A model generated the notes under the pieces. It was not told where the DNA came from. It ran no database searches and saw nothing but the letters and a program-made list of their open reading frames with translations. Of a stretch of DNA of 64,000 bases, positions 1 to 64,000 are shown piece after piece. Each line of letters opens with the position of its first letter. Positions within the stretch are counted from its first letter, which is position 1. The stretch comes from Glycera tridactyla (lineage: Eukaryota). The translations under genes were made by a program, and so were the position numbers. Location: assembly GCA_965644265.1 (NCBI GenBank), contig OZ286459.1, forward strand, positions 117,676,001-117,740,000. The letters are read 5' to 3'.

Positions 1-942
1 CTTTGAAATATATTTCCGAGAGTCGACATTGGAGGGCAGTTGCTAGCCCTCTGCCTCGGAGGGGTATGAGGTGCTAGGGATATGAAGATTGGCAACCTCT
101 TTCCCCTGACTTGTATTCCTACTTCCTCAGTGGCATGATGATTGCGACCCTAGAACGCAAGCAGGATGTTATTTTTGTGTCCCTGCCTATGAAATTATGT
201 AAATACGCAAGTTCTTTTTGCGTTAACACAATCACTGGGCTTGAGGATGACAATTTATCAATGAACACGTTGGTTGAATATTCTCTGAACTGAATGCATC
301 GTCTGGTTTCAAGTACTGCGCTCCATTTGGAAATCCTCTGGCCTTGATAGTCACCCAGCCATCAAGTAGCCCAAACATTGATGTCCACTCCCTTCACTTC
401 CCATCATATATCCTCAAAGGCAGCCCCGTGTGTCACCATGTCAGAGGCCCCGTTCACTTTGTGCAGGACAGATGTGCTATGGTGCCTTCAAAGTCTATTG
501 GATTGTCTTTTACTGCCTTTATGGACAAATTGGATCAAGGATATCATGTTGAATATTATTTTTTGGGCATTCCCGGTCTGAAAAAATTAGCCTCTCTGAT
601 ATTGAACAGAATCATGAAGATTTTGAGAAAAAATTTAGTTTTTAGAACGGAGGAAAAATTGTCTTAGCGTCAGGGTGTGATATGATGCATTCATTTTTAA
701 TGAAGGGGAACTCTTGTGTCAGATGTGGGGTTGAGGCAGTGGCACCACAAGTTGATAGCTGTGTCCCTTCACCAACTGTATTTTGATGAGATAAGCAGAC
801 CAAAGACCAAAGTGACTGGGTATGAAACTTTTTTATGTGGGGTGTCACGCGGCTTGGCATGGTCCAGCATAGTCATTTCATTGATTTGTTGGCCTTACCA
901 CCTGTGACCATCACAGTATCTTCCTCAACCACTAAAACAGCC

Positions 943-1245
943 AAATGGTGGCCTCTGATTGATCGACCGGTTTCCGCTCATCATCTCATGAAGTTTTCGT
1001 CGCAGCCATCCCATATTAGGACTGTCAACTCATCCAAGTAACCTTCGGAAGTGGGCAGCTTACCATCATGCTTCGAATGATTTTCCCCAAATGGTGGCCT
1101 CTGATTAGTTTCCACTCATTATATCCTGGAGTTTCCATCGCATCCCTCCCATATCAGGACTGTCAACTTATCCAAGTGAACCTCAAGTGTTATCAGTGTA
1201 CCATCATGCTTGAGTGATTTCCCATCAAATGGTGGCCTCTGATAA
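943..1245. repeat. ~140-bp degenerate tandem repeat (2.1 units)
   Basis: AAATGGTGGCCTCTGAT at 943, 1089 and 1227; CCCATAT(T/C)AGGACTGTCAACT and TACCATCATGCTT are repeated. Confidence 0.85.
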
Positions 1246-2175
1246 TTTCATGCAGAAGCATAATCTCGTGTCTGATGTCCCGCAGTCAGCGTGGGACATC
1301 GCTACACTGGGTGTTTGTTCTATTTTGTATTATTTCTCATATTTAGATGTTGAGTGTCATGGAGAATGTATCTCTGACTGAATATAGCGAGGAGAGGTAT
1401 GAGTAAAATGTCATGTGCCTCTTTGCAGTGCTACCCCTGAATTCAGCAATGAGAAATATAAGTAAAATGTCGTCAAAGATGCGCTTCCCATTGCCACTCT
1501 TTTCATTCACCATAAAATCAAGTTCAGTCAAATCTGCGTATTACACAATTCGTTAGAGTGCACATCCATGCTACCATCTATAGCCCAGTTGTACAGGGTG
1601 GAGGTGTTTCTGATGTTTGTTATGCGGGGTCAGTGCATGGAACGTCATCGATGTCATATTGAGAAATCTATACACGCGAGCAATGCCAACGCTTTAGCAT
1701 GCTAATGCGTTAGCATTCTGAGAGTTGAATATTCAAGCCAATGAACGGTCTCCATGTCCAAAATGGACCAATCATGTAAGCGTGAGTATTTGCACGTTCC
1801 TGAAAAGTCACACGTGCACCCACGGATGTGTGGAAAACTTTCGTTGAAACCGAGCGTGTAGACAAGATATTTTGCTAATATGTTAGAATTCTACGTGACA
1901 ATTCTAATGCGTTAGAATGCTGACGCGTCAGCACGTTAACACGTTATTAGCATATTCAAATTTCCTGTTATTATGCTAATTCATGCATTGGCCCATTCAG
2001 TCTTGCTACCTAATACCCCAATGAGCATGAACCATTGAGGCCAATGTCAACGTCAATCATCATCATATCATCGAAATCCATCCGCCCATGCATCCATCCA
2101 TTCATCCACGTATACCTCCTACCCCCCCCCCCCCCTACATCCATCCATCTATTCATCCTCCTTCCGTGCATCCCT

Positions 2176-2517
2176 NNNNNNNNNNNNNNNNNNNNNNNNN
2201 NNNNNNNNNNNNNNNNNNNNNNNNNNNNNNNNNNNNNNNNNNNNNNNNNNNNNNNNNNNNNNNNNNNNNNNNNNNNNNNNNNNNNNNNNNNNNNNNNNNN
2301 NNNNNNNNNNNNNNNNNNNNNNNNNNNNNNNNNNNNNNNNNNNNNNNNNNNNNNNNNNNNNNNNNNNNNNNNNNNNNNNNNNNNNNNNNNNNNNNNNNNN
2401 NNNNNNNNNNNNNNNNNNNNNNNNNNNNNNNNNNNNNNNNNNNNNNNNNNNNNNNNNNNNNNNNNNNNNNNNNNNNNNNNNNNNNNNNNNNNNNNNNNNN
2501 NNNNNNNNNNNNNNNNN
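2176..2517. other. N run (gap or masked low-complexity sequence); others 4295-4430, 9629-9760, 37455-37587, 46666-46955, 53812-53960, 58205-58457
   Basis: Direct read. Several of these runs are flanked by simple repeats. Confidence 0.99.
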
Positions 2518-2995
2518 GCCACGACCACCAGCCACACCACCACCAACACCATCAGGAAAACCACCACCACTACCACCGCCACAAGCACCAGCCCCATCCA
2601 AACTTTCCAACCAACCCACCCATCCACCCGACCAACCAACCATTCACCCAACCTATCAACTATCCAATCATCCAAAAAACCAACCAATAATGGCTGCCTG
2701 GATGGGTGGTTGGTTGATTGGTTGGGTGTTCGATTAGTTTGATGGATAGTTGATTTAAAAGGAGTCCTCAAAATTGTGAAGATGATTGATCACATCTACG
2801 GCTCGTCGCCGCAGCGTTGTGACATATGAGTTTCACAGTTTGGCACATGGTCGTTATCCAGCCCATCTTTATGAATGGCATCCCACAAGCAGCCAGTACA
2901 ACAAACTGACGATAGCAGGCTAACCCATTCACAGTTTGCACGCATACTCTAGATTTGTCAGGTACCTGAACGTGAAGGGTGGACAACCTGGAGCT

Positions 2996-3240
2996 TTCTT
3001 GTCCGTCTGTCTGTCTCTCTGTCCATCATATATCTGTCCGTCAGTCAGTCAGTCCGTCCGTCCACCCGTCCGTATGTCCGTCTGTCTGTCCATCTGAAAT
3101 TGACTAGAGCTGATTTGCCCAGTCATTGTACTTGAAAATGGTAGTTTGCCAAGAAATTCAACCCGGAATGGATATTCCAACCAGTTCCCCAAAATTGGAC
3201 TCGATATCTCGGGATCTACTGATCCAATTTACTAATCCTT
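2996..3240. mobile_element. Helentron/DINE-1-like non-autonomous element fragment
   Basis: (GTCY)n microsatellite block at 3001-3093 followed by a unique core; (GTCY)n is characteristic of this class. Confidence 0.4.
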
Positions 3241-4809
3241 TTTTTTTTCTTTTTCTTAATTAGGACAAGATATCAACAATGAACACAAACTATCAGCTGT
3301 TTGGACATGATGAAGGTCAGGCTGGTTTTGGTTGGTTCTGGTTTAACGTCACGTCAGCACCATCTGGGCTATATTGTGACGCCCATGCAATGGGCATGGG
3401 TGGGATCTTCCAAGTCTGGACAGTCCGCCACACAAGTTATGATTCGAAAAAGCGATGCATTATATACTACTATTCCAAACACTACTATTCCGAACTCGAT
3501 ACAGCCCTTTCCAGATGTAGTACAATCTAGTGTGATACATAATTGACTATCTTTGAAGAGACGTCGATTATCCACTGGTCAGCCATGCACACGCTTCCCA
3601 CCACCGCATGCGTTGTGTGCGTGAATGTGTTGAGTATGGGGAGATGGAGGGAGGGGGGGGGGGGACAAGCACTGGTGCCGCTAACGGTCATGTTTGCACT
3701 TGTCCTGGGTCTTGGTCTGCGTCGTTAAACCAATACATAACACTCGGCTAAGAAGAAATCCGCTTTTGCCTGCACTGAACACCATGAATATTGTCGGGAT
3801 AAGACGGAGTCAGCTCATGGCCTGTACCGGTGACCAGCATTAATCAGTCATAGAATAGTCTCACCAAGGTAAGTCATTAGTACATTACTTGAGGAATCCA
3901 ACGCCAGTGAAATTATCACAGTCCAGGAGTTGTATCTGCGCCAAAGACTGACTTCCGATACGGAGATCAACTTCATATGAAGGCAACTCCTTGACGTGAA
4001 TATTGTGGTAATTTGCTCCTCTAGCTATCCCCGCACTGAGGTCACCTGTCAGAGGAGGCCATATTTCTACGCGTCAGTTGGTTTCCTTGAACTGGTTCGA
4101 CTGTATATGGAGCCTCTTGGACATCGTGATACTGATACGTTACTACATCGGAACGGATATAACATGGGATATCCTTGTTGCGAAGCATAACACGTCAGTC
4201 ATATAATTCACGCCATGCTCACTGGATGAATATATCCCACCCGACACACGCATGCGAACATGTGTATTGATTGAGTATTCCATAACGTCTTCAANNNNNN
4301 NNNNNNNNNNNNNNNNNNNNNNNNNNNNNNNNNNNNNNNNNNNNNNNNNNNNNNNNNNNNNNNNNNNNNNNNNNNNNNNNNNNNNNNNNNNNNNNNNNNN
4401 NNNNNNNNNNNNNNNNNNNNNNNNNNNNNNCGCGCAAACACAGCCTCATTTCCATGATTTTAAACTCCAACTTGGGAAACCTTGAAATATCGAATCCCAT
4501 CAGTTCCATTGGATCTTACAATACATGAACCCTGCCTATTTGCAAATTTTGGGCATCTATTTCATGGAGGAGGAGGGGGGGGGGGGGAACCTTCAGTCCG
4601 AGGTTATGTGAGGCCAAAACGTCAAAAAATCAATGTCATGGATTTGCTCGAGAAGTGTTACAGTAAATCCACGCATAGGATGTTTATTCAGGATGTACCA
4701 GCCTGAACTCTTTGAGTTTTTTGCTTGACCAGGTTGAACCAGATGGCGGTGTAGTGCGAATTGACCAATGAAGTGATTAATATGATATGACGCCACGCAC
4801 AGGGAAAAT

Positions 4810-5115
4810 AGTTGTAATGATGATGATAATAATAATAATAATAATGATAATAGTAATGATAATAATGATATTAATAATAATAATGATAATAGTAGTAATG
4901 ATAATAATAATCATGATAATCATAATAATGATATTATTGATAATGATGATATCAACAATGCTGGCAAACAATGATGATACTATCATCATAAATTATAATC
5001 ATAATGATAATATTGATAATGATGATATCAACAATGCTGGCAAACAATGATGATACTATCATCATAAATTATAATCATAATGATAATATCAATAATGATA
5101 ATAATAACAAAAATG

Positions 5116-5151
<36 letters not shown>

Positions 5152-5215
5152 GTAATAATGATAATAGTAGTAATGATGATGGTGATGATGATGGTGGTGA
5201 TGACGATTATGTTGA
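4810..5215. repeat. (ATA/ATG)n trinucleotide microsatellite with an internal ~70-bp duplication
   Basis: Visible ATA/ATG runs. GATATCAACAATGCTGGCAAACAATGATGATACTATCATCATAAATTATAATCATAATGATAAT occurs twice. Confidence 0.95.
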
Positions 5216-5296
5216 TTGCATGATGTTGATTTTTTTACATTTCCAGTGACATAATACCCCGCCAACAAGCATCCCTAAGGAGGCAGGAGTGACGGG

Positions 5297-5573
5297 ATGT
5301 TCCCCAGAAATTCGTCCAAACTCGTGGCGGCAGCTTTTGTGGTAGTCAGTCTGACACTGGTGGTAGTAGAATGGACGAATTCACGAAATGCCGCTCACAA
5401 CAGATGCCCTGATACGCATTACACACCCAAGGAATTATCGCACGCTCTGGAACAGGAAGAAAATGACACGTGTAACTGCACAAAGACTACGCCGACCCCG
5501 GCAATCAGCGAAAAGAAATACATGCGGAGGTTCCCTCAGGCACTCATCATCGGGGCACAAAAGTGCGGAACAG
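5297..5573 (+). CDS. Heparan sulfate glucosamine 3-O-sulfotransferase-like gene, coding exon 1 (join 5297-5573,6840-7054,7707-8219; 334 aa)
   Basis: Type II TM anchor (LVAAAFVVVSLTLVVV), stem, then RRFPQALIIGAQKCGT (5'-PSB loop). Phase-1 donor CAG|GTGAG at 5573/5574. An upstream acceptor TTTCCAG at 5246 implies a non-coding 5' exon. Confidence 0.9.
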
Positions 5574-6105
5574 GTGAGAAGCCGTGAATTCCTGTCACCG
5601 ATGCCTCGAATGATTGATTGGTTGATTGGGTACTGCTTGATGTCTCTTCAACCCTGACTGTGTTATACGAGCCTGAAGGAATGGAATTCCCTCAGGCATT
5701 CATCATCGGGGCACAAGAATACGGAGCTGGTGGGAAGCCATATGCACTCTTGAAACCGATGCCCCGAATAATTGATTGATTGGGTAATGATTGATGTCTC
5801 GCAAACACTGTCTCTTCGGAGTACAAGAATACGTAGCTGGTGGGAAGCCATGCACTCTTGAAACCGATGCTCCAATTGATTGATTGGTTGGGTACATAAT
5901 GTCTCTTCAACCTAGACATGGTTATATGAGACTGAAAGAATGAGGTTCTCTCAGGCCCCCATCACCGGGACACAAAAGTACGGAATATGTATGCAGCCAT
6001 ATATTATTCAAAACAATGCCCCGAATGCTTGATTGATTGATCGATTGGGTGATGCTTAATATCTCTTCAACTCATACAGGGTTATCTATGAGACAGAAGG
6101 AACGA
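5527..6105 (+). repeat. Degenerate ~156-bp tandem array made of the HS3ST-like exon-1 end, donor and intron start (about 4 units)
   Basis: TTCCCTCAGGCA(C/T)TCATCATCGGGGCACAA at 5531 and 5687, partial unit near 5817, degenerate TTCTCTCAGGCCCCCATCACCGGGACACAAAAG at 5945. Each unit has a GATT/GGTT run and TCTCTTCAAC. Confidence 0.85.
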
Positions 6106-6839
6106 GTCACTTCTCCAATATATTGTTCGGACAGTAAAAAGTATTGTAAAAGAGTATTCGCTGGCCACTTGCATTCTTGCAATTTGTTTGTGGAGAAAAA
6201 AGTATTCCTGTTGGGAAATGTTTTCCTACTCTTTGCGAAGGAGAGTCTTCCATTAGCATGTACTATTGACACAATCACACGTGCCGAGTCCTTGATAAAC
6301 CAGTCACTGGCACTGGATAATGTCCCCGATATAAGCGCTACATCATTTCATCAAGTTGCTGATAACGCCAGAACCTTAATCCTTGTTAAAGTAACATCAT
6401 ACACAGGAGATTCAGATAGGATGTACCAACCTAAACTCCTTGATTATGATGATGATGCGCTTGTTTATGGTGCACTTTGTAGAAAAGCATGTTTACACCT
6501 GCAGCCCACACCCACAAACGTGTTGCAGATTCATGAATGACAGTCCGGATAGGTACACCTCTACAGAAACATATAGCCGTGGAAGATAAATTCATTTAGT
6601 CCCCTTGATATCTTATTGAGCTATTCAGTGACCTAAATAAATAAAAAAGCAGGTACAAGTACCGTACACTTGATTACCACATACTTGCGACAGATACTAG
6701 CAACTGCCTCCCCAGACCACATGTTTGAATTTCTTAGAGGTAGTCCTGCCCCCTTAAGGCTTATTCTTTGCAGTGGTACGTTCGCTGTTCATGATAACCC
6801 TAGCGCAATTTCAGCATGCAGTTACTCTCATGCTTTCAG

Positions 6840-7054
6840 CCTCCCTGGAGAACTTCCTGGAAGAAAACCAATATTTTAGGAGCCCCTTTTACGAGGTGGA
6901 CTTCTTCAACGAGGAGAGTAATTATGAGCGTGGTCTGGACTGGTACAAGTCCCGGATGCCGACCAGCTGGCCCCGTCAAGTGACCGTCGAGAGATCCCCC
7001 AACTACATGCTGTCGTCCATCGTGCCTGCACGCATCTATGACCACAATCCAGCG
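6840..7054 (+). CDS. HS3ST-like gene, coding exon 2
   Basis: Acceptor CTTTCAG at 6839. Encodes ASLENFLEENQYFRSPFYEVDFFNEESNYERGLDWYKSRMPTSWPRQVTVERSPNY...IYDHNPA, spacing-exact to HS3ST EVHFFD/GLxWY/EKTPxY. Donor GCG|GTGAGT; phases consistent (215 nt). Confidence 0.9.
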
Positions 7055-7706
7055 GTGAGTCTTAATACCAAAATCCACATAATCCTTTATTTTTCATACA
7101 ACAGAGAGACGGAGCCCGATGTAGCCTATGCGTAGCTTCTCTATTTTCTTTTTGGAAAGATTATGAACTGGGGATCAAATGAAAAATACCCAACTTTCTC
7201 ATCATATCCTTTCAATCTCCCTGGATCATATTCATCTCATTGTGTTGAATAATGGAGTGATCACTCCCTTTGCAAATTTCACCAATGGCTATTTGTATGT
7301 AAGACTTAATAACACATGGATTGTCTTTTATATCCTAGTCATTGTGCACTGAGATAGAATGCATATGTGATTCACATTTGCCTGATTTTTTCGATTCATG
7401 CTAATGATCAAATACATCTGTTGATTTAACTTCACAAAAAGTCATGTACTTACTACACTCCTCATTACCGTGTGCTGGATTTCTACAACCAAGTAAGACA
7501 GGGGATGACTGTAAGATTTGAAATAGTATATTCACACAAACCACAGACAATAAGTCACATAACACCGACATACACTGGTTTGCCCTGTGTACTTATGAAT
7601 CTCTCCAGCCTAATTGTCGACAGAACTACTGTGGAGAAGAAGGCAGCCTGACATGATACCTTTTCACTCAGTCCTAATAATCGTTGATGCTGTTTTGTTT
7701 TTGCAG

Positions 7707-8219
7707 ATGAAGCTGATAGTCCTGCTGAGACATCCCACAACAAGGCTGATTTCTGGCTATACCCACTTCCACGTGAAACCTGGTACCGCAGAATACACAC
7801 ACAGACTGGAAGACCTCGCCATAGATGAACACACCGGAAGTCTAAACGCGTCATACAGTCATGTGGCAGCGGGTATATATCACAGAATCCTTCGCCAATG
7901 GCTGCACTACTTTCCGCGTAAACAGATGCTTGTACTCGACGGCGAAGAGCTCATACGTGACCCGTACACTGTCGTCAACAAAGTTGAACAATTTCTAGGC
8001 TTCCCCGAGCACATCCAAAGTAAATACTACGTGTACGACACAGAGAAAAAATTCTATTGTCGGTGGAAACGCGGACAGGTCAAATGTATGGGTGATAATA
8101 AGGGGAGAGAACATGCGACAGTGTCGCAAGAGTTCATTGATATATCAGATAAGTTCTATGCTCCGCATAATAGGGAACTGGTTGTCTTGCTTGGGCAAAC
8201 ATTCTCATGGATTAAATAG
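7707..8219 (+). CDS. HS3ST-like gene, coding exon 3
   Basis: Acceptor TTTTGCAG at 7706. Encodes MKLIVLLRHPTTRLISGY (3'-PB motif), LDGEELIRDP, FYC...CMGDNKGREH, FYAPHNRELVVLLGQTFSW, stop TAG 8217-8219. AATAAA about 35 nt downstream. Confidence 0.92.
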   Translation: MKLIVLLRHPTTRLISGYTHFHVKPGTAEYTHRLEDLAIDEHTGSLNASYSHVAAGIYHRILRQWLHYFPRKQMLVLDGEELIRDPYTVVNKVEQFLGFPEHIQSKYYVYDTEKKFYCRWKRGQVKCMGDNKGREHATVSQEFIDISDKFYAPHNRELVVLLGQTFSWIK

Positions 8220-8331
8220 CAACCATTCAGATTAAAGTGGTTCACTCAGCTCAATAAATAACATGTATCGTTTCTGAATAATGTGGGTATGTACTATGCG
8301 CGTGTGTGTGTTGAATGTATTTTGTGTAAAT

Positions 8332-8333
<2 letters not shown>

Positions 8334-8399
<66 letters not shown>
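8334..8399. repeat. (GT)n microsatellite
   Basis: Direct read. Others: (TA)n about 28315-28350 and 50684-50740, (GT)n 52562-52628, (CA)n 58112-58204, (GGTA/GGTG)n 52850-52990. Confidence 0.98.
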
Positions 8400-8400
<1 letters not shown>

Positions 8401-11388
8401 ATTTCGTGGACCTGTTGCCCGTGCATGAAATAATTCAAAAAAAGTGTGTGTGGGGGGGGGGGGGGGAGTTTGTGTGTGCCAATATATAGGCCATCTGTCT
8501 CCAATGACCAATACTTCACACAACCATGGGATTCCTTTGCAGACAGGTTTGGCTTGTGCATTGACAAAGTGCACTGCTTTCAAAATAAAGAATCCTTCCT
8601 ATCAATATCAGTATCAATCGAGCATCTTCGAATCCTTGTTATTCCAGTATATCCGAACAAATGACCTTCAACGTGATATGTTGCGTTTCTCCAGGGGAAC
8701 GTCCTATTGTGAGCCCACGGTATCTGCCTGGGTTTTTGTCTTCTCTTGGTTGATCATCATATCTATTATCTGTACAATTTGCGTTATCACAATTTGCCAA
8801 TGTCTTATTTGGACAAAATTTCACATGGACCGAGTTTCTCCATACTTCCAGCCAATAGTCTGTATGTGGAGATTGCTATCGAACTGGATGTATTCTATGG
8901 AACTGGCTGTTATCATCGATCCTCGAGCTGATGGTCGAACTGGAGGATAAGTACCTCCATTTTTGGAAAATGGTACAAACTTCAATCACAGGTAGAATGG
9001 TGTGCTTTACATAGATTTGATCACTAGAAAGATCCGAGCCCCCCCCCCCCCCCCAGGCTTCGACAGTGGTACGAGGCTGAAATGTCATATATCAGTCAAT
9101 ACAGTCAAATGAACAACAAAAAGGTATTATATTTTGTAGATATAAATCTCTCATATGAGAATACTCGCACTTGGGGATCCTTTTACTGCGAGTCATAGGT
9201 CAACTCCATTCCCTTCTGTACCCACGGCGTCAAGAACCGGGGTGGACAAGAGGCGCATTACATTTTAGAAAGAAGAGATGGACATCGTTTCCGTGATCAG
9301 ACATGTGAGTCTCTGCATATAATGAGGATAATATGATGATGTCCATCACATCGATAGCAACCTGAGTATCTCCTATGCTACTCAACTCCAGCGGGCATCT
9401 CACATGCATCTGCTTTTGTTTATTTGTTTTGTTGGGGGTTTAACGTCACGTCAGCTCCATCTGGGCTATATTGACTGGCACAACCATGCAACAGTACACG
9501 GATGGTTCATGCCCGCAAAACGAGGTTATATACTCAGTGTTGAACGGCCAATAAATCTCACATGAGGCAACACGAGATGGCGCTTCTTGCGTGAGTTGCC
9601 TCGTGTCATGATACTTCCAATCTCCGATNNNNNNNNNNNNNNNNNNNNNNNNNNNNNNNNNNNNNNNNNNNNNNNNNNNNNNNNNNNNNNNNNNNNNNNN
9701 NNNNNNNNNNNNNNNNNNNNNNNNNNNNNNNNNNNNNNNNNNNNNNNNNNNNNNNNNNNNTGTCAGTGGCCAATTCTGCCTTCGATCTGTTCTGCCGCAA
9801 ATATCACTGGCATTGCTACGGTTATGTCCTTTGCCTCTTGGAGATCTTTCGCTGTTCGTTCTTAAATTTCATGGATTGCTATCGCTTACTAGATCCAAAC
9901 AGAGAAGTAAATTGAATGATCCCACCCAGGTCCTTCACATATGCATTGAATATAGCCTTGTTAGACCCAAGGAGTCCAAAGCAATCAATCAGGTTGAAGC
10001 TCATTGAATTATGAAGCCCATGACTGGGGCATACTTCGAAACCTACAAGATTCTGTGCTTCGTTTTGAGTCCATTGGGTCTATGACCCAGTTGTCTATCC
10101 GTCTTCCGTCAAGTGCCTCGACAACCAATCATCTATCCAATTACATCTAGAGAGAAATATCCAAATTCCTGATCTCGCAATATTAGGACAATTACCAGTG
10201 AGCTTTGAATGTGAACTTCGATTCGAAAATTCTACTTCTGGGTCGACGACGATATGAAAATCTCAGATATTCCAAGTTCATTCATCAGCAGGGAATCTCA
10301 CAGAGTCCCTATATAGCTAATCCATATAGTGAGATTTGTTGATATTCCTTTATTCGCAGCACGTGACTGGAATTAATCATTCCCCTGGGAGACACTGTCT
10401 TGTTCTTTATGTAAACGCATATACTCAGTGTTTTTCCAGAGTAGGAGGCTTTAACCATGTACACTGAGAGTCAAAACATTCCCAGTGTGGGAATAGATCA
10501 CTGGGCATGTCTCGACTGTTGTATACAGATCATGAATGGGGCTCTTGCTTGCATAAATGTTGTTCAAAAGTGTTGAGAGATTTGTAAGGTGAATGTAATT
10601 ATATTGAATTGCAAACCTCCCCCATTGTAACCACACTTTGAGAAAACAGTTTCGATGGGCATCACCAGTTTTATCCCACGAGGAATGTCATAATTGATGG
10701 AACATGCGCATGGGTGAAAGTGTACATCTCCTACTCTTGCACGTGCCTCTCTCACTGAGCCACCTATTTCACACGACCACATTATGTTTTTTGTCTATCT
10801 TTAAGAGTGCGCAAATAAGATAAAAAATGTAAAAGAATGACTTTCGTCTAATAGCACTGATCCAAAGATCGTTGGCGCGAGGGACAACCATGGAAGTAAC
10901 ATTCCTATATGTGATGTGTGACTATATACATCGCCCCAGAATGGGATTCAGTGATTCAGGATGGGAGTGCATGATAGACTACGTTAAATACAGCACACCA
11001 CCAGTGAGTGACACCGAGACCATAGCTCCAGAGTTCTCTTGTCACAAGGACCTCTCCATCACTTAGTTGACTTCAGCAGACTGCTGTCCCACATATCTTC
11101 ACTGCACGCTGTTCACTCTGCTTAGTGTACAACCAGTATGGGGCCGCTTGGGATTAGCCATCTCCCAGTTCAATCCCAGTTTGTTTGTTTGTCTGTTTGA
11201 AAAACTGAAAATGCTGAAGAGGAGAGGCACCACCGCTGGGGACCGTCCCCCCTCTGCGAAAGACAGCAGTGCCTCTATTACGTGCATAAAGGAAGAGACT
11301 CCTATACACACGGACCTTACCTTCCATTAGAGGAGGTAAACCTTTTCAACATTCTCACAAATCACCAAAAATCAATTTTGTGGCCAAT

Positions 11389-11527
11389 CTTGCATTGCTG
11401 TGAGTTCTTGGTATAAAATATGAAATACAGAGAACTTGTACCCATGGTATGTCCACCGTTATGAATGATGCCAATCTTCAATTGCCGTGAGTTCTTGGTA
11501 TAAAATACAGAGAACTCGTACCCATGA
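11389..11527. repeat. Short (~85-bp period) tandem duplication downstream of the ENaC stop
   Basis: GTGAGTTCTTGGTATAAAATA...CAGAGAACT(T/C)GTACCCATG occurs twice. Confidence 0.8.
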
Positions 11528-11785
11528 AATGCCAATCAGATGAGGAATGATGAAGGCCAGTGTATGAAAGGTGGGTTCGGAATCGACGTACTCGCACTGT
11601 TCGGAACAAAGAACAGAAGCGATGTCCGTATGTGAACCTGATTACTGTCTCTCATTAGTTCACTTTTCAAAAATCCTAGAAACATAGATTTCCAGAGGAA
11701 TGGAAAATGTGACATGCCTCAATCAGTCAGGCATGGGAGCGGAATCCATTGTCACACATTCAGGGTGTTTACTAGGTATTCACGA

Positions 11786-13182
11786 TCAAAATTTGGTTAC
11801 TGATGATTCCAAATGCACTTCCATGCCCATGCTGATGGGGTCGGCTCCGAGTGCGGGCTTTTCCTCTTCTAGACAGCAGTTATGTGTGGCCAACTTATAG
11901 AAGAGTTCAAAGATCTCGAATAAGACCAGAAAACTGACGCCTGACCATAAAGTGAATGCTCCACCAAGACTGCCCAGCATTGGGGCTAACTCCAGTGCGG
12001 GTCTATCCTTGTATGTCGTCACATCCTTGCTGTTATATCTGATCACCACCTGGAGAAAATTCTCTTCAATCAGACCAAGTGACTTGACAAGATTTGCGCT
12101 GCCAGCAGGATCAGAACCGAGTAGCTGATACGCCCGTTCGTAGGCAGCAAACGCCTCGGATAGATACGAGTGATTACGGATGTATTTCTCATAAAAACTC
12201 AGCTGGTAAGCTGGATGTGGCCACGGTTGTAGATATGTGTGAACTTCCTGATGAACGGACCGGCACTGTATGTGGCATTCGTCGTGACAGTGCGGGATCT
12301 GTAAACTGTGCAGACAATCTCGTTTGGGGCTTGGCTCATGGCGGTCCCCATCGAATGACTCGCAGAAGTTGTACTCGTTCTGTTGCGAACGCAGAGCATA
12401 GATATTATTCGACAAACATTGACATTTTTCGATGACGTAGCTCTGTCGACATAAATCCTCGCATGATTCTTCCGTGTAATTAATCAGGGCATTCGCTGTC
12501 CATTTCTTGTCCAGGAACGAGCTAGTCTGACATTTGGAGTACGGATCGGGTAAAAGTATCCTCTGCGATGTTTCGAGCGAGACTTCAACATGGTGACCGG
12601 GTGGAATGCCGACAGCATCGCCTAGGTCTGGTAGAGTGTTGGGACTGTGAGGAAGCAGGGTCATACCTGATGCGTACGTCGCATCAAGACTTAACTCGTA
12701 ATCGGTGAGCAGGGTCTTCAGAAAGTCGTCCAGATAGATGATGAGGACAACACCTTTCACATCTAACCGACCCTCCGTGAAATCAAAGCCATGAACTGAC
12801 TCGGAGCTTCCAGAGAGGCTGTCCTCTCTCAGGCGCAGAGTGTAACACATTTGATCTGGATACGGGCGGGATGGTATGATCAAATGGCGGCAGTCGTGAC
12901 CATGATCGTCCATAGTAAGGTGATCTGCAAAGGAGAACCACCTACAGTCCATGATGAATGATTTTGCAGCTTCGTGCAGTTCTTCATGCGTTTGTTTACT
13001 ACTGGCTAGGAAGGTGACCATGTCATGTATAGTTGGCACAGCGTCCTGCGGCCAGGTCTGGGTGTGATTCTCATAGGCTTCCCGTATACCGGGTACGTTA
13101 GCAAATGGGTTACTGTTGCACATTGTGATGTCCGGGAAGGCCACCCTGATGCCTTCATCGATGATTGCAGTCACCACACGTC
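11786..13182 (-). CDS. DEG/ENaC gene, coding exon 2 (ectodomain, TM2, tail)
   Basis: Acceptor TTTTGCAG gives YTSG|RVVTAII...FPDITMCNSNPF (post-TM1 FPxxTxCN motif). Cys-rich thumb (YTEESCEDLCRQSYVIEKCQC), TM2 MLGSLGGAFTLWSGVSFLVLFEIFE. Confidence 0.92.
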
Positions 13183-14927
13183 CTGCAAAATCAAGGAACA
13201 CCTATAATTATTAATCAATCAAGGTGGTGGTAATGACATGTATCAAACCAAAGTAGTGTACGTTGTGTGATCCTGATCTATGGAAAGTACGTGCTCTTAG
13301 CTGCTCAACTTTGTCAATTTCGCCATTTCAAAGTTTTAATGGCACGAATGTATTGCATAGGTCTTCCGGCGATTATCGGACCTGGTTTCAAGTATTCTGC
13401 ATGCCTTTGAAGAGGATGCGCCATCATTTCATTGTTATTCATTCAGGGACTCGGCATTATCGGCGAATATTCGTATAAAACGGTGGGAATACAGAATACG
13501 GCCGCCCCACTTGCCGTGGTGAAATCAGGGGTGAAACCGACATATTTGGTGTTCTAAGGGGAAATATACAAGGGAACTTCACCCAAAACACATTTCAAGT
13601 CGTCAGAAATGACATCCATGACTGCCAGCGTGTTTCGTTTCAGTCCGATGCATATTCAAGATGCCAGGGCGAAAAACGTACCCGCAACAATTTATCTTGA
13701 CAAACTTAGAGATGTACCAGGCAGTTTTTCTTGTTTCCCGACTGGTACTCATGGCATAACACTAGTTGGTCACTTGCCCACCTTCCTGGATAGCTGTATC
13801 ACTGTCCTTTAAACAAATACTGAATTATTATGACCAAACATGTGTAAACACCAAAGGGGAAATTTTTCCAAAGTTGTCCTCGGTGGGGGTTGGTGGCTGT
13901 GTGCTTGAGTAGATGGGCTCGGTGAATGATGGTTTCTGGATGATAACTAAAAAAGTTTTAATTGTTTTCAAATGAAAATTGGTGGGTAGGATTATCTTAG
14001 ATATGGCAAGACGCCTATCAATTTTGGAATGACTCTCTTGAATTTGTCTATATTTCTGCTATTTTTCTTTATTTATGGCATAATTCAATAAAATTTTCAA
14101 AACTGGCTAGTAAAAACAAAAACAAATCTGGTGAATTGCCTTTTTTTCCACTAATTTTTCTCGTCCAGTAATGAACTACAGAATGAATGGAAAAAATTGC
14201 ATCCAGCAAGTATTCCTGTATGGTCTATGGTGTGATTTGTGATTTTTCGGTGATTATTTTCATTGGGTTCCATGGACTATTGGGTCTTTTTTGTTGTGAA
14301 AATGACATTTTCTCCATGTGAGTTTCCCAATTCATGTTGCATTAGGATACTAGACAAAATAAATAAGAGGTTTGATTCATTCAAAAATAGTGCTTATGTG
14401 ATATTTCTTGATGGAATTGTATTTTGACATTTTTTTTGCATTTTCTCAGGATTTCGACAATTAGATAAATAGCTACAGCTGAAAAATGAGACTGGTGACC
14501 CCAACTTGTTTATCAGGAAATCCGATCTATACATCACTAGAAATGATCATACGAAATTTCAAGTATGTGGCAAGTTTTTCAAAGACTGCCTCATTCATTC
14601 TTAAGCGCTCTCACAAAACATGATCACAAGATGATGAGGAAGGTTGTCAAGTAGCAGTACTTCACAGTTCAGACACACCGTGACATGTCTCATATGAAGA
14701 TAATCATTGATGGCATGTCTGATTATGTGAATGTCTGGGAGCTTACACTCGGACCTGATAGCAGTGCTTTTATTTTAAACAGGGCTATGTCAATTAGTTT
14801 GCATGTTATGGACGAGAAAGTCAGACTCCTGTTCCAGTGGAGGTAGAGAGGCTTGCGTTATTTGACGCGGACAAATATTCAACGCTGACGAAAAAACATA
14901 GCCCCAACTGAAGAAAACCCCTCACTT

Positions 14928-15588
14928 CCATGAAGCCCACTCAAACGCCAAATTTACATGCAAAACAATGGCTCAACTCATTTTATGGAACACATCTTTC
15001 ATATATGGGTTTCATCCTGATGCTTGTTCGATGAACTTATAGATGGCTGGTATTCATAAGAGTATCCTTTGAAATGATCCTTGTCTGAATTAGAAAAAGC
15101 ATCTTGCCCCCCCCCCCCCCCGATCAATCGATTCTATTAGAAGACATCATTCATAGTTGGCCATCGTTAGGGTTTGCTATGGAATGCATCTGTGTCAAAT
15201 TGAGTGTGGTGAGTGACATCCACCATCTTTAGAAACAATATTTCTGAGAGAGTATTTATGTCCCATGAAGCCCACCCAAACGCCAAATTTACATGCAACA
15301 CAATGGCTCAACTCATTCTATGGAACACATCTTTCATATATGGGTTTCATCCGGATGCTTGTTCGATGAACTTATAGATGGCTGGTATTCATAAGAGTAT
15401 CCTTTGAAATGATCCTTGTCTGAATTAGAAAAAGCATTTTGCCCCCCCCCCCCCCGATCAATCAATTCTATCAGAAGACATCATTCATAGTTGGCAATCG
15501 TTAGGGTTTGCTATGGAATGCATCTGTGTCAAATTGAGTGTGGTGAGTGACATCCACCATCTTTAGAAACTATATTTCTGAAAGAGTA
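14928..15588. repeat. Near-identical ~335-bp tandem duplication in the ENaC intron
   Basis: CCATGAAGCCCAC..AAACGCCAAATTTACATGC at 14928 and 15263. The units match through a poly-C tract to CATCTTTAGAAAC. Confidence 0.95.
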
Positions 15589-15958
15589 TCTTCCAAAAAT
15601 CAATCAGGCTGCTGGAAGACCCCATTGTATGGCTGGCATCTCTTGGGGAATAGTATTGATGAGTGCTGACAAACTCACGATTTCTGAAAGTGACATTTTG
15701 CTTCAAAATGATCCCTGATGGCAAAGCCCCGTCATTTACCAAAGAAGTCCAATCAGCGAATGAATTATACAGGCCAAGTTTCATGGGGCAAGGCCTCCTG
15801 GGTGCTGAGCGAGGAGACTTTAACTTTACTCGATATGACTTTGATATGACATAAACGCAGATGGCGATGCCAATGCCGACGCCAATGCTGAGGCAACTGC
15901 ATCACCCCCTTCACTTTCCTTGAGGTGAGGTGAAACTAGGTAAATGTTGTTCACCTAC

Positions 15959-16136
15959 CTGATGTGTAGAGGACAATCAAACGCTGTACAAAAAAGCATG
16001 AGACGGATAGCCCGAATAGGACAGCCAGGGACCATGCTACCCGAAGAAATAAAGATTCGGACTTGACTGCTCGGGACCATCCCTTCAGCGACGTCGTCTG
16101 AAGGAAGGTCCTCAAGATCTTCTTCGAACTAGTCAT
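15959..16136 (-). CDS. DEG/ENaC (amiloride-sensitive Na+ channel family) gene, coding exon 1 (join complement 16136-15959,13182-11786; 524 aa)
   Basis: MTSSKKILRTFLQTTSLKGWSRAVKS (pre-TM1 HG-equivalent = KG), TM1 RVAWSLAVLFGLSVSCFFVQRLIVLY. Donor TCAG|GTAGGT, phase 1. In-frame stop lies upstream of the ATG at 16136. Confidence 0.85.
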
Positions 16137-16364
16137 CCAGATGATCAAGACCAGTCAGTCTGCATCAAGACTACCCGCCAACTGCGGTGGTAGATCGTGT
16201 ATATGAAAGCAGGGATGTGTATGTACATGGATGAAGGTGAATGTTGATGTGATGGGCATATTCTGCCACGCTATTGTGATTCATCCCTCAGCCGTCCTTT
16301 ACTGAGGTCACCTACTGGTATACTGCTTAGAAGAACAAACAGTCACATGATGTTGGGCTATATT

Positions 16365-16372
16365 TTTATATA
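16365..16372 (-). promoter_or_regulatory. Possible TATA box for the ENaC gene
   Basis: TATATAAA on the minus strand about 230 nt upstream of the ATG; supported only by position. Confidence 0.25.
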
Positions 16373-19300
16373 ATGTTTGCTCTGTGGGTTTATGGCTTCG
16401 TTCGTAGTACACACAAAAATACGCTGAGCAGCCGTTTAATAATCCCACATTCAAAGCTTGCCTCGTAAGAGGGCCCTGCTATGGTTGGGAATATATCTTT
16501 TGACCCTTTCTTTCTAATGCTACCCGGATGCGTTGTATCTCACGGGATAGGATATCAATGCAAGCAGGGCATATTTCACTAAAGAATGAGAATCACTGAA
16601 TGGTCGAGTTGATTGCTTATGTCAATTTGATGGCTTGTGAATCATGCCTATCATTTGTCAACCACCAAATTCAAGATGGCTGCCAAGTAGCAAATATCCG
16701 GACTGTTTTATCATGTTGATGATTGTGAGTCATCCTGATTTTGAAAACCCGAGAGTCATGTCAACTTCTTTCTATCATGCGATAACCTGAAAATTCAACG
16801 CCATCTCATAGCGAGTGATTTGCTCCATTTCTGAATCATTGCTTCAAACTTTTTGTAATAGCATTCTGAAAGCAATCAATGTTGACCCATTGTAGTCTAG
16901 AAATCCAGAGTCACCGCTCCAAACCAATGCATGGGTGTCTTCCCAGGCCTAAGGTGAGTCCGAGTAACTACGTGAAGATGAGAGGAACCTTTGGAGTTAC
17001 ATGGAAAGTCATCACAATCATCACAATCAAGTTTAAAGTTGATAGCTACCTAACCTTCCATGCCATCACCACCAAGATTACGATTCTGACGTTCCCTACA
17101 CAATAATCGCCCAAACTTGAAATCCATGGCCCCGGTTCAATATTGATAAGCATCTTGGCTATAGCATGTTCCCATACCACGTTTCATGTCAGGAACTGTC
17201 AACAACCAGGAGTTACTCTCAAGAAAGCAAATTCTGACCTCGGTGGGCTTGGACCTAAGTTCCCAACTCACAGATTAATAACCTCTTCTCTGACTCAAGC
17301 CAAGAAAGTGTACCGTGTGAGAAGTCACCATCCCTAGTCCCCGGCCAAAGTCTCAAGTCTGATTTTGGATGAAAGGATAAACAGCCGTTTCTATGGCTTC
17401 ACAGGTTTGCCTGTTTGGCTGTCTGTCTATTTTTCCGCCCATCAGTCTGATTGCTTATCAGCCTGTCTGTTATCTAAACCTTGGACATGGATGATACCAC
17501 CTGTCAACCATAACACCTTGCGCGTAAGTGAGTTTAATCAATTTCCGACTATTTGCGGGATCCAGGGGGTGTCTTAAATGCTCCCAACCATATGCCCATT
17601 GCATGGCGTCTCAATATCGCTACATGCGTCTAAGGAGGAGAGAAACAAGGGTCCAAATCCAGTATGTCGCAGAGAATATGCTGAGCAAATAAGGCAACTT
17701 ATACTCGAAGATAAGCCATAGATGCACTGACTCGTCTTCTGTAAACTGTTGTAGGAATAGAATAAAACTAGTGTCTGCTATTTTGCCTGAAAATGAAAAT
17801 CCCAGACGGTTCCCACTGTTGTTCGAGTAAGACTCGAACGACATCTTGAAAATATGTGATGACCAAAATATCCCCAATGCACATGGAGACTGTCAACTAT
17901 GCGAATGATACCAATATTCCCACCACGCACGAAACTGAATACCTTTAGATAAGATGATTCCACAAGTACCATGGAGCAATCTTGACGGATTCAAATATAC
18001 TGAATCTAAGAACCAGAAGCTTTCGCCATCTTATTCAGTCATCAGATTGATGTCCTAGTTCGACTTTCTCAGGGGTCAATATAAGACAGGCACCCCTTTT
18101 CAAATATTCGTTATATAATTGGGATTCTGTATTCATTTATTGAAAGTTTGTAATTTATTGGAAAGACTCTGTACCACGTACCAAAACAGGCGGACACGTT
18201 GCCATTCTTGAAATCATTAGTAATCATGTCCCCTTTTTCAGAAATATGGATATTCATGTCTGATCAGAAATGAGTGTCTTACGAAACCCGAAAGGAGGAG
18301 TCCGAATAATCTCGCACATGCTTATTCCGAGGGCGTCACAATATAGCCCAGATGGTGCCAATGAGACACAAAACGACCGACCAACCAACCAACCAGTCAG
18401 CCAACCAACTGACCAACCGTTCAAATACTAATCATATCCTGTGATAGTTGATGGTCGAAGCGACATCTGTTGAGGTAGGATCACCCGTTAACTTTTGAGA
18501 CAAGTGTAATCTAATCAGTCCACCAGGCGTCGCTCGTGTCTTACGAACTGTGTCACCCACTAGATGTCTCAAAGAGTAGTAGGGAAGTGAGTAACTTGGT
18601 CCCCTCGTTCGATATGCCCGCTGGATCAGTCGGACTGGGATGAGTGCTAAGAAGTTAGCTTCGAGAGAGTGCTGTGGGACACGATATTTTGCCTGTTGAA
18701 AAAGAATTTGCCGTATTCCATTGGGTCAGATGTAAGTTGGGAATTCAAAAGTTTTGTGCCAGAATTGATTCTCCTCACTGAGACAGAAAAGGGGCCCATA
18801 CTGGATAATTTGTGTGGAATATACCATGGCCCCTCTGGATGCAACCCTGCAGATGTGTAACGAGAATGACTACATTTTCTGTCTGAGGTTTCAAAACGTC
18901 AAGAGATTCATATCCATATTGTGAATCTGTGGATCTTAGATTTTCCGCTGGGGACCAAGCAGTCTTGCATGATACTACCCACGCCCTATGCATGTGCGTC
19001 TCAATCTATTCAGGCTTAGTCACATTGAAACACTCATTCAAAGGGCCTGATTGTGATCATTCAAGACTCCGCCTCGGCCTCCGACACCCGTGCGATGAGC
19101 ATAGGTGGGATTATTCTAACTTGGTTTCCTCGTCAGATATCGTGTATCAGCTAGGATCATTCAAGACTGAAGGCCACAGTGCTCCGCAGTGAACAAGGGC
19201 TATATTGAGGCGTATCCAATGGGCACGGGAATGGGCCATTGGTATGTCCTTCTGCTGGGTCCAAGAAGGCCGACGATCGCAGTATCCCCCATCATTGTGA

Positions 19301-21454
19301 ATAGCTGGTCATGTGAAATATAGCATTTCAAGTTTGGAAACGCCGCAGAAGAGTAGAATGAACTGGTATTGAAGCCTGGAGTTGATATGCCAACCCTTGT
19401 GTTCCTGATCGGATGAGTGCTGGATGCTATACTCCTTTCAACATCACTCACACATCTGAGTTGTGTGAATCTATCCCATGTTCAGGGCAACACCATGCTC
19501 AACATTTTTTTTATAACAGGAGTGACACCTCGAGAATCCGAAATTCATGAATATACGCCTTCTGTTGGGGGAACCAGAAGGAGAAGTCTTGAATGAGCCC
19601 ATCCAATGGTCGTCACAATATGGCACGGGGCGCAGGACCACCATGCACACAATGATGAGGAGGTACCTGAACGTCTGTCTAGAGAAAATAGCTGGCAGTT
19701 GAAACGTATTTAATTTAGTACTGCTTCGGCTACATTGAAATTGGGATCGGTGCAACACAGCACTAATGCACTAGGATTGGTTCAATGAGTTATCGATTCA
19801 ATAAAGTATATCAGCTAACGACATAAAACGAAAACACAATCAAGTTTCGAAGCTTTAATCGTCAATGGTGTGGATATTCCCCATAGAACGCTGATAACAG
19901 AGCTGATTTGACCCATACGTAAATGAAGTACAAAGGATTAGCAGTCTTGTCAGCCTTTTGTATAAAGAATAATACTTTCAATTCAATGGTAACAAAGTAG
20001 TGTATAACAAAAACAATAACATGAATGCGCTCCTAACAGGTGCTCGACATGCCAGGGTGTCATTTGGCTCATGAAAGAATAGACTATTTGTTATCACCTA
20101 GAACCCTATTGGGCTGCATTTTGAAGAAGTGTCTATTCAGACTACCATGTATGGGATCGGGGAAGAAAACGAGAGCACACCTTCACTTATATTTGAACTA
20201 AACCTAGGTAGTCAATCGCACTTTTCTGAGATGAATCACATTCTGCCATAAGGATGCAACACAACGATGGACAATAATGAAAGCAGCTTGAGTTCAAGGA
20301 GATCAAGTAACTCAAATGTGGTTTCTAGCGGCAGTATAAATCAGGCACGGACGACTAATTGGGAGAACATGATTGACCCGAGCAACTAGAAGCGAAATCG
20401 GATTTTGCCTACTACAAGCCCCATCATAATGCAACCGCAATGGAATGACCTTGAATAGGAAATCATTGGTAACCTAACCATCATCAATATATTCACTTTA
20501 TCGTACTATGCCATTACCGAACAAGATGAATAGTACACCATCCCACAAAGGTAGGTATCAACTAATGGTATGAAGTGAGTCGTATTACTCGGGATTGAAG
20601 ATAGTAGCCACCCCTGATTATCGTATAAATCTGATTGGTGGTAATATTCTAGTAAGTACTCAATAATATAGTTTCATGTTGCGGACGGTTTCTACATCAT
20701 ACGTCCATGCCATCAAGTGATGTCAGAGGCACTCTGCTACCCACCCCGTCCTCTTCTTATCACATACAAAACTAAAAAGGCATACATTGCAAGCGACAAG
20801 TTTATATACATCATTCATGTCTTCACAGAAAGGACAGAGTCAGCCAAGAATAAGACTGTCGGTGTTCATCGCGACACATCAGAGTTGAATGAACAGATCA
20901 TACTTGTTGTTTTGGCTGTTTCGGTGAATGTTGTCTGCGCTGATGGAACACCGACATACCTACTGCTACACGCTCATATCCTCCTTGATCTTGTATGATC
21001 CCACGGCAACTACCAGCTTATTCAAGCATAAGGCAAGTGATATCACCCCACAAATGTTATCCATATACTAACACTGTTTAGATTTTAGCTCACAATTTCA
21101 TCCAAGCGGCAAGTACAAAAGTACCAATTCGAATGGTAATTTTCCACACGCGGAAACCAGTGACTCAAATGCATTGCATCGGAATACAAAGATTTTACGT
21201 TTCTCCAGTTTGAATTCATATACTCGTTGACTGTAGACATTAAATCGGCGTAGACAGTGGCTATACTGCGTTAATTTACATGTACAGGCGGCACTCGTGC
21301 GGTACCGCAATCAACTGGGGGACCACGAGGAGCCAATACTAAATTGTCCCGGTGTTTCGTTTTCATGATTGGCTGCCCTTTATTAACAACTGTCTTCTCA
21401 TATATAATCTTGTGTTTCCGTATTTATACATATAAAGCTGGTGGGGCGTATGAT

Positions 21455-21595
21455 CTACTCGTCTTCATCCTCGTCGACTCCGATGAGAGCCAGAAGCATC
21501 TTCTTGTAGTCACCACCGCAGTCGCTCTCAATGAATTCCCGGAGGTACTGTTCGTACTTGCGTCTGAACTGTATTCTGATTGGAATCATATCAAT
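21455..21595 (-). CDS. Annexin terminal exon, distal variant
   Basis: TTTTTCAG|ATT; IDMIPIRIQFRRKYEQYLREFIESDCGGDYKKMLLALIGVDEDEDE*. AATAAA on the minus strand at 21379-21384. Confidence 0.88.
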   Translation of the reverse strand: MDMIPIRIQFRRKYEQYLREFIESDCGGDYKKMLLALIGVDEDEDE

Positions 21596-24114
21596 CTGAA
21601 AAACAGCAGAAACAAAAAGGCTGTCAGTATGGATCTATACGCCCATCTGATAGTAGTACATCGTGCTTCTTCAATTCGACCTGAAACATTCGGAGAAGAG
21701 TCATAACAATGGCAGTGGAAAAGCTGAGTTTTTCTTTGTCCACACCTCCATCCAAATCTAATCCTGCATAGTCCGTGGTGGCTCTTTATTGAGAAATAGT
21801 AAGTACATCAATTTTCGCTTGTATTCATTCAAGTTACTGTTAATTAGACATTTATATTCTTCCCGACTTGAGAGCTACTAACAATGTTGCGATATTGGAA
21901 GGTACACAGAAATGAAAAAACATGTCCCTGGCTTAATGAGAACATTCATCACAGTTACGAGGCTTAGAGAAATGGCATTTTAAAACAACTTCAATAAATT
22001 GCAACACTTCTGGAGGACCCCCCATACACACACATACATACAGTCGAATCACACCAATCCTTTGATGTTAGAAACAGAAATGTGCTGGTTGAACAAAAGC
22101 AATCTGTCAGGACCTATCCGACTATGATCATCACAACGATGTCCTTTTCTGCTATGAGACATACTATTTTGATCATGTTCATTCTTTCCCCTTTTGTTTT
22201 CTTCAGCATTCTGCAAGAGCTGATCTTGAAGAGCACGGAGAGCAACACATGCTAAAACTGTTAGTATAGAGTAACAACTTAGACAGACAAGAAAATCTGA
22301 TTATGGATAGTAGAAGGAGCGGGTGTCTCGTCCATAATACTTCCCGTTTGCTAAGTATCCAAACAATACAGAATGTGACCGAACCACTTTATCTACTGAA
22401 TTTGTACAGCAGATGTACCATGAAGTCTTCAAGGTCTACTAGTGAATATTTCGCTACCATCAACTGTTAAAAGGACCACAGATTTCATGGGGAATCCGAC
22501 CTTATACATTTCAATGAGTGGAGAAAGTTTGATTTCTCTAATGACATACTAAATCATGGAATTTGACAAGGTAACTATTCAGAAAATATGTAATATTACA
22601 TTTAGTTTGTTGGGGATTATTATCTGTTCCACAACAATATGGGTTATATCAGGGTATCGTGAGCACTGGGGTACCCATACCCGTGAACAACGCTAATTCA
22701 CGGTATTAGCCTGGCAAGACAAAAATTGTGGCAAGCAAATGGGTGAGAGGTCATAATATGGGATATCCTAGTTAAAACTGGGATGAAAGTCGCAATACAG
22801 GCTTTTTTTACTAGCTCCTCTCTAGTCATGGGTGAATTCTATTCACTTGGTCCTGTCAAATTACATCTCAATGTTGTAGAGGTAACAGAGACCAATAGAT
22901 GCAGTACTGCGGTGGCTTATCACGCGATACATAATGTGAATATTCTACAACAGCAGCGCTGACAAGGCCAAGATGGAGAAAGCCTTTTTTCCTATGTGGC
23001 GGGACCATTTCTTTATTCTTTATGCTCCTTGAATAGTCTTATCTTGAAACATTTTGATAACTGGCAATTGCTCCTGTAGCGCTTCATCAGGCGATGTACA
23101 ATATTGTAAGTGACTAAACCATCCTACTGGAACAAGGGTTGGTTTGCCCCACAGAATAGTGCGACGTTTCAAGGCAAAGTGGGATGCGATCTTCCAAAAC
23201 TTGCTCCGACTTACATTGTATTATACACAGATTACCTGATGTAGCGTATGACATACGACATCATAATCGACAGCACTGATTTATATACAACAATTATTTG
23301 TGTGGCGATAACAATTCCTTGAATAAATGACAAGGACTCCGGGGCTATTCTTTGCCTTCTGTCCCACGTCAAATGAACTGACAAGATGTCCCATCAACCT
23401 GGTTGCCTGAATATTAACAGTGGCTCGCATACTCTATATCTGCGCCATATATTCTCAAATATATTTTCCCATGAATCAATGACTTCAATTGCGTTGGATT
23501 CTGTGACAAACAACATTTGTGTCTTGATTTTCGTCAGTTCTCAGAGAGTCCTCGCCCACAACAGGGAGGTTTTTATGTAGAGCAATCCATATCACATATA
23601 GTATAAGTGTAGTTTCCAATATGGCACATATAGTGGTGTGGGAAAATGTGTTCAAAATATGGCCGTGTCAACAAGCATGTAACCATAGGTCCATCATGGA
23701 TATTCCATCAATTGGATTTGATATCAGAAATATGCTACTTATAATCTGAGGAAGTTCAATTGTTCATCTGGAGTAAAAATCATGAGTATTCACTTTTTGA
23801 ATACAATCAAGTGGGTACGATAGACTACACACCGTAGTAATTCTCCAAGCACCAGGGTAAGTAAACTCCATGGAAAATAATGATATTGTCTTTCAGCATT
23901 TAAACCTAGGGTGGTCTCGAGAATGATTCATACATGAACAAATTGGTAAACCACAACAGGACTTGACTGCTGGTTGGAAGGAGAGGTCAGTCGAGGGAAG
24001 ATGCAAGAACAATCAGAAACACAGCAGGTGAATCACCAGAAGCAGGCAACTTGTGTACTGAGGTTGGTGCACTACTCGCCAAACAAGTTCTTACAGAAAT
24101 GAGGAAGTTGGAAT

Positions 24115-24246
24115 TTATTCATCCTCAGCACCTATGAGTGCAAGAAGCATGCGCTTGTAGTCACCACTGCAGTCACCCTTGACGAAGTCTCGTAAGGAGT
24201 CCTGATATCTATGTGCGAATGTCACTTTAATAGGTATCATATCGAT
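24115..24246 (-). CDS. Annexin terminal exon, proximal variant
   Basis: TTATTCAG|ATC; IDMIPIKVTFAHRYQDSLRDFVKGDCSGDYKRMLLALIGAEDE*. Confidence 0.9.
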   Translation of the reverse strand: MDMIPIKVTFAHRYQDSLRDFVKGDCSGDYKRMLLALIGAEDE

Positions 24247-24804
24247 CTGAATAAAGAGCATACACAAATTTCGAATTCAGATATTTTCATACATATAAAC
24301 TTCATTCAAGTTGTAATTCAGCTTGTGAGAACATACTAGTGATACAGATTTCACTGAACGACAGATCGAAAGCGGCTGAAGTGAAAGCAAATGGCCATAA
24401 AATTGGTCAATTCTCCATTAGCTGTACCCACTAGGTCTGTAAAAGGCAATGGACAACACGAGACAGTCACCGTTCCAACTGTAGGTATAAATAGAGTGCA
24501 AATGATTCCAGACACACATAGAATAAAGAGAAGATCTTTTCCCCTGAGTTTGGTCGATGATCATTCAAATGATTGTTAGATATATATGAATTAATGTCCT
24601 GAATTCACATTGTGCTGATTTTCTGAGAACAATTTTCATCTCTACTGTTCTAATTTTACAGGGAAATTCCGGCATGGGGCCATCTCTGGATAACAAATGA
24701 CCAAATACCCGGAATTATAGTTAAGTAGAGCTTTGTCACAGAGGTGACGAAAATAACCCCGCCGCCACTTTGATACTAAGAATGTATGCAATATGGCCAA
24801 GGTA

Positions 24805-24958
24805 CAGCTGACCTGTCTATAAAGGGCACCTCCTGTCACACCAAAAAATGGCCTTTATAGACAGGTGGTTTTGATAGAGGTCATTCACAGGTGAGAAAAA
24901 AATCATGGCCGCAGCTCAGGGTGACATAGAGAGGTGGTCTCTCAAGCAGGTTTGACTA
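24805..24958. mobile_element. Related degenerate MITE
   Basis: TA-CAGCTGACCTGTCTATAAAGGGCACC ... GAGGTGGTCTCTCAAGCAGGTTTGACTA. A similar relic lies at about 47895-48035. Confidence 0.55.
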
Positions 24959-25329
24959 TGAGAGTGTATGCATGTGTGTGTTTGTGTGTTGAGGGTGTGT
25001 TATGTGATTGTGGAGAGAGCAAAGAAATGGACAAGTCATGGAGGAGAGCAACAGAAGCAGTCTATTACCGGAGAATCTTACATAACAATGAAAGAAAACC
25101 CAAGGGGAGTGTGAGAGGCCTTACACCATACATACAATTTAATGAGCCTCGTCAATTTCGTTGTCTCAATGAATTCCAAACTTCTAGATACAACCAAATA
25201 CCCAGATACCAAACAATTTTTTTTTTTTTGTATAACTCTGGAATGTGTGGATCAATCTGCATGAAAATTGTGTCTGGCACATCTACTCTTTGTGTTGAGG
25301 GAGGAGATACGTTTTTGGTGATTCTTGCA

Positions 25330-25550
25330 TAATCACTCAATTAGCCTAATTACTGAGTCATTAATGAGAATTTCACACAGAACATGACCAGGATGTGTGT
25401 GTAATGCTTGGTTCTGTCTAATAAAACAATCAGAATCAAAATCTATCAAGAAATGAGGGAGGAGATGTAATGTCTGAATTCTGGACGACGACGGACGACG
25501 GACGCCGCTTGATGGCATAAGCTCATCAGCCTTCGGCCAGATGAGCTAAT
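25330..25550 (+). mobile_element. Helentron-like non-autonomous element 3' end
   Basis: (GACG/GAC)n tract, then terminal hairpin GCTCATC-n12-GATGAGC-TAA (25521-25546). The left boundary is approximate. Confidence 0.5.
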
Positions 25551-25799
25551 CAGGACAGAATTGCCTCTGTTCTCTTGACTGAGAAAGGCTACAGGTGTCA
25601 GTGAATTCAAAATCATCATTTTGACCTCTTTTACTCAGTCACACAAGGCAGACGAATAGTGGATTATCATAACAAACTTGCATTTCTGGTCAATAAAATA
25701 TGCCCATCGTGCGACCAATATGATGACCGATAAACTGAAGAAAAATCCATCAGAAGAACAGAGCAGTTATGGCAGAAGAAAGCCGTTGTTAATACCTAC

Positions 25800-25912
25800 C
25801 TCTGAGCGTGTCACAATGATACGGATGAGGGTATCATCATCAGTTCCAGCACCCTTCATACTCTTGTACAGACGCTCGGCGAAGAAAGCAGCTGGGTACC
25901 GAGCATACTTGA
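25800..25912 (-). CDS. Annexin exon (start of repeat IV)
   Basis: GTTACAG|TC; [38 protein letters not shown]; GAG|GTAGGT. Confidence 0.93.
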
Positions 25913-26578
25913 CTGTAACAGAAAAATCATGATGATATCATGAAGAATGCAACTGTTCTGGTGAAACATTGGATTACATCAACACTTGTCAAAAAAGAGG
26001 CAGGCATTTCGAGCTCAGGGTTGGGAAGCACTTCAGCATGGAAGGATTGGCAAGGTATGTCTGGGAAATTAAAGTTGTCAGTTATGTGAAATTGGGATTC
26101 ACAATCTTTGTACTTGTAGAGTGTGTGAGTGGATATCAAGCTATTGTGAGTGAATATAAAGCACTTGCCCATAATCATTCAGAGACCATCCCTTATGATG
26201 GCCAAAATACCAATCCTTAAATGATTCTGATATGGATGATCAGATCTGATGTAAGGCAAAATAATCAAATATGTATATCTCCCAACTAAATGAAACCTAC
26301 TTCTCATCGGGAAACAAGCTGCTCCATGGAGCGATATGTCCCGCCTGTGGGAGCTAAAGCAGGAGGGACAAAAACTAACTGGAATCTTAATTAATGTTGA
26401 TGATGAGAAAGATGGCAACAACAGGATATGGCATGCCTGTCTGCCTCTGTTAAAGGCAAAAGAGGTGGTCTCTTAGAAGTATAATTGACTATGTCAAATA
26501 GGAAAACTGTACTGCAAAAATGGTCTCCTGATGGAGGTGGTCTCTCCTCCGAAGTCTCTCATTGCAGGTTTCACTATA

Positions 26579-26753
26579 CAGTTAAACCTGTGACGAGAGA
26601 CCCCCTGATGAGAGACTACTTCTGACAGGAGACTTCTTGCCAGGGCATCTTTTCTATCTGACATAGTCAAATATACCTCAGATGAGAGAGCACCTCTTTT
26701 GAGAGACCATTTGTAGTGTCATTTAGGGGGGTCTCTTATTGCAGGTTTTACTG
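26579..26753. mobile_element. MITE with CAGT termini and TA target duplication (Tc1/mariner-type); partial sister copy just upstream
   Basis: TA-CAGTTAAACCTG ... CAGGTTTTACTG-TA with internal GAGACC/GGTCTC repeats. Confidence 0.75.
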
Positions 26754-27189
26754 TATGTGATCCTATTCATGAAATGTTTAAGTGAGCAAGGGCTGGTTGA
26801 GAGAGCAAGGGCTCTGAGAAATCAACAACTGTTACCATAACACAGAGAAGGACAACACATATATATACACCAACACAGACTAATATTTGATTCAGCCCTT
26901 TCAATACTGCTTATTGAAGCAGAAGAGGAGCTATTGCTTCTTGATGAAATCAACCAAAGGTGTTACATAAGACGTGTACATTTTTCTGGGGTCTCACACA
27001 ATATAGATGGCTATTGGGCCTGGCTTTCTCAAAAAACTGCAAACTCACAAATGAAGAAAGTCTTCTTTACCCTCGAAATTACCCAATTATACTTGAAGGA
27101 ATATGAAATAAAATATGCGAATAATGTTGTCCAACTACCGATGCATATGTAAACCAAATTTCAAGAATGTAGGTACAATAATAATTGAG

Positions 27190-27326
27190 TGAGGCTTCAG
27201 AGAAAATACTTGACCAAAATCTTAAAAAAGACTTGGACCAAATGTTAACGACGCTGACGCAGACGACGACGCCGACGGAACAGTAACCCCTATGTCCCAC
27301 CACTGCTAAAGCAGGCGGGACAAAAA
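27190..27326 (+). mobile_element. Helentron-like non-autonomous element 3' end
   Basis: (GAC)n tract, then GTCCC...GGGAC hairpin plus AAAAA. The left boundary is approximate. Confidence 0.5.
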
Positions 27327-27384
27327 CTGTATCGATAGATCATACATCATCTGATTAGATTCTTTAAGGATTAAGGGTACTTAC

Positions 27385-27562
27385 TGATGGCTAGATATCC
27401 ATCTTGGAGTGTTCCACTGCATTCTGATTCAATGGCCTCTTCGATTGGGCGACCAGAAATGCTCAAATATTTATCAAAGATTGCTCTCAGTTGTGAATAG
27501 CTGCGTGTGCACAGAATAGACTGGATCTCAGCCTCATCAGTTCCCCACTGCTCCTCGCCAGC
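27385..27562 (-). CDS. Annexin exon (repeat III)
   Basis: TTTACAG|GCT; AGEEQWGTDEAEIQSILCTRSYSQLRAIFDKYLSISGRPIEEAIESECSGTLQDGYLAI; A|GTAAGT. Confidence 0.93.
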
Positions 27563-28130
27563 CTGTAAATAGTATCAAACCTGATCAAATCCCTATCTAT
27601 GGTAGCAGTAAATCATGGCAACTACAAACATCCTATTCCAGTAGGCACCAGGTTGAACGTTTTCAAATCAATGCCAAGAAGCTGTCCCATACAGTGTATC
27701 CAACGAATGACATCTTCAAAAATTATTCAATTGCAAAACCCAGAGAATATGCAATGCAGCACTTGATGAAAATTATTCTGTGGAAGCTCGGCGGACACCT
27801 ACTATTCCTATATCCCCTATGGCTTTCAACAGGGGCTAATTATATCGCCTTAAGTGAATAGACTATATTATCACAGAAACCAGGACAGAATTCTCTTGAA
27901 TAGGATGGCTTTAAGTCTCAAGTGTACTCAAGTAAACATTTTACCTCATTCATCTGGTCATATATATCAGAAAAGGAGCATAAGGTACTCATTGGACACA
28001 CAAATGGCAATGAAAACATATCTAGGTAACATTTAGGTAACACTTCCTACACGAAAGTATTCTTGTTTTGGTCATTCGAACAGTTTCATGAGTAATGTAG
28101 ACATTCATTTCATCGAAATTGCATCCTTAC

Positions 28131-28279
28131 ATCAATGATAGTCTGGGCATCAGCCTCAGCAGCATCCTCGTCCACATCCTCTCCCTCTTCACGGCCTCCA
28201 TTGCATTCGGATACCAATAGGCGTTTGAAATAACCACTGGTGTCATCCATGAGGTCTGCCTCGAGATCACGGTCAAACT
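28131..28279 (-). CDS. Annexin exon (end of repeat II, linker)
   Basis: TTCACAG|AG; [50 protein letters not shown]; GAT|GTAAGG. Confidence 0.93.
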
Positions 28280-28313
28280 CTGTGAACACAACGGATGAAT
28301 ACATATACATACT

Positions 28314-28348
<35 letters not shown>

Positions 28349-28860
28349 TATTTATGATAGGCAAGATTCTAAATTTCAACCAGTCTCCCTGCCTCTACAT
28401 CTGATTATTCAAATGCAGTGAAGCATATGCTCGGAAATCCAGATCAAGAACAAATTAGTAGCTCTCATTGACTTGGACATCTGTTCTAAACCACCAATGA
28501 ACACAATATTGCACCTTTTCATCATATTCCTCTAACGATCTGGTATATCTGCTTCAATCTACCCTGGCTCCTCGGCTAGATGATGTGATCAAGACAGGAT
28601 AACAATCATTTAGGACTATGATGCCAAAAGGGATGAAAGTATAATTTTTACGTTCTTACACCCTCTGATCTCATCATGTTGTATTTCTACAATTGACCAG
28701 TCCTTCTGTGAAGAGCAAGATACAGTCTTGATTTACTATAATACAATATCACACTTGGTGCACCGATGATCAGTTATCAACCGCTGCTGTCTGTGCCGAT
28801 AGGAACAGACGTCTTCTTTCCAATACTCATGGATGGAAAATCACTGCCAAGAACAGGTAC

Positions 28861-28951
28861 CTTCATTGTACTTTTCTTTGATTTCAGCGATTTCATCATT
28901 ATTACGGCTGCACATAATCTCGATCAGAGTAGCTTCATCAGTTCCAGCCCC
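28861..28951 (-). CDS. Annexin exon (repeat II)
   Basis: TTTGCAG|GGG; GAGTDEATLIEIMCSRNNDEIAEIKEKYNE; G|GTACCT. Confidence 0.93.
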
Positions 28952-29976
28952 CTGCAAAGAAAGAAAGGTATCCAGGTTGCTACAGACACTTCCTTAGTTT
29001 TCAACAGGTAGGACAAAATATATACATGTATCCAGTATCTATGTAGCATTGAACATCTTGGAAAACTCCTTATCAGATGAAAAATCTCGATGCTCATCTC
29101 ATCTATGTGTTCTGACATATAATCAATCGAACTTGGATTACAACAGATGAAATCATTGTTGGTGTTATAGAAAACTTTTGATGATCAACTAATGAAAAAT
29201 CTCCAAAGCGAATGTCGACATTTCATCTGTGGATACCATGTAATCGCGTCCGCTCTACCCTGACCCACCATGTATTAAGTGGAAGAATCCATACTGAATA
29301 AACTCTAAGGTACTCTGTAGGATATTAGTAGTTGTACACAAGTGGTCGAGACAGGTGCGCATGTGTGTGCGAGGTTTGTTTGTTTCTTTGTTTGAGGTTT
29401 AACGGCATGTATCAACCCACAGGATTATGTATGCCGTGTGTTCCTGATTAATGAAAGCTAGATGGTCTCTCCCCTGCAGACATCACTCTCACAAACCCTG
29501 AACACAAGATGATGGGGAACTCCCTGAAAGGTTTTCAAGTGGAAGTAGCTGATGGTTCAGACACACCCCTACCAACTCTACAATAAAAACACATTGAACC
29601 TGATGATGGCATATCTAACTATGTAACTGGCTGGAAGCTAACACTCAAGCCTGATAGCTATGCTTTTTTTAACGCAGAGCGCAGTACTCGAAACAAGGAA
29701 AAGCATTAGGTTTGGAGAATACTCAAACAATGTCTTCAATTACGAACTGTCAACGCAGTGTATTGATATTTAGACTAAGTATGTCACGGTGATGCAGCTC
29801 AGAGGTGAGGGCACTACTTCCACGTCTATCTATTTTGGGTCAAATTGTTTTCAACATTACAACGAATAACGGGAGATCTGTATCGGCACAATCGCTGCCC
29901 TTCATTTCCAACAGCAGGACCTAATAATCCAACTGATACAATGGAAGCTCTATATACTAGGTATTCCAGGGCGTAC

Positions 29977-30090
29977 CTTCATGGCTTTTCGCAGTTCCTT
30001 GGCATCATACAGACGTGTTGGCTGCAGCATAGCAACGCAGACATCTTCGAAGTTTCCTCCCAGTTCACCCTTGAGCTCATCAATCAAATC
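29977..30090 (-). CDS. Annexin exon (end of repeat I, start of repeat II)
   Basis: AATAG|GAT; [38 protein letters not shown]; AAG|GTACGC. Confidence 0.93.
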
Positions 30091-33000
30091 CTATTCGAAC
30101 AAACAAAGAAGATTATGAAATACACAACAATCCCAACGGTAGTATACAATAGAATGCAAACTATTTTCATTGCATAAGATTGTGAATAACAAATTGACCT
30201 TGCGGTCGTATCACTTGCTTATACAAACATATCATAAACTGCCGAATAAAATGAAACACAATCTATTGGGAATAGTTGTCGGTTTGTGCCGATCGATATC
30301 GATATCTCATAGGGAGCATTTGCTGTAATAACACAGCCATCCAAATGAAGTAGCTGAATGAATATTTTCGATGTCACTACGATATATATAGAAAGCAAGT
30401 TACTTCTTATTCAATGATATGGAAATTAGGTATTCTATCCATCAACCATTTTCATTTTCACAGCGACGATTTATTTATTTCAAAACTCGATCTAGAACTG
30501 ATTCAGCTCGTCCTTCGCAGCTAATATTCTCTAAGATAATTATCTCTCGAGGTCAAAGTCATACACAACACCCAGAAAAAGTACATGCAAGAGAAATAAA
30601 TGTAATTGAGAAACATTTGTGTATGGGAGAGATAAGTGTTCAGAAGGGTGAAAAAGAAAAACACACGAAACTAGTAACCATAAGATTCTTCGATATAATA
30701 GTGATGTATGCAGAGTGCATACAGAGCATCAGACTTTCTGACAGGTCAGTGGGCCCACATGACTCATAATTTGGAATATCACGGGTCATAATTTAAAATG
30801 TCTATCTATCAATGGTTGGTATGAAAAGAACGTGGACCAGCGGGCCCATTGAGAGATTATAGTGATAGAAAACAAGCAATGGTGGGTCATTTCATCAACT
30901 AATACTCGAAAACAGGATAAAGGGTTTGATTAGCACCCGTCAAATTAAAGTGCAAGAGAAACAAACATGAACAGCGAAAAGAACAAACAGGTGCAATTTG
31001 ATACATGTTCACTCAAAAATGAATCCTGGATAATATAAACCGTGTGCATATCTCTATAATAGAACTGTCGGGGAGGGGGGGGGGGGGGGGCAGCTATCAT
31101 CGATACAGCAAAACAACACTGCACTCTTACAGTCACTTGATTCTATGAGGCTCACGTTTTTATTTAAATGAAGGACAGGACCACAGCCGATCTATATCTC
31201 ATTTTGCCAGCCTTGACGACTCACGGGCAAGGGAAGTGTCGCTTAAGGTAGATATTTACACAGGAGCAATTCGAAAAGTCCACCAAATCGATGGTGATGA
31301 GGACATGGCGTATTGATTCAGCGCTGTGTAACGATGGCCTCTGTAATCCCTAGTATATTAGCTTTATTCCTTGTCAGGTTATGGAAAATGTTGTCGAATC
31401 TTTCTCGAGGAGGTACACATTGGCAACACTGCATAAAGCATGGATGACTGCATCCTGGATGCGAATAAGCAAGCTTACAAAGCGATTTGCTTATTCCAAT
31501 GGATGCCCAATATCTCCCTTGCCTTTGCACAGTTTTCCACTTTTAGCAGCCATTGGTGCATCACTCATGTGCTGTACTAGCTCGAGCAAGCAACGCGATT
31601 CTAAAATGCAGCAGCGCGTAATACGCAACTCAGCATGAAAGCCAACAGCGTACAAATGCATTGAAAAGATACATAAACAAACAATACACTGAAGATGAGA
31701 AATTATAATCTTAAAAGGAATCGTCGATACTGCATGGTAAACTTCAGCCTCGACCATCGCATAACATTTGCATGTTTATTCCCTATTTTACAAACGGAAA
31801 CTGATATTATACTTTCAACAAATTTGAAGATGGGTTGGCGGCCTGGCATGGCGATGAAAGGTAGCCAGATATGCCGGACTTCCAAACTCCAGGGCAGGTA
31901 CAGTAATTGAACTGAGTGTTTTTCCCGAGCAATATAGTTTGCCAGCACTTGTGAAAATATGACGTCGTCACTGCTTGAATGATGACATTTTATATATCAC
32001 TTGAACAAATGCCATGATTTAACAAGGGGTAAGACACAAGAACCTAGTGTTCTCGATAGAACAATCATACTCAAACAATGTAGCACTGCCATTGAAAAAA
32101 TGAAAATAATCTGATTTCTGCCCTATAGTGGACCAAGCAATGACCACGAAACTTTCGACATTGATACCTGAAGCAAGCTGGATACACACATTCTGCCCAA
32201 CTTTGCCACAGTCGTTGGCATTCACCTTCATCGGAAATCAATGAATTAACTCAATTGTCTCAGGACAATATTGACAACAATATTTGGGGGGTGATTTTAT
32301 ATGGTATTTCACAAACAAAAACTATGAAAACTGATCCTAAGGGAGCCAGTTTGTTGAGTCAATATGCTCAATTCAACAAATGATTCAATGTCCCTTTCAT
32401 GCCAACTGAAAAGAAAACACTCACATCTTTTGTTTTCAATAAAATCGTGAAAGAAATGAGTCGAAATATTCATTCCGATGATGTCAAATGAGGAAGAAAC
32501 ATATGAGCTTGGGCCAATTTGGTTAATTTTCCCGATGGGTGGCTCCGCATATAGGAAGTCTCGAGCTTCGCTCATTGCTTGTTCCACTCTTAATGTGTCT
32601 GTAAGTAGTGATTCACCCTTCCCCAAAAAAGCGGGAGCACCAAGCGGAAATCATGTTATTCAATAACAATGGATATCCAAGTCCAATGTCGCATGTCAGC
32701 AGAGAGGGATTTGATCAAGATGTCTAGGCTTGATAAGTGAGAAAAGACGGATGGAGTAGACGGAACGACACTCACACGATCAAGTCGGCTTATAAACTAA
32801 TTACTCGGAAAATATAATCTAGCTCAAACAGCACACGATAAAGCTAAGCATGAGACTGATAAAAAACACAAAAGAGCTTGCGAAAGGTGAGTAAAATCCT
32901 ACATTCGACGAAGTTACACTCGACTATGCATATGGATCTAATCTACAATCCATTCCAAGTAGGTAATAGAAAGTTGTGTATCAGAACTTCAAATTTTCCG

Positions 33001-34242
33001 GCAGGTTGTTGGGCCCCTGTGACCCACAAACCAGAATTATCATGGGCCCGTATTTGAGATCATGGGTCATATCTTACGTATCAATGGATAATATGGATGC
33101 AATAGCTGGGCCAGTTGACCCATAGTAGGGAAAATTGAGGGGCCAAAATGGCAGAAATGAAGGCCGAGGGACTGGGCCCAACAACAATCTGAAGCTCTGG
33201 TGTATATTTCAAGGATGAATGTTGGTAAAGTGGTACAGACTCGTTTACGATCACAAGGACGGTGCTATATGCTACATACTCCATGCACACGCAACAACCA
33301 CACAAGTTGGCAAACAGAGGGAATGAAGAGTCGGGATCAAGTTTGAGTTTTAGCAAAAACGCACAATAGTTACATTCTGGAATAACAAAAGTCTGTCTAG
33401 GAGCTTCTAGGACGACAGAATAATTCAGAAAGAGTGCATATAGATAACAAAATATGCTGCCGATACCTCTGATGGTTTTAGAAAATTTATCGGCTGTGTT
33501 CAAAACCATGTCTCAATCCAGCAGATCATATATGCTGAATTTCATACTAGGAAAACTTAATCTGACTTTTGAACATTGACTATTGAAAAGTTCCAAGTTA
33601 ATGCCACCAGCTATCAAAATACACAACAGCCATGCCGATACATCCTGGCCCTTGTGGTATCCAGTCGTCAACAACTTGTGGTATCCAGATATAGGAGCCG
33701 CTATATGTCTTGTTGAGGGAATATTGGTGCCAAAATGATATTATTCGCCATTGTTGTACGTTTGCGTCACCAGAGATCGCATAAGATAAAAGTGTTGCCA
33801 AAGACCGCGTAGCAACGGTGGCTAACTCATTGAAAACAATGCTATCGAACCAGAGTTGTCTCATTTGAATTGAGAGACCAAAACGGTTTGAGATATGTTG
33901 GCATACATTGAAATATTTTGGTATACAGCTGATGCCTCGCAACTTAGCCGATACAAAACGTTTGACGACAGGATACAGAACTAGTACGAGTACCTTCAAC
34001 TGACAAACCACCAGAGATAAGACAAGACAGCATTACCTTCACCATCTTAATGGGAAAATCTTATATATAACAATTTGGAAGATGTGAGGGACTTCCCACC
34101 GATATTGATGCATTTCTTGTGATCTTATATTAAAAGAGAAGCTCGCTAGAACATAGCCAAACTGAGGTATGTCATGTGTGGCCTATACATAATCAGGTCT
34201 GTTGACATATCAGTTGTGACTACGTTTGATGTTGCGACAAAC

Positions 34243-34337
34243 CTCGCCATACTGCTGTTTGAACCTGTCTTTAATCTCCAACCGCTGTTCAAGGTTATGC
34301 GCTTTCATAACCTCAATGATTTCATCTTCGTTGGTAC
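34243..34337 (-). CDS. Annexin repeat-I exon, variant B (mutually exclusive)
   Basis: TTGCCAG|GT...GAG|GTTTGT; 95 nt, phase 1 to 0; (G)TNEDEIIEVMKAHNLEQRLEIKDRFKQQYGE. Confidence 0.88.
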
Positions 34338-34600
34338 CTGGCAAGTGGCATAAATAAGAAAGGCACATTAAATCACGTCTATGTTATAAGGAACAAAATA
34401 TATCACTGGTACCAATCGGTCTAGTCCATACCAAATTGCTGCATGTCAGTCGGGACTGGACTGGGAGTGACAAATAATCATTTGAAAATTCATATTCACA
34501 TTTTTATCCTTGTTGTCAAAGATTGAATCTAGACCAAAAAGTGAACAAGGTCTAACCATTGTCAATTGTGGAGTTTTCAGGGTGATGGTGTTTATCATCA

Positions 34601-34633
34601 AGATTATAGTGCCCATCCATTGGAACACATTGA
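34601..34633 (-). promoter_or_regulatory. 33-bp intronic element upstream of annexin variant exon B (candidate splicing selector)
   Basis: Plus-strand AGATTATAGTGCCCATCCATTGGAACACATTGA, 32/33 identical to 35087-35119. The regulatory role is inference. Confidence 0.45.
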
Positions 34634-34943
34634 TGACAGGAAGATTCGAATCTAATTAGATCTGCAAGTTCGTTCACGTTCAAGAAAACCTTGAATTCAA
34701 TGGAAGCTGAGATTGCTTAGAGTGAACAAGCTGTGATAACGACATTATTCAATTCAATTCGATTTCTCATATTCATTTACACAAATCATAGTTTTGTATT
34801 GACACATACACCTGGGGAAGTCAATGACTGTTTCACGGGATACATAGGAAAGAATGACTTTAACAAAATTGGCAGCAATGTGGTATGGATATCAGACTTC
34901 ATGTGGCCACCAGATTCGATGTAAAACCGGGAGCCAAACAGAC

Positions 34944-35038
34944 CTCGCCATAAGATGTCTTAAAGTAATCAGCGGTTGCCAAACGCTCGTCGTGGCACAA
35001 GTGGCCTAAAGTTTCGGCAATCTCATCTTCACTCGTAC
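34944..35038 (-). CDS. Annexin repeat-I exon, variant A (mutually exclusive)
   Basis: ATTACCAG|GT...GAG|GTCTGT; 95 nt, phase 1 to 0; (G)TSEDEIAETLGHLCHDERLATADYFKTSYGE; no stops. Confidence 0.8.
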
Positions 35039-35086
35039 CTGGTAATGATAATAACAGCACATGGTACACACAAATACAGTGATGTT

Positions 35087-35119
35087 AGATTATGGTGCCC
35101 ATCCATTGGAACACATTGA
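35087..35119 (-). promoter_or_regulatory. 33-bp intronic element upstream of annexin variant exon A (candidate splicing selector)
   Basis: Plus-strand AGATTATGGTGCCCATCCATTGGAACACATTGA, about 50 nt upstream of the exon A acceptor. The regulatory role is inference. Confidence 0.45.
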
Positions 35120-36554
35120 CTTCATTCCTGAGGCAGTAGTTTATTGATTGATTAATCAAGATGCTTAACGTTTCCTGATGCATGGCTGAATCATATAAGA
35201 CTAAAAGAGTGGGCCAATTCTCATACATATTGTTCAGGCAATACTTGAAATTAAAAAATATATAATTGGTGTATTGTGCGGCTATCCTTCTATCACGGGA
35301 AAAATACCATTGTCTGAATAAAAAGGAATTGCCCAACATCGCCAAATCACAGGATTAATGTTTTAGGTTGATGCAGCATATATCCCGACATGAACGGCTG
35401 ACCTTCGGTGAACCGGTCGTCAACACTGGACAAACATATGCGAACAGTACGATATCTTTCGACTATCCAATAATATCTCTGCTATCAATTGCCTTATAAA
35501 TCTTGTATACTGAAATCCACACAAGCAAGGATATGCTTGAATCCAATCAAGATTCTTGTTGTTACGAAGCAATTATGTGAGCTCATTCAATTACAGTGAA
35601 GTTATATGGAAAAGAATGAGACGAGGTTCATTAGAATGTGAGCATTTATCTTACGTCTCAAATCCGTGTCCTTCATGCCCGGGGCTTCGTGCTCATCACT
35701 TGCTCCACTCTAGTACCCGTATGTAGCAATTCGCCGGCCACTAGAGTCAAGCCTTTCATATCTCCTCAGAGTTCTCGCTGAACTTACCTCTCAAAAGTCA
35801 CTAATCTCATCTTACAACATTCACAGCACACGATTGACTTTATTCATGAAATGACCTAGCAGATTAGATCTTAGTTGGAATTATGACTAACGGCTTGGAA
35901 AATGCATTTCACGACTCCTTGTGTGCGAAGCATAAGTACAACGTGCCAAGTTGAAGGTTTCCAGCAAAGTTTGCATCACCGGACTTCCTAACACAAAACT
36001 TTTGAAGCAAACAGGCAAGTTCATTGATAACAAATTAGAGGAAGTGGACATACAGCTAGGTCATTAAGTACACAGTAATCTACATCTGTGTGTGCGCCAG
36101 AACAATATTTCCTGCAGCAAATTTGGGTAGAGCAGCTAATGCTTTAGTCAAATGCATTATGAGGTGACTTCAATTTTGCCATGAATGTCATTTCAAACTG
36201 ATGTATTGAGCTCCTGACATGGGGCCCATGTTTTGAGGCTTTCCAATCAGCATTGAATACAGACTGCGAGCTATATGAGTGGATACATTCTCTCCCAGGC
36301 TAATTGGGTGATGGCTAGCGCCAACAGTTACTGAGATAGAGCTAGAGTGCATCAGAGGAAACTTGCAAATACTCTCACAGTCACACAATACTTTCACTGT
36401 CATACAATCCTGATATTATCTCTGGCTGAAAATCACATGTGATATATAAAACTGCTATATCGTGAAGTGCTGCACTGGCATAGATAACTTAGATGTTAGA
36501 AGGACACACTGGGGAACATCACATTGACGAATACTGATGCCACATTCTACTCAC

Positions 36555-36624
36555 CAAATCCCTTCATTGCCTCCTTCAGTTTGGTGGCAGCGGCCTCAGC
36601 ATCGAAGTCTTCGTTGGGGTAAAC
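36555..36624 (-). CDS. Annexin gene, first identified coding exon (start of repeat I); the upstream ATG exon was not found
   Basis: TTGTAG|GTTTAC; VYPNEDFDAEAAATKLKEAMKGFG; donor G|GTGAGT (70 nt). Eight exons of one isoform join to 942 nt with consistent phases, covering the four annexin repeats. Confidence 0.88.
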
Positions 36625-38139
36625 CTACAACCACACAAGAAAGAAATCAATTATATATCTCCTACGTGCCGGGGACATATGCGTTTGTATTTCACCAGTT
36701 GGGATAAATCACTCCTCATATATATCTGAACTTGGGTGTAAAAGCTGCAAAAGAAAGTGATGCAATTCAATGGCTAGCTACTTTCATCTCGTTTGCTCCA
36801 CCTGGGCTGTATGGAGATGCCTAACAGGGCTATGGCTGGATTCAATCGAACCTAGTGTTCTTGAATCCACAATAAGTGGACACCCACTCAAATCACGCAA
36901 GGGTAGAGTGCTGAGATGGGAACTACCAATGCGCTTTTCATACAATGTTGATATAATCGCTGTGTGAAATCTCCAGGAAATACATCAAGACTGTCAGACA
37001 TACTTTCTTTCAAAAGTTTAGCGGAGATTAGTTAAGGATGCAGCCTCGCCGATTCTCCAATGACATTTGAAGCAAGAGTTGTAGCACCCCAATAATAATA
37101 GAACTGGGTAGTTAGTTTTGGCCTGGGTCGAGAGGGCTGCAGAGGGTGGATTAGTTCTACTGAAGCAGGGGCTTAGGCCATGTCAATCGATTGATGGATG
37201 GAGTTCTAGTCGTCTTCAAATGTTCAGCCCAACATCAATCAATTAGGTATGACCGATTTAGCAGCGGTACGAGTCTGGTAGCCGGGCTCATGGGGATGAA
37301 TAATCGGGGACCACGTAAAGCCGTATTTAACATCATATTCCACGAGAGATCAGAAGTGTAAGAGGGACAAAGGGAAAGGGGACACAAATGAGAGATGGAG
37401 AGAAAGGGAGAGGGAAAGTAGGGTTATAGGGTAGGATTATATGGAAGAGAGAGANNNNNNNNNNNNNNNNNNNNNNNNNNNNNNNNNNNNNNNNNNNNNN
37501 NNNNNNNNNNNNNNNNNNNNNNNNNNNNNNNNNNNNNNNNNNNNNNNNNNNNNNNNNNNNNNNNNNNNNNNNNNNNNNNNNNNNNNNAAACATAGAAGAG
37601 AGGGGCAGAGAGAAAGACAATTAGGAGGGGAGAGACGGGGAAGTGAGAGGGCAGGTCTAGGCATCCATGGAGCGTGGAAGTAAAATTGAGTCATTTGAAA
37701 TAAAACTGGGAATGTGTCACATGTGGTTGTGCGTGTATGTTGGCATCTACTGTACAGGTTTCAACCGCAGTTCGATTCTCACTCAGGACAGCTGCCAGGT
37801 CATGCTATGATACGGCACCATCATGTCGTCAGGGTTGGCACAATACATGCCCATCTCCACCCTATCTTGGTTAGGCCACGATTCTGAAATTCAATATTTC
37901 TCTGCATATTATTGGTTGTACTCCCACCAACAATGGATTGAAATGTACAGTGCTCCTGCGGTCTGGAGATAAAGTTGGGAAAGCAACATCCAATTTCGGA
38001 GACCGCATTTTAAGATACAAATCCATAATTTTGGCGACGGGATAAGAATAACGAGTGAATATGAAACCTGAAGAGACACATTACCCCAAGCCCAGTTGAT
38101 ATGCAGCGGCGTGCCACTTCACTGGTGGCCACTCCACAA

Positions 38140-38216
38140 CATCAATTGCCTCCGTTTCACGGAGGGCACCCCTCCGGACAAAGGATAAGAGTGCGTTAGT
38201 CGGCTCCGAGTCTCCA
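38140..38216. repeat. DIRS left terminus (left extension plus ITR)
   Basis: 38140-38186 is the reverse complement of ICR 45016-45062. 38178-38216 is the reverse complement of 45212-45250. Confidence 0.93.
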
Positions 38217-39051
38217 GTCTGTGTTTCGGCTCCGAGCTGAAAACACCTACCCTCCTCTCCTCCCCAAGGGGGGGGGGGGGGGTTGGTGGAATGCAGCACT
38301 ACCACGCATGGCCCTTCTGAAGCCAGGCGTGGAAGATGTGATCGTCCAATTCACATCGCTTACTATCTCAACACAGTTTTCTACAACTGTGTGTGTTTTT
38401 ATCGCGACACAGCCCTTCTGAAGCTGTGCCTGCCAAGAAAAAACCTTGTACATCCAGCAATGAGTAGGTTTTCGTCTCCTGAGTGACTCAGTCCCTCTGA
38501 GGCTGTGATCCACCTAAATAGAAGGGAAAGACCAAATTTGCGGTCAATGACGGAAATTACTCATTGTTGAAATAGAAAAACAAGGTACCTCCCCAAAGCG
38601 ACCAAACTGGGCAAGAAAACCGCCCTGGCCCTTGAGATCACTATTTTTGAGAATAGAAAAGTTACAGTCATACACTGCATTGCTATGGAATGGGATGCAA
38701 GAGAACCATTCATGAGGAGTCAATTTCTCACGAAAATCTGATTCGAAAATGAACGGAAGGAGGAATGCAGGGAGTGTGAGAGTATGAATGAAAGAAATGA
38801 CGTAACTTTTTAAACTGGGTCAAGACGGCGGCAGATATAGGGCAAAAGGTGAATGGGGCAATAAAAAACCCTGCTGGAAAGATACTGGCTGGTATCCGGC
38901 AGCAGCGGCCACGACCGGGGGAATTAACCACCCTCCAGAGTGTGAAATGCCTCAAATCCGGTCTTTCCATCACTGACCGCCAGACACGCCACACGTGCTT
39001 CTCAGAACCGTTTTTGTCACTTAGCCAAAGGTGACTTTCCTGTGAAACAAA

Positions 39052-40971
39052 ATGGATCCCCATGAGGAGGATATGCCAGGAGATGACTGTCCAGACAAAA
39101 GACAGAAAAAGGTAACTCATACCAAAAAACCTAGAAAAAGTAGAAGGAATATTGAGAACACTGCCATGCCTGTCTCAGAAGCCGAGCCTAGTGTCACCTC
39201 GACTATTCTACAGGCCTTCTCACAGGCTGAGGCTTCCTTATTAGAAGCAAGTGAGGAATCGTTGCAAAACGAAATTGTCAATGAGAACACAGAGGTTTTC
39301 AACTCAGAAGAAGCAATTTCTGCTGTTGAAAATCTGCTTTTGTCTCAGGCCATTGAAAACTCTAGGACAGATGTCTCAAATGCGCCACAAGCGGGCACTA
39401 GCACAAATCAGGCCCTGACAACATCAGAAATGATACAGCGCGAATTAGAACCCTTCAAGACTCAAATGCAGGTTCTCCTCTCGCAGATTTCACAAACAGT
39501 GGCTGATAGCCAAATACCACTGGTTAATATGCGCAACCAGGCACGAACACAACAAAAAGACAAAATTGATATAGATGTAGAAAATCACGCGAACGTGGCG
39601 CATGAAATGTCATCATCTGAAGATGAAGACTCGGATGAAAACCACTACATGACGCAATTTGAAGATATTTCTGATCCGGAAATGGAAGACCCAGAAACAG
39701 AGATAAGAAATGGCCCGAAAGCCATCAGGCCAATCCCGCTCAGTGCCAATGAATTGGACAAACCCTCTGATCCACGTTTGCTGCCACAGGCAGACATGTC
39801 AGCCGCTGACCTGCCAATATTAAAATTTCAAAAGAGAAAAGATGCCAAGCAGAACAACAAGTCGACCAAAAATAAGGCAAATGAGCCAACAAAAAATCTA
39901 TCAGATGCGACAAATACTGTTCTTAATCTAGTTCAGTCAACAGACTTTTCCGTACAAGGCACGCAGCCTGTTCCGGCCACAATTCCGACAGCGTTAAATG
40001 CCCAAGCGCCAGCTGCGGTGGCACGAGCCCCCCAACACACACACACACGTGCCAACACCACCCAGGTGGTCGATTCATTGCCCATGCACATGCCACCACA
40101 AACCTCATTCCAGACAGGGGGGCCACTTCCTGGAAATCAAAATTTTGACAATTCTATCTTACGTCTGCTCCAGCAGACCGATGATGATTATTCAGAGGAT
40201 GACAAATCTGGACCACCCATATCAGAAACACTGGCGGCCAAGATTACTGAAATGTTGTCATCCAAACTAAACAAAGAAGCTATAGATAACCTAACAAAGA
40301 ATATTCTGATTCCAGAAAACGTGCCCTTGCTCAGACCCCCACTTGCAAATACAGAAATTTGGGCAAGAATGGAAGATTTCGTTAAAACAGCTGACACAAA
40401 GCGCAGACAGGCTCAAACATTGATTTCAAGGGGAGTGACTCCCCTTATAGCGCTACTCGATGAGTTACTTAACCATCATAGAATCTCGAACACTGAATTG
40501 GCGAATAAATTGTTGACCGCCATCCAATTGCTTTCAGCGGCGATGATTGAAATCACCCTCCTTCGAAGGTTTGCGCTAAGGCCTCAATTAGGCCCTTATC
40601 GTATGCTTTGTGCACGTAAGATCCCTTTCTCAAACCTTTTATTTGGAGATATTGCAAAGGAACTCAGAGAGGTGGCAGAATCGCAGGCTATTTCTGAGAG
40701 AATTTCACGGTTTGATAGGGGCAGCCGCGGAAGGGGCAACAGGGGACGGCCACGCGGTAGGTGGCAAAACAACAGTGAGAATAGTGAGGGGTCCCAGGGA
40801 GGCAATGAGACAGGCAGTGACAGGGGCAGGGGCCAGAGACGCCCATACCAGGACTCACAAGGTCAAAATCAAAACCCTGGCACATCCTCACAGAATGGTG
40901 GAAATGATCCCACAAACCGATCCCCACAAGCTAAATACCGACGTGGAGCACGTGGCAGGTCACAACGATGA
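39052..40971 (+). CDS. DIRS ORF1, gag-like protein (639 aa)
   Basis: Long open ORF directly upstream of pol. Contains IPENVPLLRPPLANTEIW...D and an RG-rich C-terminus; no CCHC knuckle seen. Confidence 0.85.
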   Translation: MDPHEEDMPGDDCPDKRQKKVTHTKKPRKSRRNIENTAMPVSEAEPSVTSTILQAFSQAEASLLEASEESLQNEIVNENTEVFNSEEAISAVENLLLSQAIENSRTDVSNAPQAGTSTNQALTTSEMIQRELEPFKTQMQVLLSQISQTVADSQIPLVNMRNQARTQQKDKIDIDVENHANVAHEMSSSEDEDSDENHYMTQFEDISDPEMEDPETEIRNGPKAIRPIPLSANELDKPSDPRLLPQADMSAADLPILKFQKRKDAKQNNKSTKNKANEPTKNLSDATNTVLNLVQSTDFSVQGTQPVPATIPTALNAQAPAAVARAPQHTHTRANTTQVVDSLPMHMPPQTSFQTGGPLPGNQNFDNSILRLLQQTDDDYSEDDKSGPPISETLAAKITEMLSSKLNKEAIDNLTKNILIPENVPLLRPPLANTEIWARMEDFVKTADTKRRQAQTLISRGVTPLIALLDELLNHHRISNTELANKLLTAIQLLSAAMIEITLLRRFALRPQLGPYRMLCARKIPFSNLLFGDIAKELREVAESQAISERISRFDRGSRGRGNRGRPRGRWQNNSENSEGSQGGNETGSDRGRGQRRPYQDSQGQNQNPGTSSQNGGNDPTNRSPQAKYRRGARGRSQR

Positions 40972-42944
40972 TGGCAGCTGAACAGGAAACACCTCCCAGA
41001 GAAGTAAGTCACTCTCCTATTCCACTGACGGGGGCAACCCAGCTCAAGATACGTAAATGGAGGGAGATTACATCAAATCAATACATATTGCGGGTGATTG
41101 CATCAGGACTTAGGATAGAGTTTACTAAACAGCCCACACAGTCACACAGACCAACCACCTGCACACAAGAACATTTGCATGAACATGTAGACCAAGAAGT
41201 CAAAAAACTGTTGAAAAACAATGTCATTGAGCTGTGCCAACCGGAACCTGGGGATTTTTATTCTACTATTTTCTTGACACCTAAGAAAACGCCAGGACAG
41301 TATCGGATGATCATAAACCTGAAGCCGCTGAAAAAATTCATTGAAAAGACAAAATTCAAAATGGATACTGTTACCACTTGCATGACTCTCATGCAGCCAG
41401 AACATTGGATGATGTCTATAGACCTCCAAGATGCATATTATAGCATCCTGGTGCATCCCAGAGACAGAAAGTATTTACGATTCAAATGGGGGGGAAAACA
41501 CTACCAGTACAGGGCAATGCCAATGGGATTATCACCATCCCCACGCATTTTCACGAAAATTACAAAACCCATCATGGCACATTTGAGGGAAGAGGGGATC
41601 ACAGGATCGATCTATTTGGATGATATTTGGCTGCAATGTGAGTCAAAAGGAGACTGCCTCCAGGCAGGACTTTATGCCATCAATTTCCTGCGCGATCTAG
41701 GTTTCACAGTAAATGAGAAGAAGTCGGTCGTTTACCCCACTCAAATCATTGAACATTTGGGATTCAAACTCAATACCTTGGATATGTCAGTGTCACTAAC
41801 AGATGAAAAAATTGAACGACTCAAGGTTCGAGCGGCACCGGTTCTCGCCAGTCAAGCCACAATTAGAGAAACTATGGGCCTGTTAGGGACCATGCAATCT
41901 TGCATACCAGGGACACAAAATGGTAATCTATTCAAACACACCCTAGAACGTAGGAAAAACTTGGCAGTTGCTGCAGAGAGAGGGAACCTTGAAGCAAGAT
42001 TTCTAACACCAGACGAGGTGATTCCAGACATACAATGGTGGTTAGTAAAAGCAGCAACAGACCACAGAAAACTGATCAGCCCCCCTACTGATATAGAGGT
42101 GTCCACGGATGCATCATTAGAGGGATGGGGCATTTGGTGTGCACAGACAGCCGAGAGGGCGCAAGGACGTTGGACAGTAACAGAGGGCCAACATCACATA
42201 AATACACTTGAACTCAGGGCAGTCAGATGGGGCCTGCAAGCACTATTACATACAGTGAAAAACAAACATGTACACATCCTCACAGACAATTCCACCACTG
42301 TGACGTACATAAATCAGAAAGGGGGATGTCGATCAAGATCCTGTAATGAAGAAACGAGGAGTTTGTGGCTGTGGGCTCTAGAACACAATATTATGATGAC
42401 AGCGAATCATGTACCAGGCATAGAGAATAATATTGCTGACTCCCTGAGCCGCACATTCAATGATAGGTCAGAATGGAGTCTGTCAAAAAAGCTATTTGAT
42501 CGAGGATGCACTCTCCTAGATATCAAGCCTGACATCGATCTATTTGCTTCAAGGTTGAACACAAAATGCATGAAATATGTTTCTTTTCACTTCGACCCTT
42601 TTGCCTATGAAATTGATGCTTTTAGACTGCGATGGAAGGACTTAGGACTTATATACTGTTTTCCTCCTTTCAGCATGGTGGCAAAGGTGCTACAGAAAAT
42701 TCAAATAGAGAGAATTATGGCAGTACTGGTGGTCCCGAAGTGGCCTTCGGCGGCATGGTTCGCGCAACTACTGACGTGCCTGCAAGGCAACCCACTGGAA
42801 ATAGTGGTAGACGCACAAAACGTTCAATTGCCACACGCGCCAGGGAAGCCACACCCACTTCAGGGTCATCTGAGGCTGTGGATGTGCCTGGTTTCAGGAG
42901 AGCACTCGAAAAAGTTAACTTGCCCAGGGCTGCAAAGGATATAA
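40968..42944 (+). CDS. DIRS ORF2: reverse transcriptase, RNase H and methyltransferase-like domain (658 aa)
   Basis: RT: FYSTIFLTPKK, RMIINLK, SIDLQDAY, MPMGLSPSPRIFTK, YLDD. RNase H: TDAS, HINTLELRA, TDN, HVPGIENNIADSLSR. MT-like: IDLFAS, YCFPPF, VPKWPSAAWF. Confidence 0.97.
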   Translation: MMAAEQETPPREVSHSPIPLTGATQLKIRKWREITSNQYILRVIASGLRIEFTKQPTQSHRPTTCTQEHLHEHVDQEVKKLLKNNVIELCQPEPGDFYSTIFLTPKKTPGQYRMIINLKPLKKFIEKTKFKMDTVTTCMTLMQPEHWMMSIDLQDAYYSILVHPRDRKYLRFKWGGKHYQYRAMPMGLSPSPRIFTKITKPIMAHLREEGITGSIYLDDIWLQCESKGDCLQAGLYAINFLRDLGFTVNEKKSVVYPTQIIEHLGFKLNTLDMSVSLTDEKIERLKVRAAPVLASQATIRETMGLLGTMQSCIPGTQNGNLFKHTLERRKNLAVAAERGNLEARFLTPDEVIPDIQWWLVKAATDHRKLISPPTDIEVSTDASLEGWGIWCAQTAERAQGRWTVTEGQHHINTLELRAVRWGLQALLHTVKNKHVHILTDNSTTVTYINQKGGCRSRSCNEETRSLWLWALEHNIMMTANHVPGIENNIADSLSRTFNDRSEWSLSKKLFDRGCTLLDIKPDIDLFASRLNTKCMKYVSFHFDPFAYEIDAFRLRWKDLGLIYCFPPFSMVAKVLQKIQIERIMAVLVVPKWPSAAWFAQLLTCLQGNPLEIVVDAQNVQLPHAPGKPHPLQGHLRLWMCLVSGEHSKKLTCPGLQRI

Positions 42945-43879
42945 TCCTTAAATCATGGAGGCCCAGTACCATGAAACAATACAAATCCTACCTAGGAAGG
43001 TGGGAGATTTTCTGTGAGATGCACAATTTAGATGCAGACTACCCATCTGAAATACATATCATTGATTTTCTGAACTCACTTTTTGAACAGAATCTGTCAA
43101 TTACGGCTGTCAAGGCAGCGAAAGCAGCAATTACTACATTAAGAATCCTGAATTGTGGATGCATGGCGCCAATGCCATTATTAGATCAGTTCATGAAAGG
43201 TGTGTCTATACTGCGACCACCCCGGGCAAAACATGAGAATATCTGGGACCCGGATGTTGTTGTGGCCTATATTGAGACGCTACCTGATAACGCGGCCATG
43301 ACACTTTTTGAATTGAACAAAAAATTGGCAACATTATTGGCATTGGCCACGGGCCAGAGAATTCAGACCCTTCACGCGCTAAATATCCAAAACCTCACCG
43401 TCACAAGCGAGTATGTTATTTTTCATGTCAAAGAGCGAATGAAACAGACTACAGGCACACGAAAATCGCCATCTATAGTGCTCCCTGTTCTGGCGGAAAA
43501 TGCGAAAATCTGCGTGGTGCGCTGCTTATTGCAATATCTCAAAACTACGAAAAACATTAGACAAACAATAACAAAGCTGTTTGTCACATCAAACGAGCCA
43601 ACCACGCAGGCATCTCAAAAAACCATCAGTGGATGGATAAAGAGAACGATCACGGCAGCTGGTATCAAAACCACATTTTCTGCACATTCAACCAGAGCAG
43701 CCGTGGCAAGCAAAGCAGCGCAAAGTATGACTATTAATGAGATCATGGAAGCGGTTGACTGGAAATCCAGGTCAGTTTTCCGCAGACATTATTTACGGCC
43801 AATTAGCTCGCTGGCAACTTTAACCCACTCAGTACTGCCTGCACACTCTCTATTTGGAAAAAACGGGAGCCTACCATGA
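42632..43879 (+). CDS. DIRS ORF3, tyrosine recombinase (415 aa from the first ATG)
   Basis: SAM-like N-domain SWRPSTMKQY; catalytic R (ATGQR), H-x-x-R (AHSTR), W and Y (DWKSRSVFRRHY). Overlaps pol by 313 nt in another frame. Confidence 0.95.
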   Translation: MEGLRTYILFSSFQHGGKGATENSNRENYGSTGGPEVAFGGMVRATTDVPARQPTGNSGRRTKRSIATRAREATPTSGSSEAVDVPGFRRALEKVNLPRAAKDIILKSWRPSTMKQYKSYLGRWEIFCEMHNLDADYPSEIHIIDFLNSLFEQNLSITAVKAAKAAITTLRILNCGCMAPMPLLDQFMKGVSILRPPRAKHENIWDPDVVVAYIETLPDNAAMTLFELNKKLATLLALATGQRIQTLHALNIQNLTVTSEYVIFHVKERMKQTTGTRKSPSIVLPVLAENAKICVVRCLLQYLKTTKNIRQTITKLFVTSNEPTTQASQKTISGWIKRTITAAGIKTTFSAHSTRAAVASKAAQSMTINEIMEAVDWKSRSVFRRHYLRPISSLATLTHSVLPAHSLFGKNGSLP

Positions 43880-44028
43880 AGATGCCAAGGTTGGACCTGT
43901 CACTTGCCAAGACCACCGGTGATGTGTATCATATTCCACCACTCGATTTTTTGGAGTTTTTCTGACATTTTAAGAAAAACTTTCTACTACCGTTGAACTT
44001 ACTGGATATTTGTCTGTGTTATTTCCAG

Positions 44029-44421
44029 ATGGCATACTCCATGAACCTGCCGTCTCCATGGGAGAGAAGCTTTTATGCAGAACGATTCACAGTGCATAAG
44101 GATTACGAAGATGACCTGATAAAGGCATGCATTTTCAACCTGAGCCACTGCATTATGGTGCGCAGATCACCATGCACATGTGTAACATGTGAGCCAGTAT
44201 ATACTTATCAACAAATCAAGGTTGAGTTTGTATTCATCATCAGCGAACCTGGGGAACATACCAGTTGGCAAGATGTGAGAGATAACATCAGGGCTGTCCG
44301 CCAGATGGAGGTTGCAACTGTGGTATGGGACTACATTACTGCTCGGTACCCAGACGCTATCCCACGGTTCTCCCAGCGCATTCGTGTGGTTTGTGACGAC
44401 GGTTTCGTGTATGAGGTCTGA
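44029..44421 (+). CDS. Extra ORF4 inside the DIRS element (130 aa, unknown function)
   Basis: ATG immediately after a strong acceptor (TTTGTCTGTGTTATTTCCAG|ATG). Complex protein-like sequence with an H-C-x7-C-x-C-x2-C cluster. Lies between YR and the ICR. Confidence 0.6.
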   Translation: MAYSMNLPSPWERSFYAERFTVHKDYEDDLIKACIFNLSHCIMVRRSPCTCVTCEPVYTYQQIKVEFVFIISEPGEHTSWQDVRDNIRAVRQMEVATVVWDYITARYPDAIPRFSQRIRVVCDDGFVYEV

Positions 44422-45015
44422 GTCAACAGCATCGTGAACAGCACCCACTAGCCGGAGAGGCCGGCCAACACACTACAATGACACTCACGCACACACACAC
44501 CACATACACGCATCCTGGTAACAACATAACATGTACCCCGCTGGGTGCACAATACCACATCTGGACCAGAACTTTGAAAGATATGTCAGAGGGGAGGAGG
44601 GACAAGAAGAATTATATTTGATAAATATTTTACAAACAACTGCGTGATGTTTTGACTGAGGGGGAGGGGGGGGGGGAGAAATTCCCCCTCTCCCTCTCCC
44701 AAAGGCACCGAATGCCTATAGAGTTCATGATGTGTGTTAACATATGAACTACAAACCAGTACTAGGGACCCGGTACCTTCGGGGTGCGAGAGCCTTAGTT
44801 GCACACTGGTTGAAGTTTTTCTTATTTACATGACAATTGTTTGCCTGGGGCCCCAATACCTGGGGGGTGTGAGTGCCTCAGGAATGTATCAGTCTTTACA
44901 AACCACCTGATTATTGTACCTCGTGGCCTGATGAATAATTAGAGTTACTCGAGACAATTAGGGGTTTTTCAGCTGTAGTGAGCCTAAACATGGACATGTT
45001 TTGAGATCTACAAAG

Positions 45016-45142
45016 ATCCTTTGTCCGGAGGGGTGCCCTCCGTGAAACGGAGGCAATTGATGGAAGGTTAGACCTAGAGTAACGTGGTCTAACCTACATC
45101 AGTTGCCTGTTTCACGGGGGGCACCCCGAAGGATTAACAAAG
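45016..45142. repeat. DIRS internal complementary region (ICR)
   Basis: The left half is complementary to the left terminus and the right half to 45247-45327. Its reverse complement reads as the circle junction ...CTAACCTTC-CAT-CAATTGCC... Confidence 0.93.
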
Positions 45143-45211
45143 CCCACCCGGGCTACCCACCCTTGTTAATCCTTCCTTTTCTGCTTCTCACAAAACATGT
45201 GTCTGCAAAAT

Positions 45212-45327
45212 TGGAGACTCGGAGCCGACTAACGCACTCTTATCCTTTGTTAATCCTTCGGGGTGCCCCCCGTGAAACAGGCAACTGATGTAGGTTAGAC
45301 CACGTTACTCTAGGTCTAACCTTCCAT
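45212..45327. repeat. DIRS right terminus (ITR plus right extension)
   Basis: TGGAGACTCGGAGCCGACTAACGCACTCTTATCCTTTGT, then an extension complementary to the ICR, ending CTAACCTTCCAT. Confidence 0.93.
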
Positions 45328-47431
45328 TGGGGACATGTGATCTCTGCCAAGGCCAACACCACCATCGGGTGAAATATGCCGTATTCATGTCATATTATGG
45401 CCATGAAATTAGCACGAACTATGAAATGGAGCCCGTAGAAAGCATCACCTAATGATAGCACTAAGTGTTTCCCGAATTTCTATGGATTTGATACTGCAGG
45501 ATATCTAGGGAGAAAATGATAGGTATTGGAAAAGAAACACCTCCTGTTGGCACGCTTGGGTATAAACAATAAGTGCACATCCCAATACTACTTATTATTT
45601 GTGGGTCAGCAAAACAAGCCATCATAATATTTGTGTATATTCGCTCTTGTCTTCTGCGCATTCGTTTCATGGCCAAACTGAGAGTCAAAATTGAAAAGCT
45701 TTGTGCGAATTCTCAATCGAACAACAGCTCCACGGTCAGACACGGAATATCATTCACAAAGTGTGTATCCTGACGTATCTGATTCGTCAAACTTCCCAAA
45801 TCCCGACATATAACTAAATATATGATTCAGTGCTGGATGCTGTTCCCGATAGATAGAGCAGATCAGCCGGGGAGAGTGAAGTCAGATATTAGATGTAGCT
45901 ACGATGTGCAGATCGGGCTAACCTGGACGGACATTGATCACCATGCTAAACCATCAAAGAAGAGAAATACTGATGACAGAATAGCGGGCCTGCGTTGCCG
46001 AGAGAACAATATTTTCTCTTGCTATCTAGGCTAAAGCAGCAATTCAATATTCAGCCAGTGTTGATGCTTTAGCCTGGTACATTGTGAAGTGACATAAACT
46101 CTAACTGGTGTATTTAATTATTGACATGAGGAATACATTTTGTAGCCCCCTATAGCAACAAACGCAGACATTACACAAATACATGAGCTATATCAAAAGA
46201 TACAATCGTTGTCTTCATTTGCTCCATACTAATCTTTTTAGCCAGTTTGGCTTAAGATTGTAAATTTCTTCAGCCAGACGCCAAAAGCTCTAGTCCCTGG
46301 CTAAGAGGCTTATGACTAGCCCTGACAGAGCCTGTGTATATGGGCGGAAGGCTAGTCGGGTTCATATGGCCTGCTCATGTGATAGGCTTCATATGGTCAG
46401 TGTGTGAGCGCCGAGAGAGGCGGTCGTGTTTCGAAGCAGACAGAGGATACATGCATATATTAGACGAGGTATGATGGCGGTGTCTCGAGCATCTAGACAC
46501 GTCTAGACAGTCGTACCAGCATCGGTTTGTGCGTCTGCGTGCGTCATGATATCTCCCCATACATAAATGAATAGATCATATCCGTTTCAATGAGATGATG
46601 AAAAGGTAGACATGCACATGCAGTATCATCTCCTCAATTCTTTTTAGCATGTGCATTGTGGGTGTNNNNNNNNNNNNNNNNNNNNNNNNNNNNNNNNNNN
46701 NNNNNNNNNNNNNNNNNNNNNNNNNNNNNNNNNNNNNNNNNNNNNNNNNNNNNNNNNNNNNNNNNNNNNNNNNNNNNNNNNNNNNNNNNNNNNNNNNNNN
46801 NNNNNNNNNNNNNNNNNNNNNNNNNNNNNNNNNNNNNNNNNNNNNNNNNNNNNNNNNNNNNNNNNNNNNNNNNNNNNNNNNNNNNNNNNNNNNNNNNNNN
46901 NNNNNNNNNNNNNNNNNNNNNNNNNNNNNNNNNNNNNNNNNNNNNNNNNNNNNNNCGGTGAAAATCACCAACAATAAGCTATCCATCTGGCCCTAAAAGA
47001 TGTATCTTTTGTGATACTATTTATAGGCTACATAGATGGTTGGCTGTGGTCATAAAACATGGCTCAGAGCTTGAGCAGGTACAATACCGATCCACCCGGC
47101 CATTGGGCAGGTGGATTTCCCAAATGATCCCCAAATCGTGTTACGTTATAAACTTTGTGGATGCTTCAGCAACCGATCGGCGCGTACTTCGCACAATGGT
47201 TCATAGATCAATGGCATGTTCTCAAGATATTCATGTCATGCACTGATATTGATTTCTCGATGAAAACAGAAATGTTCACGTAAGTAGGGGCTGGTTGACT
47301 GGTAGGCTGATTTCTTCATGGTGAAGCCGTAACTGCAATTATGCCACGCCGTTATAATGGAGGGGACGTGATTCGTGCCCTAACCAGCGAAACCAGTAAT
47401 GATACCGAACCAGAGTTCGGCACAAGTGAAC

Positions 47432-47432
47432 A

Positions 47433-47495
<63 letters not shown>

Positions 47496-47513
47496 CATCA
47501 TCATCATTATTAT
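47432..47513. repeat. (ATT)n microsatellite
   Basis: Direct read. Confidence 0.98.
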
Positions 47514-48447
47514 GAAAGTGGTGATCCATACTGATAACTAGCGTATTTTTATTCCTAATAAGTTTGCGGAGTTATAGACTTCATTTCCTGTGATGTATGT
47601 CCCCGTATCGGAGTGGGATCAGCTCGAGAAATCTCATTATATTACATATCTACATTGAAAAGTCCAAATCTGTGCGCAGTCAAAATGATGATCTGATCTT
47701 AAATATAGTATGTAGGGTGAATAACTAGTTCATAAGAATAGGAGTCATGCATGTGATCTGCACTAGAGTCAAAATATGGTCGTAGGGGGAGGAAGACGTA
47801 TGTTATGGGTACACTATTCGTTATCCTGGAATAGAATGATGTCGAACCCTCGAATCTGAGTCGTAAGACGGGGTCGAATCCCATCGACACACAACTTCTC
47901 TATAAAGGCCACCCTCAGCTGCGACCGTGATAGCACTTTCAACAGTAAATGACCTTTTTATAGAGGGCACCAGCCTATAACTTTGTACAACGGCCACTTT
48001 TTGATGGGACCGAGGTGGCCTTAAAGGCAGGTTCGGCCGCATACGACAACATATTCTAGCTGATCTGTACACTGAAGCTATTGTTTGTGATGGTGGGTGG
48101 TAGCTAGGCAGATTTATTTTATCCTAGATGTAGTAATGAATTATACACACAGGGACGATCAGGCCGCGCTCGCCGGCTGAGTCGGGGCAGGAATATGGCT
48201 TTATCGCCCGGTACTGTTTACAGAGTCACAATTTCCATACAAACGGCACGTACATGGTTGCCTCGGACAACTCAATCATGCGAGTCATGAATGCCTCTGT
48301 GTATAAACGAGAGCAAAGCCACCAGGGGGCACAAACAGTTCTGATGCATGACCTGGAATGCGAACTACTTGCTTTATTGTTCAAATACCGACTAGAGCAA
48401 ACCATACTCAGATCCCACGCAATGGTCATGGCTGGGATCATACAAGA

Positions 48448-48514
48448 CTCCTCCTCCTCCTCCTCCTCCTCCTCCTCCTCCTCCTCCTCCTCCTCCTCCT
48501 CCTCCTCCTCCTCC
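48448..48514. repeat. (CTC)n microsatellite inside a copy of the dispersed repeat
   Basis: Flanks TACAAGA-(CTC)n-TGGGTCCC match CCAAGACTCCTCCTTCTGGGTCCC of the 53.1-kb copy. Confidence 0.9.
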
Positions 48515-50682
48515 TGGGTCCCTGACAGAGGGCGAAAAGTTCTGAAATTCAAAGACACTCGAGGTGTCCTTTCTGGCATTGACTGATCTAAATAGGCATA
48601 CGACACCTTCTGGGAATGCCCTTCACCGATTCATGTATTTGCAATGATGATATAATTTGCAATGACCACACTGTGTGAGAGATGTTGCAGGTGGTACAAC
48701 TGTAGTGGAAGAAAAAACTCATCAGGTCTTACGATCACATTGATTGAGATCGATGATTAATGAACCGCTATATTTCAATCATCGGCTCCGATCGATGAAA
48801 AGCTTATCACTGCTCACGGCCAATTCATTTCCTCGTCAAGAATCATGACTGGTATCTGGTTTCTATGTTCGTTTATCGTCAGATTGCCACATTAAGACGC
48901 CCTTACAGTGATCATGAGAGGGGTGATTCAAGGTGGAAATTCAAGAAGTTGACCGACACTTGAAACGTCATGTCTGAGGATTAGATATAGGAATCGTCTT
49001 CCATAAGAGAACACCACTACCACCATGACCGTTGTTTACATCTAAGAGGGATGAAATTCGAATGTTGTATCACATGCACACCACGCAATGTATTGCTCTC
49101 ACGCGAACAGAAGATGTCAAACATTATAGAGTGCGATGAAGCAATAATTTCTGAGGGTGATTGTGTGGATTAGCAATCACATTACGGATTCTACTAAGAT
49201 TAAAATTCAAATGAATCCGTTGGCTGCCATCAGTAACGCATTTATTAGCTCCACAATCTTGCATATCGTGCCACATGATGCATTTCCCGTAGCCATTTTG
49301 AATATGACTGAGCTTACAAATGGCCCGAACTAGTTCACTTGTTGAGGTTTTGTGTGATGGCAAAACCTGCTTCAGTATTTGATAATCTGAACTGCTGAGT
49401 GAAATTAACTGTCGAAGTATCGGGTCGAAAAATACGGGTAAAAACAAAGATCAGGGTGATAATCAAAATGACAAAGGGAGCTCTGGAAGACAATAGCTTC
49501 AAACGCCATTGAATGGCTGCATGATGAGAGATTTGGTGATTATCAGCAGATCAAAATAATATTTCCTAGTATTGATGACTTTTTTTCAATAACTGAATCG
49601 ATAGACTCTAGACTTTAGGCAATGATTACAGACATCGAACTTATCAACCACCGCACACGTGTAATTTGGACTGTTTCCTAGACAATCCAACCAGTCAGTC
49701 GAACCAGTCATATGCGTTTTGGACCGACCTGGTTTCTGGATAGTGCACGGTAAGGGATAGGGAAATGATACTCGATTCATAGACGAGAGTACTAAACCAG
49801 ATACGCTACAGTGATGAGCCCGCACAATCAGCAGCATGGAAGCAGCTAGAATGGTCTGCATTCACCAAATACATGTAATCAGAATTATTTAGAAATGTGT
49901 GAGTAATCAGCTCGGCAAAGGGTCTTAGCCTTGGCGACCCGACATCTTTTGAAATGACAACACACGAAGATGTAACTTGACATTTGCTGCTGCGAGTCAT
50001 GCCAAATTGTTGCATGGCGATCAATAGTTTACTGTGGCAAATGCACAGTCAATCTTCACCAAAGATGATAGTTTTGAAGAATGTGTTCCAGATTCAAGCT
50101 AAACAGTGATGCCTATACTTTGGCTCACTGAGAGGAGATTGAAATGCGAGCCACTCATCCAAATGCTTGCGAGATATGATATCTTTACATGTGATCGGGA
50201 TTCAGGTACCAATCAATCTAATTTTTCGACTTACAGCAAACATAGTAACAGACTGCCATTGTTGAGGCATGTGCTCTCGGATGTAGGTGTTTTGGAACAA
50301 TATCTTTGGAACAGCTGGCTTGTCAAACAATAAGCAAAAGGATAGGAGCGCACGATCAAGATCAAAATACATCCAGCACATGTCATTTGCAAGGACATAT
50401 TGGCCAGATATATGCAGCATTCTAGTCAAACCACATTCAGCCAGCAAATTATTTGCAAAATATTCAGCTTCACGAACAGAGAAAACTTCCGCCAAATCTC
50501 CTACCAAGTACTCTTTTTTTTAAGAGTTTCAAAATAGAATGGTAACTCCATTTTCGTTACAAAACGTTATCAAACATCAGGGCAATTGGACACCCTACAG
50601 GTGCGAGTGAGTTTGGATATTCGAGTGCAATCATATTCTCAGCTCAAATACATACATACGTGTGCATAATTGAATGCGGCTA

Positions 50683-50754
<72 letters not shown>

Positions 50755-52561
50755 CAGGGAATGTAGGTTGGTTGGAATATATTGGTATTCATGGATTCAT
50801 GGGATAGAAGTGTTTCAAATAGTCGGGTACTGCATGAGTAGTCCTATACAGAAATCCCTCTAACAGACACAGACAACAAGATGGTAAGAGAGTAGAGATG
50901 TTTTATCGGTGTCAGTTCAGTGAGCAGGGCATGTGTGTGCGCGCGCGCGCGTGTGTGTGTGTGCACGTGCATGAGTGTGTGCGTGCGTGGTGTGTTTATC
51001 CGTGTGTCTCGGGGACCACCGAAGGGAATTTCCGGTGATGAATCTCGCATGCCTTTTCCGACCTTCATAATCTTATTTCTGGCGGCGAGCTCGAATAACA
51101 GGCAGTTAAGCCCAGCGGACGACAGAGCATAAATATATGTTCGACCCGCAATGCATAGGCTGCATATTTAATGCATGTCGGAAGGTAGTGAGTGAGTCAT
51201 CACGGCCTCCAACAGTGACTCAGCCGGAACACTCGTGACAGAAAAACAAATGGTGAGGTTTGCTTTCGCCGTCCTCCTAGTAAAAAGCACAGGAGGCGTA
51301 CATAATAATCAAGCAATGTTTTGTGTTTAACCCATTCTCATCTGACATACGATTTGACAGTCTTTCAGGTTCCCCAACCTCTTGTGTTCAGCGTTTGTGT
51401 AACTGGTGTCTGCAGGGGTCCGGTTCGGTATCACCGTGTGTACAACTCCTCCATCTAGTAGGGTCCCCGATGAAGAGTGAAAATATCCCAAGTTGACACA
51501 CACACACAAAAGGTGTCATTTCCTTCTGTACTGGAATGCGTAGCTGGAGATTTCTGAAATTCTCAGACACACAGGGTGTCATTTCTGATTGATTATGAGG
51601 GGATTTAGATGTGCAACCCTTGGTGATTCGTAGTATAGGCCCATAGTCCAACAATGATTGTTATCTAAAGGAACCCTAGATTCGTATCACGCAGCCTTGA
51701 CTTACTAAAATGTGACTGCAGTCACAAATCGACTACCAAGACCAAAAACTAGCATGGAGGTATTCACACCACGCCAATTATTCGACCAATGGAATACATA
51801 TTCGTCATGGTCATACAATAATCAGACCTTTTCCAGGTCAACCACTCCGAGAATGTAGTTTCGATGGTTTAACCGTTGAACAGCGAAAATATGCACGGCG
51901 CCATCTGGCATTCGTACACAAGATGCCAGTTAATGGATCTAATTTGTTCACTGACATAACAGAACGCAGTTCGCTGGCAAGCCAAAGCAATCAAGGCCGT
52001 AGACATAACATACGCAGGACGCAGGCGTGGAGCATCGAGTGCCACTTCCGGGTTGTCTCTGCACGCGTGCTATATTGTGACGCCCATGCAATGAACACGA
52101 TGGGACCATTCTAGACGACTCATCCCGCGTCCCCCAGGCAAGGTGAAAATCTATGAAATTCAGACATTGGTACTAACAGTTGTTATTTTGAACAGCACCG
52201 CGCACAATATTCCATTCGAATCTAGCAACGCATAACTCATATTCTGGCTCACACATTCGGAATTGCTAGGGCCTCTTTAACGCAATAGAAAGGGAAGGCA
52301 ATGATATGGCAGGACCATAGAAGTGCTTGCATGCAATATGGTACTCAATATCTGACACAATATTGCCGTCTAAATTACCGACCTTATCAGTCAAGTGATA
52401 TGCGACTGCCTGTCGCCTGTATGTAGTGGTGCTGGCATCCCTAGATTATGCTAGAGACTATAACTGACTCCCCCCTCTCTCTCCCTCTCTCTCTCTCCCT
52501 CTCTCTGTGCCTCTCCGTGTGAGCTTGTCAGTATGCGTACCGGCTTATATCGTGCAAGTAG

Positions 52562-52629
<68 letters not shown>

Positions 52630-53079
52630 ATAAGTACATTTGGAAATTAGCCATTGGCATGTACTTGGTGATTCAAGCAAAAAGGCAGACAGGCAGGAAG
52701 ATATGAAGTTGGTTGCATGGAGTAACTGCATGTATCAATGAATTATATATGCCACATATGAGTTTAAATGATCCTATCGATGGCACCTTCATTTAGGAAA
52801 CTGATTGGAAACTCGCAGTCAATTAACTTAGCATGGCTTTCAATTCAGGTAGGTGTTGGGTAGGTAGGTAGGTGGGTGGGTCGGTGGGTCGGTCGGTAGG
52901 TAGGTGGGTAGGTGGGTGGGTAGGTGATAAGGCAGAAAGGCAGGTGAATAGGTGGGTAGGTGGGTAAGTGGGTAGATAGGTAGGTAGGAACTGGGAGTAG
53001 GGGGGTTGGCTACAGACAGCAGCCAGACCAGCAGACAGGCATGCAAGCGACCAGGCAAAGTTGGTTGGTTGGTTGTGGT

Positions 53080-53221
53080 TTCCCGACACATCAGCACCAT
53101 CAGGGCTATATTGTGACGCCCATGCAATGGGCATGGGTGGGATCTTCCAAGACTCCTCCTTCTGGGTCCCAGACGGAAGGTGAAATGATATGAAAATCAC
53201 AGACACAAAGTGTCATTTCAG
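53080..53221 (+). mobile_element. Dispersed SINE-like or Penelope-associated short repeat; longest copy (others 3341-3414, 9438-9473, 18265-18360 minus, 48413-48575, 51440-51530, 52069-52167, 62345-62445)
   Basis: Shared CAGCACCATC(T/A)GGGCTATATTGTGACG, hairpin CCCATGC-AATGG-GCATGGG, ACTCCTCC, hammerhead-like core and GACAC-n-GTGTC hairpin. Several copies abut (GGTT)n or (GTTT)n. Confidence 0.8.
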
Positions 53222-55091
53222 TACGTAGGTTGGTCATTGGTTCGTCGGGGGTCTTATGACGTAAGCTATATCAACACAAATGTATATGAAATACTATATA
53301 GGTGGATGAATGAATATGGTGGTCGGTGGGTGGCAGGTACATGAGGTGGTCAGGGAAATATCAGAGCTTAACTTTCATCACCACATGTAAACATATCCAA
53401 TGGACGGCTATCGCTACACTTGCTATATTGCATTTGATTTGTTGGTGTAGAGTGTGATGGATTTCTCTGATGAGAAATTTCATTGGATAAACCCTGAAAG
53501 ATTCTACATGGACCGAGCCTGCAATATGGCGACAGGTGATTTCCATATCAATTTCTTCACAATCGTAATGCTGGATACAATCAGAAATGTGGAAGACAAT
53601 ATTTCATCATTAGACGATAAACCCATCAGGTTACAAGCTACATGCATCGACTCTGAGCTAATAGACTGGCGTTCCTGAATTCCCACTGGTCATGCACTGA
53701 ACAATCATCAATATCGGTATCCTACAATGGTATCATCATGTTGGCTATGGTGAATTCAGTGCATGTGTGTGAGTATGTGTGTGAGAGAAGAGGTGTCTGC
53801 TTGTATCTAGGNNNNNNNNNNNNNNNNNNNNNNNNNNNNNNNNNNNNNNNNNNNNNNNNNNNNNNNNNNNNNNNNNNNNNNNNNNNNNNNNNNNNNNNNN
53901 NNNNNNNNNNNNNNNNNNNNNNNNNNNNNNNNNNNNNNNNNNNNNNNNNNNNNNNNNNNNTACATGTACATGCGCGTGCGCAAGCGTGAGTGTGATCAAT
54001 GTCCGTGAGTGGGGGACTCTATATAATAGTCGCCTGTACATAGTAACAGTACGGTTTTGTCTGGAGCAAACATACAGTTAGAGACTGCCTCATCGTGTTT
54101 ACACGACCTCTCTGCAGCAAAACCCTATCAGCAAGGCATATATCCATCAGTATCTCACATAAAAAGACCTATTCACACATCAACTTCACAAAAGCAGCAT
54201 GCTTCAGAGGCAGAATATACAGTTACATATGCATGCAGATCAGCCTGCCTACTCCCGCAAACTACACTAGATATCACTCCTATTAGTATGAAGAATTTCC
54301 CACCGAAATTCCCTAGTGAGTCGAATATGCACATAAACTTGCTGAGAATATTCTAGGTTCATCTTAATAAGGCCTGTATGTGAATGATGATGATGATGAT
54401 AGTTGATAGCCTCCCTAGTAGGAAGCACAAACAGGCACACACTGACACGCACACACGGACACACACACACACACACACACACACACCACGTGCAAGAGGG
54501 ACTACGACAGGAATCATCGCACGATTCCCATTCAACTCTCACTAACTCCATACTCAGCGGGCACCGCTTGCTGGTGAGGTGAGAGAACTTGGCGGTCATT
54601 TGATTGTACATAAGTGCAAATAAATCAGATGGACAAAAAATCGACACATTTGAATCATGCAGCAATCCAGGGGGGCAATTAGGCTCGAAGTTTTCAGTTG
54701 TAGTCATACATTTAGGACTTAGTGTGCGGGACATACACCTTGACTAACCTCAACCATATAAGATAGTTGGAATGGAAACATACAATGACGACACAGCAGA
54801 GAAATCGATACTATTGCAGCTACTAAGCAAATGAAAATGTACATGCGCGAGAACTGGGTATATTCATCTCTCATGCATTTCCACATGGCATGAATATCCG
54901 GGTTTTTAAGCAAAGCTATAAAATGCAGATGCTAAATCATCTGTTTACGAACAGACAACCAACGCCATCTGGAGGTCTGTATTTTGTGTTAATGAAAGCC
55001 GCCTGTAGATGGCAATTACCACTTGCATACACAGCAGACCATTTAGTACGATACCAAAACATTGAAAAATTGGGTGACATCGTGCTAGGTA

Positions 55092-56063
55092 TCAATTCAG
55101 CATTACCCGAGAAGCGGTTATTTCTCCCGGGAAGGATTCCTCCTCTGGCTGCTGCTCCGGGGAGCACTCGACGACCTCTACTTGAGCGGCTTCAACTCGC
55201 TCCTCAATCACCGGAACCTCCTCCTCCTCAGCAGCCCCACTGTCTACCGGTAATTCCCCAGCTGCCCCGCTGTCTGCAGGTAAATCCTCAGTTGTTCCAC
55301 TGTCTGCGGGTAATTCCTCGGCTGCACCACTGTCTATAGGTAAATCCTCAGCATGACCGGGATCCAGTCGCAACTCCTCACTGTCCAGTACAAGCTCCTG
55401 TGGTTCTAGTCTCCTCTCGCCGCCAAACCATGCCTCAGCACTGCCATTCATGATTATTGGCTCTTCGGGTTCTAGCCTCCTCTCGCCACCAAACCATGCT
55501 TCAGCACTTCCATTCATAATTATGGGTTCCTCGTGCTCGATCTCAATTTGACCCTCTAGATTCTGCTCCTGTTGATGTGATACCTCGTAATCACCTCTCT
55601 CAACTGGAAGACTTTCGGTGGGTTGTGACTGAACGCTTTCGATTATTTGAGCCTCGATCAAATCCTGTGTGAACTCTGGAATTTCAGCCTGACTGGGTTC
55701 TTCTGTGACTTGGCTATCAATTTCTACATGAACGACAGGGGCTTCAACTTCATGAACAGTTTCCGGTGCTGGTTCTGGTTCCGGGGATGGAACTGGTTCT
55801 GAATCCCCCAGCAGAACTGGCTCAGCCCGTAAGGTATATTTCATATCGCCTGTGTCCTCATTATACTGCCAGTCGGCTTCAATGAAGCGTGGCTCCACCT
55901 CAAAATGCTTCGATTTGTACCTCATTCTACCATTATCCTGAACCCTTCGCAGAATAGAGAGATTCTTTGAAGCATGATGTTTGAAACAATGCTGGATAGT
56001 ATCTAACCCGCTGTCGAATTTCTCGTGACAGTGGTAACATCGAGTCGATGGTTTGGCACGCAT
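55092..56063 (-). CDS. Exon encoding a C2H2-like zinc finger plus acidic repeat-rich region; unknown gene, possibly transposon-derived
   Basis: Acceptor TTTTTACAG at 56067, ATG at 56063. C-x2-C-x12-H-x3-H (CYHCHEKFDSGLDTIQHCFKH). 21-aa repeat x2 and 10-aa repeat x4. Possible donor CGG|GTAATG at 55107. Confidence 0.6.
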   Translation of the reverse strand: MRAKPSTRCYHCHEKFDSGLDTIQHCFKHHASKNLSILRRVQDNGRMRYKSKHFEVEPRFIEADWQYNEDTGDMKYTLRAEPVLLGDSEPVPSPEPEPAPETVHEVEAPVVHVEIDSQVTEEPSQAEIPEFTQDLIEAQIIESVQSQPTESLPVERGDYEVSHQQEQNLEGQIEIEHEEPIIMNGSAEAWFGGERRLEPEEPIIMNGSAEAWFGGERRLEPQELVLDSEELRLDPGHAEDLPIDSGAAEELPADSGTTEDLPADSGAAGELPVDSGAAEEEEVPVIEERVEAAQVEVVECSPEQQPEEESFPGEITASRVMLN

Positions 56064-58111
56064 AGTCTGTAAAAACAGAGAAACCATAAATAAAATTGCA
56101 CTGCACCTCTCACAAACGGTCATACAACTGCAACAACAATTCAAACCCCGATGTACTAAGCAACCCTTCAAGTTATGGGATGGGGGTTATTATGCTACGA
56201 TGGTATTATCCACTTTTAACTAGGGGTACCATAATCACATATATAAGGATCTATCACCAGGGGAACTTCTGAGATGAGCAGGGAGGGATGAAACTACTGA
56301 ACTACTGTACTTATACCTCTAGATGAGACATTGAGATAGCTTGATTTTGTATCTTATTGATACGTGTTCCACTCTCGAAATCTATTCCAAACCACCTGGT
56401 CCGACTAAGATACAACCCAGTTGAGTTGGACGCCAGCTTTTTCGGAAATCTGATCCTCTAGTTTGGTTACCTTGTGGAGCTAGGAACTGATGTGCGAACT
56501 GGATTCATGAACTGGAAAGTGGCATTGCGTCGTGCCAAAATGCTAGTCATGGACTCAATCTAGTGAGGATACTGATGAAGTGCCTCAGAGTTTTCTTCAT
56601 CCTGCAAAGGTTTTAATTTCATCAAATCTAGCACCGGAAATGGCTGAGGATACTATCTTGAAGCTCAGACAGAATGGGATCAAGCGACTCATTCATAAAC
56701 TCGGAGTCTCAGGACTTTCCAATTCCCACAAATCTTATGGTGCAATTTGAGGGTGTATTCACACCTTCAGATATGACATGTTTGACATCCAAAATTTGAG
56801 AGGTCTGTTGTTGCCACAGCGTGTGATCTGGACGTGCAATGGCAGAGTGGAAAGATGGGAGATGGCGTCAATGTATTTTGTCTCGTTAGTGCCGCCTGGG
56901 CTATACTGAGACGCCAATGCATCGCGCGAGAGTGGGATAATTTAAGACTCGCCCTCTTCTTGGCTGTCGGAATCTGAGATTTACACACCTAAAGTGGCTT
57001 ACACAACTGGCACAGCCAACACTTCTAACACTAACACCGTTGTCGTTAACTAATGCACAGGCATAACTATACGTCACTCGGGTCATATGATATGTATTGA
57101 GCGTAAACGAAGCAATTCTATGTGATATTCTAGCATGTGACATAAATGCGCAGTCTCTTCCAAATGCTGTGTGAATCCCTACTGTGAATTTCAATATAAA
57201 ATCAGCGATATCGGCGCCAGGCCTAGCACACCACATTTTAGAGATCTAAGGTCAAACAAGAGGGCAACACTTCATACCTGATGATAAACATATTCCACAA
57301 GGGTCCTCAAAGGACACCTCACCCCCATGGGAACTGTATGTCAATAGTTGCTGACGGCTTAGTCAACATGATACGATATTGATCACAGTGATGAGATACT
57401 ATCATGATTCATGTGGTATTGATGAGCTCATCCCATCAACAGGTGTACATAATATCATCAGTTAAAGGGTGGTGGGATATATGGAGTGCAACATTTCTAA
57501 GGCGATCGATTCTTGATTCGGTGATTCAGTAATGAGAATCTGGAGAAAATCTGTCACTAGCGAAACGTGGTATCCATATCCCTAGCAATGTAGAATATGT
57601 TCTCTCACAACAAAAGAAACATAGGTTATGCCAGCTGATAGTCTAAAAAGGATATTATCTCTAGTTGATATCATGGGGCATGGATTACTTGGAATATGTG
57701 GCATCTATGAAATATTATGATTGGTGATACTCATATGACTGGCCCTGTTATGGCTATTTGCTACCGCTGAGTCCATATATTGAATTGGCAACGCTTGTGA
57801 TCATATGGTAGGGTCTAGGGTCTAAGTTTCGTCCACCGGTGACACCCTACCATCGACCGGGGACGAACCCCAGCAACGGTGGGGTCGACTGGCCCCTATC
57901 ACGATCCGCCATGTCGTCATCCCACGTCCCTCCCCTAATTAGGACAGACACCCCTCCCTTAACCAATATAGACCCAATTGCTACCCTAGATGTGTGCATG
58001 GTTTGAGAATATGTGCTAGAAACCGATTATGCGAATATCTTCGAGAAACGACGTTCTAACGCAAGTCGAATACATTCCTCACGTGGTATGATAACGATAC
58101 ACAGGTCAGAG

Positions 58112-58156
<45 letters not shown>

Positions 58157-61100
58157 ACACACACGCCACAAACACACACACATACACATACACCCACGCA
58201 CACANNNNNNNNNNNNNNNNNNNNNNNNNNNNNNNNNNNNNNNNNNNNNNNNNNNNNNNNNNNNNNNNNNNNNNNNNNNNNNNNNNNNNNNNNNNNNNNN
58301 NNNNNNNNNNNNNNNNNNNNNNNNNNNNNNNNNNNNNNNNNNNNNNNNNNNNNNNNNNNNNNNNNNNNNNNNNNNNNNNNNNNNNNNNNNNNNNNNNNNN
58401 NNNNNNNNNNNNNNNNNNNNNNNNNNNNNNNNNNNNNNNNNNNNNNNNNNNNNNNNNGCTTGCTGACATCAGCCATATCAGACAACAGCTAATTGTATGG
58501 CGAGTTTGGTGTTTGGTCACTCAAATTGTCGTATGTGTTTTAACGCCTAGGCATTTGCACGCTCTTCTTCAGCAAAATCTATAGTAATGCAAGATTACTC
58601 GCCATCAAATTTGGAAGTAATATTGATTCAGTCATACACTCCAGAAGCACAAAAGCAGATGTTATTTCGAGATATGCTTCGAGAGACCTGTCGGCAGAAA
58701 GTGACCAACAAGAGCAGCAGCGAAGTCGTAACGTTTCAGGATCATGAAACCTGGCATCGCCTAGCTCGTTCATGGCAGAGTGGGAATAGATCATATCTCT
58801 AGGTGCTGTTAAGATTCCTCCACAGCGAGAGTGGCGCTTTTGCCGAACGTCTTCCGATCAATGAAAATCAAGCCAAGTCAGGTGTCAGATCAGATAAGCG
58901 GCAAGTATCTCTGCTGACCTACTTTGCACAAACCGAAAGTAAAATGTTTGATCAAAATGCACATTAAGGTGGCTGCTGGTTGGCTGCAATGATTGAGATC
59001 GATCCAACCTGATTTAACACCAAAGGCAGTGACTAACGACTGATATCAGTGTTAGAGCAATATTTCTGGTAGCAATTTTCACCAAAGCAGCTCTCTTTTA
59101 GCCAGAAGCATGGTAGGATCATTCAATTTTGCGATAACTTTTCTTTCAAACTGGTGTATAAAGTTACGGGCATGGGGACTATGTTTTCTCGCCCTCAAAT
59201 CATATATAAAACAGAATTCCAATGACGAGATGAGCTACATGGGAGGATATCCCATGTCTTCTCTTGCTTCCCTGTCTCCTCTTGCTTCAACCTAATTTCC
59301 TTTATTCAATTTGAGATGAGAAATGTTGAGGATAGACGCCTCTCAACGTATGACGTATGTAATCGAACAATTCCCGTTCATTTGGAATTATTATCTCTAT
59401 CTTGTAAGACATGACTAAATCACATGAACCCCTTTTGACCTGGAGAATCATACTAACAACTACGAAACAGAAATGGAATCTGATAAGTTCGATCTCTGAT
59501 CAGGCTCTGCACGTAGAACCACTCCGTTTTTGACTGTAAACCAACTGCCTCTTAGATTTGAAACGATAATGAACAAGTGGAATGAGTTGAGATATAGTAG
59601 CCATGGAGCATCACAGTATTCCTGACCCATACAGAGAATGATTAGTATGGATTGCTGCTGAAGAGGATTAGTATGATATGATGGGAGTACCGATATGGAG
59701 GGAGTGGGGAGGGGTGTGACTAGGGCGTATACTTTATCTAGGTGCGAATAGGATGATGATTCTGAATCAGAATGCTTCTTTATTGGTGATGATCGGTTCA
59801 GCAAGTATCGCTGGATTTGATTTTGACTTTAATGGAGATATTTGGTCCTTACCTGATATTGTGTATGTCGATGATGAAGGTGTGTTCATTAAAGAGCCGC
59901 TATCCGCTGCTCAGCCAATCTCCCACAATGGAAACTGGCAGGAATTTCCTGATATATCTGTCAAACGAATCATCTCAACAAAAGCGAGAATACGGTTTTG
60001 GAGACAATGCACCAGTGTGGCTCAAAACACAGAAGAAAACTAATGAGAGGAAAGGAGTTAACATTCCCAGTGTGAATTGAACGCCAAAAATAACAAGGAG
60101 AGATCTCTCAGAATGAAATGAAAGTTTCCAGAAAACTAGCAGGTGCACATTACTCTTTTTAACAGGGTGAGTTGAAAAGCAGAAAAGATGGAAGGATATA
60201 GTCCTCTGGATTAGCATGACGAGTAGCGTGAAAAAGCAAACCCACGCCCAGGAGTATTAATAAGCACATCATACTCAGAAATAGGTACATTTTCTTACAG
60301 CGGAGGAGGTTCGGTTCTGCCCCATGCAGTCCAAAACGAACGGAATTGTTGACAGGGGGCTATGTAGTTGTCAGCTAGCATTCACGACAGTCGCGTCCTT
60401 TTCAACCATACCGAGCAATATGACGCCGGAACCAATGCCAATGAAAAATATATCTATGTGTAAGCTGTTACGAACGTTCACTCCTTCTTCAGTGGGATAT
60501 GATGTAGTAAAATGCGCTGAGATGGTAATTCTGAATGTGCATCCGGTCTCAGGATCATCCTGGGTGGTGAATATGCAGATTTTAATAATGTTAATTAGGT
60601 GAGAATATCCGTATTGTACCTGATTAATGAGCCTGTTTAGGAAAAGGTTCAAACGCCCATGGTAAAATACACTGGATATAATATTTGAAAAGAAGCACAA
60701 GCAAAGCAATTTCACTTCAAGCGTCGTCGTCTCAGATGGTATTTGGCGATTGAATAACAAAGCTATCAGCTGAATGGTTATATATTTAGCAAAAATGTCT
60801 ATTATATCATGCAATTCGTTTATTCCAAAATGTGGAAAAACAGATTTGTGATGCCAGTCAGGAGGAAGACCAACAGAAATGCTTGAGAATCTGAACTTTC
60901 TAAATACACAATCTTCACGTTTAGTCCAGTAGATAAATCAATAGATGATGGGGACGGGACGTCCGTGCAACCATTCTGGCTGTAGTAGTCGTGGTCGCCT
61001 CAATATGGCTACCAATATGGGGGCCTCATATTCAAAATTCGTTTTCAAGAAGTGAATTCCAGAGAACATTGATAAGATGGTCGTGGCGGCGGTCGTGGCG

Positions 61101-62406
61101 GCGGTGAAGTTTTGCTCCTAGATAGAGGATCAGAAAATCCTCTCATCTACTTACAGAGTGTATCGCACAAATATATTGGCAATTCATGAAGTGAGTCATA
61201 CTGAGAGCTACGGTGAGCTATGCATTCATCAAGAACGATACAGTCAATGGCTGGCTTATTGTAGAGCATCAGAACACAAATCTATCCTGTTGGATTTGAA
61301 AAGATGCAAGTGTATCCTTGATGTTCGACCTCATATCAGTTTTCTATCTATGATTACACTGACCGCCACATGCCATCCAATTTTGCCACAAACAGCGAGC
61401 TGTATTTGTGGGGCTGGGAAACGGGGCATGCAGGAGCCATTGAAAGCTGGACCATATGCATCAACCGTTGACTAACATGTACAGGGATGCAAAGGGCCGA
61501 ATCAACAAGGAGAATCAACAACGAGAATGAATAAGATCTACCATATATCCGGCGAACTAATACCTCTGTCAGTAGAAATGCTGCAGAGTGCCTATGTCGA
61601 GAGACGAGGCAGGCGCGATATGAAAACTTCACCATGATGCCAACATGCAAACAGACCCTGGATGCAAAAACACTGCATTTTCGAGGACAGAGGCAAACAG
61701 AGTGAACTCAACGCACACACAAGTACATGTACGTCATCAATGATGTCTACACTGTTGGGTTTGATATGAATCTGATCATCATCTTTTCCAACTCCAATCT
61801 ATCCACATTCCGGAATTTGAGATGTAAAGACGTAGCATTATTCAACAACTGTCGTTATCCAATATGCATTTTTAACAGCAACTCTGCACGCATCGTTATA
61901 TGTCACCAGTCTCCCAGAAGAAGCTTGTAATATGCGAATCTTTTTCGCGAGGAAGCATAGAACATGCAAATATACTTAAAAGGAATGCCATCACGATATC
62001 CCTCATTCAGTTTTGTCGACCACTGAATAGATTCTATGGCTTATATGCTGATAATAGGCTTCTGAAGTGTCGCTACCATACCACTGAATGTATTATAACA
62101 CTATGATGAATACGGTTTTGTGAAAGCTACATCGGCTCTGCCAACTCCTCTGTACGGCAGAGTACTCTAGACACACGGCAAGTACCCCATGATTGCTTTC
62201 AGAACTGTATTAAGTGAGCCTACATGTGCTCTCAGTGTAAACACATAGTTATATGATATTCAAAAGAGTCACTCGAAATCCCAAGCTCATTTGTTTACCC
62301 CCGTGTACTAGATTGGTTCTGCTAACATCATGGCAGCTCTATGGGTGCTATAGTCTTGTGACGCCCATGCGATGAGCATGGGGAGGGATTTCTGACTAGT
62401 TCTTCT

Positions 62407-62439
62407 GTATCGCTGACGAAAGGTGAAACGGTATGATAT
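62407..62439 (+). ncRNA. Candidate minimal type-I hammerhead ribozyme in a dispersed repeat
   Basis: GTATCG-CTGACGA-A(AGG)T-GAAA-CGG-TA-TGATAT: intact CUGANGA/GAAA/UH core, 6-bp helix I (2 G-U), 1-bp helix II, palindromic helix III (ACGGT). Confidence 0.5.
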
Positions 62440-63469
62440 TACATATTGTCACCTGTGATTGGGGTAATATTTTCCTCCGATAGGGATCAGATCACCATCA
62501 TGTGACAAATACATCAAATATATGAAGCTAAAACAGAATTGTCTGGCCTCCCCATCCGATCCTTGGTACATGCCACCCAACACATGACCATCATGGATTA
62601 AGGAACAGTATACGTAGAAGTATAATATTTCACCACCTCAAGCTCGTTCCACGAAATAGCTCCTGGGTTCCCAACGTAAGGCAAAAGGTCACGAAATTCA
62701 CCAACCCTAGAGTGTTACTTCTTTCTGACATCGGATGACACCACAACATGGAATGTTGCCCATCTTCCAATCCGTACAACCCAATGTCAAGTTACACCAA
62801 TCTATGATCAAGTAGATCATGCAACAACTGTGACGCTTATCAACAATTGTTGTAACCTGAGCTTAACGGATCACATGACTCTAATCTCAGAAGGAAACTG
62901 ATATACCGAGGTCAAAGTGTAGACCCAAACCAGAAGGAGGAAGTGATCCTCCCGAGCGTCACTTTCATCTGAGTCCATGATGAAAAGAAATGGATATATG
63001 TTCAAACTCTTCAAGCCAGCGTTTGATCAGTGATGTTAGTAGGTCGAGCTTCGGTAGTTAGTACAAACCAAGCACATAATGTGGTATTATAGTTGTAATT
63101 TGAATTTGCTCATTGTGGGATACATGCCCTATCATTATAGGGGAAATGTAGGGCTCTCTCCCTCCCCATGATACAGCAGCTCAGGGAGTAGTGTGCCTGT
63201 AAGCAATGTTTTTGAACAAAGATGAAAAACTATACGTGAAATGTGATTTGATTTGAGAAATATCTATCATCTCCTTGGAAGGTCATTATGACTATATTTT
63301 CCCCATCCGACTAAACATATATACAGTGAAATGTGAAGTGATGTGAAGGGATTTGTGTGTGGGACATTATATTGAAATCACACCATTTCGAGCAGGTTGT
63401 AATACACCATGAGATTAGTGACAACTGCGCTGAAATATTGAGTAATTATTTATGGATCTAGCCTTACTG

Positions 63470-63750
63470 TTAGAGTATTAAACCATGCTGTCGGTGAATA
63501 AGGCTGCTGAAGGGAGAGGAGACATTGAACGCTTCAGCAACAGCACATTGCTGGTAGTCCAGTCCTTGTACACAGAGAGGCAGCATGGCAACGCCAGACA
63601 TCGATTGCTGACGAGCCGAGAGTATTGCGAGCAGGTCCAGGGTGGCATCCAGACAGGCTGGAAGGCACATGTCTGGCTTAGGATCAAGGTCATTGAATAA
63701 CAATTCCTTGAATAGCATGACCAATTCTTGCCATCTCTGTACTGAACCAA
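63470..63750 (-). CDS. Possible isolated (terminal) exon of an unidentified gene
   Basis: Compositionally distinct GC-richer block with two open minus-strand frames and a GGTTCAG acceptor candidate; no family recognised. Confidence 0.2.
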
Positions 63751-64000
63751 TCCATCCATGAATTATCAAAACTCAAGTTTTTGTTTGTTTAGGATCAACA
63801 ACCTCACAAACTCAATGAGTTATAACAGACTAGGAATGCATTACATTATCTGGTGAAAACCCAAATGCATTGTTTGAACATCCAACGCCCGAATGCTACA
63901 GGGTTCCTTCCAGGATTTTCTGAAACGGGAGCATTTGACCCTTAAAGTTGAGAAAAGAAAGCATTCCTTCACTGAATTCGCCAAAATGGGTCCACTCAAC

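Follow-up and report, generated by a model that had tools for sequence, protein, structure and literature searches.

The 64-kb stretch of Glycera tridactyla DNA analysed here, hereafter the window, carries an annexin gene on its minus strand, the coding exons of which were rebuilt from stop-free segments and splice sites. At one position within annexin repeat I the gene offers two versions of the same exon, A and B, lying between the shared exons U and D. In the order of transcription, the coding exons are as follows, the last line being a second copy of the terminal exon:

36555..36624, minus strand: shared upstream exon U, 70 nt, ending in phase 1; codes for repeat I helix A and for the beginning of the K-G-F-G calcium loop
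34944..35038, minus strand: variant exon A, the divergent version, 95 nt, phase 1 to 0; spliced as U-A-D in one public RNA run, X3
34243..34337, minus strand: variant exon B, the conventional version, 95 nt, phase 1 to 0; spliced as U-B-D in four of four public RNA runs
29977..30090, minus strand: shared downstream exon D, 114 nt; codes for repeat I helices D-E, with the acidic residue capping the calcium site
28951-28861, minus strand: coding exon E3, from a stop-free segment and splice sites
28279-28131, minus strand: coding exon E4, from a stop-free segment and splice sites
27562-27385, minus strand: coding exon E5, from a stop-free segment and splice sites
25912-25800, minus strand: coding exon E6, from a stop-free segment and splice sites
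24246-24115, minus strand: coding exon E7 with the stop codon, from a stop-free segment and splice sites
21455..21595, minus strand: exon E7', a duplicate of the terminal coding exon E7, with its own acceptor and its own stop codon

Spliced as U-(A or B)-D-E3-E4-E5-E6-E7, these exons yield an open annexin core of 313 residues with either variant. Matches to the Pfam Annexin profile (PF00191) fall on separate exons and make up a four-repeat annexin, and the assembled 313-aa product is 60–68% identical, end to end, to full-length annexins with a short N-terminus. Judging from its sequence, the gene is a short-N-terminus, ANXA13/B9-like annexin. For full-length homology searches, a contiguous cDNA (L009) served as a proxy query; the closest named annexins are 59–60% identical and equally distant in annelids and amphioxus. 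A protein search with exon E5 returned only relatives that are ~50% identical, along with exon-sized fragments, all of which led to short contigs, with the exception of one related annexin gene (L004). Since the relatives begin with M-A-T, a start that stands ahead of their counterpart of exon U, our model lacks a short first coding exon; a simple pattern search for an exon encoding M-A-T in the 64-kb window did not find one.

Located 2.5 kb downstream of E7, exon E7' shares with it 54.5% protein identity over 44 residues (tblastn). It is preceded by a strong pyrimidine tract and an AG acceptor, is in phase 0 and scores 28.3 bits against the Pfam Annexin profile; it is probably an alternative 3′ exon, as predicted from these signals. 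An AATAAA hexamer at 24115-24120 overlaps the stop codon of E7 and, if used, would leave the corresponding isoform with a very short 3′ UTR. No other annexin gene was found in the 64-kb window. Elsewhere in the window, a 471-aa open reading frame on the minus strand (11786-13201) matches the Pfam ASC family of amiloride-sensitive sodium channels (E 1.6e-38); a word search recovered no relative of this frame at E 1e-10.

Exons A and B are adjacent and homologous, of equal length and phase, and each is provided with its own splice sites. An earlier note, made from the letters alone, had described them as two stop-free exons of 95 nt running from phase 1 to 0 between valid splice sites and sharing 15 of 32 residues, and both the anatomy and, on alignment, the identity hold true (at the nucleotide level, 47 of 95 positions are the same). 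Both exons are preceded by ...ccag, at the end of pyrimidine-rich acceptor tracts ending in cag, and are followed by gtctgt or gtttgt, the donors being GAG/gtctgt and GAG/gtttgt. The exon A and exon B peptides find each other reciprocally in tblastn searches of the whole 64-kb window (E 1.7e-4), and the same searches with the two peptides revealed no third copy of the exon. Both match positions 14–44 of the 66 positions of the Pfam Annexin profile, B with 28.3 bits and A with 14.6 bits. The flanking exons are also those named in the earlier note, except that the upstream exon starts at 36624 rather than at 36625, which makes it 70 nt long.

The reading frame constrains how the two exons can be used. 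When A and B are joined, codon 66 becomes a stop, 710 nt ahead of the last junction, and when both are skipped, codon 27 does, bearing out the previous claim that the inclusion of both exons or of neither would break the frame. With stop codons so early and so far upstream of the last junction, forms with both exons or with neither would be unproductive. Two other familiar causes of exclusivity were considered and ruled out: steric hindrance, the intron between A and B being 606 nt long, and U2/U12 incompatibility, the splice sites being of the ordinary U2 type and none resembling the U12 consensus. The reading frame is the sole constraint on exclusivity shown here.

Evidence on actual splicing came from the assembled contigs of the four best-matching public runs, which represent four samples of one study and were compared with the window over 29950-35949. 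Depth is 200–1100 on exons versus 0–8 in most intron bins, which identifies the four runs as RNA, and the contigs jump 4.1–4.9 kb at CT..AC ends, that is, GT..AG on the minus strand. The joint of B to D (30090/34243) is present in four of four runs at depths of 411–949, and that of A to D (30090/34944) in run X3, at a depth of 443 versus 949 for B, so that exon A accounts for ~32% of the depth at the variant position in this run. On the other side, contigs reaching the acceptors at 34338 (B, all runs) and 35039 (A, X3) extend into the last 25–69 bases of U. Taken together, the joints to D and the presence of the end of U at both variant acceptors indicate that U-A-D and U-B-D both exist: U and D flank each variant in separate transcripts, those with B in four runs and those with A in run X3. 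No joint of A to B was reported among the assembled contigs of the four runs, in which rare forms are dropped. The junctions that the earlier note had proposed for A and B, on the side of U and on that of D, are accordingly present in public RNA contigs, those of A in X3; the idea of exclusive use is supported, and the opposite outcome that the note had envisaged, namely a pseudo-exon A that never enters transcripts, is excluded by the joint of A to D. In the three runs other than X3, the contig passes straight through B, which shows that A is less used in these samples, not necessarily that it is absent, given that minor forms are dropped from contigs. Exon B is shown to be the default form, and A is abundant in one of the four samples.

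The variant contigs of X3, A and B alike, carry only 20–25 letters of each flanking exon, as would follow from a two-way bubble in a de Bruijn graph. For the A-containing contig, such short flanks could alternatively mean that it was derived from another locus, i.e., a paralogue with identical short flanks, or that it is an assembly artefact. This explanation is barely credible, considering that short flanks are what a bubble of this kind is expected to produce and that B shows the same truncation in X3; furthermore, the joints fall exactly on the AG and GT that flank exon A in the window, which holds no other annexin gene from which the contig could have come. The intron contigs of the RNA runs differ from the window by ~3–5%, and no differing letters lie inside A, B or D among the best-supported differences listed, where any difference in the deep exon contigs would probably rank. 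Two intronic segments, 30550-30949 and 35550-35749, show a contig depth of 15–200, many loose ends and poor agreement with the window; most likely, these are dispersed repeats transcribed elsewhere.

We consider it highly probable that A and B are a genuine mutually exclusive pair that originated by tandem duplication of a 95-nt exon located after the G-x-G-T loop of repeat I. Under this reading, the exon was duplicated in tandem within the annexin gene, giving rise to A and B; U is spliced to either A or B and then to D; and the outcome is two annexins of 313 or more residues that differ in 32 residues only, those of helices B and C of repeat I. Disruption of the frame followed by nonsense-mediated decay would keep the productive mRNAs exclusive.

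The two versions of the exon differ sharply in how closely they adhere to the annexin family, as assessed with a profile built from the equivalent 32-residue block of 144 relatives. Exon B scores 56.8 bits, within the range of the family (for the 144 blocks, mean 63.2, sd 6.2 and minimum 34.1), whereas exon A, with 33.3 bits, falls below every one of the 144 orthologous blocks. In A, isoleucine at position 8 (90% of the family) is replaced by alanine, I/V10 by threonine, Q18 by glutamate and I22 (78%) by threonine, and His, Cys and His are gained at positions 13, 15 and 16, respectively; G1, T2, E4, I7, L11, R19, F26, K27, Y30 and G31 are all retained. The motif LGHLCHDER, to which the earlier note had drawn attention, is present in A, but the QR signature, thought to be lost altogether, is only half lost: the glutamine, found in 94% of the 144 relatives, is replaced with glutamate, and the arginine is kept. 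When used alone, exon A had no annexin match in the PDB, whereas exon B aligns to residues ~31–61 of the solved annexins A4 and A5, a stretch that in established annexin structures comprises repeat I helices B and C and comes immediately behind the G-x-G-T loop. The profile scores, the retained residues and the PDB result combine to characterize B as the conventional exon and A as a fast-evolving yet annexin-shaped one.

In established annexin structures, a type II calcium site is formed by the G-x-G-T loop and a downstream acidic residue. In the window gene, the K-G-F-G-T loop begins in exon U and is completed by the two invariant codons that open A or B, and an acidic residue (E in ...LKGELGG...) follows ~38–39 residues downstream of the loop, in shared exon D, completing the sequence features of such a site. 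With the loop and the acidic cap encoded in shared exons or invariant codons, the calcium site is predicted to be kept in both isoforms. Given the replacement of conserved buried residues (I8A, I/V10T and I22T), the Q18E change and the added His and Cys, variant A probably affects how repeat I packs or how stable it is, or else its sensitivity to a partner or a metal, rather than abolishing calcium binding.

The equivalent exon is a single-copy one in four loci, namely those of the related annexin gene mentioned above (L004), Capitella (L013), Ridgeia (L014) and Branchiostoma belcheri (L015), and no second copy was found in any of the four. A metagenome scan with the 61-aa open stretch around exon A did not yield a relative; a word search with this stretch gave no candidate either, an outcome of no weight given the length filter of that search. 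Parallels to the window pair emerged when all the fetched family members were screened for pairs that are near-identical except for one block. Two proteins from a marine metatranscriptome, P0151 and P0312, are 99.6% identical after the block and share 13 of 32 residues within it. Their cDNAs (L016 and L017) have a common 5′ UTR and, outside nucleotides 80–174 of the coding sequence, differ at ~4.6% of nucleotides, the differences being scattered and located nearly all at third codon positions; inside nucleotides 80–174, ~46% of positions differ, and the boundaries of this 95-nt segment are the same as in A and B. In a second marine taxon, P0154 and P0164 are 96% identical outside the block and again share 13 of 32 residues within it. 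Thus, the marine relatives resemble the window gene in having two versions of the same 95-nt exon in otherwise near-identical transcripts; they are known from cDNAs alone, whereas for the window pair the genomic order of the exons and the introns are available. The P0151 cluster also includes a metatranscriptome fragment of 236 aa, P0313, the block of which mixes the two exon versions of its species; this is probably an assembly chimera across the bubble.

When the two marine taxa are compared to each other, the rest of the protein is ~81–82% identical, and the two exon versions share 27 of 32 and 23 of 32 residues, compared with 12–14 of 32 between the two versions. The conservation of each version between the taxa, set against the divergence between the versions, indicates that both predate the split of the two taxa and have been conserved under constraint. 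In a tree of the 32-residue blocks, window exon B is placed inside the relatives' first version (97/92), and the second versions form a clade of their own (98/97), whereas window exon A is a very long branch that has no reliable place. Constraining A to group with the relatives' second version lowers the log-likelihood by 1.2 units (AU p 0.43), and constraining it to group with B lowers it by 9.7 units (AU p 0.19); neither arrangement is rejected. A common and old origin of A and the relatives' second version is favoured but not shown by these comparisons.

The case against the pair is that A is an outlier and was assembled in one of four samples, all of which come from one study. Conceivably, exon A could be a decaying duplicate, its inclusion being splicing noise or an individual polymorphism and the resulting isoform being devoid of function, as its score below all 144 orthologous blocks and the replacement of conserved hydrophobic residues might suggest, along with its presence in only one of four samples and the single-copy state of the exon in four related genomes. 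Such decay is improbable, though, when confronted with the ~32% of depth that A attains in run X3, with its intact frame and splice sites, and with the lack of differences in A among those listed despite the 3–5% divergence of the introns. Moreover, two relatives keep two versions of this exon, each conserved between species. In the introns, where the choice between the two exons might be controlled, four short elements stand out:

35087..35119, minus strand: copy 1 of a 33-nt element, 49–81 nt upstream of exon A
34601..34633, minus strand: copy 2 of the 33-nt element, 264–296 nt upstream of exon B
34872..34889, minus strand: arm 1 of an inverted repeat, 18 nt, 55 nt downstream of the exon A donor
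34425..34442, minus strand: arm 2 of the inverted repeat, 18 nt, complementary to arm 1 at 17 of 18 positions, 88 nt upstream of the exon B acceptor

The two copies of the 33-nt element are identical at 32 of 33 positions in the midst of flanking intron sequences that cannot be aligned; the element is unique in the window, shuffles produced no match at all, and no copy was detected in the relatives' loci that were fetched. Obvious candidate causes of this identity are a protein-binding site and gene conversion. None of 200 shuffles yielded an inverted repeat as long as the 18-nt one in the A-B intron, and both the minimum-energy and the centroid folds of this intron contain it. The minimum free energy of the whole intron equals that of shuffles (z −0.03), i.e., there is no general excess of structure. 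Tested as a potential transposon, the intron had neither a second copy in the window nor a terminal-repeat signature, and an Rfam search of 29900-36700 gave no match.

A published model of competing RNA structures predicts that arms are duplicated after tandem exon duplication (PMC6071210), and selector-like repeats, one upstream of each variant exon, are indeed present in the form of the 33-nt copies. Within the pre-mRNA, both copies form their most stable predicted duplex with the same segment, 31513-31494 (−26.4 and −24.1 kcal/mol). It could accordingly be imagined that docking-site and selector structures decide between A and B, with the 33-nt copies, so similar within an otherwise unalignable intron, acting as selectors that pair with 31513-31494 downstream of B. 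We regard this arrangement as decidedly improbable. The stability of the partner is not beyond chance, because an equally or more stable one arises in 42 of 100 dinucleotide shuffles; in addition, the copies lie upstream of the exons and the partner downstream of the cluster, so that a duplex with copy 1 would leave A and B together in the loop. On these two grounds, the segment 31513-31494 was rejected as evidence of a docking site.

A broader version of the preferred reading can be put forward. A and B might be the local form of a module that this annexin lineage has long conserved in two versions within repeat I, A being orthologous to the relatives' second, ‘GTSE...’ version; in combination with the duplicated last exon, four isoforms would be formed that differ in the packing of repeat I and repeat IV; tissue or condition would govern which of A and B is chosen, through the 33-nt elements and the 18-bp stem; and the His-x-Cys-His of A would act in a metal- or redox-dependent manner of a kind that annexin cores are not known to show. 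As a whole, this extended scenario is rather unlikely.

Annexin cores are usually seen as invariant modules of four repeats, the splice variants of the family being located mostly in the N-terminal tail. In vertebrates, such variants include the six-residue cassette of ANXA6 and the N-terminal insert that distinguishes ANXA13 a and b, that is, cassettes through which residues, mostly of the N-terminal tail, are gained or lost. One such isoform, annexin XIIIb, is the subject of PMC2120424. The vertebrate variants have alternative splicing in common with A and B but do not involve a swap of helices within a core repeat. Our literature searches found no published description of a mutually exclusive or duplicated exon in an annexin core, in agreement with the earlier note, which knew of none; the remark on novelty does not extend to the databases, given that RefSeq already includes such a pair, in repeat IV, from amphioxus. 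The Branchiostoma belcheri isoforms X1 and X2 (XP_019645182.1 and XP_019645183.1, respectively) differ only in a repeat IV exon block, which corresponds to a tandem genomic pair (L015, 8077-8193 and 8847-8978), and models of B. lanceolatum (CAH1255325 and CAH1255326) show the same pair of repeat IV exons. The amphioxus annexin parallels the window gene, to which it is orthologous (~58–60% identical), in that isoforms of equal length are formed by swapping one internal core exon. It differs in that the swap affects the counterpart of E6, which codes for the calcium loop and helix B of repeat IV, and that the repeat I exon is single. No paper describing the amphioxus repeat IV pair was found, and it is known from database models alone.

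Outside of the annexin family, the closest analogues are exons 9 and 10 of PKM (PMC3498831) and exons 7a and 7b of ATE1 (PMC7797038), which, like A and B, are adjacent, homologous exons of equal length, exactly one of which is included in each productive mRNA. In those pairs, defined protein factors or validated competing RNA structures are involved, whereas A and B display the reading-frame constraint alone.

Taken together, these comparisons indicate that A and B are a fresh instance of a well-known mechanism in a family for which no published case was found, with parallels already contained in public transcripts and RefSeq; it is a real but fairly ordinary exon duplication creating alternative isoforms. 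What the pair offers is a natural swap of two helices of repeat I that leaves the calcium loop and its capping residue untouched, and the same swap occurs in at least two further marine species. The window pair, the two marine species and the repeat IV swap of amphioxus jointly suggest that exon duplication accompanied by exclusive splicing is a recurrent route of core diversification in this annexin lineage. The isoform pairs are ready material for studying the role of helices B and C of repeat I in stability, membrane binding or the choice of partners. Variant exons such as A are easily missed by automated annotation.

The other end of the gene has a precedent of its own. Xia et al. 2001, cited in PMC3426547, reported three isoforms of silkworm annexin IX, A, B and C, that arise via alternative C-terminal exons; they resemble E7 and E7' of the window in being alternative versions of the last coding exon and differ from A and B in that the variation concerns a C-terminal exon with alternative 3′ ends and not an internal exon. 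In Acanthosepion pharaonis, two models of the orthologous annexin, P0191 and P0302, diverge only once the last exon begins, which may reflect an alternative C-terminal exon or mis-annotation.

What the first reader, a model, noticed from the sequence alone, without database searches (positions are those of the whole stretch)
44009..44421. Fourth, unknown ORF carried inside the DIRS element behind a splice acceptor
Canonical DIRS1 elements encode gag, RT/RH/MT and YR only. Here a 130-aa ORF (MAYSMNLPSPWERSFYAERF...SHCIMVRRSPCTCVTCEP...VVCDDGFVYEV) lies between YR and the ICR, on the sense strand. Its ATG directly follows a polypyrimidine-CAG acceptor, and strong donors exist near the 5' end (for example AAG|GTAACT near 39112). 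This suggests a spliced subgenomic mRNA for an accessory, possibly Zn-binding protein such as a silencing suppressor or captured host domain (inference). It is the best candidate for an undescribed component in this window.
Basis: partly seen in the sequence, partly recalled or inferred. Interest (0 to 1): 0.75.

Follow-up and report, generated by a model that had tools for sequence, protein, structure and literature searches.

The report
Conserved fourth gene in DIRS retrotransposons
A group of jumping genes (DIRS retrotransposons) in this mollusc genome carries a previously undescribed, well-conserved fourth gene for a small acidic protein, flanked by conserved splice signals that suggest it is made from a shortened (spliced) RNA, much as retroviruses make their extra proteins.

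Summary
The ORF is real: ATG 44029, stop 44419-44421, 130 aa, + strand. It lies between the tyrosine recombinase (YR) gene and the internal complementary region of an intact DIRS1-like element (38140-45327).

It is not a chance ORF. About 100 copies in this genome match it at 25-73% identity. In almost all of about 50 copies read it lies 53-208 nt behind a YR gene. Non-saturated pairs give dN/dS of 0.09-0.23, and ORF4 divergence tracks YR divergence (r = 0.93).

In 19 of 20 lineages the ATG directly follows a pyrimidine-rich run plus C/TAG. In 10 of 10 full elements a donor-like GT lies 17-52 nt before the gag ATG (window: 39030|39031). This fits a retrovirus-like spliced subgenomic mRNA. No RNA read confirms it, and no processed DNA copy was found.

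The protein folds confidently (pLDDT 88; three long strands, a helix, two strands). It is acidic, has no membrane segment, and carries an invariant His and a conserved CxxC. No homologue or clear fold match was found in any library searched.

Only a small clade carries ORF4: about 100-150 copies against more than 8,000 YR candidates.

The papers I could search describe DIRS-like elements with three ORFs. Function is unknown.

A first-stage note (s1-314057) flagged the same idea on another copy.

The parts
38140..38216 (+). Left terminal repeat of the DIRS1-like element. 38140-38186 is complementary to the ICR; 38178-38216 is complementary to the right ITR.
   Evidence: inverted pairs I2 (47 nt) and I3 (39 nt), both 100% complementary
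38217..39030 (+). 5' leader, proposed as exon 1 of the subgenomic RNA. The transcription start is unknown. The last ATG in the leader is at 38947 and opens a short uORF.
39028..39036 (+). Leader splice-donor-like site AAG|GTGACT (exon ends 39030, GT 39031-39032), 21 nt upstream of the gag ATG. The position is conserved in 10 of 10 full elements.
   Evidence: binomial P about 1e-8 against the elements' own donor density
39052..40971 (+). ORF1 (gag-like), 639 aa
39109..39117 (+). Alternative in-frame donor-like site AAG|GTAACT (GT 39112), after gag codon 20, phase 0. It is shared only with the two closest lineages.
   Evidence: one contig of run X1 reads through it unspliced
40968..42944 (+). 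ORF2: RT / RNase H / Dam-like methyltransferase
   Evidence: RVT_1 1.2e-23, RT_RNaseH 3.8e-6, Dam 9e-5
42632..43879 (+). ORF3: tyrosine recombinase, 415 aa
   Evidence: Phage_integrase 6.2e-12
43880..44028 (+). YR-ORF4 spacer, ending in the acceptor-like signal: branch-point-like CTTAC 43998-44002, T/C-rich run about 44006-44025, CAG 44026-44028
   Evidence: no consistent local donor in or before the spacer
44029..44421 (+). ORF4: 130-aa acidic protein of an orphan family. Conserved features: PW..S near the N-terminus, His40, C.CxxC at 49-54, EP 73-74, Trp80, G..YE(I/V) at the C-terminus.
45016..45142 (+). Internal complementary region. 45016-45062 is complementary to the left end; 45060-45142 is complementary to the right end.
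   Evidence: I1, I2
45212..45327 (+). Right inverted terminal repeat
   Evidence: I1, I3

Best explanation
ORF4 is a real, selected accessory gene carried by one clade of DIRS1-like retrotransposons in this mollusc genome. It has been inherited along with the element's recombinase since before the present lineages split (down to about 26-30% protein identity).

It is most likely expressed from a singly spliced subgenomic RNA. A donor in the 5' leader, just upstream of the gag start (window 39030|39031), would be joined to an acceptor that directly abuts the ORF4 start codon (44028|44029). This removes gag, pol and YR and puts the ORF4 AUG where the gag AUG sits in the full-length RNA.

Shown here: the gene, its selection, its linkage to the element, and conservation of both splice-like signals. 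Inferred: the splice itself.

The product is a soluble, acidic, roughly 15-kDa alpha/beta protein with a conserved CxxC in the loop predicted to join the second and third strands. My best guess, with low confidence, is a protein-binding regulator. It might pair through a shared metal site, and it would act on the element's own basic proteins or on a host factor rather than binding nucleic acid or membranes.
For: The gene is real and selected.
- 85 single-sequence and 101 profile matches in the genome, most full length and without stops.
- dN/dS is 0.09-0.23 in all 8 closely related pairs (dS 0.19-0.83).
- The family alignment has invariant W11, S14, H40 and C51.
- The AlphaFold2 model from 20 family members has pLDDT 87.8 and pTM 0.74.

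It is part of the element.
- In almost all of about 50 copies read it lies 53-208 nt after a YR gene.
- Eleven further copies fetched at full element length all hold gag, pol, YR and ORF4 in the same order; several are damaged.
- ORF4 identity tracks YR identity: r = 0.93, Mantel P about 2e-4.

Acceptor.
- C/TAG directly before the ATG in 19 of 20 lineages (80% identity clusters). The twentieth is offset by 1 nt.
- Mean pyrimidine fraction at -23..-4 is 0.69 against a background of 0.50.
- CTTAC branch-like motifs recur upstream.

Donor.
- A donor-like GT, mostly AAG|GTGAG, lies 17-52 nt before the gag ATG in 10 of 10 elements whose gag start could be placed (P about 1e-8).

A local YR-ORF4 intron or fusion is unlikely. 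There is no recurrent donor near the YR 3' end, and the frame relation between YR and ORF4 varies among 0, 1 and 2.

The product is soluble and acidic. Net charge is -2 to -14 in 18 of 20 lineages, with no hydrophobic N-terminus or membrane segment.
Against: - No RNA evidence. Runs X1-X3 gave only two short contigs (39075-39323 and 44189-44339) and no joint. One contig reads through the 39112 site unspliced. It is not certain that these runs are RNA.
- A spliced RNA would keep both ends and the ICR, so it could itself be copied into DNA. No leader-joined-to-ORF4 copy was found among about 50 copies.
- Donor scoring used a simple matrix I wrote from generic splice-donor frequencies, not a trained mollusc model.
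- The leader donor might serve another acceptor instead, for example the acceptor-like run at the start of the YR frame.
- The lineages compared are related, so the counts are not fully independent.
- Function has no direct support. There is no homologue and no clear fold match, and the complex test with YR gave no verdict.
Confidence: 0.7

Rival explanations
1. ORF4 is a real gene, but in the window's clade it is made as a fusion. The in-frame donor after gag codon 20 (39111|39112, the reader's donor) would be joined to the ORF4 acceptor, giving Gag(1-20)-ORF4. This could coexist with the leader splice.
For: Phase-0 donor-like sites (AAG|GTAAC, AAG|GTAAA, CAG|GTAAA) lie at gag codons 20, 24 and 26 in the window copy and its two closest lineages. 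Both junction phases are 0, so the fusion would be in frame.
Against: The site is absent or in phase 1 in the other lineages, where the donor-like sequence comes from coding of a KSKR motif. An ATG is kept at the first codon after the acceptor in all lineages, which a fusion would not need. One contig reads through 39112 unspliced.
Confidence: 0.15
2. ORF4 is a real gene expressed without internal splicing. It could come from an internal promoter in the YR 3' region or spacer. Alternatively, its acceptor could capture splicing from upstream host exons when the element sits in an intron.
For: No spliced RNA and no processed DNA copies were found. One paper infers that a DIRS gag-derived sequence co-opted by host genes probably carried its own alternative splice acceptor (PMC4495291).
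Against: An internal promoter does not explain a pyrimidine run plus YAG abutting the ATG in 19 of 20 lineages. Host-exon capture does not explain the conserved donor just before the gag ATG.
Confidence: 0.12
3. ORF4 is a diverged PD-(D/E)XK-type or tRNA-splicing-endonuclease-like nuclease that helps process the element's DNA or RNA intermediates.
For: The strand-strand-strand-helix-strand order matches the core of that fold. Low-scoring matches of this kind recur in three libraries: YraN/UPF0102, PDDEXK_1 and Cas4 clusters (TM 0.42-0.47); tRNA splicing endonucleases, EXO5 and the R2 endonuclease domain (Z 4.4-4.9); UL24 and RecE-like proteins.
Against: All scores are below the tools' stated noise level (best Z 6.7; typical best for unmatched models is 7-8). 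No conserved D...(D/E)xK motif is present: position 66 is D/E in only 17 of 20 and no Lys follows it. There is no Pfam or PDB sequence match, even with the profile.
Confidence: 0.08
4. The ORF is a chance open frame or a decaying remnant with no function.
For: No homologue was found outside this genome in any library.
Against: About 100 copies down to 25% identity remain open and full length. dN/dS is 0.09-0.23. Motifs are conserved and the fold prediction is confident.
Confidence: 0.02

Closest known systems
Canonical DIRS1-like retrotransposons (Dictyostelium DIRS-1; vertebrate and decapod DIRS1-like families)
   Same: gag-like ORF, RT/RNase H/Dam-like MT ORF overlapping a tyrosine recombinase ORF, inverted terminal repeats, and an internal complementary region made of the complements of both termini (PMC3266345, PMC9210276).
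   Different: The surveys I read describe three ORFs (PMC3266345, PMC9210276); one paper counts four by splitting RT and RNase H (PMC4495291). None places a gene after YR. I found no report of natural splicing for a 3' gene. Here a fourth gene follows YR and carries conserved splice-like signals.
Ngaro-like elements with an extra ORF after YR (SGNH hydrolase)
   Same: A tyrosine-recombinase retrotransposon with an additional protein gene besides gag, RT/RH and YR (PMC9210276).
   Different: ORF4 has no SGNH or any other Pfam domain. The element has ITR/ICR ends and an MT domain, which are DIRS1-like features, not the split direct repeats of Ngaro.
Retroviral expression of env and accessory genes from singly spliced RNA (major 5' splice donor upstream of the gag AUG; acceptor just before the 3' gene)
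   Same: The predicted geometry matches: a donor 17-52 nt before the gag ATG, and an acceptor in front of a gene that follows the enzyme genes. The retroviral side of this comparison rests on general knowledge, not on a tool result.
   Different: The element is not an LTR element or retrovirus. The product has no signal peptide or membrane anchor, so it is not an envelope protein. Splicing is inferred, not observed.
PD-(D/E)XK / EndA-like nuclease fold
   Same: Same order of secondary-structure elements. Weak structural matches recur.
   Different: No catalytic motif, scores in the noise range, and no sequence-profile match.

Membership tests
DIRS1-like retrotransposon (host element) | RT/RNase H polyprotein with a Dam-like methyltransferase domain | tested here: met
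   RVT_1 1.2e-23, RT_RNaseH 3.8e-6. Dam 9e-5, which is below Pfam's own cut-off but in the expected position.
DIRS1-like retrotransposon (host element) | Tyrosine recombinase instead of a DDE integrase | tested here: met
   Phage_integrase 6.2e-12 in ORF3
DIRS1-like retrotransposon (host element) | Inverted terminal repeats plus an internal complementary region matching both termini | tested here: met
   three perfectly complementary pairs (47, 39 and 83 nt) in the expected arrangement
DIRS1-like retrotransposon (host element) | Three ORFs only (gag, pol, YR), as in published descriptions | tested here: not met
   A fourth conserved gene follows YR. This is a departure from the usual description; the defining enzymes and ends are all met.
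Ngaro-type extra ORF | SGNH hydrolase domain in the extra ORF | tested here: not met
   No Pfam family at E <= 0.01 in the window's protein, and none shared by more than 2 of the 20 aligned members
Retroviral or errantiviral env | Signal peptide and transmembrane anchor | tested here: not met
   the highest 19-residue Kyte-Doolittle mean is 0.70-1.67, and the N-terminal 20 residues are not hydrophobic
Spliced subgenomic mRNA (retrovirus-like expression) | RNA molecules carrying the donor-acceptor junction | tested here: inconclusive
   only two short contigs and no joint. Conserved donor and acceptor signals are the only support.
PD-(D/E)XK nuclease superfamily | Catalytic D...(D/E)xK residues on strands 2 and 3 | tested here: not met
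   no such conserved residues
PD-(D/E)XK nuclease superfamily | Significant structural match to the core fold | tested here: inconclusive
   best Z 6.7 and TM <= 0.51; nuclease matches have Z 4.4-4.9
Zinc-binding Cys/His protein | Four conserved metal ligands close together in space | tested here: inconclusive
   H40 and C51 in 20 of 20, C54 in 19 of 20, C49 in 17 of 20. H40 sits mid-strand, 9-14 residues before the Cys loop.

The most novel reading that the evidence does not exclude
This DIRS clade is a 'complex' tyrosine-recombinase retroelement with a retrovirus-like splicing programme: full-length RNA for gag and pol, and spliced RNAs for YR and for ORF4. ORF4 would be a new kind of accessory protein, with a fold not matched in current libraries, that controls the element's own recombination or assembly or counteracts host silencing.
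Probability: 0.3. Interest if true: 0.8.

Novelty: new variant of a known kind. Interest (0 to 1): 0.66.

Why it matters
DIRS elements are the least understood order of retrotransposons. Their replication model rests largely on one amoeba element, and published descriptions give them gag, pol and YR only.

A long-maintained accessory gene with conserved splice signals would mean that some DIRS lineages regulate expression through subgenomic RNAs, as complex retroviruses do. It would also give a defined, small, foldable protein to study: its partners, any metal site, and its effect on recombination or on host silencing.

There is a practical point for annotation too. Annotation built on the three-ORF description of DIRS elements would not name such a gene.

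Tried and rejected
- Pfam on the window's ORF4 and on all 20 aligned members: nothing consistent. The best hit is TXD17-like_Trx at E = 0.032, probably driven by the CxxC.
- Word-based protein search: no hit.
- Profile search of 1.84 billion representatives: one hit (P0001, E = 9e-5). It is a tandem-repeat artefact matching only the H..R..C..C stretch.
- PDB sequence profile: none.
- ESM Atlas features: none.
- Foldseek against PDB and BFVD: nothing at E <= 1e-3.
- VIA wide search and Atlas shape search: only noise-level matches.
- Metagenome scan with ORF4: none.
- Three DIRS-like loci from other sources (YR 30-40% identical) have no ORF4-like sequence. One of them ends about 600 nt after its YR.
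- Local YR-ORF4 intron or fusion: rejected.
- ORF4 as a copy of gag, pol or YR, or of another gene in the window: rejected.
- Complex prediction of YR(95-415) with ORF4: 'no answer' (score 0.00). This is not evidence either way.
- RNA support: the single run search gave three weak runs, and laying them gave no joints.
So DIRS families without ORF4 hits could not be read directly. I also could not check whether full-length outlying hits such as C17:13384965 lie in DIRS elements.
Exons were handled separately by reference.

Full report
**What is there**

The window holds one DIRS1-like retrotransposon at 38140-45327.
- ORF1 (gag-like): 39052-40971.
- ORF2: 40968-42944, with RVT_1, RNase H and a Dam-like methyltransferase signal.
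- ORF3: 42632-43879, with a phage-integrase-type tyrosine recombinase (YR) domain.
- Three perfectly complementary inverted pairs give the classic DIRS arrangement. The left terminus is 38140-38216. The internal complementary region, 45016-45142, is made of the complements of both termini. The right repeat is 45212-45327.

The reported ORF lies between YR and the ICR on the same strand. The ATG is at 44029, the stop at 44419-44421, and the product is 130 aa.

**Is it more than chance?**

Yes. Searching the window's own 2.04-Gb genome with the protein gave 85 matches at 25-73% identity. Most cover the whole 130 residues with no stop. A profile of 20 members gave 101 matches.

In the 30 loci returned, 28 have a YR gene immediately upstream. 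All 20 further loci I fetched do as well. The spacer between YR stop and ORF4 start is 53-208 nt, usually 130-165. Eleven further copies fetched at full element length all hold gag, pol, YR and ORF4 in the same order; several of them are damaged.

The copies fall into 20 clusters at 80% protein identity and 9 at 50%.

Nei-Gojobori estimates for all 8 closely related pairs (dS 0.19-0.83) give dN/dS of 0.09-0.23.

Pairwise ORF4 identity tracks pairwise YR identity (r = 0.93, Mantel P about 2e-4, 11 elements). ORF4 evolves somewhat faster: mean identity is 37% against 50%. The gene has therefore travelled with these elements throughout their diversification and was not picked up recently by one copy.

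**Splice signals**

*Acceptor.* In 19 of 20 lineage representatives the ATG is directly preceded by CAG or TAG. In the twentieth the AG lies one base further upstream. The 20 bases before it average 69% pyrimidine against a background of 50%. A CTTAC branch-like motif lies 25-45 nt upstream in about eight lineages; in the window it is at 43998-44002. The upstream sequences show little other resemblance between the deep lineages when laid side by side, so what recurs is this signal.

*No local donor.* I looked for a partner donor nearby. None recurs near the YR 3' end or in the spacer, and the frame relation of ORF4 to YR varies among 0, 1 and 2. A short YR-ORF4 intron or fusion is therefore not supported.

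*Leader donor.* In all 10 full elements whose gag start could be placed, a donor-like GT lies 17-52 nt upstream of the gag ATG, mostly AAG|GTGAG. In the window it is AAG|GTGACT, with the exon ending at 39030. Given the elements' own density of such sites, this has a binomial P of about 1e-8.

It has counterparts only in the two closest lineages (codons 24 and 26). Early-gag donor-like sites in other lineages are in phase 1 and come from coding of a KSKR motif.

The simplest reading is a retrovirus-like arrangement: a leader donor just before the gag AUG and an acceptor abutting the ORF4 AUG. After splicing, ORF4 would take gag's place behind the same leader.

**Limits of the splicing evidence**

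Laid on 38440-44439, they gave two short, 100% identical contigs (39075-39323 and 44189-44339) and no joint. Splicing is therefore inferred, not observed.
- A spliced RNA would retain both termini and the ICR, so it might be reverse-transcribed. I found no leader-joined-to-ORF4 DNA copy among about 50 copies. This is mild evidence against frequent splicing. It could also mean that a signal needed for copying lies in the removed part.

**A side observation that fits splicing**

In 10 of 12 full elements the YR frame opens only about two codons before a conserved T/C-rich run plus CAG (window 42653-42673) and has no ATG there. The same bases encode the CFPPF motif of the methyltransferase domain in the pol frame. 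I did not pursue it further.

**The protein**

- The family alignment has invariant W11, S14, H40 and C51.
- Nearly invariant positions are P10, K24, C54, F67, E73, P74, W80, A110, I118 and G125. C49 is present in 17 of 20.
- AlphaFold2 with the 20-member alignment gives a confident model: pLDDT 87.8, pTM 0.74. It has three long antiparallel strands (13-25, 31-46, 57-72), a long helix (80-106) and two short strands.
- The C.CxxC motif sits in the loop that joins the second and third strands. H40 is mid-strand, so a four-ligand site within one chain is doubtful. A metal site shared between two chains is possible but is speculation.
- The proteins are acidic: pI 4.5-5.5 in eight of the nine computed, and net charge -2 to -14 in 18 of 20. 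They have no hydrophobic N-terminus or membrane segment. This argues against an envelope protein or a typical nucleic-acid binder.

**Homology and fold searches**

- Sequence searches found nothing usable. See the list of attempts in Tried and rejected.
- Fold searches gave nothing above noise. Foldseek on PDB and BFVD found nothing at E <= 1e-3. The VIA best Z was 6.7, and Atlas TM was <= 0.51.
- PD-(D/E)XK-like and tRNA-endonuclease-like proteins recur among the weak matches, and the strand-helix order fits that core. No catalytic motif is conserved, so I keep this only as a minor rival.
'No homologue' therefore means none outside this lineage in what could be searched.

**Distribution**

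ORF4 is confined to a small clade.
- The genome has more than 8,000 YR candidates but only about 100-150 ORF4 candidates.
- Most YR copies at 42% identity or more to the window's have an ORF4 hit just downstream. Among the top YR hits, the intact families at 36-41% identity have none nearby, and nor do the other DIRS families.
- Three DIRS-like loci from other sources (YR 30-40% identical) have no ORF4-like sequence after YR, although one ends only about 600 nt after its YR.

**Literature**

The DIRS surveys I could read (PMC3266345, PMC9210276) describe three ORFs for DIRS-like elements. They report an additional ORF (SGNH hydrolase) only for Ngaro-like elements. One paper counts four ORFs by splitting RT and RNase H but lists no gene after YR (PMC4495291). 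Full-text searches for a fourth ORF, splicing or subgenomic RNA in DIRS elements, and for mollusc DIRS, returned nothing relevant.

**Verdict**

ORF4 is a genuine, long-conserved accessory gene of one DIRS clade (confidence above 0.9). Expression through a leader-to-ORF4 splice is the best-supported mechanism (about 0.7), resting on comparative sequence evidence only. Function is open. I lean towards a soluble protein-binding regulator, possibly pairing through its CxxC loop, over a nuclease or a nucleic-acid binder, but with low confidence.

A first-stage note on another copy in the same genome (s1-314057, which matches my hit at C1:140613723) made the same suggestion and had not been followed up.

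Noticed in passing
window 42653-42673 (and the same place in L031-L041): The YR frame opens only about 2 codons before a conserved T/C-rich run plus CAG, and lacks an ATG there in 10 of 12 full elements. The same bases encode the CFPPF motif of the methyltransferase domain in the pol frame. The window copy does have an ATG at 42632.
   Followed up: partly
window 45060-45142 / 45245-45327, 38140-38186 / 45016-45062, 38178-38216 / 45212-45250: All three terminal/ICR complementary pairs are 100% complementary and all four ORFs are open. Yet the closest other ORF4 in the assembly is only 73% identical. This is an intact, apparently single-copy family.
   Followed up: partly
L009 (G000:C26:9325584-9328961): A rearranged copy: a partial ORF4 fragment (residues 69-130) at 838-1023 is followed by a second, nearly full ORF4 at 1501-1878 whose start region has been replaced (no ATG, no acceptor).
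   Followed up: no
G000:C17:13384965-13385318, C31:60236576-60236941, C17:24345836-24346180: Divergent ORF4 matches that are full length or nearly so and open. I could not fetch them, so it is unknown whether they sit in DIRS elements or are free-standing (possible host or processed copies).
   Followed up: no
window 38217-39030: The leader holds 16 ATGs, the last at 38947 (a 9-codon uORF). The final 80 nt or so before the donor have no ATG. A TATA-like GATATAGGG lies near 38834 and is shared with L031. The transcription start may therefore lie well inside the leader.
   Followed up: no
window 40700-40971 (gag C-terminus): The gag C-terminal region is very rich in Arg/Gly (RG repeats) and basic. 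It is a possible partner for the acidic ORF4. No Pfam domain was found in gag, including LAP2alpha, which is reported for vertebrate DIRS gag (PMC9210276).
   Followed up: no
window 37333-37694 and 46576-46996: Masked N stretches flank the element region.
   Followed up: no
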